Part shown: positions 1 to 64,000 of the stretch, piece after piece
How the letters are laid out: each line of letters opens with the position of its first letter
How positions within the stretch are numbered: the first letter of the stretch is position 1
Assembly (NCBI RefSeq): GCF_028641065.1
Contig: NC_073384.1
Coordinates: 72,168,001 to 72,232,000 of the forward strand
Source: Leucoraja erinacea
Lineage: Eukaryota
Reading direction: 5' to 3'
Length of the DNA stretch: 64,000 nucleotides
The notes under the pieces: generated by a model
Told to the model about the DNA's origin: nothing
The model's database searches: none
What the model saw: the letters and a program-made list of their open reading frames with translations, nothing else
Position numbers and translations under genes: made by a program

Positions 1-24
1 GGTGTTTGGGGATTGTTCTTTATT

Positions 25-668
25 TATTTATTTATTATTATTTTTTTTTTGTTTATTTTATTAGAAGTTAATACAGCACAAAACAGTACAGTGGTACCTA
101 ATTTTAGGTGCCAACTATGTAATACCGTAATCCATTCTATGTACAACCTCTAGTTTTATGTTATAAGAAGTAAGTAAGCAGGACAAGAAAAAGAAAACAA
201 TAGAAAGGGGAAAAAGTGGAAAACTAGATGGTAGAGAGTAGAAAAACGTGAAGTGTGTATATAAAAAATAAAAAAAGGAAGAGAGAAAGTGGAAAGTAGA
301 AATAGAAGAGAAGGCCCCTTAAAAGAGAATTTTTCAAATCTGTATTCGGAGATGTAGCTCTATCCGCGTCATGAACTGAAATCAGCAATCCTTACGGTAC
401 CGCTGCATCACATGATTCCAAAAAGTCGATGAAAGGAGACCAACTCCTTAAGAATTGGTCATATTTATCTATTAGTCGGAGTCTCATTTCTTCAAGGCGT
501 GCTATGTCCATCATATTCCTAATCCACATTTTAACAGTTGGTGTGGTTGCATTTTTCCAAAATTTAAGTATCAATTTCTTTCCAATTATTAACCCATAAT
601 TAAAAAAAACATTTTGATCTTTATTTAAATTGGTATCTTCTCCTATTATTCCAAATATAATCCATTCC
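25..668 (-). mobile_element. 5'-truncated L1/Tx1-clade LINE (ORF2 C-terminus and 3'UTR) inserted into a Tc1 transposase
   Basis: ORF 392-574 (KFWKNATTPTVKMW...WSPFIDFL) resembles L1/Tx1 ORF2 ends; A-rich tail at 25-60; TSD gttctttatt at 15-24 and 669-678. Confidence 0.75.
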
Positions 669-1249
669 GTTCTTTATTATAGAGAGAATTCTTCTGTCAT
701 CAGCTGTGGAGATCTTCCTTGGCCTGCCAGTCCCTTTGCGATTAGTAAGCTCACCAGTGCTCTCTTTCTTCTTAATGATGTTCCAAACAGTTGATTTTGT
801 TAAACTGAAGGTTTGGCTGATGTCTCTAACAGTTTTATTCTTGTTTCTCAGTCTCATAATGGCTTCTTTGACTTTCATTGGCACAACTTTGGTCCTCATG
901 TTGATAAACAGCAATAAAAGTTTCCAAAGGTGATTGAAAGCCTGGAGGAAAGACTAGGTGCTGAGAGTTCTCTTATACCTGCATTAAGGAGGCAATTAAA
1001 CACACCTGAGCAATTACAAACCCCTGTGAAGCCCTGTGTCCCAAACATTATGGTGCCCTGAAATGGGGGGGACTATGTATAAACACAGCTGTAATTTCTA
1101 CAAGGTGAAACCAAAATGTATAAAGATAGCCTTTATTAAAATCACTTTAACTACATGTGATTTTTCTCTCTTACAAATCTCAAATTGTGGAGGTCAGAGG
1201 CAAATAAATAAATGATGGGTCTTTGTCCCAAACATTGTGGAGGACACTG
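669..1249 (-). mobile_element. Tc1-family (IR/DR type) transposon: terminal repeat and transposase N-terminal HTH
   Basis: HTH-like translation ...RDISQTFSLTKSTVWNIIKK...GRPRKISTADDRRIL, continuing as KNNPQT at 1-24 across the LINE; terminus ...ggacactg|TA at 1249; inner direct repeat tgtcccaaacattatgg near 1037. Confidence 0.85.
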
Positions 1250-1803
1250 TATTAAAGTTTTAAAATATATTTGAGCAGGAACATGGATACGAAAGGTTTA
1301 GAATAATATGGGCCAAACGCAGGCAAATTGGACAGGCCGAGATGGGCCTGTATTCTTACTATATGACTATTAGTTTACTCATCCTGAAGCAAACTGCAGT
1401 GAATGCTGTAAATCCAATATAAAAAAGCTGTAAAAATCCAACACCTCCAACAATATTTCTAAAAGAAGCAGACATTTTCACATTTGAATGATCGATTGTA
1501 AATCTGCACTATTAACTTCATTGTTGGCAATTGACCCAAACAGGCATGAAACTCAGGAACAGAGCAAACAGCAGGGAGGGTTGTACCATGCGAACTAATG
1601 AAGCAGGCTCATGTTATATCAAATTTAATGATTGAAACTTAATTAATTTTGAAGGAAAGTAGGAAGGAAATGATATAAATATATTTATGGTAAAAATTTC
1701 AAGAGATGGAGGAGGAAAGAACATTCACAACTCTTTGATGGTGAAAATTCAAGAGTACGTTATATAAAAGGCTTATGGATGGACGGCTTTATAATTAGAG
1801 GTA

Positions 1804-2330
1804 CAGTAAACCCTCGTTATAACGGACCTTGGGGGGGTGTGGGGGGGAGGGATGGTGTCCATTATTGCTGCATTACAGCTATAACCGAATAAGGTATTAT
1901 CGCAGTATGTAATTGAAACAAAGTGGTGGTGGAGGAGAGGAAGAGGCGCGGAGTGGACATAGCGTGGGGAGGAGGAGGCAGAGGTGGAGGGAGGATCGGA
2001 GTGGTCAAAGCGACAGCAAAAGGAGGAGGAGGAGGTTTGCGGTGGCAGGAGCTGGTGGGAGGGGAGGGATCCACATTGCCACCAAGTGTGGCGGAGGGAG
2101 GCCTGAAGAAAGCGCCGTCCCCAGGGGCTACGACGTGAGCCGCAACAACAGCCACGTCAACTGGACCGTGCGGTGGGTGAAGAAGGGCTCGCTGGTGCAC
2201 CTTGCGAGCCAGGGGTGGTGTCGCAAGCCGGGACTGGGGAGGCTATGTGGGCCGGGGCGGCGTCGGCTGGTCCGTCTGCTGTATCAGACATACATTAAAA
2301 AGGGGTCCGTTAAAATAAAGTTGCAAAATA
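1804..2330. mobile_element. Probable Tigger/pogo-like non-autonomous DNA element with GC-rich interior
   Basis: TA|cagtaaaccctcgttataacggacc left end; only a partial inverted match (ggtccgtta) near 2304. Confidence 0.4.
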
Positions 2331-2584
2331 AAGCCATGTTAAACATTTATAACACATGCCCTTTGTGCACGGGCCAGGTCTCCACTCATGTACACACTGA
2401 ATGTCTATCTCAGTGGGAGAGCCGATACACACAGAGAGAGAGAAACCCAGCACCGCGAATCTCTGCTACAATGTAGGAAATAAAACGCAGAGTGGGTGAC
2501 ACTTCCTGGTTCAGTCCACGGGAATGAGCCTGACTTTCCCGTTCCCTACCACTCATCATCCCACACCCGCTGAGATCTTTCAAT

Positions 2585-2958
2585 TAGTGTTACAGGTTAG
2601 CTTATTGCCACGTGTACCGAGGTACAGTGAAAAGCTGCTGTTGTGTGCTATCCAGTCAGCAGCAAGACTAAAACATGATTACAATCGACCCATTTACAGT
2701 GCATGATAAGGGAATAACGTTTAGTGCAAGGTAAAGCCAGCAAAGTCCGATCAAGGATAATCCAAGGGTCACCAATGAGGTTCAGCACTGCTCTCTGGTT
2801 GTGGTAGGATGATTCAGATGCCTGATAACAGCTTGGAAGAAACTGTCCCTGAATCTGGAGGTGTGCGTTTTCACACTTTTATACCTTTTGCCTGATGAGG
2901 GAGGGGGAAGAGGAAGTGGCCAGGGTGCGACTCGTCCTTGATTATGCTGCTGGCCTTG
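2585..2958 (-). mobile_element. Rex1/Babar-type LINE 3' fragment
   Basis: Translation SGKRYKSVKTHTSRFRDSFFQAVIRHLN is typical of the Rex1 ORF end; same 3'UTR as 27520-27925. Confidence 0.75.
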
Positions 2959-3217
2959 AAGATATTGTATTAGTCTTTGTTCTCCTGCACACTCCTGCGG
3001 TGAAGCCCTGCGCATGTTTGAGAAGCAGCACCTCATATTCTGTCTGGGCGCATTGCAGCCTTCTGGACTTAATATTGAATTCAACAACTTTAGGAACTTT
3101 AGGCTCGTTGTTCATTACTCAGCCCAAGGATCATTCCTATCTTTGTCCGCCAACCAGCAACTGGTCGGATATTATCCCAACTTCATGGCGACTGGCTGAT
3201 GGAATCTTTGTGTGTCT

Positions 3218-3408
3218 GGACTATGTATAAACACTGCTGTAATTTCTACATGGTGAAACCAAAATGTATAAAAATGGCCTTTATTAAATTCTGACCATGT
3301 GCACTTTAACCACATGTGATTTTTTTCTATTACAAATCTCAAATTGTGGAGTACAGAGGCAAATAAATAAATGATGAGTCTTTGTCCCAAACATTATGGA
3401 GGGCACTG
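3218..3408. mobile_element. Solo Tc1 terminal inverted repeat
   Basis: Near-identical to 1070-1249 and to the ends of 60001-60268. Confidence 0.8.
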
Positions 3409-4304
3409 CATGTGGAACCACAGACTCTTCCCCAGAAGGGGCCAAAGGTAGCTGACGGGACAGGCACACGTGTATTTTACAGCTTACACTGGATGCTCCC
3501 GAGGCCCTCAAGATTCTCAGTACTGTTCCGAATATCTTTGCATGTTCATGGGCCAAGGGTTCCAGGAGTCACAGGGGTAGTTGCTCTTCTTCAAGGAAGC
3601 TTTCACCACATCTTCAAACCTTTTTCCCCAGTCTGTCGACTAATCTCTACCATTGTCAGAGTAGAATCTGATGGATGTGACTCGCCCCCATACTATGTGG
3701 CTCTACCACTGTGCAATATGGCATCAATTCAGAACATACTGTATCTGCCTGTTTCGTCAAGTCAGACTAACCTAGGTTCAACAGCACTGGGAGAAGCTCA
3801 AAACCTAATCAATCCACTGTGATAATTGGACAATTATGGTAATGGAACAAACAGCCCAACCCCTACATTGCCGCAACCCAACCCATCGTCTGCAAAAGGC
3901 AAATCTGATGCTCTCACTACCATGTGCAGTCAGAAGCTTCACTAAAATATTAAGTTTGTGCAAACTTAAATACAACATTTCAATGTTGTCTATTTAGTGT
4001 TTGTAACAAAGCCCGTCAAAGGAATGTACATTTCCGCAGCTTCCAGACTAAATAAGCTGCAGGTTGTAAACCACACGCTATGATTATGAGGATTCCTCGA
4101 CCTTTAAAGATGCAGTTGAGATTAAACAGGATGAAAATCAAATCTCTTCCCCCTTGCAGCTCATTCACCACTGACAGTCTTCACAGCTTTAGATTAATGG
4201 ACAGACTTCTAGTGCTCTGATAGTTAACATTTTTACAATTTTATAATTTTAGTTAGCAAGTATTCAGTTTCAGCGAACAGGCTCTGAAGAGTTTAACAAC
4301 TTAA

Positions 4305-4612
4305 TTTAGAGACAGTTTAGAGATACGACGTGGAAACGGGCCATTCAGCCCACCGAGTCCGTGTCGACCAGCGATCCCCGTACACACTAGCGTTATCCTC
4401 CACTCTAGGGACAATTCACTTTTTTTTTAACCAAGCCAATGAACCTACAAACCTGTACATCTTTGGAGTGTGTGAGGGAACTGGAGCACCCGGAGAAAAC
4501 ACATGCAGTACAGGGAGAACATACAAACTCCCTGCAGACACCAGCTGTAGTCAGGATCCAACCTGGATGTCTGGTGCTGTAAGGCAACACCACCACCACC
4601 ACTGCGCCACCC
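4305..4612 (-). mobile_element. HE1-like tRNA-derived V-SINE
   Basis: Reverse complement of the SINE at 57055: tRNA-like head, V-domain (gagtttgtatgttctccc), CR1-like tail. Confidence 0.85.
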
Positions 4613-5181
4613 TATTTTTTTCAATTGTTTGGGATAAACATTTTTAGGATTCTGCCTCAATTCTTTTTAATAGTCAGCATTTCAGCCATATGAAAGTCAA
4701 TGGACTGAATATCACAGCTGTTTCAAGAGTCTCCTACTTTAAGTGGGAACTCCAGAAAAGTTCACCTGTCCTAAATAGCCTGGGCATGTGTGGGAATGTT
4801 GCTAAATGCTCGAGCTTAAGCAACAAATTTCAGGATTGGAGAAATAGACTGAATCGCCCTCTGGGGTTAAAGTTTTCTAAAGTATATCGTCAGGGACAGT
4901 CACCCACTGCAATAGAAAAAACAACTGGTGATCATATAAGTGAATACCAGACAAATCATAAGGAAGACCTAGATATATTCAATTTTGAAAACAGGGTAGG
5001 CTCTCAACCACATGGGTGAGTCCAGGAGGAATCAAACTCCACACTCAGACAACAAGCTGAATGACTGCAACAAAGGTGACCACATAACTATTGACAAGGA
5101 TGTATACTTCTGTAACTGCAACTAGTCTCCTGAATATTCTGCCACAAGCCTGGTTCAGATGTAGGGGATTCTGCTGCAGAG

Positions 5182-5532
5182 GTGTCAGAAGGGTACCCTG
5201 CGCCCATGATGGAGGTCAGTGCGGCTGTTGATGAGGGCGCCGGTGGTCGAGGCCGGGCCACGTTGGAGTTGGAGAACGCGCCACTGGGAACAAAGGAGGA
5301 CCAGGCATGGGGGGGGATCGCGGTGAGGGGAACAAAGGAAGGCCTGGCGTTGGGGAACCACCGTGATGGGGGTGGGGGGGGGACGGAGAAAGAACATGGG
5401 TGGACCTTGCGCGGGTGTACTTTGTAACAATGTCAGCGCCCTTAATATGGCGATTATTGCATACCTTGATCATGCAAGCAACAAATTTCACTGTGACTTG
5501 TCCCATGTGACAATAACATATTCAATTCAATA
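5182..5532 (+). repeat. Unclassified retroposed repeat with a Rex1-like 3' tail
   Basis: G-rich body with internal gggaacaaagga repeats; tail aaatttcactgtgacttgtcccatgtgacaataa(attca)n. Confidence 0.4.
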
Positions 5533-5665
5533 GAAACAATGCCATAGAAGGTAAAAGCATGGAGTTCCACCTGCTTAACTTCAAGCGTTAAGCCAAACAT
5601 TAAAAGTGGTAATAAACTCAACCATTTCCTTTGCCACTTGCTAGTCAGGTGTAGAAGGGTTACAG

Positions 5666-5833
5666 TGTTCAAGAAGGAACTGCAGATGTTGGAAGATTGA
5701 AGGTACACAAAAATGCTGGAGAAACTCAGCGGGTTCAGACTGATGGTCTGAAGAAGGGTTTTGGCCCGAAACGTTGCCTATTTCCTTCGCTCCATAGATG
5801 CTGCTGCACCCGCTGAGTTTCTCCAGCATTTTT
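5666..5833. mobile_element. Short inverted PLE derivative with a hammerhead motif
   Basis: 17-bp TSD gtgtagaagggttacag (5649-5665, 5834-5850); inverted tail followed by ggtCTGAAGAagggttttggcccGAAAcgttgcc. Confidence 0.85.
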
Positions 5834-6082
5834 GTGTAGAAGGGTTACAGACTGTTCTGGGGAAAAGGGCACTGCACAGGATGAACACACTGCACCCAAA
5901 CACAACTGTGACTCTGAATGATCTTGCTGCGAGGTTAGTAAGTAGGGATTAAATTTTTATAGTAATGAAAGGGAAACTAGAAAACATCTGAATGGAGCAG
6001 CAATGAGAGAATTCAAATAAATATGTTAAAATCAGCGTAAATTTGATAAAATAATCTTTGCAGAAGACATTAAATGAATGCA

Positions 6083-6267
6083 AGATAGACAAAAATGCTG
6101 GAGAAACTCAGCGGGTGCAGCAGCATCTATGGAGCGAAGGAAATAGGCAACGTTTCGTACCGAAACGTTGCCTATTTCCTTCGCTCCATAGCTGCTGCTG
6201 CACCCGCTGAGTTTCTCCAGCATTTTTGTCTACCTTCGATTTTCCAGTATCTGCAGTTCCTTCTTAA
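6083..6267. mobile_element. Fold-back (palindromic) PLE derivative
   Basis: 16-bp TSD acattaaatgaatgca (6067-6082, 6268-6283); ~72-bp arms around a 3-nt loop at 6158-6160. Confidence 0.88.
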
Positions 6268-7169
6268 ACATTAAATGAATGCATGTTGGTACGTGCCACA
6301 TAAAACTGCCAACAAATTGCCATGCGGGATGCAACGTATTGACAAAAACATGGTTCAGACAAGCACAGGTTGTTAATATACCTGGTTAGGAAGCATCAAA
6401 GAATAATGGAGAAGTATAAAGAGGAGATTCATTGCATTGATTAGCGATGATATTACACAATTAAATAAAATGGATATCTGAGATGGGTTTAGGTTGGAAT
6501 GGGTTATTCAGGAAGAGCAGAGGAATGGAACTGGGCCAAGAGATTGGTGTTGAGATATAACTGTCCAATCTAATTTGTTAGCAAATTTCTACAAGGGACA
6601 AGTAAGGAAAGATCTACTTGTCATTCTCCCTGTGAACACTAATGATGTGAGTAGGAGTAGGATGAGGGTTTTGCAGAACAGCTTGAGGCAAAAGTGAAAA
6701 ACAGAACCACAAGATACTGATAATCTCTGAATATCAAAGTAGTTTTCAAACTGTCAGAGGATAAATGGTTTTTAAAACTGCTTAAAGATTGGCTCATCAA
6801 ATGGTATGTACAAGAGCTATATGTGACAACATATCCATGAAAAAATATATTTTAGAATTAGTTATTGGTAAAGAGAATTGTTGTATTGATACGGGCTTCA
6901 AATGAGACCATCCTCATCATTTATATAACAGGACAGGGGAGAAGAGAAGGCTTCTATTGAAAAGAAGTTTAATAAAAAACATTAAATGAGGCAGCAGTTG
7001 CAAATGATGGCAGAGAATAGGGTAGAAGATATAAACTAAATTGTGCGATAGAAAGTAAAGCCAAGATCATTCAAAGTTGTAAAAAGTCCAAATTTAAAGC
7101 TCTTTATCTGAGCATGGGCTAAGTTATGCCTCTGGTCCTCAGATGTTTCTTTAGGTAGAACTTAGAAAT

Positions 7170-8255
7170 AGAGAACATAGAACAAATCAGCACAGGTAAA
7201 ATGTTGTGCCGAACATGATTCCAAGCTAATCTGATCTCATCTACCTGCAGATGGTCCATATCCGTCTATTCCATGTCCATGTGACTATCTAAAAGCCTCT
7301 TAAACAGTACTATCATATCTGCCTCCACCATCACCCATGGCAATGCATTCCAGGTCCCCACTACTCACTGTATTAAACATTTTCCCCCCTCTCACCTAAT
7401 ACCTGTGCCTTCTAGTGTTGGACATGTTCATGCTGTCTACCGTATCTATGCCTCTCATCATTTGGTATACTGAAATCAAGTCACCCTTCAACCTCGGATG
7501 GTTCACAGAAAACAATCAAAGTCTATCCAACTTATTATTGTAGTGGAAACCCTGTATTCAGGCAGCATTCTGGTAAACCTCCTCTGCACCCTCTCCAAAG
7601 CTTCCATATCTTTCCTGTAATGAGGTGACCAGAACAGCACACAATACTCCAAATGTGGCCTAACCAAAGTCCTATGGATCTACATCATGACTTCCTGACT
7701 CTTATATTCAATGCCCCTAGCAATGAAAACAAGCATGTCATACCTCTTCTTTACCACTATCTACGTGCTACTGCCTTCAGTAAGCTATGAAGATCCCCGG
7801 CACATCACATACCGTTAAGGGTCTTGCCATTAACTGTATACTTTCCCCTGACATTCAACCTCCCAACGTGCAACACCTCACGCTTGCTCGAGTTAAACTC
7901 CATCTGCCATCTCTCCACCCATCTCTGCAGCCGATCTATATCCCACTGTATCTTCTGACAGCCTTCCACACTGTCTGCAACTCCTCCAATGTTGGTGTTG
8001 TCAGAAAACTTAAGGGCCTGGCCCACTTGGGCGTCATTTGCGCGTCATGAGATGGCGTGTCACTACGCACGTGTCACGATGCGCGCGTTGTGCGTCGTGA
8101 CGCGCAAATTACGCCCAAGTGGGACAGGCCCTTCACTCATCAATGCATCTACATTTACATCCGGGACAATTAGACATATCACAAACAGCAGGTCCAAGCA
8201 CAGATCCCTGTGGAACTCCACTGATCAAAGACCACCAGCCAGAACACCTACCTTA
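7170..8255 (-). mobile_element. CR1 (HER1-like) LINE 3' part
   Basis: KFSDNTNIGGVADSVEGCQKIQWDIDRLQRWVERWQMEFN; (ttctatg)n-type tail; interrupted by a MITE at 8013. Confidence 0.85.
8013..8132. mobile_element. 120-bp PIF/Harbinger-type MITE
   Basis: TIR agggcctg(g/t)cccacttgggcgt..., flanks tta/tca; inserted into CR1. Confidence 0.8.
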
Positions 8256-8425
8256 CACCACAATGTATGTCTACAATTATATATGGTGGTGTTTATTAGG
8301 CCTCATCTGGAATACCACATACAATTTTGATTTTCTTATTTAAGGGCTGATATGCTACCATTGGGGCCAATTGAGGAATGAATTCATTCCAAATATGCAA
8401 GGACTTTCCTATCAAGAAAGGCTAA

Positions 8426-8639
8426 AGTGCCTGTCCCACTTTCACAACCTTTCTTACTCGTGGACATTTTTCATCATGTTGAAAAATCGCCCCGACCTAC
8501 TTGATGCCACGAGTACCTACGACTAGCATCACAACCTACCTACGACCACCTATGACCTTGTGATGTCCATGCTGTAAGTATGAGAAATGGGCAAACTCAG
8601 CAGAGTCGTGAATTAGGTCATGAAAGTGGGACAGGCCCT
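8426..8639. mobile_element. PIF/Harbinger-type MITE inside a decayed plus-strand CR1
   Basis: TIR ag(t/g)gcctgtcccactttca; 3-bp TSD TAA on both sides. Confidence 0.82.
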
Positions 8640-9334
8640 TAAATAAAAGTTTGATCTGTACTCTTTGGAGTTTAGAAGAACAAGGGTGATCTTACTCAAA
8701 CATAAACAGTCCTAAAAAGACTTGACATTAAGATGTATTAAGATGTTTCCGCCAATGGGTAAGTCTCAAATAGAACATAAATAGCAGACACGAGATGGTC
8801 AGTTAAAGGAATGTATTTATGTAGAAGTTAATAATTTCTGAGAAGTTCTGAGGTTGTAAAGTGCCAAGAAAGAAGGCAAACTGTAAGTTGAAAGGAAATC
8901 TTCAAGTATAGTTTTTATAAACACTAGCGCTCTTCTTCTGCTATGAGGTCATGTTAACAAAGTTCTAGGCCATGACAGAAATACAAAACGGCTCTGATGT
9001 GCTGTTTTAAAGTGTTTAACATGAAAGAAAAATAGAAAAAAAAGAGAAATTTGGTCAATCAAACTGTCACTTGTGGATTTCTTGGATCATAAAATAAGGA
9101 AACTAGGACAAACTTTGGGAAATGAGGACAGAATGCATTGACTGTATAGAGTCAGAGAGAGGTGTCTGAGTGTGTGTAGTTAGGACCTCAACTGTACAGA
9201 ATAGGAAGGCCATAATGGAGTAGAACTATATTGTATATTTTAGGTCACTTCATTATATTAATTGTATGTTATAGCAATTTTATTCGTTCTAGTTTGTTCA
9301 GATTTTAAGTAAGTGTTTAAAAAAAAAACAATGT

Positions 9335-9612
9335 TTGATGCAGCAGGAGAGTTGCTGCTGCCTTGGAGACCCAGGTTCAATCTTGATCACAGGTGCTGTC
9401 TGCATGGAGTTTGTACGTTCCTCCTGTAACTTTGTGGTTTTCTCCAGGTGCTCTGGTTTCCTCACGCATTCCAAAGACGTGCAGGTATGTAGGTTAATTA
9501 ACTTCTGCAAATTGCCCCGTGTGTGTAGGATGTGGTTCGGTAGATTGTCAGTCATCGTGGACTCGGTGGGCTGAAGGGCCTGTTTCCACACTGCCTAGCT
9601 AAAAACTAAAAC
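9335..9612 (+). mobile_element. HE1-like V-SINE
   Basis: B-box-like ggttcaatc, V-domain, tail gggctgaagggcctgtttcc...ctaaa. Confidence 0.82.
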
Positions 9613-10225
9613 TACTGAGTCTGTGTTGGACCACGATAGTTGAGGGAGTCCGTGGGATGGTGGTGAAGACTCTATACTCGCCACTTACATAAAACATAGT
9701 GGAGAAGTCACAAACGAGAAGGAAAGAATCAGAGATAAACTAGATGAAAGAAAAAGCCGGGTAAACATTGGCAACCAAGGTGAACTAACTTTCAAGTTCT
9801 GTGCGAGAGCAGGAGATAACAGCCAGAATGTACCAGACAAAAAGATGAGGGAGTAGGCCGGGTTATCACCAAAACTGAATGTTCCACATTTCTCATAGAG
9901 AAACATAACACAACTGCATACATGTTCCTATAATAAAGTCTTTGATTTGATTGTGGAGTTTAACAAATGGATCTCATTTCTATTTCAGGACTTGCTGGAA
10001 CATCAGGTAAAGCATTATACATAAGGGTTATAAATTATTTGTTTCATCTAAAATTAAAAGCTCACTGAGGGATAGAGAAAATCTGTGAGAATTTCCTTGG
10101 GATGTTGCTGTGATCAGAAGAGTGCAATCCGCAGCAGCATTGCAAATACCCGAGTCCATGGTTGAGATTGGTTGGCCACTTCACCACTGTCAGTCTATTC
10201 CCTATAAAACCCAGACAGTCTAGCC

Positions 10226-10912
10226 CAGGGGTGGGGAACCTGCACCCGTCTAAGCCATTTAGTGCGGCCTTTTGAATTAATCCAAATTTTGTAGAACAAA
10301 GGTAGACAAAAGTGCTGGAGAAACTCAGTGGGTGCAGCAGCATCTATGGAGCGAAGGAAATTGACAACATAGAAACATAGAAATTAGGTGCAGGAGTAGG
10401 CCATTCGGCCCTTCGAGCCTGCACCGCCATTCAATATGATCATGGCTGATCATCCAACTCAGTATCCCGTACCTGCCTTCTCTCCATACCCCCTGATCCC
10501 CTTAGCCACAAGGGCCACATCTAACTCCCTCTTAAATATAGCCAATGAACTGGCCTCAACTACCCTCTGTGGCAGAGAGTTCCAGAGACAACGTTTTCGG
10601 GCCGAAAAACCCTTCTTCAGACTTGTCGAACAAATCTTTTTATTATTATTAATATGTTTTTGTTCATCTTTTATTATTTTATTTTAATCTTAAAATGAAC
10701 GTATTTAAAATACCAAAGAGCAAAAGAAGAGTCAACAAAATAATCCTCCCCGACTAACGGCCACGATTAAAACATTAGTAAGTCATGAGGGCTATTTTAA
10801 CAAAATAATGTACATTTTGAAGTGTATCTAATTGAAGTTTCTTGGATGCGGCCTTGTTAGATTACAGCTAACTTAATGCGGCCTTCCACCATGGAAAGGT
10901 TCCCCACCCCTG
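10226..10912. mobile_element. hAT (Charlie-like) non-autonomous transposon with nested PLE and CR1 fragments
   Basis: TIR caggggtggggaacct / aggttccccacccctg; perfect 8-bp TSD gtctagcc (10218-10225, 10913-10920). Confidence 0.9.
10368..10586 (-). mobile_element. Young CR1 3' end with (ctatgttt)n tail, inserted into a PLE hammerhead fragment (10301-10622)
   Basis: Nearly identical to 50980-51200; the PLE sequence resumes as gacaacgttttcgggccgaaaaacccttcttcagac. Confidence 0.85.
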
Positions 10913-11599
10913 GTCTAGCCAGAGGGGAGAGGAAGAAGAAAGGGAGATTAAAGTGCAGCACCTCCCTGCTAGTTGTGTTCCCTTGTTGCGGGTTTGAGGA
11001 AGACTGAGCCACTGGGACAAACCTGAGACCACCAGAACCACTGTGTGGTTAAGACTGGCCTGATGGTATAGAAGCCCTAGACAGCCACCACCTCTACCAC
11101 CTGTGATGGCAGAGCTGAATAATTCCCGTGATGCCAGAAAATTGAATAAATCACATGAGTTCACCCGACTGCGAGTGTCGGTGTGGTCAATGCCCACCCA
11201 GCTTTGTACCTGACGCCACGGAATATTATAATAAATATCAAATAAAGTCTGTAATATTTTACAAATGAAATAGATATAATGTTGCATTGGCAACACATGC
11301 AGCTTTTTTTTGATTTTATTAAAATTCTCTTCACGACTCCTACCTACCTCTAAAACCCACGTTTTTGTTTTTTTGTTTGGGTATTAAATGAATGATGCTC
11401 TTCTCAGAGCCAGATACTCACAATAAAGAGCAGCAGAAAGGCATTAAAGTTTGAATGAATACATTTTAGAAATAACATCAACTGTGAATAGTAATACTTT
11501 GCAGAGAAAGGACATCCTAAAACACACACGGTTAAATATCGCAGCATGAGAGGATGAGATGGTAATCGATGGAACGTTTGCTTTTATACCGACAGACTA

Positions 11600-11893
11600 T
11601 CTCCCCCCCCCACAATATTTGCACATCTCACAATCCTTTCCACTCGTCACTTTAATTTCATGTTTCATGTACCTTGTGTTTTATTATTTTTTATGTACCT
11701 TGTGTTTTATTATTTTTTTTAATTCAAATCGTTTGCTATGTCGCTCTTCAAGGGAGATGCTAAATGCATTTCGTTGTCTCTGTACTGTACACTGACAATG
11801 ACAATTAAATTGAATCTGAATCTGAATCTGAATGACTGTTGGCGGACCAATTTCCCTCCTGGGATGAATAAAGTTGTACCGTATCATATCATA
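11600..11893 (+). mobile_element. Two nested Rex1-type 3' tails
   Basis: 11705-11832 matches the tail at 49695-49827, ending (tctgaa)n; a second tail ends aataaagtt(gtatc)n-like. Confidence 0.6.
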
Positions 11894-11932
11894 ACATTCT
11901 ACAATACTAGAATAGAGCAAAGGTTAGTTTAC

Positions 11933-12173
11933 CTGGTACACCTGCTGGGGACAAGGTCCCAGACCTGGACTGGTTACTTCCAACAGGGGAGCCAACGGGA
12001 GAGGGAGAGGGCCCCCGTATGCCAGAGAGGTGAGGGGAGGCATGGGGCGAGAAGGGAGACTGAGCAGGATTACTCTGTTCTCCTTGGCCACTGGAGGATC
12101 CTGAAGCACTCACGCCAGAACTTAAAGTTCCTTCCGTCCCCGTTGGTAGGTCATCAATGGATCCAGACAAATC
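11933..12173 (-). CDS. ARID1B: Internal coding exon of ARID1B (SWI/SNF-BAF subunit), equivalent to human exon 5
   Basis: Minus strand: polypyrimidine acceptor ctttattttttcttttttgctag|GAT and donor GTACCAG|gtaaac; 241 bp (80 codons + 1). Translation [80 protein letters not shown](G) matches the recalled ARID1 segment; [20 protein letters not shown] and [10 protein letters not shown] are ARID1B-type rather than ARID1A-type. Confidence 0.93.
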
Positions 12174-12195
12174 CTAGCAAAAAAGAAAAAATAAA

Positions 12196-12325
12196 GTCAC
12201 AAGTCAAGTCAAGTCAAGTCAAGTTTATTTGTCACATACACATACGAGATGTGCAGTGAAATGAAAGTGGCAATGCTCGCAAAACAACAAAACACCAAAC
12301 AAATTATAAACACAATCATAACACC
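12196..12325 (-). mobile_element. LINE 3' tail (Rex1-like) ending in (acttg)n
   Basis: Minus strand ...catttcactgcacatctcgtatgtgtatgtgacaaataaa(cttga)n. Confidence 0.6.
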
Positions 12326-12469
12326 AAATTGGTGTTTATCCATATTATAATAAAACCATGCTTCAATTATCCAATAATAGGTCCTATAGAAACAACCTTT
12401 TAAGATTTTTCATTGAATTACTGATCACTGTATTGACTGTTTCTCAGTAACAATAATGATTAGAATACT

Positions 12470-12656
12470 AGGTAGACAAAAATGCTGGAGAAACTCAGTG
12501 GGTGAGGCAGCATCTATGGAGCAAAGGAAATAGGCAACGTTTCGTGCCGAAACGTTGCCTATTTCCTTCGCTCCATAGATGCTGCCTCACCCGCTGAGTT
12601 TCTCCAGCATTTTTGTATCCCTGTGATTTTCCAGCATCTGCAGTTCCTTCTTAAAT
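12470..12656. mobile_element. Fold-back PLE derivative
   Basis: Arms meet at gtttcg-tgc-cgaaac (12539-12553); TSD atgatta(g/t)aatact. Confidence 0.85.
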
Positions 12657-12749
12657 ATGATTATAATACTTGTTGCTGGCTTCTCCAAGAATTACTTTCC
12701 AGGTCAAACAATAGCGATGCTGGGGTGAAACCATATTGAACACGCTGAC

Positions 12750-13003
12750 CATTGATCTTCCGTACACTAGTTCAATGCTATCCCCCCCTCTCGCATCCTA
12801 CATACTACGGGCAATTTACAGAAGTCAATGAACCTACAAACCTGTACGGCTTTGGAATGTGGGAGGAGGTGGGTGTGCCCGGTGGAAACCCATGCGGTCA
12901 CAGGGAGAAAATACAAACTCCGTACAGGCAGCACCCGTGGTCAGGATCAAACCCACGTCTCTGGCGCTGTGAGGCAGCAGCTCTGGCGCTCCGCCACTGT
13001 GCT
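12750..13003 (-). mobile_element. HE1-like V-SINE
   Basis: Similarity to the other copies (head cggagcgccagagctgctgcctcacagcgccagagac). Confidence 0.78.
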
Positions 13004-13469
13004 GTACGTAAATGCTTTTCTAACATTTGGTCGTAAGATTGCCATCAAAACCGAAACACATGGAATTAAAGGCAGTTCGGAATGGAAAATTAGCTAAATG
13101 ACAGGAAACAATATCTGTGAATCATTGTTCTACAGAACGAAGGGGACTTAAGCAGAGTGGTGATTTCCCTCGGATCAGTTACAGGACTACTTTTCTTCAC
13201 AAAATAGTAATGACTTGGCTGTATATGGCATAATTATAAAGTATTATAATTATAAGTATTGTGAACAGAATAATAACAAATCAAGAGGATATGCTGGGCA
13301 TTTGGCAAATAAAACAATGCAGAAAAATGCAAGGTGTTGCATTTTGGAGAGAGGCCAAGAAGAGGCAATAGGAGAAGGAAACGGAGAGGCATATAAATCA
13401 AGCATTGAGTACAGAAGCAAAGAACTCATGAACTAAACTGGTAAATCTACTCCACAATACTCCACTCCA

Positions 13470-13732
13470 GCTGCAACGCCAGAGTCCTGGGTTCAATTCT
13501 GACCCTGTTGCAGAGTCTGTGTGTTCTCTCTGTATCTCCTGCAACTCAATTTTTCTCCCTCATCCCAAAGCTGTGTAGGCTGGGAGACTGATTGGCTATT
13601 GTTAGTTACACTTCACATTTAGACGAAGAGTAGAATCGGGGAGTGTTGATGAAGAACGGGGAGAATAAAAATGGAAAATTGATGATCAGCATGGACCCTG
13701 TTTGCTGAAAGGCCTGATCCCGTACTATATCT
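13470..13732 (+). mobile_element. Older, diverged V-SINE
   Basis: cctgggttcaattctgacc head, decayed V-domain, gaaaggcctg tail. Confidence 0.55.
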
Positions 13733-14930
13733 CTCCAGGACTTTTGAGGGCAGAAGGCATTTCACAGAATCATTCAGGGACAAATCACTTCAGTTGTAGA
13801 GCAGGGAGGGAGATTGCAACCTTCACAAGGTCCCCCCTGTTTCGACTAATGCAATCAAACCGATGTGCACAAACAAGATCAAATAGAACAAGTTGATCTA
13901 CAACTTTAGGCTGTGCACGTTATATGCAAGAAGATGAAGAGGTTGCAAAGCAAAATAGAAAGAATTTTATTGGCTGTAAGCAGCAGAGCAGCAGAGCAAG
14001 GCAGTAGGTGGATTTGGTGGAGAAAAGAAATGCTGTCCGTTGGGGGGCAAAGAGTATGTGTATTTCTTTGTAATTGTAGTCTGTGCAAGTGTTGCCCGGT
14101 CTTATGCAAGGGATATTTGTGGTGTTACAAGCTTAATAATGGGCTAGGATTAGTGGAAAATAGGATGCAGGTGTTTAGCATATGTTAGAGTGAGCTAAGT
14201 GGCTGCAGCTTCCTTTATTGAGTAGATACTGGTAGCATAGGTGGTGAGAGCAGGTATTGAGGGCAAGTTGTTCTGGGATGCCAGAACCAACTGTTGAGCC
14301 TCCCTGAGGTGTCGTGTGCCTAATGCAACAAAATACCAATGATATACTTGCATCTACAGGAGTTGTCTTTTTTTTTAAAGAGAATTAATATGTAGGTAGC
14401 TGAGGTTTTTTTGCATATGGATTCATTTCATATGAATTGCACATTCATTGTAAGTTGGTGAATTTAGTTCGATAATACTTTGGCTTTGGGCTTGGTTTTT
14501 CTTAGTTGAGCGCTTATCCTGGAGTTATGGCCAAAAGCACTTTGTGTTTTAATTGTAATTTGGGGAATAAGGAAATGGTAGAAAAATTAAACCAATATTT
14601 TGTTAGTCTTCACAGTCAATGCAGGAAACCACACAAATTTAGAGAACTACCGGTCTAAATTGAATGAAGAGCTCAAAATAAGGGAGCATTTGTACAAAAT
14701 CAGTATTGGAGAATTTAATGGGATTTAAAGCCATTAAAGCCCCAGGACTTGATGACTTAAACACAGGGCTTGTCGAGACAGCGGATGCACCAGTTCTCAT
14801 CTTCCAATAGATTAAATAAAGAATGGCACCTACAGATTGCAAGATCGTAAATGTAACCTCACTAGTTCAGAAAAGAGTGAACTATGGACCTGAAATCAAG
14901 ACATTAGGCAAATACACTGGAAGAGGATTG

Positions 14931-15678
14931 TTTAGTTTGGTTTAGATTAGAGATTCAGCACAGAAACAGGCCCTTCAGCCCATCAAGTCCACACCAACCA
15001 ACAATCCCCGCACATTAACACTATCCCTACACACTAAGAACAATTTTTACATTTTACACCAGCTCCTGATGTGTAGAGAATAGAGAATGCATTGATATGT
15101 TGTACTCTGCACTTGAAAGCAATGAGCACCAGGGAAAAGTCTTATGTTTCAACATGCCTTGTAAAAAGAGTTTTTAAAAGGAAGATCAACAATTGCCGCA
15201 TTAGATATCTCCCAGCCTTCTGAATTGTATCAAACATGTAGGACATATTAAAAGTATTCCTGGTGCTGAAAATCTGAAAAGCAGAAAATGGTAGAAAAAC
15301 TCAATGGGTCAGGTCATGGAGAAGGTTACCTAATGGTCTGCTCGTGGATTATGTAGCATTGTACTCCACAAATGCCCCACTGTGGGTTTCCAGCAGTTTC
15401 CTTGTTGCAATAATTCACTTGCAAGGTAAGTATTTAAAAAAAAGGCCTTTACAAGCTCTCATGTTTCTATTTCTACCAAGATACCTTTATACCAAGCCAA
15501 TCAGCCTACAAACCTGTACGTCTTTGGAGTTTAGGTGTAACCAAAGACCTCTGAGAAAACCCACGCAGGTCACGTGGAGAAGGTACACACTCTATACAGA
15601 CAAACACCCGTAGTCAGGATCGAACCTGGGTCTTTGGCGCTGTAAGGCAGTAGCTCTACTGCTACACCACCGTGCCGC
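14931..15678 (-). mobile_element. HE1-like V-SINE in two pieces (14931-15060 and ~15485-15678)
   Basis: Tail and head halves are colinear with the other copies and separated by ~420 bp of other sequence. Confidence 0.75.
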
Positions 15679-16639
15679 TGAGTTGCACTAGTTGTAATGA
15701 ATATATTTGTGGTTCTTCTGGAAATGGAACAGGATCTACCTAATCCTACTAATGTTAAGCAAACATTACTACCACTCATGTAGCTTGCAAAATACTCATA
15801 AATTTGGTGATTCTGTTCGGATTCAAGTCATTTTTGATCAAGTCAGGCTAGTAAATAATACTTCATGTGGGAAGGGAAGAATTACAGGTCATCGGAATTT
15901 CCTTAGTGCTTGCTTTTCTGGGATTTCCTCAAATGTCATGTATTTCAAACACAAGTAAGGTTCTCATAGAACCTGTCCCTTGTTCTTCCTCCAAGCATGT
16001 TCTGAACCACATTAAACTAAGTAAGCACGGACAGGTTCAACTGCAGAAAGCTTTACTTGTTCCTTGTCACCTCTGACTTGGCACATTGTAAACATCATTA
16101 GTGGGATGTACAAGGCTCTTAAATCGTGAAAAAGCTTTCTATTGAGATTCATTGCCTAACTACTTTTATTTCTCCAAATTCCTTGAACTACCTCCAAGAT
16201 TTTTAGATCCAAGCTAAATTCCTGTCAACAGCAAGGTGGATTGAAATATTTATCACCAGAATACTGGCAGAATAGTTGAATTGAAAAAGCTACCGACAAA
16301 ATATAACACTTCCAGTTTATCACTTTCTGTATCCACCAAATCCACACCGATCTTTGGACTACAAATAAAGTGAATTTTACAGCAGAGTGTATAAAACAAG
16401 TCATGTTTGCAAAGCTCCAAATGTCAATCGTGACAAAGAATAAATTAATTGTAAAGGTTAACACAGACAGAACAAACAGCAACACATTATAGTAACAGGC
16501 CCTTTGGCCCACAATGTCCCTGCCCAACATGTTGCCAAGTAAAACTAATCTTCTGTGCCTGTACATGATCCATATCCCCACCCCAACCTCCACAATTTCC
16601 GACATATTTATGTGCCTATCTAAAAACCTCTTAAATGCC

Positions 16640-18329
16640 TCTATAACACAATAGTTATGTTCCTAAGAAACCGTGTGTTGTAAAAAAATCATGTTATAAA
16701 TATGTCAATGGGGAAAGGGGGTTCGGGCTCAGTGTTTCAGAATCGCAATTACAAGATTATTTTTATGCATGATTAAAAAAAAACGTTTTTTTCAATAGCA
16801 ATAAGTTTATTTATGTTCCTGCAATCTAAAAATACTAAAAAAGGCTGCATGTTACATTATTTAATAAGGTATTGTTGCACAAATGTCAATAGACAAGTTG
16901 TGTACATGGATTTCAGTAAGGCATTCGATAAGGTGCCACATGGTAGGCTGCTCTGGAAGGTTAGATCGCATGGGATCCAAGGAGAGATAGCTGAATGGAC
17001 AGCACATTGGCTTCATGGAAGGAAGCAGAGGGTGATGGTGGAAGGTTGCTTCTCGTACTGGAGGTCTGTGACTAGTGGTGTGCCTCAGGATTCGGTGCTG
17101 GGCCCGTTACTGTTTGTCATCTACATCAATGATTTGGATGAGAACATACAGGGCAAGATTAGCAAGTTTGCTGATGATACAAAAGTGAGTAGTTTTGCAG
17201 GTAATGAAGATGGTTATGAAAGATTGCAGCAGGATCTGGATCGATTGGCCAGGTGGGCTGAGGAATGGTTGATGGAGTTTAATACAGAGAAGTGTGAGGT
17301 GTTGCATTTTGGGAAGTCTAACATGGGTAGGAATGGTAGGCCTCTGGGGAGTGTTGTAGATCAGAGGGATCTAGGAGTACAAGTGTTCTTTGAAGGTCGA
17401 GTCGCAGGTAGATAAGGTGGTGATAACGGCTTTTGGCACACTGGCCTTCATCAGTCAGAGTATTGAGTTTAGAAGTTGGGAGGCCATGTTGCAGTTGTAT
17501 AAGAAGTTGGTGAGGCCGCATTTAGAGTATTGTGTTTAGTTCTGGGCATCATATTATAGGAAAGACACTGTCAAGCTTGAAAGGGTTCAGAAAAGATTTA
17601 TGAAGATGTTGCCAGGACTAGAGGGTGTGAGCGACAGGGAGAGGTTGAGTAGGCTGGGTCTCTATTCCTTGGAGCGCAGGAGGAGGAGGGGCAATCTTAT
17701 AATCAAAATCATGAGAAGAATAGATCGGGTAGATGAATAGAATCTTTTACCCAGAGTAGGGGAATCAAGGACCAGAGGTGAAGGGGGAAATATTTAATAG
17801 GAATCTGAGGGGTAACTTTTTCACACAAATGGTGGTGGGTGTATGGAACAAGCTGCTAAAGGAGGTAGTTGAGTCTGGGACTATCCCATCGTTTAAGAAA
17901 CAGTTAGACAGGTACATGGATAGGACAGGTTTAAAGGGATATGGGCCAAGTGCAGGCAAGTGGGACTAGTGTAGCTGGGACATTGTTGGTCAGTGTGGGC
18001 AGGTTGGGCCGAAGGGCCTGTTTATGACATGACTGCTTGTCAATTTCAATGACAAATCTGCAGTTAAAGTTGCAGCTGTGTTCTTAAGATGTCTGATTAC
18101 TGCAGGGAGGTTACATGGAAACAGGTTTTTCTACCCATACTGTCTAAATACAAGAGCTTTTTTTTGTGCTTTTCGATCTCAAAGTAACTCTAATTGGTTC
18201 TCTAGTTTCTGATCAAAATCGCACTGTAAACAAACCGGCCTGGAACAAATCGAATGCAAATAATTCATCACTCATATTATAACCAATTCATGTTACGGAA
18301 ACACATGCTATTACAGAATTACCTGTAGT
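16640..18329. mobile_element. Possible Tigger-like remnant split by the CR1 insertion
   Basis: Right end ...attacagaattacctg|TA; left part ctctataacacaatagttatgttcc resembles Tigger subtermini. Confidence 0.3.
16885..18025 (+). mobile_element. CR1 (HER1-like) LINE, 5'-truncated, RT domain to 3'UTR
   Basis: VVYMDFSKAFDKVPHGRL...[22 protein letters not shown]...KFADDTK; 3' end gggccgaagggcctgttt shared with the SINE tails. Confidence 0.93.
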
Positions 18330-18614
18330 ACATACTAGGCGAACACTTCAGTTCAAGAGAACAACAAACGATGTTGGAGTTATTTCATTTTGGACAAGAC
18401 ATTGAACTGCTGGATCTAAAAGATTACGTAGCACCATTTGAAAAATGGCAATGCATTTTTTTCTTTGTTCGCAAGTAAAGAATTTAGATGGTCCCTTATC
18501 TGCTTTTCATTCATTTGTGATGTACAAATAAGATGGCATATTTACCACCATATCAAGAATAAGCGCATCCAAAGTATGGTATTCATATTATTCTTTATAG
18601 AATGTTTATGTTTC

Positions 18615-18908
18615 TATTTAGAGATACCGAGCAGAAACAGGTTCTTCAGCCCACCGAGTCCGCACCGACCAATGATCCCACACACTAACACTATCCTACA
18701 CACACCAGGAATAGTTTTACATTTATTCCAAGCCAATTAACCTACAAAACCTGTACGTCTTTGCAGCGTGGGAGGTAACAAAAGATCTCGGAGAAAACCC
18801 ACGCAGGTCACGGAGGGAACGTAAAAACTCCATACAGACAAGCATCTGTAGTCGGGATCAAACCCGGATCTCTGGCTCTGTAAGGCAGTAGCTCTACTGT
18901 GCCACCCT
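18615..18908 (-). mobile_element. HE1-like V-SINE
   Basis: Similarity to the other copies. Confidence 0.85.
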
Positions 18909-19832
18909 AATCTTTAAAAGTACAGGAGAATTATGCATTCAAAATGTAGGTGGTTGGACCAATAATCCATAAAGACAAGTACAAATCCCACAATGGCGGC
19001 TGGGGAATTTAAAATCAGTAAATTAAATACATTCACTCAATTAAATAAATGAATTCTGTTTTGGTGATGGTGACTCCCTAATCGATTGGAACTCTGAGCT
19101 GGTTCATCAATCTCCTTTAGGAAAGGTAATCTGGTCGGACCTATGTTTTGCTTCAACGTCACTGTAAAAAGCAATAATAACAAAACCAGGGAATCACCCA
19201 GCACCAACCTTAGCAATGAATATGACAAAGACAAATGCAGCTCTGTCATCCCATGAATCGTCCTTAATGACATCAATGTAAGGAATATGCCAAAACTGGG
19301 AGCACTGACCCATGGGCTAGCCAAGCATCAATCTGACATCATCATTTTCAATCACAGCTTCCAGCTCATAACTCACGCTCCTTAGTCAGTATCCCGGGAA
19401 CAATTCATTCAATGGGCAGAACAGGTCCAACAGGATGGAGTGATCCAAAGACTCTGCAACATTGACATGAGATGCTATACGTCCTGGCATCAGGTCACAA
19501 GTGATTATCAGCCATTGGCTTCTTCAACTGATGTATGAGTAATTCCTACTTGATGAATAAATGAGCTTATAGGGTAGAGAAGCCCCAGAAAGCACCTTCA
19601 GTGAGGATTTCAATGTCCATCACAATGTCGCTTTTTACCAGGAATTGATGTGGGTGTGTCGAGCAGTTGCATCTCCTCATGACAGGGAAAAATTTGACTT
19701 AAACAAATGCGCAATGAGTTGAACGGCCAACATAGAGACCTTATGGAGATCTAGAATCTCTCCGTCGTGCTGTGCAGCATGGAATAGATTCTACATGGAA
19801 TCAGCAGCTGGCAGTCAAGATTTATGTTTAGT

Positions 19833-19929
19833 TGGTCTGAAGAAGGGTTTCGACCCGAAACGTCACCCATTCCTTCTCTCCAGAGATGCTGCCTGTCCCG
19901 CTGAGTAACTCCAGCATTTTGTGTCTATC
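19833..19929 (+). mobile_element. 97-bp PLE-derived insertion (hammerhead plus tail)
   Basis: 11-bp TSD ttatgtttagt (19822-19832, 19930-19940). Confidence 0.82.
19834..19867 (+). ncRNA. Minimal type I hammerhead ribozyme motif (PLE-associated)
   Basis: ggt-CTGAAGA-a-gggt(ttcg)accc-GAAA-cg-TC|acc: helix I ggt/acc, helix II with UUCG loop, palindromic ACGU in place of helix III, GUC cleavage triplet. Activity not shown. Confidence 0.8.
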
Positions 19930-20511
19930 TTATGTTTAGTAATGTTGATTTCCCTAAATATGACTACATTTATGTCTACTTCTAATAAAATAAATTAAAA
20001 AAAATAAAATAAAAATATAAAAAATAAATACATTTACTACTCTTCAGCAGGAACATTAAGTGGTTTGAGATTAGCCACATATATCAAACAAATATTAAGG
20101 TTGAATGTATAAGTAGATCACTTGTAAGTTGAGGAAGCAGATCTTTACAGAAAGAGAAATTTACTCGCAAAGGGGTTCGGAATAATCATTCATTACTACA
20201 GCTTAATGATTGCAAAAAACTCACATATCTGTGAAATTCTGGATTTGATTGAGAGTATTTTTTTTAAACAATGATCATCAAACGTCAGATTTTCCAACAG
20301 TAAGATTAGCCAGGATTGTAAAGGATGCCTCCTTTTTCAAATCGATAGAACAAAAACCATTAAAACACAGTAGGTTGCATTTGCAGTACCCCAGCCAATA
20401 TTTGTCTTCAAGCAACAGTGAATATGCATCATCCAATCTTGGTGGGAACCTAATGTGCAAATTCTTTGACAATGCCTCAGAAAGTAATTGAGCTGGAGGC
20501 ATTTTTTTTTG

Positions 20512-21373
20512 TTTTTTTAGTTTAGAGAAATAGGTCCCTCGGTCCACTGAATCCACACTGAACAGCAGCCCCCGCACATTATCAGTGGGCGGCGTACAAC
20601 GTGGAACTCGCGGTCCCTGGTCTCATCTTTTTCCTTCTTTGTGTTTTTAGTTTGTTGTAAAATATATGTTTTAGTTTATCTTTCGTTTTTTTTTGTGGGG
20701 GGGTGGGGAAACTTTTTTTAATCTCTTTCCTCGACGGAGATGCTACGTTTTACGTGTCGGATCTCCGTCCCCACTGCGGCCTAACATCGTGGAGCTGGGA
20801 CCTTGGGAGCTCCAACTGTGGGAGCTTGCGGACTTAACACCGTGGAGCTGGCAGTCCCTGGTTAGCAACTGACTTCGGAAGCTCCAAGCACAGGGAGCTT
20901 CGATCGCCCCGACGTGGGGGCTTCTCGTCGGCTGCGGGAGCTTCAATCGTCCTGACTGCGGATGGTTCAACTCCCCTGACTGCGGGAGAAGAGGAGGAAA
21001 GAAGACAAGACTTTATTGCCTTCCATCACAGTGAGGAATGTGGAGGAGCCGCTGTGATGGATGTTTATGTTAAATGTTTACGTAGTTGTGTGCCTTGTTG
21101 CATTATTGGTATGACTGTACGGCAAATCAAATTCTTTGTATGTTGCAAAACATACTACGATTAACACAATCCCACACACACGCGGGACAATTTACATTTA
21201 TACCATGTCAATTAACCTACAAATCTGTACGTCTTTGGAGTGTGGGAGAAAAGCAACGTGGTCACAGGTAGAAAATACAAATTCTCTACAGACAAGCACC
21301 TGTAGTTGGGATCGAACCCGGGTCTCCGACGCTGTAAGGCAGCAATTCTACCGCTGCGCCACAGTGCCACCCT
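20512..21373 (-). mobile_element. HE1-like V-SINE interrupted by an unclassified ~575-bp CpG-rich repeat (20583-21158)
   Basis: SINE tail to ccccgcacatta, resuming at attaacacaatccc; the insert has internal ggagct repeats and a Rex1-like tail. Confidence 0.7.
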
Positions 21374-21777
21374 GACCTGAATAAATGGATAGCCCTTAAA
21401 TCATTCACATCTTATGCTTTTCCACCCAAGCACCATCCTTTGAACAGTATTTAAATCTAAGTATTCAGGTGGAGCTCATGTTCCTGGTTTATCTTTGAAG
21501 GCATACACAAACTATCATGCATTTTACCTTTACCGTCAAAAAGCTTTCTGGAGTTCAGAGAAAGATAATCCCAAGTTCTACAACAACTAACAGCTCAGAT
21601 ATCCCACTCAAACATGCGCCACATCCCAGTGTTCCATTCGTTATGATTATCTGACCAAAATTAGATGCTACTGTTGATAAGACATCTGTAAACATTTTCC
21701 ATTCTCCTATGATTAGTGCGTTATCTATCTGAATTTATATTAAAATCGAGAGAGCTTATTCGAGAGTTGTTGTGCAG

Positions 21778-22086
21778 TGTGTGGACATTGGCGCAGTGGT
21801 AGAGTTGCTGCCTTACAGCGCCAGAGACCTGGCTTTTCGATCCTGACAGACTGCTGTCTGTACAGAGTTTGTACGTTCTCCCTGTGACCACGTGGTTTTT
21901 CACCGGGTACTCCCCAGTTTCCTCCCACACTCCAAAGCCGTGCGGGTTAGTAGGTTAATTGGCTTTGGTAAAACTGTAAATTGTCCCTAGTGTGTAGGAT
22001 AGTGTTACTGTGTGGGGTGAATGTTGAATAGCGTGGACTTGATGGGCTGAAGGGCCTGTTTCAACCCTGCATCTCTAAGGTCTAAA
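21778..22086 (+). mobile_element. HE1-like V-SINE
   Basis: A-box tggcgcagtggtag, V-domain, CR1-like tail. Confidence 0.87.
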
Positions 22087-22456
22087 GTGTGGTTTTGTGA
22101 CATTCTGATAAAATAATGAAACACCTTATGAATAAATAAAAGTTCTTGATTTTTGTGGTGACCTTAAGGTACTAGTGAACACATATAAAATATGAACACA
22201 TCCAACAAACTTTTTCAAATATTGCACATCCATTATGCAATCTCAGTCATTATTTGTTAACACAATTACTGCATTGATATAATGCCAATATGAGTTACAA
22301 TATGGATTGTATATTCTGATGGTTTCATTCCAATATTGAATCACCTTTGCTGATTCAATGTCTCTAACATTATAAAAAGTAAACCAGACAGAAAAGGTAC
22401 GTGAGGTAACACAAAGATAAGTTAGGAAATTGTATGCTTCATTAAAACATATTTAT

Positions 22457-22812
22457 TAGGAACAGCATCTCATATTTCGCTTGGCCAGATTACAACCCAG
22501 TGGTATAATTATTGATTTCTCTAACTTTAATTAACCCTTGCATCCCATCTCTCTCCATCCCTCTCCCATCCAAGTCGTATCAGCTTCAAAGTCATCTTGT
22601 TGAGTCTCATTGTCTGTAACTCGTTCTCACCCAGCACACAGCTACCAATGGCCTGTTTCCTTTATCATCGTTACTTTCTTTTCATTCATTTGTTCCATAT
22701 CTCTCTACATCATCGTCTATGTCTCTCATTTCCCTTTCCCCTGTCTCTCAGTCTGAAGAAGGGTCTCAACCCGAAACTTCAACTATTCCTTTTCTCCAGA
22801 GATGCTGTCCGA
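22457..22812 (+). mobile_element. PLE 3' fragment (GIY-YIG end, pyrimidine-rich UTR, hammerhead motif)
   Basis: EQHLIFRL...PSG; gtCTGAAGAagggtctcaacccGAAAc at 22751-22777. Confidence 0.78.
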
Positions 22813-24418
22813 CTGGAAAACAGGCATGGGGAGGTTTGTATTGTAATTCAAAGGGTGTCCAGTAAATGACAGAAGAAGAAAAAACGCTAACAATTAAAGG
22901 TCCCCACCCAAAGTGCTGTCCATTCATTCTCTCTATAGAAGCTGCCTGACCCGCTGAAATCCTCCAGTGTTTTGTGTTTTGCCCAACAATTCATTAACTA
23001 ACAGGCTTCACATTATTATAATTTAAAGAACAAAAACTTCAATCAGAACATTTTAAATTCCACTTCCTGCACTCATGCCGGACAGCTTCCATTTATTAGA
23101 GCGTTTCTACAAGAAAGATTCTCCATTATAGGTGTAATAAATATATACCTATTTAATGTTAAATAAAAATTAGAAGACCGAGTAAATGTGCTTTCAGACA
23201 AAAAGATAGTATTGAACTAGGTATGTTGCAAAACCTACCTTAAGCGTCGCTGCAGATTTGTCCAAGCCCGTGTGCGTGATTTTGGCGCCGTTGAGAGGGG
23301 GGCGGGTTTAAAACGCGATTTTCCCTAGGCTATTCAAATCGAGCTTGTTCAGCCTACTTAGTTGCTGACGAAAAATCGTTGGGAGATTCTTTCGCTGGAG
23401 CTATTTTTAAATTTAATTGGTTAATTTAATTGTTATAGTAGGTTAAAAATTATCCTCTAAACCCGCAACCGCCGACAACGGGTCGGATCTCATACAGGGG
23501 ACAACGGAAGGTAGGTTGTTTATTTTTACATTAAAAAGGGCTTCTTAAGATCCCTTTATACAAAGTTTTATGTTGCGAGTAGCCCCATTAAAATCCCGCA
23601 GTATTTTTCTGGGCATTTGGGGTACAAATTCACCGCAATGGAAACGTTTTCAACCAGCGCGTTCCACAGAGTTCCACAGGATCCTACTCAAAAGCTGATT
23701 TAAATGGCCATTAATTTACAACAATTGAACACTAAATTCCTTCCATTTGGCCTATAAATTAATGTAAATGAGATTTAAAAATCATGTTTAATTGTGAATT
23801 CTTTGTGAATGTTATTTGGACACAGGCTATTTAAAAATGTTAATCTTTTCTTAAGAAATGGATAGATATTTAGATCTAGTAATTGAAGTTTGAAATTAGC
23901 TACAATTGGGTAACTAACTAATTATATGCTTTATGCTTTAATTTCAGGTCATCCAAATAAGATTGTTTCATATTTGTTTCAGAATGCTTCAAACTACAAT
24001 AACTGAAAATTTCTTTCAGTTCTCTTAATTTTTAAGAAAGTTATGGCCATTTCACTGTCCTCGATCACAGCTTTTGTGTTAAGTCAATGGAAAATCAATA
24101 GGGAACAAGATGCTAATTTCCGAGTATGAAAATGGCCATAACTTTTTTAATACTGAAGATATGAAAGTGAATTAGGTGTCAAATTAAACTTATTTTTGTG
24201 CTTTATCTGATGGGATAAATTGCAGACTTGATTTTTTAAATCTCAAAATGTTGTAACATTGCTAATTGAACTTCAATGGATGGGCTGTTGACTTCTATCG
24301 ACTACATGGCATTATGGGCAATGGACACAAAATGCATTGTGAAAGGTCTCGACCCGAAACGCCACCTTCTCTCCAGAGATGCGGTCTAACCCACTGAGTT
24401 ACTCCAGCTTTTTGTGTC
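22813..24418 (+). repeat. Copy 1 of a local duplication (copy 2 at 45359-46919)
   Basis: Colinear blocks ggaaaacaggcatggggaggtttg..., ttaaattccacttcctgca...gtattgaact and tcaatggatgggctgttgac... occur in both places. Confidence 0.85.
23219..24264. mobile_element. ~1.05-kb non-autonomous hAT-like DNA transposon
   Basis: 8-bp TSD attgaact (23211-23218, 24265-24272); imperfect TIRs; the paralogous empty site is at 46550-46557. Confidence 0.82.
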
Positions 24419-25123
24419 AACCAGCAGCAGTTGCTTTCTACAGATATTTTTATCAGTTTGGTTATAGGTTAAATTATCAGAAATATATGCAAAATATAAA
24501 GCACATCTAGTGCAGGAACTTACTGATTTTTAACATGAAGAGCATGGGATTTAAATCAGTCGAATACCAGTACCTCATACAGGAAATAAATTGTACTGTT
24601 ATGAATTCAAAAGCACATTTGATCTTCCTTTGGATAAGTAAATGCCCAATGCTACTCAATTATTTAAGACGGGTGAAAGAGATAAACTATAAAATTGTAG
24701 ACTTAATAGTTTAATGCTTCTTAATTTTCATTAGCCATTGTTAACCCTCACACACAGACATAATGAAATTCACATTATTAGATGTTCATGCTGCAATTTT
24801 TTTAATTGAGCCTCCGTTTCAGTATCGACTATCTCCACAATTTGATTACATACATAAAGTCAACAATTGTGGATCGCATTTTTAAATGCCATTATAGTTG
24901 TTTGAATTTTAAACACAGTGATACACGTGGGATATGTTTTTCATTTTGTGTTATTCTAATATCTACACTTTACTATAACTGCTTTTTAATCTTCATCCAG
25001 GGAATTTTCTTACATGTTCCTGCTAGGGGTGATGACTATGCAAAACGCTCTGGTTATTATCCATCTGCAGAACTGTATTCAGTTCTAGACAATGCTTCTC
25101 TGGCAGGACACGTAACCTATTAT

Positions 25124-25296
25124 AGGCACAAAATGCTGGAGTAACTCAGTGGAACAGGCAGCATCTCTGGAGAGAAAGAATGGATGACGTTTCGGGTCGA
25201 GACCCTTCTTCACATAACCGATTGCCGACGTCACCTATTCCTTCGCTCAATAGATGCTGCCTCACCCGCTGAGTTTCTCCAGCATTTTTGTCTACC
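25124..25296. mobile_element. Inverted PLE derivative made of two subfamily tails
   Basis: Minus-strand tail with truncated hammerhead, then plus-strand tail; flanking acctat repeats. Confidence 0.65.
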
Positions 25297-25484
25297 ACCT
25301 ATCCTGACTGGTTATGTCGAGGCTACATCCACAATTGAGCCTTTTTTTTCAGTAATTCCAATGCAAAGGAATGCAAGAAGTGGCAGAGAATAGTGGACTG
25401 AGCCTGGTCCAACTTAAGCTTAGCCCGCACCTCCATCTAAAGCATCGACATGAAGTACTGCCTCAAAATGGTGTAATCGGGGCC

Positions 25485-26390
25485 ATGTCCTCTTCTTGCT
25501 GCTACCATCAGGCACAAGGGTAAAGAAGCCCGAGGCAGCACAACACAAGGTTCAGGGACAGAGTCAAGAGTGTTTTATTGTCATATGTACTGAAACAGAG
25601 CAATGAAATTCTTACTTCCAGCAGCACCACAGGTTTGTAAATACAGTTCTCAATAGATTATATAATTAACAAACAAAGAAAAAAAAAATCCGTAGTAAAT
25701 AAACAGCCACTTTCCTACAACTATCAGGTTCTTGAACTAACCTGCTCAACTCCAATCATAACAGTTTGGCATGTCCCCAAAGACATTTACCAATTTTTAC
25801 AGATGCATCGTAGAGAGCATCCTAATGAGATGCATCATTACTTGGTTTGGTGAGAACTCAGCCCTCGATGGAAAAAAAAGGCTCAATTGTGGATGAAGCC
25901 CAGCCCATCACATAATCTAGCCCCTCCTCCCCCCCCCCCCCCTCACCATCCTCCCCCAATCAACTCCATCTACAACTCCCAATGCCTCGGAAAAGAAGCC
26001 AACATAATCAAGGACCTTTTACACCGTTCTTTGCACCCCCATTTACATCCATTCTTCTCCCCAGAGAAGAACCAAAAGCTTGAAACGACAACAAGATTCT
26101 GGAACAGCCTTTACGCACTGTTATTAGACGACTGAATGGTCCTCCCATAAGCTATGGTGTAGTTCCGACCTCCCCACCTACCTCATAGTAACCCTTGCAC
26201 TTTTTTCTCTGTATATTTTAACTGTAATGCTATAACACTGTATTCTGCACACTAGTACTTTTCTCTTTGCACTACCTGATGTACATGTGCAATGACTTGA
26301 TTGTACTTGTGTATCGTATAATCTGACTGGATAGCAGAGCAAACAGAGTTGTTCAGCGTATCTCAGTACACGTGACAATAATAGGATAAC
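25485..26390 (+). mobile_element. Cluster of decayed Rex1/Babar fragments
   Basis: FYRCIVESIL-like sequence near 25795, SQCLGKEANIIKD...TTRFWNS, 3' tail cacgtgacaataa. Confidence 0.65.
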
Positions 26391-27519
26391 AATGCCAATT
26401 CAATTTTACTTCCACTTCCTCTCCTACTTATGCACCACATCATTTCTTCAGTAATCTAATACATGTCCACAAGATTACCAATGATGAATGAAAATCGAAT
26501 AGCGGTTTCAAGTGCCGACTTAATTAGCCAAATCGAGGTTGTGTACTCAGTAACCACATGTACAAGTCAACCACCTCATTATGGCAGTTCGAGTTATGGA
26601 AATTCACCTGTACAATATTCACAAACAACTACCCATCAATTTTAGATATGAAAAAAAAAATCACTTTGATAAATAGGTAGATAGATAAAGATGAATAAAG
26701 TAAATCAGCACAAGATTTTCAACACACATTTCTTGACACTTGCACAGATAACATGGCTTTGTGTTACATGAAATCATGAAACATTTTCTATGATACTTAA
26801 CTCCCCTACCCTCCAATAATGCAGGGGTCAGCCATACAATAACAGAAAAATAATATAAATTATTTTAAACTAAAAATAAATTAAAAAATGAAGAACCATC
26901 CAAAGAGTGCTTTGCTGATATGAAAATAAGTCGTTCCTGGGCTTAATTGTTTAATCTGCCAGCATACTTTTATTTACAGTTTAGCATTCAGCACTGTGTC
27001 TCAGTGCAAGAACAGCTTGTCTCTGCAGCTGGACACTGGTCTGTAACTACCAACGTGTACAAAGATAGAGTAGAGTTTCCCTGTGCCACTCGCCTTCAGG
27101 ATAAATACATTGCCACAGGGTAACATGACATCAACATCTGGTCTCCCATTTAGATCTCAATTCAACTCAGAACCCGAGTTCTGTTACATTGCATATAAAT
27201 TACCTCTATCCAGCCATGAACATGCTGGAAAGGAAACAAGACATGTCCATTCAATTCTATTCACATAGAACTAAAGATGTCGTGTTTGCTATAGTGCTTG
27301 TGAAAAAGCTCCACTTTAACTATCTCAAGCAGATTTGACAATTCTCAACCTTTGAGACTTCTCAGACAAAGCTATTGCTGTATTTGTTCTCAAAGGTTCT
27401 CAAAGGTGGACCTTGAAGAGAATACCCGAAGTGAACCTCCAATTTGATCGTTACATCCCCAGACCTTTGTAGAAAATAAAGTATTTAATATAGTGTTATA
27501 CGTAGGCAGGCAATTGACT

Positions 27520-27925
27520 CCATTTATACCTCGGCAAGGATGGAAGCATAATCAAGGACGAGTCGCACCCGGGACACTCCCTCTTCTCCCCTCTCCCAAC
27601 TGGCAAAAGGTATAGAAGTGTGAAAACGCACACCTCCAGAATTAGGGACAGTATCTTCCCAGCTGTTATCAGGCAACTGAACCATCCTACCACAACCAGA
27701 GAGCAGTGTTGAACTACTATCTACCTCATTGGTGACCCTCGGACTATCCCTGATCAGACTTTGCTGGCTTCACCTTGCACTAAACGTTATTCCCTTATCA
27801 TGTATCTGTACACTGTAAATGGCTCGATTATAATCATGTATTGTCTTTCTGCTGACTGGAGAGCACGCAACAAAAGCTTTCTAACTGCACCTCGGTACAC
27901 GTGACAATAAACTAAACTGAACTGA
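27520..27925 (+). mobile_element. Rex1/Babar LINE 3' fragment
   Basis: IIKDESHPGHSLFSPLPTGKRYRSVKTHTSR...FPAVIRQLN; tail gtgacaataaa(ctaaa/ctgaa)n. Confidence 0.82.
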
Positions 27926-28266
27926 AGAGGCAAAGACTCAGTGTCAGCCAAAAGTCAAATTAATTGATTGAAAGATACAGCCTGGAAAGAGGCCCTTTGA
28001 CCCAGTGGGCCCAGGTTGATGATCAAGCACTCATCCAATACATTAGTTCAATGTTATCCTCTCCCTATATACTGCGGGTTTCCTTCAGATCCAGCAAATT
28101 AAATGATGCCATTGTTTGTTCACTAGGTTTGATTCAAATTCCAAAGCATTAACTAGTCACACGTAGTTATACTCTATTGAAAGAACAAATGTAAAATTGG
28201 GATAAATTCTTACCATTATTGCATTGTATAATCTAGCAAAGTAGATCACAACTGAAATGACAGTAA

Positions 28267-29030
28267 TGGGCCTGTCCCACTGAGGCGGCTTTTTAGGCGA
28301 CACTGGTGGTCGCTGGGGTGTCGTCTGTATGGTCGTGAGTAGCCTCCTCAGTCGCCCAAAGAGTCGTAGCATCTTTCTGGTTTTCAACATGTTGCAAATT
28401 TTTCGTCAACAGTGGCGACCTTGGGTTTGATGCCAAATGAGCTGTCGTTGGTTGTCGCCAGGATGTCCTAGGGCAGGGGTGGGCAACCTTGTTCTGCATA
28501 GGGGCCGGGACGCATGTCTGTGAGCGGATGGCGGGCCACATCTATCACGTGTACACATGGATCCCACCCCCATCCCACCCCGGATGGCAGGCATCAAATC
28601 ACGTGTTCACAGAAGGTAGACAAAAATGCTGGAGAAACTCAGCGGGTGAGGCAGCCTCATGCAATCCTTGCATGTTTCGCCCGCTGAGTTTCTCCAGCAT
28701 TTTTGTCTACCGTCGATTTTTCCAGCATCTGCAGTTATTTCTTAAACGTGTTCGCAGAAGGTGCGTGGCCGTGCCGGCAGCTTTGCGCAGGATACGGTAC
28801 AGCCAGAGCTTGGCCGCGTTCGGCGGGCCGGATGATTACGGGGGGTGGGGGGAAATCTGCCTGCGGGCCGGATGATTAGGGGGGAAAAATCTGCCTGCGG
28901 GCCGGATGATTCCGGGGGCCGTAGGTTGCTGACCTGTCGTAGGGTGTCGCCAGGTGACGTAGGTTGTCGCTGGTGCTGACTTCGGTGAATTTCAAAGTTG
29001 TGTTCGCCGGCAGTCGACTAAAAAATCACA
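28267..29030. mobile_element. PIF/Harbinger-type MITE (right end lost) hosting a hAT element
   Basis: TAA|tgggcctgtcccact; interior matches 63196-63610. Confidence 0.72.
28474..28936. mobile_element. hAT (Charlie-like) MITE hosting a fold-back PLE (28618-28745)
   Basis: TIR caggggtgggcaacct / aggttgctgacctg; TSD tcctaggg/tcgtaggg; subterminal gcgggccggatgatt repeats; PLE TSD acgtgttc(a/g)cagaaggt. Confidence 0.8.
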
Positions 29031-29771
29031 CTGTACATGTATAATGACAATAAATGGCATATCTATCTATTAGCCTCCTTTGAAAAGCAAAATGATAAAA
29101 ATATAGAACATGCAAATCATTTAATGAAATAAGGAGTACAAGATCCACCTTATATTTCACCCCTTTGTCCAGTGATGTGCTGATAACCACTAACGTCTGA
29201 ATGTTTATGCTTCAAAAACTGCAAAATGTAAAGCACATTTCTCTTAACAAAGTGACATGAAAGCTTATTTCATTCTTCATGGACTTTGTTCCTCTGGTGT
29301 ACAGGTTTCTGCACCTGGTTCATGTACAGTGGTGATTGAATTACAAAGCAAACTAGTAGTGACATGATTTCCTTAGTATTCGGCAAGAATAAATATCCTA
29401 CTTTTTGAATTTCAAGTGATTTGCAGCCCTATTGCTTTCTTATGTATTGATAAAACCATAAGCAGAGCCGGAAACATGAATAATAAAATGTCATACATTT
29501 CAAACTTTCCAACAACTATGATCTGACAGCATGAAAATAAACAATGAACAACAGAAGACATGAAAATGTTAACTGGATTTGAAGATAGAAGTGCCAGATT
29601 AGTATTACTAATGTACGTAGACCAAACCATGACAATAGGTAATGTCCGTTCAGGCTGGCAATGTCCCAAAGGCTGTAATCACAAAAACACAAATGCTGGA
29701 AATGATTCCCCTTCTGTGGCTGTTGCTACTTACATAAATATTGCCTTTAAAAGAAAAAAACCTTAATAGTT

Positions 29772-30078
29772 AGGGTGGCATGGTGGCGTAGCGGTAGAGT
29801 TGCTGCCTTCCTGCGCCAGAGATGCCGGTTCGATCCTGGCTACGGGTGCTGTCTGTATGCAGTATGTACATTCTCCCCGTGACCTGCGTGGCTTTTCTCC
29901 AAGACCTTCGGTTTCCTCCCGTACTCCAAAGACGTAAAGGTTTGTAAGTTAATTGGCTTGATATAATATAAATTGTCCCTAGAGTGTGTAGGATAGTGTT
30001 AGCGTGCGGGGATCGCTGGTCGATGCGGACTCGGGTGGCCGAAGGTCCTATTTCCGTGTTGTATCTATAAACTAAACT
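29772..30078 (+). mobile_element. HE1-like V-SINE
   Basis: Full head, V-domain, (ctaaa)n tail. Confidence 0.88.
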
Positions 30079-30412
30079 ACAGAAAAGTAACATAGGAAAG
30101 AATACAGATCGTCCCCAGCTTATGAATGCCCGGCCTATGTACGGTCCAGACATACAAGCAAATGTTTAAACACCGGCCGGGTGGCTTTTTCGACTGCTGT
30201 GGGGCTGGAGGCGATAGTTCGTGACACAAGCTGGAATTCTGTCACATCAAACCCATGAACAATACATTGCAGTTAATGTGTTGATGTCCTTTTTGCAAAT
30301 CCAATTTAGAGACCTGCCGTCCACACCAGTAGCATTGTCCTTTTTAAAAAAACTGGAAATAGCATTTAAAACTCTGTCTACAGTAAAACATTTAAAACAA
30401 ATATTATTAACC

Positions 30413-30590
30413 TGATGATAGACACAAAAGCTGGAGCAACTCAGCAGATCAGACAGCATCTCTGAAGATAAGGAATAGATAACGTTTCGGGTCGAGACCC
30501 TATTCCTTTTCTCCAGATATGCTTGCTGTCTGACTCACAGCTGTTTGTGTCTATCTTCAGTTTAAACCAGCATCTGCAGTTCCTTCCTAC
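30413..30590. mobile_element. Fold-back PLE derivative (second subfamily)
   Basis: 10-bp TSD attattaacc (30403-30412, 30591-30600); inversion point at helix II gggtcgagaccc. Confidence 0.78.
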
Positions 30591-30826
30591 ATTATTAACC
30601 GGAGATAGGTTTGGACTAAATTTGCTAATATAAAAATGGCAAAACAAGATTTAATATGGTTTGCCAGACTGTCTATTCCTAAAGAACTACCAAACTCTGC
30701 AAGCATCTTCTGTTGTGTGGGAACTCTGGACAGCACAACCCTGTATTAATCTTAGGACTAAAAGGTTGATCTTAATGATCCTCATAAAAGGATGAATAGT
30801 GAGGCCACACAAGAATTTATAGGTTG

Positions 30827-31163
30827 TTCAGTTTAGTTTAGTTTATTGCCAAGTGTGTGTAGACGAAATGTACCCCAGGTTGGGAACCCTTGCAATACAA
30901 GATTACAATTGAGCCATTTACAATGTATAGATACATGATAAGGGAATAACATTTAATGCAAGGTAAAGCCAGCAACGTCTGGTCCCAGGGTCACCAATGA
31001 GTTAGATGGTAGTTCATGACAGCTCTCTGGTTGTGGTAGGATGGTTCAGTTGCCTCATAACAGCTGGGAAGAAACTGTCCCTGAATCTGGAAGTGTGCGT
31101 TTTCACCTTTTGCCTGATGGGTGAGGGGAGAAGAGGGAGTGGCCAGGGTGCAACTCGTCCTTG
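30827..31163 (-). mobile_element. Rex1/Babar LINE 3' fragment
   Basis: KTHTSRFRDSFFPAVMRQLN; same family as 2585 and 27520. Confidence 0.78.
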
Positions 31164-31719
31164 TTCATGTTTCAAGTGTGAAGTATAATGAGGGGAATCC
31201 AAGAGACAAGAAGTCAAATAACTGCGTGCACTGCACACACAACTGTGCTGAAGCTGCAGCTACACCCAGAGCAACGATAGCACCCGGTATTTGTCAATTG
31301 GTGACTTGTTTTGTTTTAGTTAAATCATTCGACTTTAATGTCACTGTTAAAAACAACCATAAATGCCCTTGAGAAAATGGTGATAAACTGCCACTCTGAA
31401 ACACTGAAACCTGAGGTGCAATTGATTAGGAAGTTCCAGAGTTGTGATCCACTTCTGAAAGAGGACAGGGAGACACCAAGAAGAGCTGCCGTTGCCTTAC
31501 TAGATGGCAGAGGTGATGGGTTTGGGAGTTGCTATCACTGACACCTGAATACATTGACATTTGTGGATTGGGCATACTGGGGCCCCCTATACTGATGGTG
31601 AAGGGGTGAATGTTCAAACTGGAAAGTTTAATCTGATCGTATAATCCAAGCTGACATTTTTGTGCAGTATTGAATGATTATTGCCTTTTGGATTTCACAC
31701 AAGGATTTACCTTTTGATT

Positions 31720-32031
31720 TTTAGCTTTAGTTTAGAGATACAGGGTGGAAACAGGCCCTTCGGCCCACCGAGTCCACACGGACCAGCGATCCCCACATAT
31801 TAACACTACCCTACACACACTAGGGACAATTTACATTTGTACCAAGCCAATTAACCTACAAACCTGTACGTCTTTGGAGTGTGGGAGAAAACCAAAGATC
31901 TCGAAGAAAACCCACGCAGGTCACGGGGAGAACGTACAAACTCCATACAGACAAGCACCCATAGTCACGATTGAACCCGGGTCTCTGGCGCTGTAAGGCA
32001 GCAACTCTACTGCTGCGCCACCGTGCTGCCC
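31720..32031 (-). mobile_element. HE1-like V-SINE
   Basis: Full-length, close to the 57055 copy. Confidence 0.9.
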
Positions 32032-32032
32032 G

Positions 32033-32260
32033 CTCTCAGGTGAAATTAAACCATCCCATGATTATAAGAGCAGCAGTGAGTTTTACATATACCCTACTTG
32101 CTATAACATCACCAGTCATCATTATCTAATTTGTCATTAATCTAATTACAGTTTGTACTGCTTTGAGTGCTGCAAATCGATCTACACTTTTGTCTGTATA
32201 AAGGCAAAAACACCTTTACTTCATCACATATTTCCTTGCTTGTGGAGTTCATTTGGAGTT
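32033..32260 (+). mobile_element. Possible ancient DeuSINE (SacSINE1/AmnSINE1-like) remnant
   Basis: ctctcaggtg...atcccatg...agagcag...aacatcacc...attatct...gtcatta resembles the recalled Deu domain; very diverged. Confidence 0.35.
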
Positions 32261-33004
32261 CTTTCGGTTCATCTATGTAGGACTGATGTAAATGTTCAAC
32301 TGTGATATGAATGAATCTTGCAATTGGAGAGGAGTTCTCTACTCTACAAATGTTTATCTTTTATGTGCTTTAAACCAACACAAGGACTAGAGGGATAGGC
32401 AATTGGTGGGAAAGGAACAGCAATTCATTCAAATGTATTTTAAATGTTAGACACGAACGACAAACAGAGAAAGTGCAACAAAGCTGTTTCAAAATAACAA
32501 GAACATGTATACATAAGTCAAAATAATATTGGGTAACTTTGTAAGAATAATTCAGGTACTGGCATGACACAAATCTTTTTGATTGATAATTGTCTGAAAT
32601 GGGAACTGATGGGACAAAATTAAACACCTCACATTGTACCATCTTAATTGCCATAAATTACAAGAACAATGGAGATATTTAACTCATCACTGAAAATCAA
32701 TCTGCCTACATCTGATCCACGTATGATGTGAACTATTGAAACCATTGACTAACACTCGGAGGAAGGATTCTGTCTCAGGTTCATCCACGCTCTCCAGGGA
32801 TGTTGGGTTGAAAAGATTGAATGCTTGTAAATATACAAAAGATATGTAATGAAATTCTGGACTAGGTTGTAGCCTATATTTTGTCTCAAGCAGGCCTTTT
32901 TCAGTGGATTGATAAGCCCCCGGGTTTGCCTCAGGTTGCTGTGAATTGAGACAATGACCGATGCCTTTGAAATGGGTCTACCAATTGATGAGAGAGAGAA
33001 GTGC

Positions 33005-33180
33005 AGATGTCTAAGAGAGAGTTAGATAGAGCTCGAGGGGCTAGTGGAATCAAGGGATATGGGGAGAAGGCAGGCACGGGTTATTGATTTGGGACGATCA
33101 GCCATGATCACAATGAATGGCGGTGCTGGCTCAAAGGGCCGAATGGCCTCCTCCTGCACCTATTTTCTGTGTTTATATGT
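33005..33180 (+). mobile_element. CR1 3' end fragment
   Basis: Tail gggccgaatggcctcctcctgcacctattttct; flanked by duplicated tgagacaatgaccgatgcctt. Confidence 0.8.
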
Positions 33181-33397
33181 ATAATGAGACAATGACCGAT
33201 GCCTTGTCTTGAAAGTACCAACTGATAAGATGCCTTTGAAATGTGACTGCTAATTGACAAGAGACCAGCTCAGACACATCCTGTGGTGATGTGTATTGAC
33301 TGTATCTCTGACCATGACTAACATCTTTGGTTATGTGACTAAGTGACAAACACACAGTATAAAATATCATGCAATTCTTTGTTCATTGAAGTGGCAC

Positions 33398-35478
33398 ACG
33401 TTTCGGGCCGAAACCCTTCTTCAGACTGATCAGGGGTGGGTGGGGACAAGAAAGGGAAAAGGAGGAGTAGCCGGAAGGCTGGAGGGTGGGAGGAGACAGC
33501 AGGGGAGCTGAGGAAGGGGAGGAGACAGCAAGGACTAACAGAATTGGGAGAAGTAGATGGCCACCATCTCCAGCACCATCACCAACTTCATCCACTCCAA
33601 TGCCCTGCCCGACCGAGCCTCCAACCTCATCGTTCCCCAGCCCCGCACAGCCCGATTTTACCTTCTCCCTAAAATCCACAAACCTGATTGTCCCGGGAGA
33701 CCCATTGTCTCCGCCTGTTCGTGCCCCACCGAACTCATTTCCAAATACCTTGACTCCATCCTATCAAAGTTGGTTAAATCCCTCCCTACCTATGTCCAAA
33801 ATGCACCTCAGACACTCTCCGTTTCGGGTCGAGACGCATTCAATTCTCTAGGCCCTCACCCCCTCATCTTCACCATGGATGTCCAGTCACTATACACCTC
33901 CATCCCCCACCAGGATGGCTTCAAAGCTCTCCGGTTCTTCCTCGACCAGAGGAGCAACCTATACCCAGCCACTGTCACCCTCCTCCGCCTAGCGGAGTTC
34001 ATCCTCACCCTCAACAACTTTATGTTTAACTCCTCCCACTTCCTCCAAATACAAGGCGTAGCTATGGGCACACGAATGGGCCCCAGCTTGCCTGCCTATT
34101 TGTAGGTTACGTCGAGCAAAAGTCAATACATACCAGGGCCCCATCCCCGACCTCTACCTCCGCTACATCGACGACTGCTTTGGTGCCACCTCCTGCACCC
34201 GCACACAACTGACTGACTTCATCCACTTCACCACTAATTTCCACCCGGCACTGAAATACACCTGGACCATTTCCGACACTTCCCTACCATTCCTTGACCT
34301 CACTATCTCCATTGCAGGTGATAGACTTCTAACCGACATACACTATAAACCCACTGACTCCCATGGCTATCTGGACTACACTTCTTCCCACCCTGCTTCC
34401 TGTAAGGACTCCATCCCCTACTCCCAATTCCTCCGTCTACGCCGCATCTGCTCCACGGATGAGGCGTTCCACACCAGGACATCTGAAATGTCCTCACTAT
34501 TCAGGGAACGGGGGTTCCCCTCCTCCACCATAAATGAGGCTCGCACCAGGGTCTCTTCCATACCCCGCAACACTGCTCTCTCTCCCCATCCCCGCACTCG
34601 CAACAAGGGCTGAGTCCCCCTAGTCCTCACCTTTCACCCCACCAGCCGTCACATACAAAAATAATCCTCCGTCAGTTTCGTAAACCTCCAACGTGGCCTG
34701 TCCCACTACTACCACATCTTCCCATCTCCCCCCATATCTGCCTTCCGCAAAGACCGCTCCCTCCATAACTCCCTTGTCAATTCTTCCCTTCCCTCTCGGT
34801 CCACCCCCTCCCCGGGCACTTTCCCTTGCGGCCGCAGGAGATGCAACACTTGTCCCTTTACCTCCCCCCTCAACTCCGTTCAGGGACCCAAGCAATCGTT
34901 CCAGGTGCGACAGAGGTTTACCTGCATCTCTTCCAACCTCATCTATTGCGTCCGCTGCTCTAGATGTCAGCAGATCTATATCGGTGAGACCAAGCGGAGG
35001 TTGGGCGATCGTTTCGCCGAACACCTCCGCTCGGTCCGAAATAACCTAGCTGACCTCCCGGTGGCTCAGCACTTCAACTCCCCCTCCCACTCCGCCTCCG
35101 ACCTCTCTGTCCTGGGTCTCCTCCATGGCCACAGCAAGCAGCACCGGAAATTGGAGGAACAGCACCTCATATTCCGTTTGGGGAGTCTGCACCCCGGGGG
35201 CATGAACATCGACTTCTCCCAATTCTGTTAGTCCTTGCTGTCTCCTCCCCTTCCTCAGCTCCCCTGCTGTCTCCTCCCACCCTCCAGCCTTCCGGCTACT
35301 CCTCCTTTTCCCTTTCTTGTCCCCACCCACCCCCCCACCCCTGATCAGTCTGAAGAAGGGTTTCGGCCCGAAACGTTGCCTATTTCCTTCACTCCATAGA
35401 TGCTGCTGCACCCGCTGAGTTTCTCCAGCTTTTCTGTGTAACCTTCGATTCTCCAGCATCTGCAGTTCCCTCTTAAAC
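33398..35478 (+). mobile_element. Neptune-type Penelope-like element, 5'-truncated, with an inverted partial pLTR; RT + GIY-YIG ORF disrupted
   Basis: RFYLLPKIHKPDCPGRPIVS, FTMDVQSLYTSI, QIQGVAMG, YIDD (34164-34175), linker CGRRRCNTC, NLIYCVRCSRCQQIYIGETKRRLGDRFAEH; frameshifts and a stop; 33398-33554 is the inverse of 35212-35376. Confidence 0.93.
35346..35380 (+). ncRNA. Minimal hammerhead motif in the PLE 3' repeat
   Basis: cagt-CTGAAGA-a-gggt(ttcg)gccc-GAAA-cg-TT|gcc. Confidence 0.7.
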
Positions 35479-36454
35479 ACTAACATCTTTGGAATGTGAC
35501 TAAGTGACAAACACATAGTATAAAACATCATGCAAGTCAAGTGTCTGTGTTGCTTACTTGACTGGTGCATCCCCGTCACTTGCCGGCAGATGATCAGTAA
35601 AGATTGAGTTGGTCTACCTAACGTTTTTGTGAGTTGTCTGTTTATTAAGTAGTGAACCGAAACAGCGCGACCCGCTGAGTTACTCCGGTAGTTTGTGTCT
35701 TTCCCTTAGTCAAAGGTTCCACCCAAATTGCCAAGACCTGCATACATAATTTCTCAAATAGTTTATATCCCAAAACATTATTTTCTTATAGAAATGAGAG
35801 CAACTTTCACCCAAATGAATCAATACTGTTTCCGATGTCTTCGTGCCTTGTTTGATCACTGACAGAAATGCAATTTTTAATTTACTCTGCTTCAAAGTTC
35901 TGGACATTACTCTGGATCAAAGGGACACAAAATGCTGGTGGCAGCATCGGTGAAGTTTCGGGTCGAGACCTTTCTTCAGAGTTTCCTCTGGATCACACTG
36001 GTGCATTTCATGGTATAATATATGTTAATCTCCAGCTCTCTATAATACCAAATTGATGAAAGTGTGGAAGTTCATGCAGTATATACAGATCTCATTGCAA
36101 AAATAAATCATAAAAGTTCTACTAATCTAGACAGGTGCTAAAGCACCAAAATCCTCAATATGTTATTTAATTGAAAATAGAAATCTTCAATGAGTCAGGG
36201 TGGGGAGAGGAACTGTATCATATTAAGATTTTCCTATTGATTAAAAAGTTATGCTTAAAAGTCAATTTAAAAAAAAATATTTAAATTATTCTTTTAAATT
36301 ATTGTACCAGCTGGAAACAGCTGGAAACATTGGAGGAACGTAGAACAGTATCAGCACTGGAACAGGTTATTTGGCCTACAATGCCTGTGCAAACATGATG
36401 CCAAATTAAATTAATATCCTTGGCACGGGATCGATACAGATATCGAAACCGATA

Positions 36455-36715
36455 CAACGGCATAGACCCGGGTTCGATCCTGACTATGGTGCTGTCTGTA
36501 CAGAGTTTGTACGTTCTCCCCATGACCTGCCTGGGTTTTCTCCGAGATCTTCGCTTTCCTCCCACACGCCAAAGAAGTTTATAGGTTAATTGGCTTGGTG
36601 TAAATGTAAATTGTCCCCAGTGTGTGTAGCACAGGGTTAATGTGCGGGGATCGCTGGTCGATCCGGACTGGGTGGGCTTAGGGGTTTGTTTCTGCGCTGT
36701 ATCTCTAAACTAAAC
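36455..36715 (+). mobile_element. HE1-like V-SINE lacking the A-box
   Basis: gacccgggttcgatcctgact through ctctaaactaaa. Confidence 0.83.
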
Positions 36716-37009
36716 ATTATCCAAATCAGAAAAGGACTTACATGAAAGTAAAAAGTAACAAAAAGTAAAGGTAAAGGTAAAATAAAGGGCCTGTCCCACT
36801 ATACACTTCCATTCCCTCCACAAATGCTGCCAAACCTGCTGAGTTACTCCATCACTTTGTGTTTTGCTCAATTGTCATTAAAAGTTTAAATGAAGGAACT
36901 CATCACTTAGAAAGCATCTAATATGTCAGATGCCACAGTAGTGCAGCAGGTAGAGCTACTGCCTCAACGCTCAAACCAACATTGAACATTATAAGCACAG
37001 GCCCTTCGG

Positions 37010-38278
37010 CCCACATTGACTGTGCTAAACATGGTGCCAAGATCAACTCTGAGCTGCGTGCACATAATCCATATCCCTCTATTCCCTGCTTGTCCATGTA
37101 CCTATCCAAAAGTCTATTAGATGCCACTATTGTATCTACCTACACCATCACCAACTGGCACAATGTCTTTATGTTTATGAAAACATAAACACTGCATTCC
37201 TGGCGCCCAGCACCCTCTGTATAAAAAATATGCTCTGCACATCTCCTTTAAACTTTGCCCCTCTCACCTTAAAGCTATGTCCTCTAATAATTGATATTTC
37301 TATCCTGGGTAAAAAGTTCAGACTGTCTATCCTATCTCTGCCTTTCATGGGCTTATAAATCTGTCTATCAGATCTCCCCTCAATGCTTGTCGTTGCTGAG
37401 AAAAACAATCCAAGTTCGTCCAACCTCTCCTTATAGCTAATACCCCTGAATCCAGGCAGTATTCTGATAAATCTCATCTGCACCCTTTCCAAAGCCTCCA
37501 CGCCGTTCTGTATTGGCGCCAACAGAACTACACACAATACTCAAAATGTGGCCTGAGTGCGCATTGTCTTCCTGATTCTTAAGGGCCTGTCCCACTTGCA
37601 TGCGATTGCATGCGTTTGGCACGACCAATCGGAAGCGGAATTTGCGCTAAGTTCATGCTAAGTACGTGCTAAATACACGCTAAGTTTGCGCATGATGTAA
37701 TTTGCGTCATACTTACCAATCAGCTGGGCAGGAGGCGGGCCGACTGAATTTGGGCGTCGCACGGCATCGGGCGGTGACGTCATCGTGCAACGCCATGCGC
37801 TAGGCGTACGCCATCAAGGCGTTGCGTACGACGTCAAGACGCTGCGTACGCCATCAAGACACTGCGTAGGCCCTCAATGTGCCTGCGGGCCGACAGGCCG
37901 TTGGAGCGCAAAATATTTGGCCAATGCAGGATTTTCGGAGCCCCACGCGATGTCGGGACCAGCCCCGCACAACTCCATACGCCTCCGCTCTTCGAAGTGG
38001 GACCGGCCCCGCGCAGCCCATACGCCTCAAGCGACCATGTTTGGTCGCGCCAGACGCATGCAATCTCATGCAAGTGGGACAGGCCCTTTACACTCAATGC
38101 CCGAGCAATGAAGGCAAACATACCATATACCTTGGTTACCACTCTATCTACTTGTATTGCCACTTTCAGCGAGTTAAGGACATGGACCCCACGACCACCT
38201 CTGTACATCGATGCTGTTAAAAGAGTCTTGCTTTTAATTGTATACTTTCCCGTTACATTCGATTTCCCGGAGTGCAAC
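37010..38278 (-). mobile_element. CR1 LINE 3' part interrupted by a MITE
   Basis: ALERVQMRFIRILPGFRGISYKERLDELGLFF...RGHSFKVRG. Confidence 0.83.
37582..38087. mobile_element. PIF/Harbinger-type MITE, CpG-rich
   Basis: ~45-bp TIR agggcctgtcccacttgcatg(c/a)gattgcatgcgt...; perfect TSD TTA. Confidence 0.88.
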
Positions 38279-38279
38279 A

Positions 38280-38713
38280 CCGTACGGAGTGTGTATGTTC
38301 TCCCTGTGACTGCGTGGGCTTTCTCTGGATGCTCTGGTTTCCTCCCACTCTCCAGAGACGTACAGGTTTGTAATTGGCTTTGGTAAAGATTGCAAATTGT
38401 CCTTAGTGTGTAGGACAGTGTTAATGTATGGGGTGTTGCTGCAGATGCTGCAAAAGTCGAAGCTAGATAAAAATGCTGGAGAAACTCAGCAAGTGAGGCC
38501 GCATCTATACAATTAAACATTTTGTCTACTCCACTGTGAAATCTCCTCAAGGTATGCCTACTTTGAAGAAGTTCTCCTCCTCCCTCCGAATAGATGCTGC
38601 CTCACCCGCTGAGTTTCTCCAGCAATTTTGTCTACCTTTAATGTAGGAGGTGATCGCTGGTCGGCACAGACTCGGTGGGCCGAAGGGCCTGTTTCCACGC
38701 TGTATCTCTAAAC
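38280..38713 (+). mobile_element. V-SINE interrupted by a fold-back PLE derivative (~38437-38640)
   Basis: The SINE resumes at gtgatcgctggtcggcacagactcgg; inverted PLE tails enclose an ~80-bp unrelated spacer. Confidence 0.75.
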
Positions 38714-39902
38714 TGGGGTCAAGGAAAGAGCGTTCACGTCCTGTTTCCACCAATCTTTCCACCACCACGCACAAGAAGCATTAAGACAGACATTGTGCAT
38801 TGTGCAGATCTGGAAGAAACTTCTAATGTTGTTCAGGACTGAAAATACATTTTAAAACCCTTTCATCGACTAGTCTCTTGAAGTTGGTGAATAATGAGGT
38901 GTTACAACTGCTTATTTATGAGAACAATTAATTGATTACCATTTGCAAGGAAATGAAGGTCGGACAATTAATCTGCTGTTCAAAAGTGCACTGTGTATGA
39001 ACTACAAAAGCTACACACAAGTGAACAATTCTTTAATATTTTATACAACTGACATTGCATGACAAAGGAAGCAAAAGATTTCTAACATGTTTTAAAAACG
39101 GTTTCTAAATGCATGTGGCCATTAAAGACGTCTGGGGTACACCAAAGAACTTGAATTGATATCAAAAAAGCTCGAAACCCCTGAATGAACAATTTTTTCG
39201 CTTTCCACAGAGGCTGCCCAAACTTTCCAATATTTTCTGTTTTCAGTTTGGATTTTTCCAACATCTGAAGTATTTTGATTTCACAAACTCTCTTCACACA
39301 TTTCTATCATCCACAATTAACATCACGAGCCTGGCATAGCAACTTTGCAGTTAGTGTGTGGTTAAAACAGTGAAAAGCTATTTGAAAATGTTGAGAAAGG
39401 AGCTTGTATGTATCATGTTCATTTCTTCTTCGAAGACTAACATAAAAGAATGCATTATAATTTCCATGTACCACCTATTTATTCAGCTGGATATTATGTC
39501 TTCTACAGAAAGTATATATATTCTCACTACATGTCTGCAAGGGAGACGAAAATCAAGACAGAAATGCTTACAATTATATTTGGGTGGCCAGGAGCTGTCT
39601 GGGCCTTCAATACGACTACCAATCACATTTTAAAATAAGAAAGCCTTGAACATTGGATCACCTATTTTTATAAAGGAAGAAAGCAATCTGGACCATAGTA
39701 GAAACAAATACAGGATTACGAACAGATGCCAGAAAACATTAACTTGAGCAAAATTACAATGTTGAAAAAACTTAACAGGAAACAAATTTACAGGATCCAT
39801 TAGATTGCATCACAAGCTTTAAAAGAATTAACTGAGAATGTTGCAAATGCCTAACAATAATCATCCAAATAGAAGAATGGTCTAGACCCGATACGTCACC
39901 TT

Positions 39903-40120
39903 TTTAGTTTAGGGATACAATGTGGAAACAGGCCCTTTGGCCCACCAAGTCTGTGCCGACCAGCGATCCCAGCATACTAACGCTATCCTACACACTAGAG
40001 ACAATTTACAATTATACCAAGCCAATTAGCCTACAAACCTGTACGCCTTTGGAGTGTGGGAGGAAGCCGGAGATCCCGGCTAAAACCCACGCAGGTCACG
40101 GGGAGAACGTACAAACTCCG
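39903..40120 (-). mobile_element. 5'-truncated V-SINE inserted in a PLE tail
   Basis: PLE gacccgatacgtcacc before it and ttctccagatatgctgc after it. Confidence 0.78.
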
Positions 40121-40759
40121 TCCTCAACGATGTTCTCCAGATATGCTGCTTGACCTGCTTGTTATTCCATCATTTATTAATTCAGAAAGGTTCAGATTGG
40201 ACATTTCTATGACATTTTAAAGCAGATCCGCCCTTGCACAGAGATCAAAATTAGAGCTGAGCAAAAGGCTAAAAGTGAAGAAATGCAGATTAAATTTGGG
40301 GGGGGGGGGTGTTGGAGATCAGAGAACTAAGGAGAAACAAGAAGGGATTTGAAAAGGAAATTAGAATTTCAAAGTAATGGTATTTTTGACTCAGGAAGGT
40401 TAACAGGCAAGAGGGTGATATAACACAATGTTTGATGTCTTCAAGTTCACACAAAGGTGTGGTACAGCAGTGGTTACGTTATTGGTCTAGAAATTAGATG
40501 TTTGAACACGGAGCCAGAGACATAAGTTTGAATTCCTCCAGCCAGCTGGGGTAATTTAGATTCAGCAATTATAGATATGAAAATATAAGATGGTAAAATG
40601 CAACCTGTTTGAGCAAAAAAAATGTCTACCATTACAACATGTTCGGCACTTGGGCCGAAGGGCCTGTTTCTTGTTCCAGTGTTCTATGTTTCATGTAGAT
40701 GGCAGATGACGTGGTGGTCCTCAAATTTACGTTGGGGGTCCATGGAACAAGTTCAGTAA

Positions 40760-41292
40760 TGCCCCTGTCCCACTTAGGCGATTTTTTCAGCCACTGTCAT
40801 AATCGTAGCAGGTCGTCGAAAAACTGGCGACTGGACTCCCGTACGACAATGTCTACAACAACCTACCACCTAGTCGACGTCAAGCTACGGCAAGCTACCG
40901 ACAGCCCATTAGGACGTCCACCTACGACCACACCTACGACTGCCTACGTCCACCCGCGACAAGCTATGGCAAGGTAAGACAATTCAGTCGCCGGTACCTG
41001 TCGCCGGTTGATGTAGGTAGTCGCCAATGGGATTCACCGAAGTCAGCACCTGGCGACAACCTACAACAGCACCTACATCAGGAGAAGTCAAGCTACGCTC
41101 ATTGGCGTCAAGCCAACAGTCGCTGAAAAGTTTTGAATATTTCAAAGTCTAGGGTCAACCAGAAAAACGCTGTGATTCCTTGGGCGACTAAGGAGACTAC
41201 TCACGATCATACAGGCGACACCCCGGCGACCATGTAGAGACAGCCTAGTCGCCTGTAGTCGCCTAAAAAATCGCCTAAGTGGGACAGGGGTA
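40760..41292. mobile_element. PIF/Harbinger-type MITE
   Basis: TIR t(g/a)cccctgtcccacttaggcgatttttt; TSD TAA on both sides. Confidence 0.88.
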
Positions 41293-41809
41293 TAAGTCAC
41301 ACACTAGGTCAGAATGATAGACGAATTGAGAATGAATGTGATGGCAATGTCAGGGTTACCTTTGCAGATGGAAGAGGGTTGCTCTGTAACGTGTTACCCA
41401 ATCTGTTGTTTGTTCCAAGGTAGAGTTGACCACAATATGAACACTATACGCTGGGTTGAAAGGGGGCCTGAGTGCAATGCTGAAACACTGGCACATCTCT
41501 TCAGTTGGCAGCATTGATGAAATGCACTTCAGCAGATTGTATTGGTTTCTAAGTCAGCACCCTCAAACCCACAACAGCAGGTGTACAAATACACTGCAAC
41601 TTCAGAGTTGGTGTTCAAGTAACACTTCTGACCGTGAACATATATATAGAATGATCTCATCATTCCTCATTGTCCCTTGGTCTAAATAATGGATTGTTCG
41701 ACCCCACGACACAGTGGAAGTCCCAGCGAAAGGACATTATCATCACCTTCCACACAATGAGGCTTGGCTAATTAAATCCAGCATTATCACCAGATCCCAC
41801 ATATCAAAA

Positions 41810-42148
41810 TACATTATCATGAGGGGCATGGAGAAAGTAAATGCTGTCTTTTTTTGCCAGGATAGAGGATTCTACAACAAGAGGGCTTAGGCTTAAGGTG
41901 AAAGGGGGGAGATTTCAGAGGGATCTCGGGAGCAACTTTTTTTCATTCAGGGACTAGTCCATATCTGGAATGAGCTGACATTGAAAGTTACAGAAGAAGC
42001 CACAATCATGACCTTTAAATGACATTTGGACAGATAAATGCGTAGGAAGGTTTCAGAGGGCAATGATGGCAAATGCAGCCAACTTTGGAAGAGGGGACAA
42101 AATGGTCCGAAGAGCCTGTTTCTGTGTTGGATAGCTCTCTGATTCTAT
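41810..42148 (+). mobile_element. Decayed CR1 3' end
   Basis: agagggcttaggcttaaggtgaaagggg...gaagagcctgtttctgtg tail. Confidence 0.7.
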
Positions 42149-42214
42149 GCGGAAAACATAGAGGTTAACACTACAGTTTCATATTTGACCAACCATTTTG
42201 AGGTCTATACTCGT

Positions 42215-42442
42215 TCTTACCTAACAAACAGCTATCAACGGCCTGCTTCCTTTATCTTCGTTACTTTTTTGCACATCTTTCATTAATTTGTTCTATATCT
42301 CTCTCTACATCACTGTCTATATCTCTCGTTTTCCTTTCCCCTGACTGTCTAAAGAAGGGTCTCGACCTGAAACGCCACCTTTTCCATTTCTCCAGAGATG
42401 CTGCCTGACCCGTTGAGTTACACCAGCTTTTTGTGTCTATCT
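42215..42442 (+). mobile_element. PLE 3'UTR fragment with a degenerate hammerhead
   Basis: Matches 22625-22810. Confidence 0.7.
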
Positions 42443-43486
42443 TTGGGGTGCATTCACTTAGGGTGCTTTCATTTACAATTCTTTTTTTTTAAGCAGATTA
42501 TGGAAAGTTTTTTGTTTGTAGGTCTGTTAAAAAGATCAGTTTTAATTCATCCCTTCCCTCGACTTAACCTCTTCTCAGCAATTAAAGCACTCTGAGCATC
42601 TCTCATCTATCACACAGCTAGCTAAATAATGCATTGCATCCTCCACTCGTGGTTTATCACTCCAAATGAAAGGCATTAGCATATCTCCCCAATCAATTAC
42701 AGTGCAGTGGAATAATCACAGCATAATTGGACAAAAGCTGCACTAATCACAAACCTTCTTGTACAATAAAAGCTGAGTAGCAGAGCAGACAAGCCCATGA
42801 TTTGGAGTGAGCAGCCAGCACCCGACTTTAGTGTGTTTATTTTGGTGATATTTTAAAAAATGTGCGCGTTGATTTTGTTTTAAAGTGAGGAGCAAAGAGA
42901 CGAGAGAAGACAGTACTTCGATCAAGCCGAAAAAGCTCGAGGTTAATATTGTGCTTCTGTTCCTTCTCCCGAGGAAAATCTCATGTAATCGAAATTCTGT
43001 TAACGTAATAAGATTGTGCCAAGCTGAACGACTGCCTTCATTAAAGATGCAGCACACAAACTGCTGACACAAAGTGATAGTCTACTCACATGGGGAAAGA
43101 AAAAGAGAAAAAAGCAGACCTCCAACAACTTCTAATTTTCCACAGCTCTATATTCACGTGTTCAAAATAAATTAGCCTTCATTCTCTTGGATAACTGAAA
43201 TTAATTCCAGTATTTGATTTGGTTAAAAGGATATCATTTAACTAAAACCACCTGATTTCTGTGCAATTTCATACTTCTGCATAAAAATAAAAGACCTAAT
43301 AAATATGCCCTCAGATTAAAAAATAGTATTGGATTTCAATGGATGGTTTCTTCAACTACATTACTTTGTGGACAATGCACACAAAAGGCAATGTTTGGAA
43401 AGCGCTTTAGAACACCCGTAGTTTGTGAAAGATGCATGATAACTCCAAGTCTGTTTTCTAAAGCCATACATCGTGGATACAGGCCA

Positions 43487-45087
43487 GGTAGACACAAAAT
43501 GCTGGAGTAACTCAGCGGGTCAGGCAACATCTCTGGAGAGAAGGAATTGGTGACGTTTCGGGTTGAGATCCTTCTTCAGACTGATGTCAATAAACAATAG
43601 ATGCAGGAGTAGGCCATTCGGCCCTTCGAGCCAGCACCGCCATTCAATGTCAGGGGAGGGGACGGAACAAAGATAGAATGTAGTCGGAGACAGTAAGACT
43701 GGTGGGAGAACTGGGAAGGGGGAGGGGATAGATAGAGAGAGAGGGAAAGCAAGGGCTATCTGGTTATAGAAGTCAATGTTCATACCGCTGGGGTGTAAAC
43801 TACGAAATATGAGGTGCTGTTCCTCCAATTTGGGCTGGGCCTCACGCTGACAATGGAGGAGTGAAAGGTCAGATTAGGAATGGGAGGGGGAGTTAAAGTG
43901 CTGAGCCACCGGGAGATCAAGTAGGTTAAGACCGAATGAGCGGAGGTGTTCAGTGAAACGATCGCCGAACATGCGCTTGGTCTCGCCAATGTAGAGAAGT
44001 TGACACCTGGAACAGCGGATATCCCCTAAAAGACTCTATCCCCTACTCCCAATTCCTCCGTCTATGCCGCATCTGTACCCAGGATGAGGCGTTCCATACC
44101 TGGGCATCAGAGATGTCCTCATTCTTTAGGAAACGGGGGTTCCCCTCTTCCATTATAGATGAGGCTCTCACTAGGGTCTCTCGTATCCCGCAGATCTGCT
44201 CTTACCCCCCCTCCTCCCATTCGTAACAAGGACGGAGGCCCCTTGTCCTCACCTTCCACCCCATCAGCCGTCGCATACAGCATATAATCCTCCAACATTT
44301 TCGCCACCTCCAACGGGATCTCACTACTGGCCACATCTTCCCATCTCCACCCCTTTCTGCTTTCCACAGATACCGTTCCCTCCGCAACTCCCTGGTCAAC
44401 TCATCCCTTCCCACCCAAACCACCCCCTCCCCAGGTACTTTTTCCTGCAAGCGCAGGAGATGCAACACCTGTCCCTTTACCTCCCCCCCTCGACTCCATC
44501 TAAGGACCCAAGCAGTCTTTCCAGGTGAGGCAGAGGTTCACCTGCACCTCCTCCAACCTCATCTACTGTATCCGCTGTTCCAGGTGTCAACTTCTCTACA
44601 TCGGTGAGACCAAGCGCAGTCTCGGCGATTGTTTCGCTGAACACCTCCGCTCAGTCTGCCTTACCCTACCTGATCTCCCGGTTGCACAGCACTTCAATTC
44701 CCCCTCTCATTCCCAATCTGACCTTTCTGTCCTGGGCCTCCTCCAATTTTCAGAGTGAGGCCCAGCACAAATTGGAGGAACAGCACCTCATATTTAGCTT
44801 GGGTAGTTTGCACCCCGGAGGTATGAACATTGACTTCTCTAACTTCAAATAGCCCTTGCTTTCCTTTGCTATCCCCTCCCCCTTCCCAGTTCTCCCACTA
44901 GTCTTACAGTCTCCGACTACAATCTATCTCTGTCCCGCCCCCTCCGCTGACATCAATCTGAAGAGGGTCTCGACCCGAAACATCACCAATTTCTTCTCTC
45001 CAGAGATGTTGCCTGACCCGCTGAGTTACTCCTGCATTTTGTGTCCACCTTCGATTTAAGCCAGCATCTGCAGTTCTTTCCTACACA
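43487..45087 (+). mobile_element. Neptune-type PLE, truncated, with a large inverted 3' copy (43487-44020)
   Basis: 13-bp TSD tggatacaggcca (43474-43486, 45088-45100); NLIYCIRCSRCQLLYIGETKR; hammerhead motifs at ~43550-43585 (minus) and ~44957-44987 (plus); CR1 tail fragment at ~43590-43648. Confidence 0.9.
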
Positions 45088-45683
45088 TGGATACAGGCCA
45101 TTTAGCCCAACACATGGTGAGCTATAGACTGAGTAACAAGAAGGTTTTTTGTAAGTTAAAATAATACAGGATCTTATAGTATGTTCAAATTTTAAAGATG
45201 CTGCATTAGCACAAGAAGAATGCTTTTAATTTGGTAGGAAGATCATAATTCATAGAAAGAAAATTAAAATAATGCACATGCCACAAGCTTTGACCTTGAT
45301 AACCAAAAAATAAATTACTATTATTTCCTTTTCTTAAATTGGCTGTGCATGAATTAAACTGGAAAACAGGCATGGGGAGGTTTGTATTGTAATTCTCAGG
45401 CTGTTCAGTACAGTAAGTAACAGAAGAAGAAAAACTGCTAACAATTAAAGGTGCCCACCCAAAATGGCGTTCATCCATTCAAGAGTCAAGATTGTTTTAT
45501 TGATATATGTCCCAGATAGGACAATGAAATTCTCAGCTAGTCCCTCCTTTCTCAGCGAGTCCCTCCTTTCTCAGCGAGTCCCTCCTTTCTCCTCCTCTAC
45601 TCAGCTCTCCCTCAGCCCACTGGCTCCACCTCTTCCTTTCTTCCTCCCGCCCCCCACCCCCCCACCCTCACATCAGTCTGAAG

Positions 45684-46245
45684 CAAAGATCCTATAGTGA
45701 GCAAGATAGCCCACTCGACGAAAAAGACGTACTTCGGCCCCATTTCTGTAACCGGCTTCCGTCTCCGCGCTCCCATCCAAAGATCCTATAGCAACTGGAA
45801 TCTCCATGTTGTTATTATTTTGCCAAATACCGCAATTGTGAACAGTGTGATCAAATGAATTACAGTGCAAGTTTAATACAAACATCCTCAAACACAGCAC
45901 ACGAGCCATTTAAAAATATATATATTTTTTTTAACTTTAAAAATAGAAAATTAAAAAAAAAAATTTAAAAAGAAAATTAACAGAATTATAATTTATTGAC
46001 ATATTAATCATTAACAAAAAATAGCAGAATTATGAATGAACAGAATGATGAATAATGGGTCTAACACTATATCACACACACACACACAAATTGTTCCCCC
46101 ACAACGCTGATTATACTGCAAGAGGGATTTACAATCGGGTCAGGTTTACTGAAATAGCTGAAGAAAAGGCTGATGTTCAGTTCCGTAGCATACTACACAT
46201 CAGCCCATTGGTTTTAGCAGGATCTTGCTTGCTATAGGATCTTTG
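45684..46245. mobile_element. hAT-like MITE inserted into a PLE hammerhead core
   Basis: TIR caaagatcctatag / ctataggatctttg; TSD gtctgaag/gtctaaag; internal TIR copy at 45778. Confidence 0.85.
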
Positions 46246-46634
46246 GTCTAAAGAAGGGTTTCGACCCAAAACATTGCCTATTTCATTCGCTCCATAGATG
46301 CTGCCTCACCCGCTGAGTTTCAACAGCATTTTTAGCTACTTACAATAAAATTCTTGCTTGCGGCAGCACAACAGAATATGTATGTTAAATTCCACTTCCT
46401 GCATTCATGCCGGACAGCTTCCATTTGTTAGAGCATTTCTACAAGAAAGATTCTCCATTATGGGAGTAATATATATATATTTATACATATCTTAATGTTA
46501 AATAAAAATTAGAAGACTGAGTAAATGTGCTTTCAGACAAAAATATAGTATTGAACTTCAATGGATGGGCTGTTGACTTCTATTGACTACATGACATTAT
46601 GGGCAAAGCACACAAAATGCATTGTGAAAGGTCT

Positions 46635-46845
46635 GTGGAATTCTCTGCTTCAGAGGACGGTGGAGGCCGGTTCTCTGGATGCTTTTACGAGAGAGCTAGA
46701 AAGGGCTCTTAAAGATAGCGGAGTCAGGGGATATGGGGTGAAGGCAGGAACGGGGTACTGATTGGGGATGATCAGCCGTGATCACATTGAATGGCGGTGC
46801 TGGCTCGAAGGGCCGAATGGCCTACTGCTGCACCTATTATCTATT
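46635..46845 (+). mobile_element. CR1 3' fragment inserted in a PLE helix II
   Basis: LWNSLLQRTVEAGSLDAF...; the empty site aaggtctcgacccgaaac is at 24343-24360. Confidence 0.85.
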
Positions 46846-47683
46846 GTCTCGACCCGAAACGTCACCTTTTCTCCAGAGATGCTGTCTAACCCACTGAGTT
46901 ACTCGAGCTTTTTGTGTCTATCTTCATGCATTGTTTGGAAAATGCTTTAGAACATCTTTTGTTCGTGAAAGGTTCATCATACATCCACGGCTGTTTTCGA
47001 GAGTCATACAACATGAAGATGGGGCATTAAGCCTGCCTTGGCTAGATGCCTTCCCCACCAGATTATATCTCCACCTCTGCTGTCAGTTTCAAAGATCTTT
47101 GGACGTACACCAAAGTCTGCCAAAAATCAAGTTAATTTAGTGAACATTTACGATACATGTTGGAGACTTTTTGGTGTATGGAGCCATTCTAAAGAGTTTG
47201 AGTGTTTGAATGTATGCTGCACTTGAGAAAACACGTTGAATGCCCACAAGCAGTCACGTTTCAAAATGTCAAATAGCCTCTCCACTTTGACCTTGCTCCA
47301 ATGATGTTTACTATTTATCAGTAATTAACTACATGCTAACGTTGTGCATTGACAGAACAGTCCACGATGCAAGGCTCAGTTGCTCAGGTTTTAACTGGAA
47401 GATTCATTGTATTTCACATTTCGCCATTTTTGCACAAATCCCAAAGACTACAAAAAAGGGATAGAGGTCTACAAGGGAGCCTTTGATGATCACTGCACAG
47501 TGAGAGAAAAAAATGCACACAAATTTGGGATGATAATGGAGGTGTAGTTCATATCTAATCATGACTTTATCCTGTTTTCATAAATGGATGGATCAATCAA
47601 ATGATGGGTGCTGCTTGTGCATGAAATTTCTGGCAACCTAAGTGAACTGTAATTACTATGTTACAGGCTCAAATGAATAAAGT

Positions 47684-47980
47684 CACGGCATAAAGGCGGT
47701 AGAGCTACTGCCTTACAGCGCCAGAGAACCGGGTTCAATCCTGATTACAGGTGCTGTCTGTACGGAGTTTGTACGTTCCCCCCCATATCCTGTGTGGGTT
47801 TTCTCTGAGATCTTTGGTTTTCTCCCACACTCCAAAGACGTACACGTTTGCAAGTTTGGTATGAATGTAAAATTGTCCCTAACGTGTGTAAGGCAGTGTT
47901 AATGTGCGGGGATCGCTGGTCGTGCGGATTCTGTGGGCCGAAAGGCCTGTTTCCGCACTGTATCGCTAAACTAAACTAAA
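47684..47980 (+). mobile_element. HE1-like V-SINE
   Basis: Head, V-domain, (ctaaa)3 tail. Confidence 0.87.
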
Positions 47981-49146
47981 GTTAGCCAGGCAGCACCTGT
48001 GGAAGCAGACTAATCAACCGCAATTCAAATGTAACCAACCTGAAACATTAACTCTTTTTCTCCCTAACAATTGTTGCCCGACCTGTATATATTCAATGTT
48101 TTCTGCTTTTCTTTAAAGACTCCTGGAATCTGGAGTTTTTTTTTTTGAAGTCGGACACAAATTCTACACTTTAATTTTAACCCTTATGTTCCCAATGCAA
48201 ATTACTAGTGAATATGCATCAGGGAGGAACAAAGCACATGTAAAAGAGAGACTGACTGCTGCATCCCACTGCACTCCACTGCAATATGCAAATATTCATC
48301 AGTCTACCCTATTCTGCATGGCTTCCAGCTTCACTGCCAACACAATATAAAGATTATGCAAAATAATTTGCTAGCTATGACCCCCTACCATCATTAGCTA
48401 TTCTGAGATAATGTAACATTAAGAGGGAAACGCAGCGTTTTCAAACACTTATCAAGCCAAGCTTGCAAACACACCTTCAAAAGCTGAAATGAAAAAAAGC
48501 TTTGTAAGAATCAGCACTTGAAACACTAACACAACTGCAGTCCTCCCCCCTCACCATGCTCATTCATTACATTCTGATTGTGGCAAAACCAAGCTGTTTT
48601 TCTCATGCAAAGGAGCTAACACAGCTCAAGGACAGGGCTGTTATAAGGGCAATTAACACCTCATCAGGGAAAAGCATTTCTTCCACAAGAATGGTTCCAC
48701 TATCCTGAAGTTCAGCATTTACAAAAAGAAAGCCATTTACAGAGACCTTTTTGTGACTGATTTCACTGCAATATGGCACAGACTGAGACAAATGTAACAA
48801 GGACAAAAGTCTAACAGAATTAACTTTGATGTTTCATTTACATTCAACTGGTACTGCAGCATGCACTATGTGAAAGCATTTCTAACATTACAATTCTCAA
48901 GTATTGCAATGATAAAATAATGCAGGCAAAGTACAAAATGTTTACTTTAATTTAAACATCACCGACAAAAATATTCACACTACAACACTGTTCTGTTTGA
49001 TCGGACTGCAATCCATTCCCTGAGGTGCCGCTGGTCCAAATCTGCCACTCCAGGGATGCTTTGGCACAAACATAACCTCAAAAGAAGGGCAGGCAGGCAG
49101 TTGTCAGTCCAATGTCTGCACCTGAGGATGAACACAGTGAGTCTAA

Positions 49147-49952
49147 AGGGCCTGTCCCACTTATGTGACCTTTACAGGCGACTGCCGGCACCCGTAATAG
49201 GTCGCCGAAATGTTCAACATGTTGAAAATTCAACGGTGACCAGAAAGATGCGACGACTCTTTGGACACCTCTCACGACCATACAGGCGACCCCTGGCGAC
49301 ATGTGCATAGGAGACTTCTCATGACCATAGGTGGACAAAATTGCTGGAGAAACTCAGCTGGGTGCGGCAGCATATATGGAGCGATGGAAATAGGCAACGT
49401 TTCTGGCCAAAACCCTTCTTCAGAGTTCCTTCTTGAACACTTCTCACGACCATTACAGCCTGTATGGTCGTGAGCGGTCTCCAATGGTCGTGCTGTCTGC
49501 GGAGGGCGCTCAGCATCGCCAAGGACTGCTCTCACCCCAACGTCATGGACTGTTTACGCTCCTACCATCCGGGAGGCGCTACAGGTCTCTCCGTTGCCGA
49601 ACCAGCAGGTCGAGGAACAGCTTCTTTCCGGCCGCTGTCAATCTACTAAACAACGTACCTCGGTGACTGCCAATCACCCCCCCCACGGACACTTATTATT
49701 TATTTTTTTAATTCAAAATCGTTTGCTATGTCGCTCTTCAAAGGAGATGCTAAATGCATTTCGTTGTCTCTGTACTGTACACTGACAATGACAATTAAAA
49801 TTGAATCTGAATCTGAATCTGAATCTGAGAGGTCTCCAAAGAGTCGTAGTGTCTTTCTGCTTGCCACTGAATTTTCAGCATGTTGAAAATTTTGGTGACC
49901 TATGACGGGTGCCGGCAATCGCCTGTAACGGTCGCGTAAGTGGCAAGGCCTT
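49147..49952. mobile_element. PIF/Harbinger-type MITE with nested PLE (~49328-49437) and Rex1 (~49490-49827) fragments
   Basis: TSD TAA; long TIRs; Rex1 piece LFTLLPSGRRYRSLRCRTSRSRNSFFPAAVNLLN with (tctgaa)n tail. Confidence 0.82.
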
Positions 49953-50378
49953 TAACATCTGTGACAGGTAAGGTACTGGAGAGGAGTCTGAGGGATAAGA
50001 TATACACACATCTGGATAAACAGGGCCTGATTAGGGATAGTCAGCTTGGTTTTATGTGGAGGATCATGTCTTACAAATGTGAGTTCTTTTGAAGAAGTAG
50101 CCAAAAGGATTGACAAAGGCAAGGCTGCGGACATTATCTAGAAGGACTTTAACAAGGCCTTTGATAAGGTTCCGCATGGTAGGCTGCTCCGGACGGTTAG
50201 ATCGGATGGGATCCAGGGAGGGCTAGGTAACTGGGGACAGAATTGGCTTCATGGAAGGAAACAAATGATGGTGGTGGAATTTTTAAGAAGGAACTGCAGA
50301 TGCTGGGAAAATTGAAAGTAGACAAAAAATGCTGGAGAAACTCAACGGGTGAGGCAGCTTCTATGGGGAAAAGGAGTA

Positions 50379-50414
50379 GGCAACGTTTCGGGTCGAGACC
50401 CTTCTTCAGACTGA
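50379..50414 (-). ncRNA. Minimal hammerhead motif, sense to the ARID1B pre-mRNA
   Basis: Minus strand tcagt-CTGAAGA-a-gggt(ctcg)accc-GAAA-cg-TT|gcc. Confidence 0.65.
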
Positions 50415-51597
50415 TGAGTAAGAGGCGGAGATAGTAGGCTATGTGGGAGAGCTGGGAAGGGGGAGGTGGAGCGGAAGGACAGAGGCCTGTGGTGAGTGGT
50501 ATGCCCCAGGGATTGGTGCCCCATACTGTTTGTGGTTTATATCAACAATTTGGAAAAGAATGTACAAGGTATGGTTGGTAAGTTTGCAGATTATACTAAA
50601 AGACTGAAGATGGTTGTCAAAAAACACAGCGGGATCGGGCAAGTGGGCTGAGGAATGGTTGATGGAGTTTAATGCAGATAAGTGTGAAGTGTTTGCATTT
50701 TGTGAAGTTCAACCAGAGCGGGACCTTCACGGTGAATGGTAGGTCCCCAAGGAGGGTCCTCGAGCTGAGGTGTCCAGGAGTAGAGGTACATAGTCCACTG
50801 AAAGTGGCATCACAGGTAGATAGGGGTGGTCAAGAAAGGCTTTTGGTACATTGTCCTTCATCAATCAGGGTTTTGAGTATGGAAGTCGGGACATTATGCT
50901 ATAGCTGTGCAAGATGCTGGTGAGGCGACACTTGGACAACTGCATTTAGTTTTGGCCACCCTGATATAGGAAGGATGTAAACATAGAAACATAGAAATTA
51001 GGTGCAGGAGTAGGCCATTCAGCACTTCGAGCCTGCACCGCCATTCAATATGATCATGGCTGATCATCCAACTCAGTATCCCGTACCTGCCTTCTCTCCA
51101 TACCTTCAGATCCCTTTAGCCACAAGGGCCACATCTAACTCCCTCTTAAATATAGCCAATGAACTGGCCTCAACTACCCTCTGTGGCAGAGAGTTCCACA
51201 GATTCACCACTCTCTGTGTGAAAAAAGTTTTTCTCACCTCGGTTTTAAAGGATTTACCCCTTATCCTTAAGCTGTGACCCCTTGTCCTGGACTTCCCCAA
51301 CATCGGGAACAATCTTCCAGCATCTAGCCTGTCCAACCCCTTAAGAATGTAATTAAGCTGAAAGGGGGCAGAGAAGATTCATGAGAATGTTGCCAGGACT
51401 TGTGGGGTTGTGTTATAGTAAAATGATGGGCAGGCTAGGACAACTTTCTTCCTTGGAGTACAAGAACCTCAGCGGAGATCCTTTAGAGGAGTATAAAATC
51501 ATGAGGTGAATGCATGATTTTACTCAGGGTAGGAGATACAAAAACCAGAGAACATAGGTTTCAGGTGAGAGGTGCAAGATTTAACATGTACCTGAGG

Positions 51598-52122
51598 TAG
51601 GGTTGCCAACTGTCCTATATTTGCCAGGACATCCTGTATATTGGGCTAAATTGGTTTGTCCCGTACGGGACCGCCCTTGTCCTGTACTTGACTGCTACTA
51701 CTCGGGTCGAGGGGACTGTCGGGTCGGAGCGTCACGTCCGGCCCCGCCTCACCCGTCCCGACGTGGTGCAGCCCATGGAGTGCAGCAGCAGCAGCAACGC
51801 CTCACCTCTGGCCTCGTCGGTCGGCAGCCAGGCCAGATGTCCGACCTTCGGACCTTCGCTCACTGCCAACATCATCACCCCTCCTTCTCATGGCCGATCA
51901 TCGGTTCATGAGTTGGATGGGGTGCGGGACTTTGTGCGTGACATCGGGCGGGACAAAACACCTCAGCTGGCCCGCCGGCTGGGCTTTGTGTGCAGTCCAG
52001 CACCCGGCCAACTCATCATTCACCCAGCCACGGCCCAGTCGGTCAACGAATAGCCGTCGGCAATTTGTCCCGTATTTTGACCCTTTGTCCCTTATTTTGA
52101 AGTGAGAAAGTTGGCGACCTTA
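51598..52122. mobile_element. hAT (Ac-like TAGGGTTGCC ends) MITE
   Basis: TIR tagggttgccaact / agttggcgacctta; perfect 8-bp TSD acctgagg; subterminal gtccc motifs. Confidence 0.9.
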
Positions 52123-52738
52123 ACCTGAGGGCAAACATTTTACTCAGAATGTGGTGGGTATGTGGCACGAGCAGCCAGAGGAGGTAGTTGAGGCAGGTGC
52201 TATAACATAATTGAAAAGACACTTGGACAGGTACATGGATAGGAAAGGTTTAGAGGGATATTGGTTAAATTTAGGCAATATTGAGTGATGGGGCATCTTG
52301 TCGACATAGACGAATTGGGCCTAAGGGCGTGCTTCCTTGCTATATGATGCTTTATAGGAATCCTCTCAATGCAATGTCAAATTTGAAGAACATTTTCAAG
52401 ACTTGTCTCAAGTTGTGAAGGGTAGATTTTAAGGAGAATCTCTGTTCAGGCATGAACCATAAAGTAGGGTGGGATTTTACCAAAAAAAAAAGTTCCCTGC
52501 TCACTTTAGGCAATAGGATGGTCCGTGTCCAGCAAAGAAATTTGGGTATTGAAACACAAAACTCACAGAAATTAATGGGACAGATTAACAGCTTTACAAA
52601 AAAGGTGTTTATGTCCAGAGCACAGAAATTAAAAGGTAAAGAAGTAACATTATACTTGTATAACTTTGTTCAATGACATTTGTAATATTGGTGCCTGGTT
52701 CGGAGTGATAGGAAAGGAAGGAAGCTGATGGTTCATAG

Positions 52739-52776
52739 CAAAGATCCTATAGCAGAGCTCTGCTATAAGATCTTTG
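52739..52776. mobile_element. 38-bp palindromic hAT-like mini-element
   Basis: caaagatcctatagcagagctctgctataagatctttg between perfect gttcatag repeats; same TIR as 45684-46245. Confidence 0.88.
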
Positions 52777-53176
52777 GTTCATAGGTTTAGAAAACACAAG
52801 CCTGTTAGACTGTTGTAGTCACTAGATGGTGCAATACTCCACCAACACCATACGAGGACACTGCAGAGCTCACCAGGCCTTTCTCTTCAAAAGCAACCAC
52901 ATCACAACTTCCATTGATCTGAATTTCTGAACATGTTTTTTCCAAAACTGCATGTTTCTGGAGATCACCAAAGTTTATTTAATTTGTGATGATCAATTAT
53001 TTTTCAATGCAATATAAGAAATATAAGCAGTTATATCTAATCTAGACCTTGCATGATAACTGATAAATTAAGAACACATTTATGAAAGATTATCAGTTGT
53101 GCTAAAAGTAATTTCCCTTCCCCAGGCACGTGGATATACAGGCAATTGAGGGAGAGGGATTATGTGCAGGCAAATG

Positions 53177-54590
53177 GAAACATAGAAAATAGGTGCAGGA
53201 ATAGGCCATTCGACCCTTCGAGCCAGCACTGCCTTTTGCAGCAGAGAATTCCACAGATTCACAAGTCTCTGCGTGAAAAACCTTTTCCTCATCTCAGTCC
53301 TAAATGGCCTAGCCCTATATTCTTAAACTGTGACCCCTGGCTCTGGACTCCCCCAATATCGGGAGCATTTTTCCTGCATCTAGCCTGTCAATCCCCTAAG
53401 AATTTTATATGTTTCTCTAAGATCCCCTCTCATCTTTCAAAATTCCAGTGAATATAAGCCCAGTCAATTCATCACAGGCCCAGTTGATTCACTAAGAGTT
53501 AGTCTTGGCATCATAGAGCCATAGATAGAGTCATACAGCATGGAAACAGGCACTTTGGCCCAACTTGCCCATGCTGACTAACATGCCCCATCTACACTAG
53601 TCCTGCACTTGGCCCTTAATCCTCTAAGCCTATCCTATCCATGTACCTGTCTAAATGTTGCTTAAATGTTATGATAATACCTGCCTCAACTACCTCCACT
53701 GAGCTCATTCCATCTACCCACCCCCTCAGGTTTCTATTAACTCTTTCCCTCACCTCAAACCTATGCCCTCTGGTTCTCGATTCCCCTACTCCGGGAAAAA
53801 GACCCTGCGCGTTTAACCGATCTATTCGTCATCATTTTGTACACTTCTATAAGATCACCCCTCATCCTCTTGCGCTCCATGGAATAGGGCCCTGGCCTGC
53901 TCAACCGCTCCCTTTAGACCCTTGAGTCCTGGCAAAATCCTCGCAAATCTTCTCTGCCCCGTTTCTAGATTGAGAATAGCTTTCTTATAACATGGTGACA
54001 AAATGAAACAAAACTCTAAATGTTGCCTCACCTAATGTCTTATACAACAGTAACTTGACCTCCAAACGTCTAAGCTCAAGACTCTGACTGATGAAGGCTA
54101 ATGTACCAAAAGTCTATTTGACCACTCTATCTACCTGTGATGCCACTTTCAATGGATTATGTACCTGTACTCCGAGATCCCTTAGCTGTACAACACTCCC
54201 CAGAGCCCTACCATTCATAGTGTAGGTCCTGCCCTTATTGGACTTCCCAAAATACAACACCTCACATTTCTATGTATTAAACTCCATCAGCCATTCCTCA
54301 GCCCACCTGCCCAAACAATCAAAAGCCTGCTGCAATTTTTGGCAACTATCTTCATTATCCACAAACCACCTACTTTAGTGTCATCTGCAAATTTGCTAAA
54401 CTTGTTACAGATGACAAACAGCAATGGGCCCAGCACCGAACCCTGATGCACACCACTAGGCACAGGCCTCCAGTCTGAAAAACACAATTCCACCCTCACC
54501 CTCTGCTTCCTTCAATGAAGCCAATTTTCTATCCACTCAGCTTTCTCTCCTTAGATCCCATGCGATCTGACCTTCTCATGCGGAACCATG
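53177..54590 (-). mobile_element. Two adjacent CR1 fragments (53177-53465 and 53515-54590)
   Basis: FFTQRLVNLWNSL; [16 protein letters not shown]...KFADDTKVG. Confidence 0.85.
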
Positions 54591-54669
54591 TTAAATGTTC
54601 AGCACACACATTGTGGGCCATGGACCATGTTCTGCTCGGACATTGTTTATGGCCTGTTTATGTGTTGTT

Positions 54670-55295
54670 CTGTTCTTTGTTCCTTCTTCAGTGAACGTGA
54701 TTTTGCCCATGCTGTTGTGCAGTCCTCACACACGTTTCCTGTTTCCCGCAGTTCTGCTCTCCCCCCCCCCCCCCCCCCCCCCATTCTCCAACATTGCTGC
54801 CACATTCAACATGATTTCACCTCCAATCACATTTCCCTTCCCACTTTTTCCGAGACCACTTTCTCCACAGCTCCTCGGCCCGCACGCTCTTATCCCACCT
54901 CCTCCCCACACAGTCTCCCCATCAACTGCAGGAGATGGAGCACCTGTCCCCTTCACCTCTTCTCTCATTTCCATCCAGGGACTCTAGCAAACCTTCCAGT
55001 CTGGTGCATTCAGTGTTCCCAACGTGGCCCTCTTTACAAGGGTGAGACCACGTCTAGACGAGGCAACTGTTTTGCCAAACTCTTGTGCTCTGTTCACCAA
55101 AGCCTGCCGGAGCTCCAGGTTGCTAACTATTTTAACTACCCTTCTCATTACCATGCCAACCTTTGTACACTTGGTCTCCACCATTGCCAGACTGAAGCCA
55201 CACACACAAACTGGAAGAACAGCACATTATATTCCGCTTGTGTAGCTTATTATAACCTATTAGCATGAACATTAAATTTTCCAATGTCAAGTAAT
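54670..55295 (+). mobile_element. Old, decayed Neptune-type PLE 3' part
   Basis: CRRWSTCP and CIQCSQRGPLYKGET; colinear with 34500-35230. Confidence 0.7.
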
Positions 55296-55602
55296 ACCCA
55301 CCTACACCCCACCCCTACCCCCCCCCCCCCCCCCCCCCCCCTGCATGCCCATTTCTCCCAACCAGTCACCCTACTCCTTTCTTCACCTCTGTAATCTCAT
55401 CTCCCATTCCCGAGTGCCATGTTTCCATTTTATTCCCCCTCCTTTCCACCCATAACCCTCCTTCTGGCTTTAAATGTCACTCTTCCTCTTCTTTCATCAT
55501 CTGACCGCCATCCTTGTGTCCCCTTTTCATCCCCAGCCTTTGTTACTTACGCCAGAGAGCTGCCAAAAAAACGCCTCCCCCACCTGTCTCTACTTGTCAC
55601 TT

Positions 55603-55762
55603 GTGTGGGAAGGATCCGCAGATGCTGGTTTACGCCAAAGACAGATACAAAATGCTGGAGTAACTCAGCGGGACGGGCAGCATCTCTGGAGAGAAGGAAT
55701 GGGTGAGACGTTTCGGATCGAGACACTTCATCAGACTGAGAGTCAGGGGAAAGGGAAACTAA
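55603..55762 (-). mobile_element. PLE 3' tail with hammerhead motif (CTGATGA variant)
   Basis: Minus strand tcagtCTGATGAagtgtctcgatccGAAAcgtc. Confidence 0.7.
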
Positions 55763-56614
55763 TGTATTCACTTGCCACTCTTTTCCAACCCCCACCACTC
55801 TTTTCCAGCTTTCTCGCCCCAACTGGATTAGTCTTAAGAAGGTTCCCGATGTGAAGTGTCATCTCTCTTATTTTTGCTGCATTCCAACTAATCATCCTAG
55901 TACCTTTGTCAACAGCAAAGTGCGGGAGGAACTCAGTGGTCAGGCAGCATCTGTGGAGGGAAACGGATGTTTTGGGTTGAGACTCTGCGTGACCTACAGA
56001 GTTCCTCCAGCAGATTTTTTATTGTCCCAGATTCCAGCATCTGTATCCAAATATCATTCCAGCTTTCATTTTTTTTTTTTTTTGCCCTTTCTTTATGAAA
56101 TGATTACATTCAAATATTTGTGTGAACAAATATTTAAAGCAGAAACCCTTGGAGTAACCTCACCTCACACAACCAGTGAAGAACAACCATCCCGTAACTA
56201 CATGTACATGAATAAATTAAAAAACATTTAATTGAAATTTTCCATTTATTCCACAAGGCCTATTTCGTATCAAATACCTCTCCATTCAACATGTTGTTCC
56301 CATTTTCGATTCTTATGCTTTTCCTTCTCATGCTCCTTCCAGGTCATGAGAAGCTGGAAAATAGACTGCTGCTGTTGCTCCATTGCGAAATATGCAACGG
56401 CAACAAAGAATAACTAGCCGTCTGGCTTTCCTTCAGCCCCATGAAGCAGCAGGCAGCCTCCACCTACAATTCTTGCAACATCATCAATATCCAGAAATCA
56501 AACCATGAGAGAAACTAAAGACCAGCGTACGTCAAATTCAATTCATATTAGTGATTTGGAACATTTTGAGCTTAATAAACTAGAACAACCATATCGAAAT
56601 TATCTCATTTGACT

Positions 56615-56905
56615 TAGAAACATAGAAACGTAGAAAATAGGTGCAGGAGGAGGCCATTCGGCCCTTCGAGCCAGCACCGCCATTCATTGCAATCATGGCT
56701 GATTGTCCCTAATCAATAACCTGTGCTTGCCTTCTCCCCTTATTCCTTGATTCCACTAGCCCCGAGAGCTTTAACTCTCTCTTAAATCCATCCAGTGATT
56801 TGGCCTCCACTGCCCTGTGTGGCAGGGAATTCCACAAATTCCCAACTCTCTGGGTGAAAAAGTTTTTTCTCACCTCAGTCTTAAATGGCTTCCCCTTTAT
56901 TCTAA
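56615..56905 (-). mobile_element. CR1 3' end
   Basis: (ctatgttt)n-type tail, same family as 10368. Confidence 0.85.
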
Positions 56906-57054
56906 TGCCCCTGTCCCAATTAGGAAACCTGATCGGAAACCTCTGGAGACTTTGGAAATTTTAAATTAGCATCGTCAACATGTCACATGGCACCCATCAC
57001 CTCCACAGATGCTGCCTGACTGCTGAGTTATTCCAGCACTTTATGTTTTATGTG

Positions 57055-57372
57055 GACGGCCAGGTGGCGCAGCGGTAGAGTTGCTGCCTTACAACGCTTG
57101 GAGAGCCCGAGACCCTGGTTCGATCCTGACTACGGGTGCTGTCTGTACGGAGTTTGTACGTTCTCCCCTTGACCTGCGTGGGTTTTCTCCGAGATCTTTG
57201 GTTTGCTCCCACACTACAAAGACGTACAGGTTTGTAGGTTAATTGGCTTGGGATAAGTGTAAATTGTCCCTAGTGAATGTGGAATAGTGTTAATGTACGG
57301 GGATCGCTGGTCGGCGCGGACTCGGTGGGCCGAAGGGCCTGTTTCCGCGCAGTATCTCAGAACTAAACTAAA
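57055..57372 (+). mobile_element. HE1-like V-SINE, full length
   Basis: A-box tggcgcagcggtag, B-box ggttcgatcc, V-domain, CR1-derived tail with (ctaaa)n. Confidence 0.9.
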
Positions 57373-58424
57373 CATGCCACAATGGAAATTATAAGCTATT
57401 ATTGCCAGTTTACACTCAGTATTTTCTCAGCTTTTCCAGTGCCCTTTTGCTAGGTTTAGAACTGTACTGCACGGAAATGCACCTTTGAATGGAGTCTCCT
57501 TGTCCAAAGTATGATTTGATAGTTTCCAGTGTGTAAGAGAACTCCAATTTACATAGCTCACTGAGGACCTCAAGTGGCAGAGACATGGGAGCAGAAATAA
57601 AACATCAAAACCAAACAAATAAACTTATGGAAGGGCCTTCAAAATATATTAGCAAAACATACACACATAGTAAAGAACTGTGTCTTCCTAAACCTACCTG
57701 ATCTCCTGGTTGCCAAACACTTTAACATCCGGAGGCTGCAGCGAATCGCCCGATCAGCTGAGGAGGTTATTGGTAGCAACCTTCCCTCCATTGACGAACT
57801 GTACACTGCAAGGGCCAGGAAATGAGCGGGTAAGATCATCTACTCATTAACCCCTCCTTCTTTTGCTTTGGTATTTTTATTTAATTCACATGTTTAATTA
57901 ATAATGTTTTATTATTAATCTTTTGATTAATCACTTCATCCTCTACTGAATGTTGTCACGTGACTCCAAGGAAATTCTGTCAATAGCTGCCACAGCCATT
58001 CAAAAACTTTTAACTTCCTCTCCCATAAAAACAGCGTTTCTTTCCTCTACTGTCAGAGTAGGCCCAGTGCAAGTTGGAGAACAGCATAGAAATTAGGTTT
58101 ACGTCCCAGGCTAGTAGGACTTCTCTAACTTAACCCTTGCGGCTCTCTCTCGAGACTTTCTCACCGCCATTCAATATGATCATTTTATGGCTGATCATCC
58201 AAGCTCAATGATCTGTTCTACATGCCTTGATCTCCACCCCCTTTGATGTCCTCACCCTGATCTCCCTGTCTCCACAAGGGCCACATCTAACTCCAGTCTT
58301 AAAAGGGTCTAGCTAATCAACTGGCCTCAAAGATACTCCCACTTTACTGTGGCAGAGAAAATTGCAGGAGTAGGCCATTCGGCCCTTCGAGCCTCACCGC
58401 CATCTGCGTGAAAAACCCCCTGTT

Positions 58425-58752
58425 TTTCTAACTCCATCTTAAATATAGCTAATGAACTGGCCTCAACTACCTTCTGTGGCAGAGAATTCCAGAGATTCAC
58501 CACTCTCTGCGTGAAAAATGTTTTTCTCATCTCGGTCCTAAAAGATTTCCCCCTTATCCTTAAACTGTGACCCCCTTGTTCTGGATTTCTCCAACATCGG
58601 GAACAATCTTCCTGCATCTAACCTGTCCAACCCCTTAAGAATTTTGTAAGTTTCTATAAGATCCCCCCTCAATCTTCTAAATTCTAGCGAGTACAAGCCA
58701 AGTCTATCCAGTCTTCATATGAAAGTCCTGACATGCCAGGAATCAGTCTGGA
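58425..58752 (-). mobile_element. CR1 3' region
   Basis: GHSLRIRGKSFRTEMRKTFFTQRVVNLWNSLPQ. Confidence 0.85.
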
Positions 58753-60000
58753 TAACCTCCTCTTGTGTCTAACACATGGTAAAGGGCCGTTAATATCAAA
58801 GAACAGTCTTTGCCGTCTTTAATCACACGTTCATGTTCTCTTACCACCCAAAAATCAGGCAGAGCAGAAACTAAGTGATCGGTGCCAAAGAGTGTGTGGT
58901 GAGATGGTTTCTTTTGCAGGTCAAGGCTGATGCCAATACACATTGCTGTTAAAAAGCATTGCTCCTTCATCTCACCGCCCACCCTAGACCTTGAAATCCT
59001 CTCCCACCGGACAATTCTGAGCCTAAATAAATGTTATTCAAAGAAGACTCTAAACCTCCAGCAGTTTCTTTGTGCTCCAGATTCCAGCATCTGCACTCAC
59101 TCTGAAAATGAATTTCTCACTTTGCACACTTATCTGTAAATTAATAAGAATGCACCAACTTACAATGACTTCAGACTGGATTGGCAGTTTGTACATTCAG
59201 GTTCTTTTGCATTTGCGAGAACAGAACATAGTCAATGATCGTAGCAGGAATGAGTACAGGGTCAATTATGCTGTTATTTCCCAGAAACAGACATAGAACA
59301 TTGACTTTTCAAATGCTGCCGAACTTTTTTTCTAACTTTCCTCACAACGTATGTTTGTGAATGATTTCTTGAGTTGTGGTTACCCTTAATTTTCCCACCT
59401 AAATTATCATTCATGACAAAAGCCTCAACTGTGAACATTTACGAGATTAGGAGCATGTACTAATCTGGAACAACGGACAATCACTATTGAGCAGCCAACT
59501 TTTCAGCAATTCTTAATGAAATCCCTAGATATTTTTCCAGCCTGATCTCTCTAGTATAGATACATGGCAACAATGCCCCATTACCAATTACTGGCCTGAA
59601 TTCCATTTGGACTACGAAAATAGACACAAAAAGCTTAAGTAACCGAGCGGGTCAGACTGCATCTCTGGAGAAAAGGAATAAGTGACGTTTCAGGTCGAGA
59701 CCCTTCAACAAATTGGATGTACAAATTCAGCGTTGGTCAGGTCAATTGAAAAACAGTAGAGAAGGAGCAGCAGCCTTAATAATTAAGAATACAGTCACTT
59801 CAATGGCAAGAGGCTAATAACAGGAGATAAATGGAGGCATCTTGGTAGGAATAATTAAAACAATTAAGATGATGAATCCCATGATGAAAGCAGTGAAATA
59901 GAAAAATGCTTAACAGCAGAAATTGCACAATACTATGGCATAGTTGGAATGATATGCTGATGGATTTTTAAAATCACATATAGGTTTGGATAAACAAGTA

Positions 60001-60268
60001 CAGTGCCCTCCATAATGTTTGGGTCAAAGACCAATCATTTATTTATTTGCCTCTGTACTCCACAATTTGAGATTTGAAATAGAAAAAAATCACATGTGGT
60101 TAAAGTGCACATTGTTAGATTTTATTAAAGGCCATTTTTAAACATTTTGATTTCACCATGTAGAAATTACAGCTGTGTTTTTATATTACAAAACTCAAAT
60201 TGTGAAGTACAGAGGCAAATAAATAAATAAATGAAGGGTCTTTGTCCCAAACATTATGGAGGGCACTG
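60001..60268. mobile_element. Tc1-derived MITE (two fused TIRs)
   Basis: TA|cagtgccctccataatgtttggg ... cccaaacattatggagggcactg|TA. Confidence 0.9.
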
Positions 60269-60629
60269 TATATTTCTGGAGTGCATGCTGCCCTTAACAA
60301 TATGTCAAAAAAAACAACTGGATAGGCCACTTTTAATTTACCATTCAACCAGACTGAGCTTACAGCTTAATAGTGTTTGAATATTTATATGTAGTCACTA
60401 GACTAAGTGGGACCCGTTGGGTCCCATGTTCACACGGCAGGGCTGGTCCCCCGACGCAATATTCCACCTCTCCACCAATTCCAATATTGGTGGCCAGTGG
60501 GGGGGCTATCTGGAGTGCTGGTATGGGTTCTTGGGGTGGCAGCTCAGTCCCTCAAGCCTGATCTGCTGGCAGCTCACTCACGGCTGGTGGGCTGGCAGTT
60601 GACTCATGACTATTCCTTGAAATTCCTTT

Positions 60630-60885
60630 TCAAGCAGGGTGTAAGGCCACCAAATTCAAGTGCAGTTTCTTACCACTTTCAGCAGGGTGCAAGGCCACCA
60701 AATTCAAGTGCAGATTCCTACCACTTCAAGCAGGGTGCAAGGCCACCAAATTCAAGTGCAGTTTCATACCACTTTCAGCAGGGTGCAAGGCCACCAAATT
60801 TAAGTGCAGTTTCATTCCACTTCAAGCAGGGTGCAAGACCACCAAATTCAAATGCACCTTCATACCATTTCAGGCAGGGTGAAAC
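60630..60885. repeat. 48-bp minisatellite, ~5 copies, inside the Helitron
   Basis: Unit cagggtgcaaggccaccaaattcaagtgcagtttcataccactttcag. Confidence 0.92.
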
Positions 60886-61249
60886 CACCACAAAACCACA
60901 CAAAACATCAAACTCACAGTTCAGTAGACATTCAGTGTGTTCAGTTGATTCACAGCTCAAACAGTCGTGACCTCTCCCTCCCCCATCATGCAGAGACTGA
61001 GCCACACCCACACTTCCGGGTTTTATAACTCCTCCCCCTCCCACCGGAAAAGGTGTGGTTTTCAGGGTGTGATTGACAGGAGAGAGATTCTCATCATTTT
61101 TTAAACACTAATAACACTTTTATTTTTCATTGATGGAAAGAATTCTCTGCACCTGCTCAGCGGAGGGGGGACTGAGTAAGATGTCCAAAAATCACAGCCG
61201 TAAGTGGTAGCATTTTATCTTAAATCAATATACAGTGCAAACAGGAAGT

Positions 61250-61728
61250 GCATTTGCAGTAGTGCCTTTTAACTTCAAGCCAAAGCACCCAAGCCGCCAT
61301 TTGCAGTAAGTAGTGCCTTTCAACTTCAAGCCAAACCACCCAAGCCGCCATTTGCAGTAAGTACTGCCTTTCAACTTAAAGCCAAAGCACCCAAGCCACC
61401 ATTTGCAGTGAGTAGTGCCTTTCAATCAAGCCAAAGCACCCATGCCACCATTTGCAGTAAGTAGTGCCTTTCAACTTCAAGCCAAAGCACCCAAACCACA
61501 ATTTGCAGTAAGTAGTGCCTTTCAGCTTCAAGCCAAAGCACCCAAACCACCATTTGCAGTAAGTAGTGCCTTTCAGCTTCAAGCCAAAGCACCCAAGCCA
61601 CCATTTGCAGTAAGTAGCGCCTTTCAAATTAAAGCCAAAGCACCCAAGCCACATTTGCAGTAAGTAGTGCCAACTTCAAGCCAAAGCACCCAAACAACCA
61701 TTTGCAGGCAGTGCCTTTTTACTTCAAA
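61250..61728. repeat. 51-bp minisatellite, ~9 copies, inside the Helitron
   Basis: Unit gccaaagcacccaagccaccatttgcagtaagtagtgcctttcaacttcaa. Confidence 0.93.
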
Positions 61729-63195
61729 CAAACCATATTTTCATTTTCAAACCACATTAAGGGGACTCACAGTTGTGTAGACATTTGTTCAGTGTTATTC
61801 AGAGCTCAGAGAGACGTGACCCTTGGCTTCATCCATCTTGCAGAGACTGAATGAGGCACACCACTTCCTGGTTTTATAGTTCCTCCCCCTCCCTCCAGCA
61901 GGGGCAGCAGAGAGAATGGTGAATATTTTTAAAACATTAATATCTCTCTGATTTGGCATCGATGGGAAAAATCCCCCGTAAGGTGGAGGGGGGCTCTGAG
62001 CGAGGTGGCCAAAAATGACGGCCGTACGTGGCAGCGTTCTGTCGGAAATCACAGCACAGTGGGCCAAAAGCGGTCAAGATCAGAGTTTTAGTAATATAGA
62101 TAATACAATGAAATTCAATGAAGTGGCCAATGGGGAAAATTATGAACCTGCTGCAAAGATCCTAGATTTGAGTAAATATGTCCTTAATGCCGTGTTAGAG
62201 CCATGCATGGTGACCATTCCTTGGAAGAAATTTAAACTAAAAGAAAAACATATAATAAAGGCAGAAACAAGTGGTGATGACAAAGTGACAAAGAATAAAA
62301 AGGTGACAGAAAAGTAAAGCCTATAGAAAATAACACGTTACATAAATTTAGGTCGGATATTAAAATAAAAACAAATAAAAAGATTGAGTAAAAGAGAGCC
62401 ATGTGAGCTTATTAAAAATAATTAATAATGATTCCATTAATAATAAGGGAATATTAAATGAAAATGTGCACCAACATATGTAATGGTGGAAAGGATAGAA
62501 TGCGGCATCCCAAGGAAATGAACAAAATATCAGCGAAAATTACAGATTAAAATTTCCAATTTACCAGAATAACACTTGTGAATAAAATAATGCATTAAAG
62601 GATGACAGGACCCTACTTCCTGATGGATTTCATTACAGAGTTTTAAAGGAAGCAGGTGAAATTATTGTAGATGCCCAATGATTTTTTGAATTGGGAACCA
62701 CTCTTTTTAATTGGCAAATGTGGGTGCCACATTTTACTTGAAGAAAGGAGATGCAGACCAGGGAAATATAGACCAGTTAGCTTTAATATCTAGTTTGAGT
62801 TCATTATTATCCAAGTCCGTACCAGAGAATGCGGTTGAACAGATGAATCCTGCTTTGATTTAAAAAACGAGTAGACTGTGACAGGTACGGATGGACAAAA
62901 TTGTTTTGAAGAGAAGGATAACAGAGTGTATTGGTTATAGTGGTGTGAAAGGCACTCTCTCATAAGAGGATGTTACTAAAGAGGAAACTCATAGTAATGA
63001 AGGGAAATTACTGACTTGCTTCCAAATTTGGCCAAGCAGTTGGAAATGCAGCACAGTGATGATGGAAATATGTAGACAGACAGAATATGATTAGTTGTAA
63101 ATTGTATAGATCTTAGTCAGGATTTATTCATCCTGCCTGCGAACTGTTTGCAAAGTGGGAGCGGATTTCATCGAAATGTATCAATGAAAGAAATG

Positions 63196-63610
63196 TACCC
63201 CTGTCCCACTTAGGTGATTTTTTTAGTTGACTACAGATGACTAGGCTGTCACCACATAGTCGCCGGGGTGTCGCCTGTCTGGTCGTGAGTCGTCTCCTCA
63301 GTCACCCAAAGAGTCGTAGCGTCTTTCTGATCGCCGCTGGATTTTAAACATGTTGTAAGATTTTTGGAGACAGTCGGCGACAGTGGGCTGACGCCAATGA
63401 GCGTAGCATGACTTCTCCTGACTTAGGTACTGTCGTAGTTGTCGCCAGGTGACGTAGGTTGTCGCCGGTGCTGACTTTGGGGTTTTTTTCTTGTTAAAGT
63501 AATGATTCTATTTCAAATTTTATGTCAAAGGGGGGGTCCAGTTGCCGGTTTTTCGGCGACCTGCTACGACTATGACAGTCACCTAAAAATAGCCCAAGTG
63601 GGACAGGCCT
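63196..63610. mobile_element. PIF/Harbinger-type MITE (reverse orientation to 40760)
   Basis: Ends tacccctgtcccacttagg / cccaagtgggacaggcct|TAA; interior is largely the reverse complement of 40760-41292. Confidence 0.8.
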
Positions 63611-64000
63611 TAAAGTGTCATTGTAGATGGAAATGCAAAATCACAAACATATAATTGCAGAGAAAACAACCCTGAACAGTAATGGAAAGCAAGCATTTAT
63701 ATCCCAAGGACTGGAGAACACACAGTTAAATATCGTGCTGCAGCTATTCACCACACCTGACGTATTACAAGAGGTTCTGGGCACCGCACCTGAGGAAGGA
63801 ATCCAACATAGATTTATACCAGACTCCTAGGGCCAAATTACAAGGAACTATTATACATTTGTTATTATATTCCCAGGAATGTTGACTATCGACAGCAAAG
63901 ATTTACATTTTCAAGAGATTAAGGAGAACATACAGGGTAGATATCAACTATTTCCACTGTACACAAAATGTAGGCCTCATTGGGCAATGTTTAAAGATGT

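Follow-up and report, generated by a model that had tools for sequence, protein, structure and literature searches.

In the canonical insertions of EN+ PLEs an inverted, 5′-truncated copy lies beside the repeat end, a tail of 30–40 bp is present on one side only and the whole is flanked by a TSD; palindromes at the inverted junctions are likewise known, a 15-bp overlap having been described in Pen2a_Av (PMC8557442, PMC3846280). Self-priming at such palindromes has already been proposed for PLEs (PMC3846280), and, according to PMC8557442, the way in which their inverted, one-tailed insertions arise has yet to be defined. Poseidon of Anolis has been reported to start reverse transcription at two internal sites and to nick both DNA strands; its tail corresponds to the stretch between these sites, each target strand is cut and then extended, and ribozyme cleavage is unneeded, the joining of the two cDNAs not being addressed in the sections of that work considered here (PMC11167929). 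Opposite-strand pairs of hammerheads have been noted in metazoan PLEs (PMC4209133). In the twin or dual priming of L1, two priming events on opposite strands, such as would also occur in the skate PLE, leave inverted pieces within one TSD, the internal junction being formed by microhomology or end-joining, as it would be in the skate; the L1 pieces are non-overlapping and accompanied by an internal deletion, whereas the skate cDNAs would cover the same ~75 nt and thereby yield a palindrome (PMC2837659).

The skate insertions analyzed here have in common with the EN+ PLE units, as these appear in the published accounts cited, the inverted copy, the one-sided tail, the TSD and the junction palindromes; they differ in that the unit consists of the repeat end alone and in that a junction hotspot has been counted genome-wide and, through a contrast between subfamilies, linked to a single palindrome. 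The window, a stretch of 64,000 nucleotides of Leucoraja erinacea (NC_073384.1), contains a 5′-truncated and frameshifted parent PLE copy (33393..35481, + strand) that begins with an inverted arm (33393–33559) and terminates in the repeat end with a hammerhead motif and the tail. RT fragments from 33557 (weak RVT_1, E 0.0011) are followed by a C-terminal GIY-YIG endonuclease fragment (34665–35231, weak, E 0.0013) in the order canonical for EN+ PLEs; both lie in broken frames and below the Pfam cut-offs, a Pfam search of the parent at 0.001 and a PDB sequence search each returning no match. The translation displays a C-rich linker as in Neptune, a feature that sets the skate element apart from Anolis Poseidon (compared with the described part of PMC11167929). 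The succession of RT and GIY-YIG fragments, together with the one-sided tail and the TSDs, bears out the PLE origin proposed in the initial annotation. The tail, ~35 nt long (35444..35481, + strand), lies between two putative RT start sites (~35443 and ~35479). A sequence common to L028, L086, L087, L107 and L109 downstream of the tail, considered as the start of an ORF, is a composite repeat.

Read against the description of the minimal metazoan PLE hammerheads (PMC4209133), the motif at 35350..35377 (+ strand) consists of CUGAAGA (35350–35356), an extra A, stem II GGG/CCC, GAAAC and GUU, with a predicted cut after 35377. It thus has the same core boxes (CUGANGA, GAAA, NUH), the extra base before stem II, G10.1–C11.1 and the palindromic 15.2–16.2 positions; helix I is just 2–3 bp long, and Rfam at the gathering threshold gave no hit for the motif. 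Within stem II lies the inverted repeat GTTTCG-GCC-CGAAAC indicated by the initial annotation (35360..35374), which is in fact longer than had been claimed, being a 7+1+7 palindrome, GTTTCGG-C-CCGAAAC. A second palindrome, 4+1+4 (TCAG-T-CTGA, 35345..35353), coincides with an accumulation of 5′ ends from both arms; it is initiator-like and probably represents the RNA 5′ end.

Two insertions of the window are TSD-flanked head-to-head pairs of the PLE repeat end having the same turning point. The first (6083..6269, + strand; subfamily GCTGCAC/TGTCTA) comprises a tail-less inverted arm (6083–6157), a loop TAC (6158–6160, GTA on the other strand) and a tailed arm reaching ~6269, its 75-nt arms presenting 2 differences and its TSD lying at 6067..6084 and 6268–6285. 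The second (12470..12656, + strand; subfamily GCCTCAC) has its tail-less arm at 12470–12544, a loop TGC (12545–12547, GCA on the other strand) and a tailed arm extending to 12656, with 4 differences between the 75-nt arms and the TSD at 12456..12469 and 12657–12670; its left junction was found again in three sequencing runs of related organisms. These hairpins are asymmetric, the ~35-nt tail being present on one arm only. The premise that all five insertions of the window turn within the hammerhead core holds for this pair and fails for the remaining three, whose junctions lie elsewhere. The insertion at 5666..5833 (− strand, tail at 5666; 17-bp TSD at 5649–5665/5834–5850) is joined at the 5′ end of the repeat (35343–35348 of the parent) and its tailed arm is devoid of 35355–35410; that at 30416..30590 (+ strand, GTCTCG subfamily; 13-bp TSD at 30403–30415/30591–30603) is joined at ~35357/35382 of the parent; in that at 28618..28745 (+ strand) parent positions 35399 and 35411 are joined via a 20-nt linker. 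Since the latter recurs with identical junction and flanks in L046, L068 and L077 (84–86% identity over 300–460 bp), it has been carried along inside a host repeat that multiplied, and is not an independent insertion. The independence attributed to all five copies must therefore be withdrawn for this one, and the TSDs, credited with 10–17 bp, measure 13–18 bp.

Genome-wide, 3,636 exact centred junctions were counted as compared with 19,307 intact cores (ratio 0.19), and the reversed control pattern gave none, so that the common turning point seen in the window is a general property of the genome. Furthermore, contigs of four sequencing runs cross the hairpin centre, and the hairpin class therefore exists outside this assembly. 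Of 46 short inverted insertions collected without bias by anchoring on the tail, 12 are centred at the palindrome, a frequency far above the exact-centre null (p 4e-7) and without significance against a wide null of 15 of 70 positions (p 0.27). The breakpoints are hence not uniformly distributed and peak at the inverted repeat, as had been suspected. A second hotspot, at the 4+1+4 palindrome, accounts for 14 junctions in 2.0 Mb. A literature search, which left out most subscription journals, supplements, Repbase and Dfam, found no prior report of the junction hotspot or of the loop bias described below.

The dependence of the hotspot on the inverted repeat is upheld by the GTCTCG-ACC subfamily (GTCACC context), in which 98 centred junctions face 15,758 intact cores (0.006); this ~30-fold drop indicates that the palindrome causes the hotspot. 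Among the centred matches listed for the GTCACC context, just 11 of 50 have an ACC loop. Thousands of events thus constitute a natural experiment in which one base of the palindrome shifts the junction outcome 30-fold, and what the in vitro system already established should yield can be predicted directly from this effect. Less clear is the behavior of the templates with an ACC spacer: intact TTTCG-ACC cores number ~825, as estimated from 42 of 100 among the matches listed of 1,965, and of the 89 centred junctions with an ACC loop just 2 of the 19 examined belong to the subfamily that holds 7 of 8 intact TTTCG-ACC cores. True ACC templates (6+3+6) would therefore seem to fold back ~20-fold less than GCC templates (7+1+7), as judged from 8 + 19 copies. 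The raw ratios of the two (≤0.11 and ~0.1–0.2) were uninformative until most ACC junctions had been traced to the GCC subfamily.

The idea that the ribozyme sequence doubles as a turnaround signal has to be abandoned, since the palindrome is missing from a subfamily of similar size, i.e., is not conserved, and since the turn, which lies 10 nt 5′ of the position where cleavage is predicted, abolishes the motif, both arms of the centred hairpins being without CUGAAGA and half of stem II. A turn at the ribozyme cut site is likewise ruled out by the position of the centre and by the rarity of arms ending near that site (at most 11 of 271 cores lacking the downstream part, ~3 of them ending at the site itself). 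Non-LTR retrozymes, which are tandem units each having a whole hammerhead, do not account for these copies either, the centred hairpins being inverted pairs in which the whole motif is lost (compared with 10.64898/2026.07.22.740005).

Inverted truncated copies with a one-sided tail and a TSD (median 14–14.5 bp) make up 46 of the 96 insertions of one sample and 31 of the 94 of another, and in 42 of the 46 and 23 of the 31, whatever the junction, the tail-less arm ends at +24..+33, a position matching the second of the two RT starts reported in Frangieh 2024 (PMC11167929). In the 34 non-centred copies of the TGTGTA sample the arm reaching further 5′ is the tail-less one in 23 cases and the tailed one in 5, whereas the TGTCTA sample is without this asymmetry (12 vs 12). 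Among the 34 non-centred inverted copies, 13 have a tailed arm extending past the palindrome, as do 22 of the 29 solo copies of short length (p 0.005); this deficit is filled by the centred copies and is not seen in the palindrome-poor sample (19/28 vs 29/42). Finally, just 15 of 504 arm-to-arm markers are discordant, a mutation-level value, as opposed to the 122 that random RNAs would give. An origin of each insertion from two such RNAs is thereby ruled out; snap-back equally predicts this concordance, and the derivation of both arms from one template is a point in favor of the initial annotation.

These data are probably, though not strongly, best explained if two cDNAs from both nicked target strands anneal at the 15-base palindrome, the loops being changed after insertion. 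Both target strands would be nicked ~14 bp apart, as suggested by the TSDs observed, double nicking having been demonstrated in vitro for the lizard PLE (PMC11167929). One cDNA would start from the tail end (~35479) and the other internally (~35443): the fixed arm ends are observed, and it is by analogy with PMC11167929 that they may be assigned to RT starts and that two priming events may be postulated for the skate PLE. Both cDNAs would be copied from the same template sequence, belonging to one RNA or to RNAs of one locus, as the marker concordance shows, and would tend to run to ~35345–35350, the presumed RNA 5′ end, where the pile-up is observed. Having the same sense, their 3′ ends could pair only at self-complementary words, the 15-mer pairing at 14 of its 15 positions, and after trimming of the flaps the ends would be joined there; the dependence on the palindrome is observed, and the annealing would take place at insertion. 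In this scheme the ribozyme would have no role beyond the chance presence of the palindrome in one subfamily.

The alternative put forward initially is that nascent cDNA folds on a 6-bp hairpin and self-primes its second strand or, in the version of Arkhipova 2013, that an antisense template self-primes. Folding prediction for the cDNA indeed yields the hairpin at this position, one stem mismatch abolishes the hotspot, the template markers are common to both arms, GGA, the commonest changed loop, would stabilize the hairpin on the cDNA strand, and the mechanism has a precedent in the PLE proposal (PMC3846280). However, snap-back leaves the fixed tail-less end unexplained; 23 of the 34 non-centred copies have, in the tail-less arm, sequence that is missing from the tailed one and could not have been copied from the tailed strand; the 4+1+4 palindrome of the second hotspot is too short to fold; and the hairpin itself amounts to just −4.2 kcal/mol (z −0.97). 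ACC templates seem to be rarer as junctions than GCC templates despite equal hairpin energy (−3.5), the two differing in self-dimer energy (−18.6 vs −10.5 kcal/mol). Moreover, GCA loops lie on the non-cDNA strand, a regional gradient of loop changes would not be expected at formation, and the central base of 50 centred copies is in the tail-less-arm orientation in 28 (of the 47 that are defined) and in the tailed-arm orientation in 19, 3 being undefined, a count that later flipping may have affected: the loop is hypermutable, and an orientation near 50:50 could stem from such flipping. As the main route snap-back is therefore improbable, two-cDNA annealing is likely to be preferred over fold-back of one copy, and the skate data speak for two cDNAs having been joined rather than for self-priming as published (PMC3846280).

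Amplification of one or a few hairpin masters as a non-autonomous element might be suggested by the uniform length (182–192 nt, ~187) and by the few loop types found over thousands of copies. It is nevertheless extremely improbable, for copies differ from one another at six or more independent arm markers that are in the same state in both arms, and each loop type occurs in several subfamilies and in both orientations; a single MITE- or SINE-like master, also for the TCC loops, is ruled out by the lack of common diagnostic bases. Centred copies, found in many subfamilies with their own TSDs, form recurrently, as had been anticipated.

The main rival of annealing at insertion is a later collapse, in which a longer (~220-nt) hairpin is first joined near the RNA 5′ end and is subsequently converted to the centred form by slippage or microhomology repair between the 15-mers. 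The same sequence dependence and both orientations would be expected, 12 longer copies having both arms past the palindrome stand beside the 12 centred ones among the 46, centred copies make up a larger share outside C1 (0.19 vs 0.11), and the loop data show that the palindromes are processed after insertion. On the other hand, centred and longer copies do not differ in position (sample of C1 0.8–41 Mb) and many longer copies persist; we regard this route as rather unlikely. In every head-to-head pair the two 15-mers form a direct repeat on either side of the hairpin tip, and post-insertion collapse yields the same product. On C1 0–13 Mb the ratio of centred junctions to intact cores is 11 per 100, below the 0.19 of the whole genome, a difference that later collapse might produce.

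The loops of the 3,636 junctions are GCC in 1,646, TCC in 1,378, TGC in 335, ACC in 89 and other in 188 cases; TCC or TGC (GGA or GCA on the other strand) thus make up 1,713 loops (47%), and TCC amounts to 38% of the centred loops as opposed to 1.3% of the intact cores (243/19,307). The corresponding G>T/C>A changes in the arms affect 24 of 4,416 G/C sites. Changed loops occur in all subfamilies, in both orientations and with their own TSDs, and the change likely arose after insertion. Late mutation at a constant rate would predict changed loops to be older than GCC loops; arm divergence is 2.0–2.4% in the former and 2.4% in the latter, so that the changed copies are not older. At the second hotspot such changes were seen in none of 14 junctions. 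Selective loss of GCC hairpins as the sole cause would require, by arithmetic, an implausible loss of ~98%, and loss or cutting favoring any wider spacer predicts more ACC than TCC loops, as opposed to the 89 and 1,378 found.

With two-cDNA annealing as the formation step, the first G of the loop would be changed after insertion (GCC to TCC, GGC to TGC) in the 47% of copies mentioned, the long palindrome likely being extruded in hairpin form in germ-line cells, and to a greater degree in regions rich in recombination. We tentatively entertain the possibility that a germ-line force is at work whereby palindromes extrude where recombination is frequent, strands with GNA triloops resist nicking and biased conversion fixes GGA or GCA at ~30 times the background, the hairpins recording a step of PLE integration in which two same-template cDNAs are sealed at the palindrome. 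GNA triloops are the only ones giving nuclease-resistant mini-hairpins in the work cited, and the favored skate loops are GNA, with a G:C closing pair, the less stabilizing one (PMC13037366, PMC3201870, in the parts concerned). As in other inverted repeats the spacer is more mutable than the arms, yet the published genome-wide effect is 1.2–1.3-fold whereas that of the skate loops is ~30-fold, concerns one transversion and depends on position (PMC7897504, as far as described there). If true, the loop bias would be an effect of hairpin DNA on germ-line substitution larger and more specific than the published genome-wide estimates and varying along chromosomes, and thousands of near-identical PLE hairpins would offer a natural reporter array for a structure-driven force acting in the vertebrate germ line.

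An artefact of base calling or assembly at strong hairpins has also to be considered, hairpins being hard to sequence and a raised PacBio error having been reported at repeats (PMC7897504, in the portion consulted). That it should explain the bias is very doubtful, since one specific change dominates and since loop state depends on chromosome position: on C1, the largest chromosome, 26 of 90 loops are changed, against 52% on the others (p 2e-5), and the changed loops are 31 of 76 at chromosome ends vs 15 of 70 in the interior (p 0.013, becoming 0.05 without local duplicates). Furthermore, local duplicates keep their state: in a duplicated block of C1, each of the two copies of the block contains a TCC hairpin and, ~7 kb away, a GCC hairpin.

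The short inverted insertions consist of the repeat end of a PLE, the parent copy of which (33393–35481, forward strand) is 5′-truncated and gives weak RVT_1 and then GIY-YIG matches in broken frames; some 30 pieces of this end are dispersed through the window (C8:72,168,001–72,232,000), which is part of a 2.19-Gb genome whose repeat content points to a cartilaginous fish. At the parent's end lies a minimal hammerhead motif (35350–35377; sequence compared with PMC4209133). Within it, the word GTTTCG-NNN-CGAAAC forms a 7+1+7 palindrome that includes loop II together with the GAAAC box and the 3′ strand of stem II; the ribozyme is predicted to cut 10 nt downstream of the palindrome turn. On either side of the parent lies an unusually long duplication (33328–33397 and 35480–35537), estimated by eye at ~55 bp and computed at 32 bp with a single mismatch, and the parent's inverted arm stops at ~35376, beside the predicted cut, as do the sampled loci L062 and L155.

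The initial annotation had described five independent insertions, two of them turning at the same point. The latter two, 6083 and 12470, are indeed both 187-nt head-to-head pairs with TSDs of their own, and their arms meet at the three central nucleotides of GTTTCG-NNN-CGAAAC. The two come from different subfamilies, the subfamily bases being common to both arms within each, and their loops (6158–6160 and 12545–12547, respectively) read TAC and TGC, or GTA and GCA on the opposite strand. The other three (5666, 28618 and 30413) join elsewhere, and the independence of 28618 does not stand, this being a passenger within a host repeat that recurs in L046, L068 and L077. The host repeat, several copies of which carry this passenger, is found at 28460–28960 and in L046, L068, L077 and L164; its terminal words resemble those of a hAT-type MITE, and the linker of 28618 contains a 7-bp hairpin, CATGCAA-TCC-TTGCATG.

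Counted exactly across the genome, the GTTGCC context has 3,636 centred junctions and 19,307 intact cores, and the GTCACC context (with GTCTCG) 98 and 15,758, respectively, ratios that are only approximate since intact-core counts tally arms rather than insertions and the junction pattern carries one extra CpG. Among the first 50 listed of the 98 GTCACC junctions, the loop is GCC, as in the palindromic variant, in 26 and ACC in 11. The ribozyme, previously suggested to double as a turnaround signal, serves as no signal for the junction, because the turn destroys the motif and the palindrome is missing from a subfamily that is about as large. The architecture of hairpin insertions is already known; what is new here is the counting of a hotspot that depends on the palindrome, the case for joining of two cDNAs and the bias in the loops, although published supplements may hold relevant alignments of PLE junctions.

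Recurrent formation, as opposed to amplification of one master, is borne out by subfamily markers that vary between copies and by a divergence lower between arms (3.8%) than between copies (5.9%) in the first 50 listed centred copies, 45 of which have two full arms and whose TSDs are mostly 11–17 bp. With six markers in 108 copies (115 minus 7 local duplicates), arms were discordant in 15/504 comparisons, 122 being expected under random pairing and 20 under mutation alone; thus, there are many templates across the family and a single template sequence for each insertion. Hairpin insertions often occur as local segmental duplicates near chromosome ends (L285/L287/L288, L291/L292, L297/L300, L298/L301, L305/L306, L312/L313 and L162/L163).

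Two unbiased samples were taken from the first 100 listed matches, every one on chromosome C1, for each of the tail anchors TGTGTA and TGTCTA, arm ends being called against natural copies. The samples comprise 96 and 94 copies, respectively, leaving out of the former one duplicate in L167, the local duplicates L163a and L180b, and L187a (arm ends not callable), and out of the latter L027, L068, L077, L086, L087 and L107 as duplicates or passengers. L158a and L069 were kept out of the inverted class, and L098, which had been miscalled, out of the comparison of the long-tailed-arm deficit; in L090 the tail sits on the other arm, and copies reaching >275 nt upstream (12 TGTGTA, 16 TGTCTA) lay outside the inverted-arm search. 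Inverted copies number 46 (12 centred) with TGTGTA and 31 (2 centred) with TGTCTA; the arm extending further 5′ is the tail-less one in 23, the tailed one in 5 and neither in 6 of the former, compared with 12, 12 and 5 of the latter. Taking 35414 as zero, the tail-less arm ends at +24 to +33 in 42/46 and 23/31 inverted copies, respectively, and 5′ ends cluster at −60 to −70 in both tailed (26/84 and 38/78) and tail-less arms (23/46 and 14/31). This pile-up coincides with TCAGT, presumably an initiator-like sequence, where a second junction hotspot sits at the 4+1+4 palindrome TCAG-T-CTGA, with 14 junctions across 2.0 Mb that represent both subfamily groups.

As PMC11167929 shows, a PLE protein cuts both target strands and extends them from two start sites, one at each end of the tail, independently of ribozyme cleavage. 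Two cDNAs could then become joined at self-complementary words. The fixed tail-less end, the longer tail-less arms, the 4+1+4 hotspot and a long-tailed-arm deficit filled by centred copies agree with two-cDNA joining. The loop variants (ACC versus GCC templates) have equal hairpin energies but differ in dimer energy, and true ACC templates yield few junctions in small samples; both observations point the same way. The snap-back self-priming initially proposed, by which the arms share one template sequence, fits the concordant markers equally well, but the fixed end, the arm lengths and the second hotspot suit two-cDNA joining better. Centred loops are oriented 28 versus 19 (p 0.24 against 50:50), a count that later flipping could blur. 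Furthermore, a later collapse between the two 15-mers, which are a direct repeat in every head-to-head pair, would yield the same product as joining at insertion. Junctions of rotifer PLEs likewise bear palindromes, interpreted in PMC3846280 as self-priming, unlike the two-cDNA joining favored here; for L1, twin priming and dual priming are named in PMC2837659.

The 3,636 centred loops comprise GCC (1,646), TCC (1,378), TGC (335, obtained as 1,713 minus 1,378), ACC (89) and others (188). TCC and TGC represent a first-base G-to-T change, reading GGA or GCA on the opposite strand, and this change to a GNA loop affects 47% of centred hairpins genome-wide; TCC alone accounts for 38% of centred loops versus 243/19,307 (1.3%) of intact cores, and the same change occurs at 24/4,416 G/C sites within arms. 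In 50 TCC/TGC copies examined, changed loops occur in all subfamilies and both orientations. Their share is 26/90 on C1 versus 52% elsewhere, and for C1 plus those C2 copies that were listed it is 31/76 at ≤10 Mb from a chromosome end versus 15/70 in the interior (p 0.013), a contrast weakening to p 0.05 with duplicates removed. Chromosome ends and small chromosomes are expected to recombine more. Biased conversion favoring GNA loops is a candidate explanation, such loops being nuclease-resistant (PMC13037366), but the closing pair here is the weaker G:C (PMC3201870). Oxidation of the exposed G is another candidate, against which no more than some of the 188 other loops have an altered central G. 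An artefact, the third and less probable candidate, is argued against by the chromosomal gradient and by the retention of loop state in duplicates. The lack of an age difference between changed and unchanged loops and the absence of such changes at the second hotspot (0/14) count against a general late process.

Further head-to-head pairs are present at 25127–25294, the arms seemingly stemming from different subfamilies, and at 38439–38638, with an 81-nt unrelated spacer also found in L066; at 10290–10623 a PLE arm is interrupted where ~220 bp of another repeat has inserted, accompanied by a short duplication (GACAAC). Downstream of the anchor in L028, L086, L087, L107 and L109 lies a composite ~420-bp repeat family, the copies of which are 82–95% alike; it is assembled from several pieces of the PLE repeat end, some in one orientation and some in the other. 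The inverted-repeat elements at 59999–60270 and 37573–38096 (arms of 50–56 bp) are likely DNA-transposon MITEs, and an ORF fragment at 16777–17415 resembles a CR1-like LINE reverse transcriptase.

Follow-up and report, generated by a model that had tools for sequence, protein, structure and literature searches.

The 97-bp insert at 19833 to 19929, which carries a hammerhead ribozyme and a short tail, is the ribozyme-bearing end of a Penelope-like element (PLE) common in skate-like fishes and not a new kind of element. In the window, by which we mean the whole 64-kb stretch of DNA analyzed here, it is an ordinary object, one of about 31 PLE ends, and the boundary is its notable part. The insert is almost certainly a TPRT product of a PLE end, and the 5' starts of such ends pile up at helix I of the hammerhead, a hot spot that is very probably real. 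The full explanation that we favor, a dead-end PLE product made by run-off at helix I, has in our judgment about an even chance of being correct.

The insert is bounded by TTATGTTTAGT, which is present as two exact copies in the window, at 19822 to 19832 and 19930 to 19940 of the plus strand, with 97 bp between them and no further extension of the repeat. Across the 31 insertion sites of the skate PLE-end family in the window, we searched for exact repeats no more than 10 nt from both boundaries and used 930 mismatched flank pairs as the control. Duplications of 10 to 17 bp (17, 16, 11, 10, and 10) were found at 5 of the 31 sites, and repeats of 10 bp or more were found in 0 of the 930 control pairs, which by sequence comparison identifies the 11-bp repeat as a target-site duplication and bears out the initial annotation, in which a hammerhead plus tail had been placed between perfect repeats. 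The 3' boundary can be placed only to within 2 nt, since the right repeat opens with two bases that the element shares. The flanks are unique within the window and hold no long open frame. From left to right on the plus strand, the insert consists of a TG at 19833 to 19834 that is absent from the duplication and from the long copies, which have CA there; a minimal type I hammerhead at 19834 to 19867, to which the G of the TG contributes the third helix I pair; and a PLE tail at 19868 to 19929 that reaches the first of two 3' end sites, at about +92 to +94 counted from the core C.

Helix I of the hammerhead is 3 bp long (GGU at 19834 to 19836 with ACC at 19865 to 19867) and is followed by the core CUGAAGA at 19837 to 19843 and an extra A at 19844. 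Helix II (GGGU-UUCG-ACCC, 19845 to 19856) has 4 bp, and GAAA-CG-UC at 19857 to 19864 completes the motif, with no loop 3 and a predicted cut after 19864. The PLE-type core, CUGANGA / GAAA / UH with an extra base before helix II, is thus present at 19837 to 19864. The claim that this is a well-formed minimal hammerhead held for the core, the UUCG-capped helix II, and the extra A; it did not hold for the monomer, in which the predicted hammerhead fold (-7.0 kcal/mol) loses to a competing structure at -22.9 kcal/mol and the pairs of helices I and II have probabilities of about 0. Modeling suggests that the hammerhead is well formed only as a dimer; it has an ACGU palindrome of the dimer type, and the predicted helix III duplex is worth only -1.7 kcal/mol. 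The UUCG loop is not a hallmark of the family, whose consensus has a CUCG loop and a U-A closing pair. The tail complementarity that had been noticed, ATGCTG (19886 to 19891) with CAGCAT (19912 to 19917), falls within a predicted 9-bp hairpin at 19883 to 19920. Neither the insert nor the tail folded better than shuffled sequences (z of -0.82 and -0.48), and Rfam at its gathering thresholds returned 0 matches across the whole window. We also observed that at 19839 to 19876 the 5' half of the hammerhead can pair with bases just beyond the cut site, which would keep the ribozyme from folding. Some relatives (L002 and L026) show comparable pairing on inspection by eye, and contig joints between +8 to +10 and +39 to +41 are frequent.

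Covariation was assessed in 11 sequences, 3 from the window and 8 from metagenome relatives. Helices I and II were paired in 97% of cells, a figure that selection favors given that the 8 metagenome motifs were chosen for motif match, and slid controls were paired in 23 to 49%. Double changes occurred in five of six helix pairs, and for four of five covariation measures 0 of 500 shuffles scored as high. These alignments indicate that the hammerhead is a real conserved structure of the PLE pLTR. The third helix I pair was kept in 9 of the 11 aligned motifs and broken only in the two long skate copies, which favors a non-chance source for the extra G that completes it in the insert.

When the 97 bp of the insert were compared with the window, 38 places, the insert included, matched at E values up to 0.001, and these were grouped into the 31 sites. 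On its sequence, the insert is the terminal hammerhead and tail of an autonomous Neptune-type PLE. A long, broken, 5'-truncated copy at 33557 to 35479 (plus strand) comprises an RT remnant, a Zn-finger-like linker, a GIY-YIG domain, and a 3' UTR, and ends in a hammerhead and tail (35348 to 35479, plus strand) that match the insert; its 5' end adjoins an inverted partial pLTR (33393 to 33559, minus strand) that stops just beyond the hammerhead core. A second long plus-strand copy, from another subfamily, lies at 44029 to 45087, with its hammerhead-and-tail end at 44956 to 45087 and an inverted piece at 43647 to 44021. The frames at 33557 to 35231 contain YIDD and IYIGET motifs, with the RT placed ahead of a C-terminal GIY-YIG endonuclease that has CCHH. 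In the linker of the long copy we found CX4CxxC (C55, C60, and C63), a form of the CX2-5CxxC linker that, being shared with Nematis, is not exclusive to Neptune. The endonuclease frame had 96 homologues, led by skate proteins (Leucoraja at 74% and 86%, Rhinoraja at 70%), some of which are annotated PF01541 or PF26215; C98, C101, and H120 were invariant in their alignment. A Pfam search of five frames gave no match in the broken PLE pieces and only an unrelated RT at 16777 to 17412; this fragment (16777 to 17415; RVT_1, E value of 7e-21) comes from another non-LTR element. Placement in the Neptune clade was made by motifs, those given in the available part of PMC8557442, and not by an RT tree.

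Several other features around these copies were observed. A duplication of about 60 bp (33317 to 33377 and 35479 to 35538; 92%) surrounds the long copy and is far longer than the other target duplications. A joint from 35173 to 35345, which omits 171 nt of the 3' UTR and is not of the GT..AG type, occurs in contigs of both organisms sampled below. Three copies (10369 to 10420, 43590 to 43650, and 46790 to 46845) directly adjoin the simple-repeat 3' end of another abundant retroelement, which we take to resemble the shark HE1/HER1 family. Single-cell reads (run X22, 33620 to 35640) were severalfold richer in the minus strand over most of the element, from either library chemistry or an antisense bias of host transcripts, and bulk reads were balanced. 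Tandem arrays with 48- and 51-bp units, both multiples of three and unrelated to the hammerhead, lie at 60628 to 60881, partly within an open frame, and at 61258 to 61735.

The association between endonuclease and hammerhead extends to relatives in metagenomes. Of a set of 80 loci, 63 have room after the endonuclease (at least 350 nt), and 24 of these 63 relatives carry the same minimal hammerhead within the first 700 nt downstream. Since the 80 loci were chosen by endonuclease, they cannot test 5' boundaries; incidental short pieces within them start between -63 and +124, in a few cases close to helix I. The skate hammerhead-and-tail unit had no match in pattern scans of viral, metagenome, and genome collections, and the relatives' motif matched 0 viral contigs and 2 genome contigs. 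Both of the latter, L081 and L082, are contigs of a bacterial genome assembly in which an animal PLE hammerhead probably reflects host DNA that entered the bin. L081 was rejected as a solo copy, being a longer rearranged piece. L082 is a solo copy from an unrelated animal family that is built like the skate insert, starting at -4 to -9, ending at +93, and having a 7-bp duplication; it is a single case, one of the two unselected matches.

The 3' ends of the skate copies fall into two groups. Hand-read from the core C, 23 of 33 window copies end at +82 to +98 and 9 of 33 at +125 to +133, a count that leaves out five segments stopping before +61 and one at +91. Among the positions listed, loose 3' ends of mapped reads were found on the long copy at 35437 to 35440 and 35479, and the metagenome relatives end at +80 to +97 (24 of 63) or +136 to +149 (31 of 63). 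Two end groups fit the anole PLE, whose tail is defined by two internal RT start sites (PMC11167929), and the focal insert ends at the first of the family's two sites, where it shares 2 nt of microhomology with the target. The window also holds six head-to-head inverted insertions (5664 to 5838, 6082 to 6274, 12470 to 12659, 28612 to 28750, 30417 to 30591, and 25122 to 25296). In five of the six, the arms stop near +92 on one side and near +128 on the other, as would happen if each nicked strand used one of the two RT start sites, and two of the six are centered on the helix II palindrome.

At the 5' side, we hand-read the starts of 37 segments, a few of them uncertain (39 segments, with two palindromic pairs counted once). 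Eight start at -3 to +2, six at +3 to +10, one at +11 to +27, 13 at +28 to +60, and about 10 upstream of -3. Per exposed nucleotide, the start rate is 0.093 at -3 to +2 versus 0.003 at +11 to +27 and 0.009 at -30 to -4, an excess with a post hoc binomial P value of 4e-5, the bin having been picked after the starts were seen, and a scan-corrected P value of 0.03. Three window copies start at -2: the focal insert, a copy at 46246 to 46346 (plus strand), and a copy of another subfamily at 5746 to 5838 (plus strand) that is one of the two arms of an inverted insertion whose duplication measures 17 bp. All three have a G at -3, where the long copies have A, and together they span two tail types. 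Two further copies, at 49329 to 49440 and 35924 to 35985 (-), start at -1 after a few bases that by eye resemble a scrap of inverted tail end.

Assembled DNA of two organisms shows the same boundary. Four sequencing runs were mapped to the long copy (33620 to 35640) at 88% likeness; run X1 may be the window's own sample, and run X3 comes from another organism and another study. Our findings on loose ends cover 24 of 4764 entries and those on joints 15 of 373. The leading 5' loose ends were at 35348 (-2), in at least 202 contigs of X1 and at least 223 of X3, with at least 161 further contigs of X3 ending at 35347 (-3). The sequences beyond these ends are A-rich and agree at only 0.33 to 0.34, which indicates that they are unrelated to each other. 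The peak is 1 to 2 nt wide, and the rate falls tenfold just upstream. The base before 35348 is G in the consensus of both runs (two G in X3), this being a plurality consensus and not a count; the -3 starts have no G. X1 depth reached 12.5 to 15.7 million over the hammerhead and tail versus no more than 3.3 million over the shared endonuclease and 1.0 to 1.8 million over the subfamily-specific UTR, so the hammerhead and tail run about four- to fivefold above the best endonuclease bin. In bulk RNA, 842 reads clip at 35347, and long copies of other subfamilies clip elsewhere, at 35344 to 35345, with a pyrimidine consensus (X22). Among the entries listed, no pile of ends was found at the cut site, 35378, nor of RNA ends there, for which the poly(A) and single-cell libraries are poorly suited, and no RNA starts were found at helix I, which is weak counterevidence given that the libraries were fragmented or of the 3' type. 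The enrichment of insert boundaries anticipated by the initial annotation was therefore found, both in 8 of 37 window segments and in the leading loose ends of two organisms. Its suggestion of an extreme 5' truncation describes the form of the insert correctly, yet the boundary is nonrandom.

The insert could also have arisen by ordinary 5' truncation of cDNA copied from the downstream pLTR if the hot spot came from RNA or cDNA structure, or from second-strand joining before the C-rich 3' UTR, and if the extra G came from a G-bearing subfamily or from untemplated addition. The starts do range continuously from +57 to -1750, inversions of the fold-back type are concentrated at the helix II palindrome and the competing hairpin, 5' truncation is the norm for PLEs as described in the available part of PMC8557442, and the X3 consensus has two G. 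The contig peak, however, is only 1 to 2 nt wide, with the tenfold drop just upstream, and it sits at the 5' foot of the structure, where no stall would be expected. We regard truncation as possible but rather unlikely.

We propose instead that the PLE endonuclease would nick AT-rich DNA and the RT would start internally in the tail, as in published PLE biochemistry: for the anole element, AT-rich nicking, internal initiation, a mainly uncut RNA template, and products made shorter when the template is truncated at its 5' end have been described (PMC11167929). The template would be uncut PLE RNA, given that the cDNA crosses the cut site, and the primer would be paired by 2 nt. A PLE transcript would carry RT start sites twice, behind the upstream and behind the downstream pLTR, and initiation behind the upstream pLTR would lead to copying only back to the RNA 5' end. 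Synthesis would then run off a defined 5' end at helix I, most likely the start of a capped PLE transcript. An RT that begins just past the hammerhead would, when bound at the junction of the upstream pLTR, copy only about 95 to 135 nt before reaching the cap. One kind of transcript would yield both the long copies, made from its downstream pLTR, and the solo hammerheads, made from its 5' leader, and a second nick 11 nt away would produce the duplication. By itself, the step of run-off from a capped 5' end is about as likely to be right as wrong. The sequence around -3 resembles the initiator consensus. The extra G would be a copied cap, following the argument made for L1, for which an untemplated 5' G was read as a sign of a capped template in the available part of PMC6425141; against this, the two G in X3 fit a G-bearing subfamily equally well. 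Against run-off, the window 5' starts are spread and not confined to helix I. In the D. virilis Penelope, helix I is separated from the upstream transcription start by 46 nt and a 75-nt intron, according to the available parts of PMC2377424 and PMC4209133. We tentatively extend run-off to the thousands of solo minimal hammerheads in animal genomes, which could largely be strong-stop-like copies of a capped PLE 5' leader rather than products of random truncation, although we hold this at somewhat less than an even chance.

An intron like that of D. virilis could also explain the extra G. If the insert copied a spliced RNA whose upstream exon ended in TGG, it would begin where it does and have a complete helix I, the third pair of which is kept in 9 of 11 aligned hammerheads. 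The long subfamilies have a pyrimidine tract and CAG before helix I, like the end of that intron; CAG precedes TCTGA in four of six long references, and the other two are one change away. TTGG occurs at the end of the endonuclease in three subfamilies, followed by GT in one, and the focal insert and the copy at 46246 match the TTGG-type end for 4 and 5 nt. Yet neither RNA nor DNA showed a GT..AG joint ending at 35349 among the 15 of 373 joints listed, past the G the loose-end consensus is rich in A and not TT, and window copies carry no more than 5 nt of such an exon. Splicing is for us a very improbable source of the boundary.

The short copies could also descend from short masters, transcribed from helix I and copied in trans by PLE protein as a SINE-like, nonautonomous family. 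Such a family would have the fixed 5' boundary, the severalfold excess over the element body, and the duplications that we observed, and the focal insert shares a head variant with the copy at 46246 on a different tail. In a tree of 18 copies (96 columns), however, the 13 short copies were scattered among the long subfamilies, needing 5 label changes against a shuffled mean of 4.6, and a single clade of all 13 was rejected (p-AU of 8.7e-5); several small short-copy lineages are compatible with the tree. The focal insert groups with a minus-strand copy at 55602 to 55759 (55736 in the tree) that retains 25 nt of 3' UTR and a full tail. The short copies moreover have the same 3' ends as the long ones, and anole PLE RNA needs about 55 to 60 nt past the main start site (PMC11167929), which the short copies would lack if the comparison across clades holds. 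We consider a SINE-like family improbable. The shared head variant (19833 to 19864 and 46244 to 46275), on tails of different subfamilies, possibly reflects head/tail exchange near the cut site or parallel change.

The initial annotation had also raised a retrozyme-like unit mobilized by the PLE RT. The PLE origin and RT mobilization are supported; the retrozyme is not. A non-LTR retrozyme would be a tandem-array unit amplified through self-cleaved circular RNA, and the minimal hammerhead, the length of about 100 nt, and the kinship to PLEs are all in its favor, as are vertebrate families of 51 to 972 bp, one of them chondrichthyan, in the available part of bioRxiv 10.64898/2026.07.22.740005. 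The tandem arrays that had been proposed as a check were sought, but no array of the insert's period was found in the window. None of the 31 window sites is arranged head to tail, each arm has one hammerhead, the boundaries lie away from the cut site, no tail-to-head joint was found among the 15 of 373 joints listed, the monomer hammerhead fold is disfavored, and the short copies have no lineage of their own. Given the lack of an array, of a cut-site boundary, and of a separate lineage, the retrozyme reading is largely refuted within the window, and we consider it extremely improbable as the origin of the insert.

Parts of this picture are established. Solo minimal hammerheads from truncated PLEs are described in the available part of PMC4209133, and PLE duplications, inverted pLTRs, and solo pLTRs in those of PMC3846280 and PMC8557442. 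Our literature search, which covered few subscription papers and no repeat databases or supplements, found no earlier report either of the hammerhead of this skate family or of boundaries piling up at helix I behind an extra G, and the available parts of PMC12602865 and PMC5680766 contain nothing on insertion boundaries. The questions touched are why PLEs keep a hammerhead, where vertebrate PLE transcription starts, and why solo hammerheads are abundant, and through the helix I hot spot with its extra G they can be addressed in existing assemblies and CAGE data. The favored start of short copies may mark where the element RNA begins. If run-off is true, the fixed start would map PLE transcription start to helix I, the in vivo template would be the uncut RNA, and cleavage would remove the cap. 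Pipelines that call "retrozyme monomers" may be counting PLE by-products.

Comparison with known systems places the insert among PLEs. According to the available part of PMC7229834, non-LTR retrozymes are likewise short, noncoding, and pLTR related, with a type I hammerhead. They are defined by tandem units that give cleaved linear and circular RNA (available parts of PMC7229834 and bioRxiv 10.64898/2026.07.22.740005), whereas the skate insert is a dispersed monomer with a target-site duplication and no lineage of its own; the chondrichthyan retrozyme families of the latter source could bear on it. The pLTR of the D. virilis Penelope, like that of the skate, has acceptor-like sequence at the start of helix I; D. 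virilis differs in having a proven intron and a transcription start 121 nt upstream, with no splicing seen among the skate joints listed (available parts of PMC2377424 and PMC4209133). Anole Poseidon PAc (Frangieh et al. 2024, PMC11167929) resembles the skate PLE in its tail, defined by two internal RT start sites, its AT-rich target, its use of uncut RNA as template, and the lack of reads ending at the cut site. It belongs to a different clade, and its main text does not discuss run-off solo copies; the skate element differs in the 1- to 5-nt microhomology at several 3' junctions and the duplications of 10 to 17 bp. With the Neptune clade as described in the available part of PMC8557442, the skate PLE shares a C-terminal GIY-YIG domain, the CX2-5CxxC linker, CCHH, 5' truncation, inverted pLTRs, and a 30- to 40-bp tail at one end, although the window has no full-length or tandem copy and the placement is by motifs. 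The closest match for the ribozyme is the metazoan PLE minimal hammerhead of Cervera and de la Pena (2014, PMC4209133), which in the available part of that paper also has no loop 3, a palindromic 15.2-16.2, an extra base before helix II, G10.1-C11.1, and a short helix I; in skate, helix II has 4 bp and helix I 2 to 3 bp. The same part includes no skate and reports no fixed 5' boundary, extra G, or duplications for solo motifs, but the solo motifs that it describes, mostly single copies ascribed to truncated PLEs with some opposite-strand pairs, are much like the skate copies described here.
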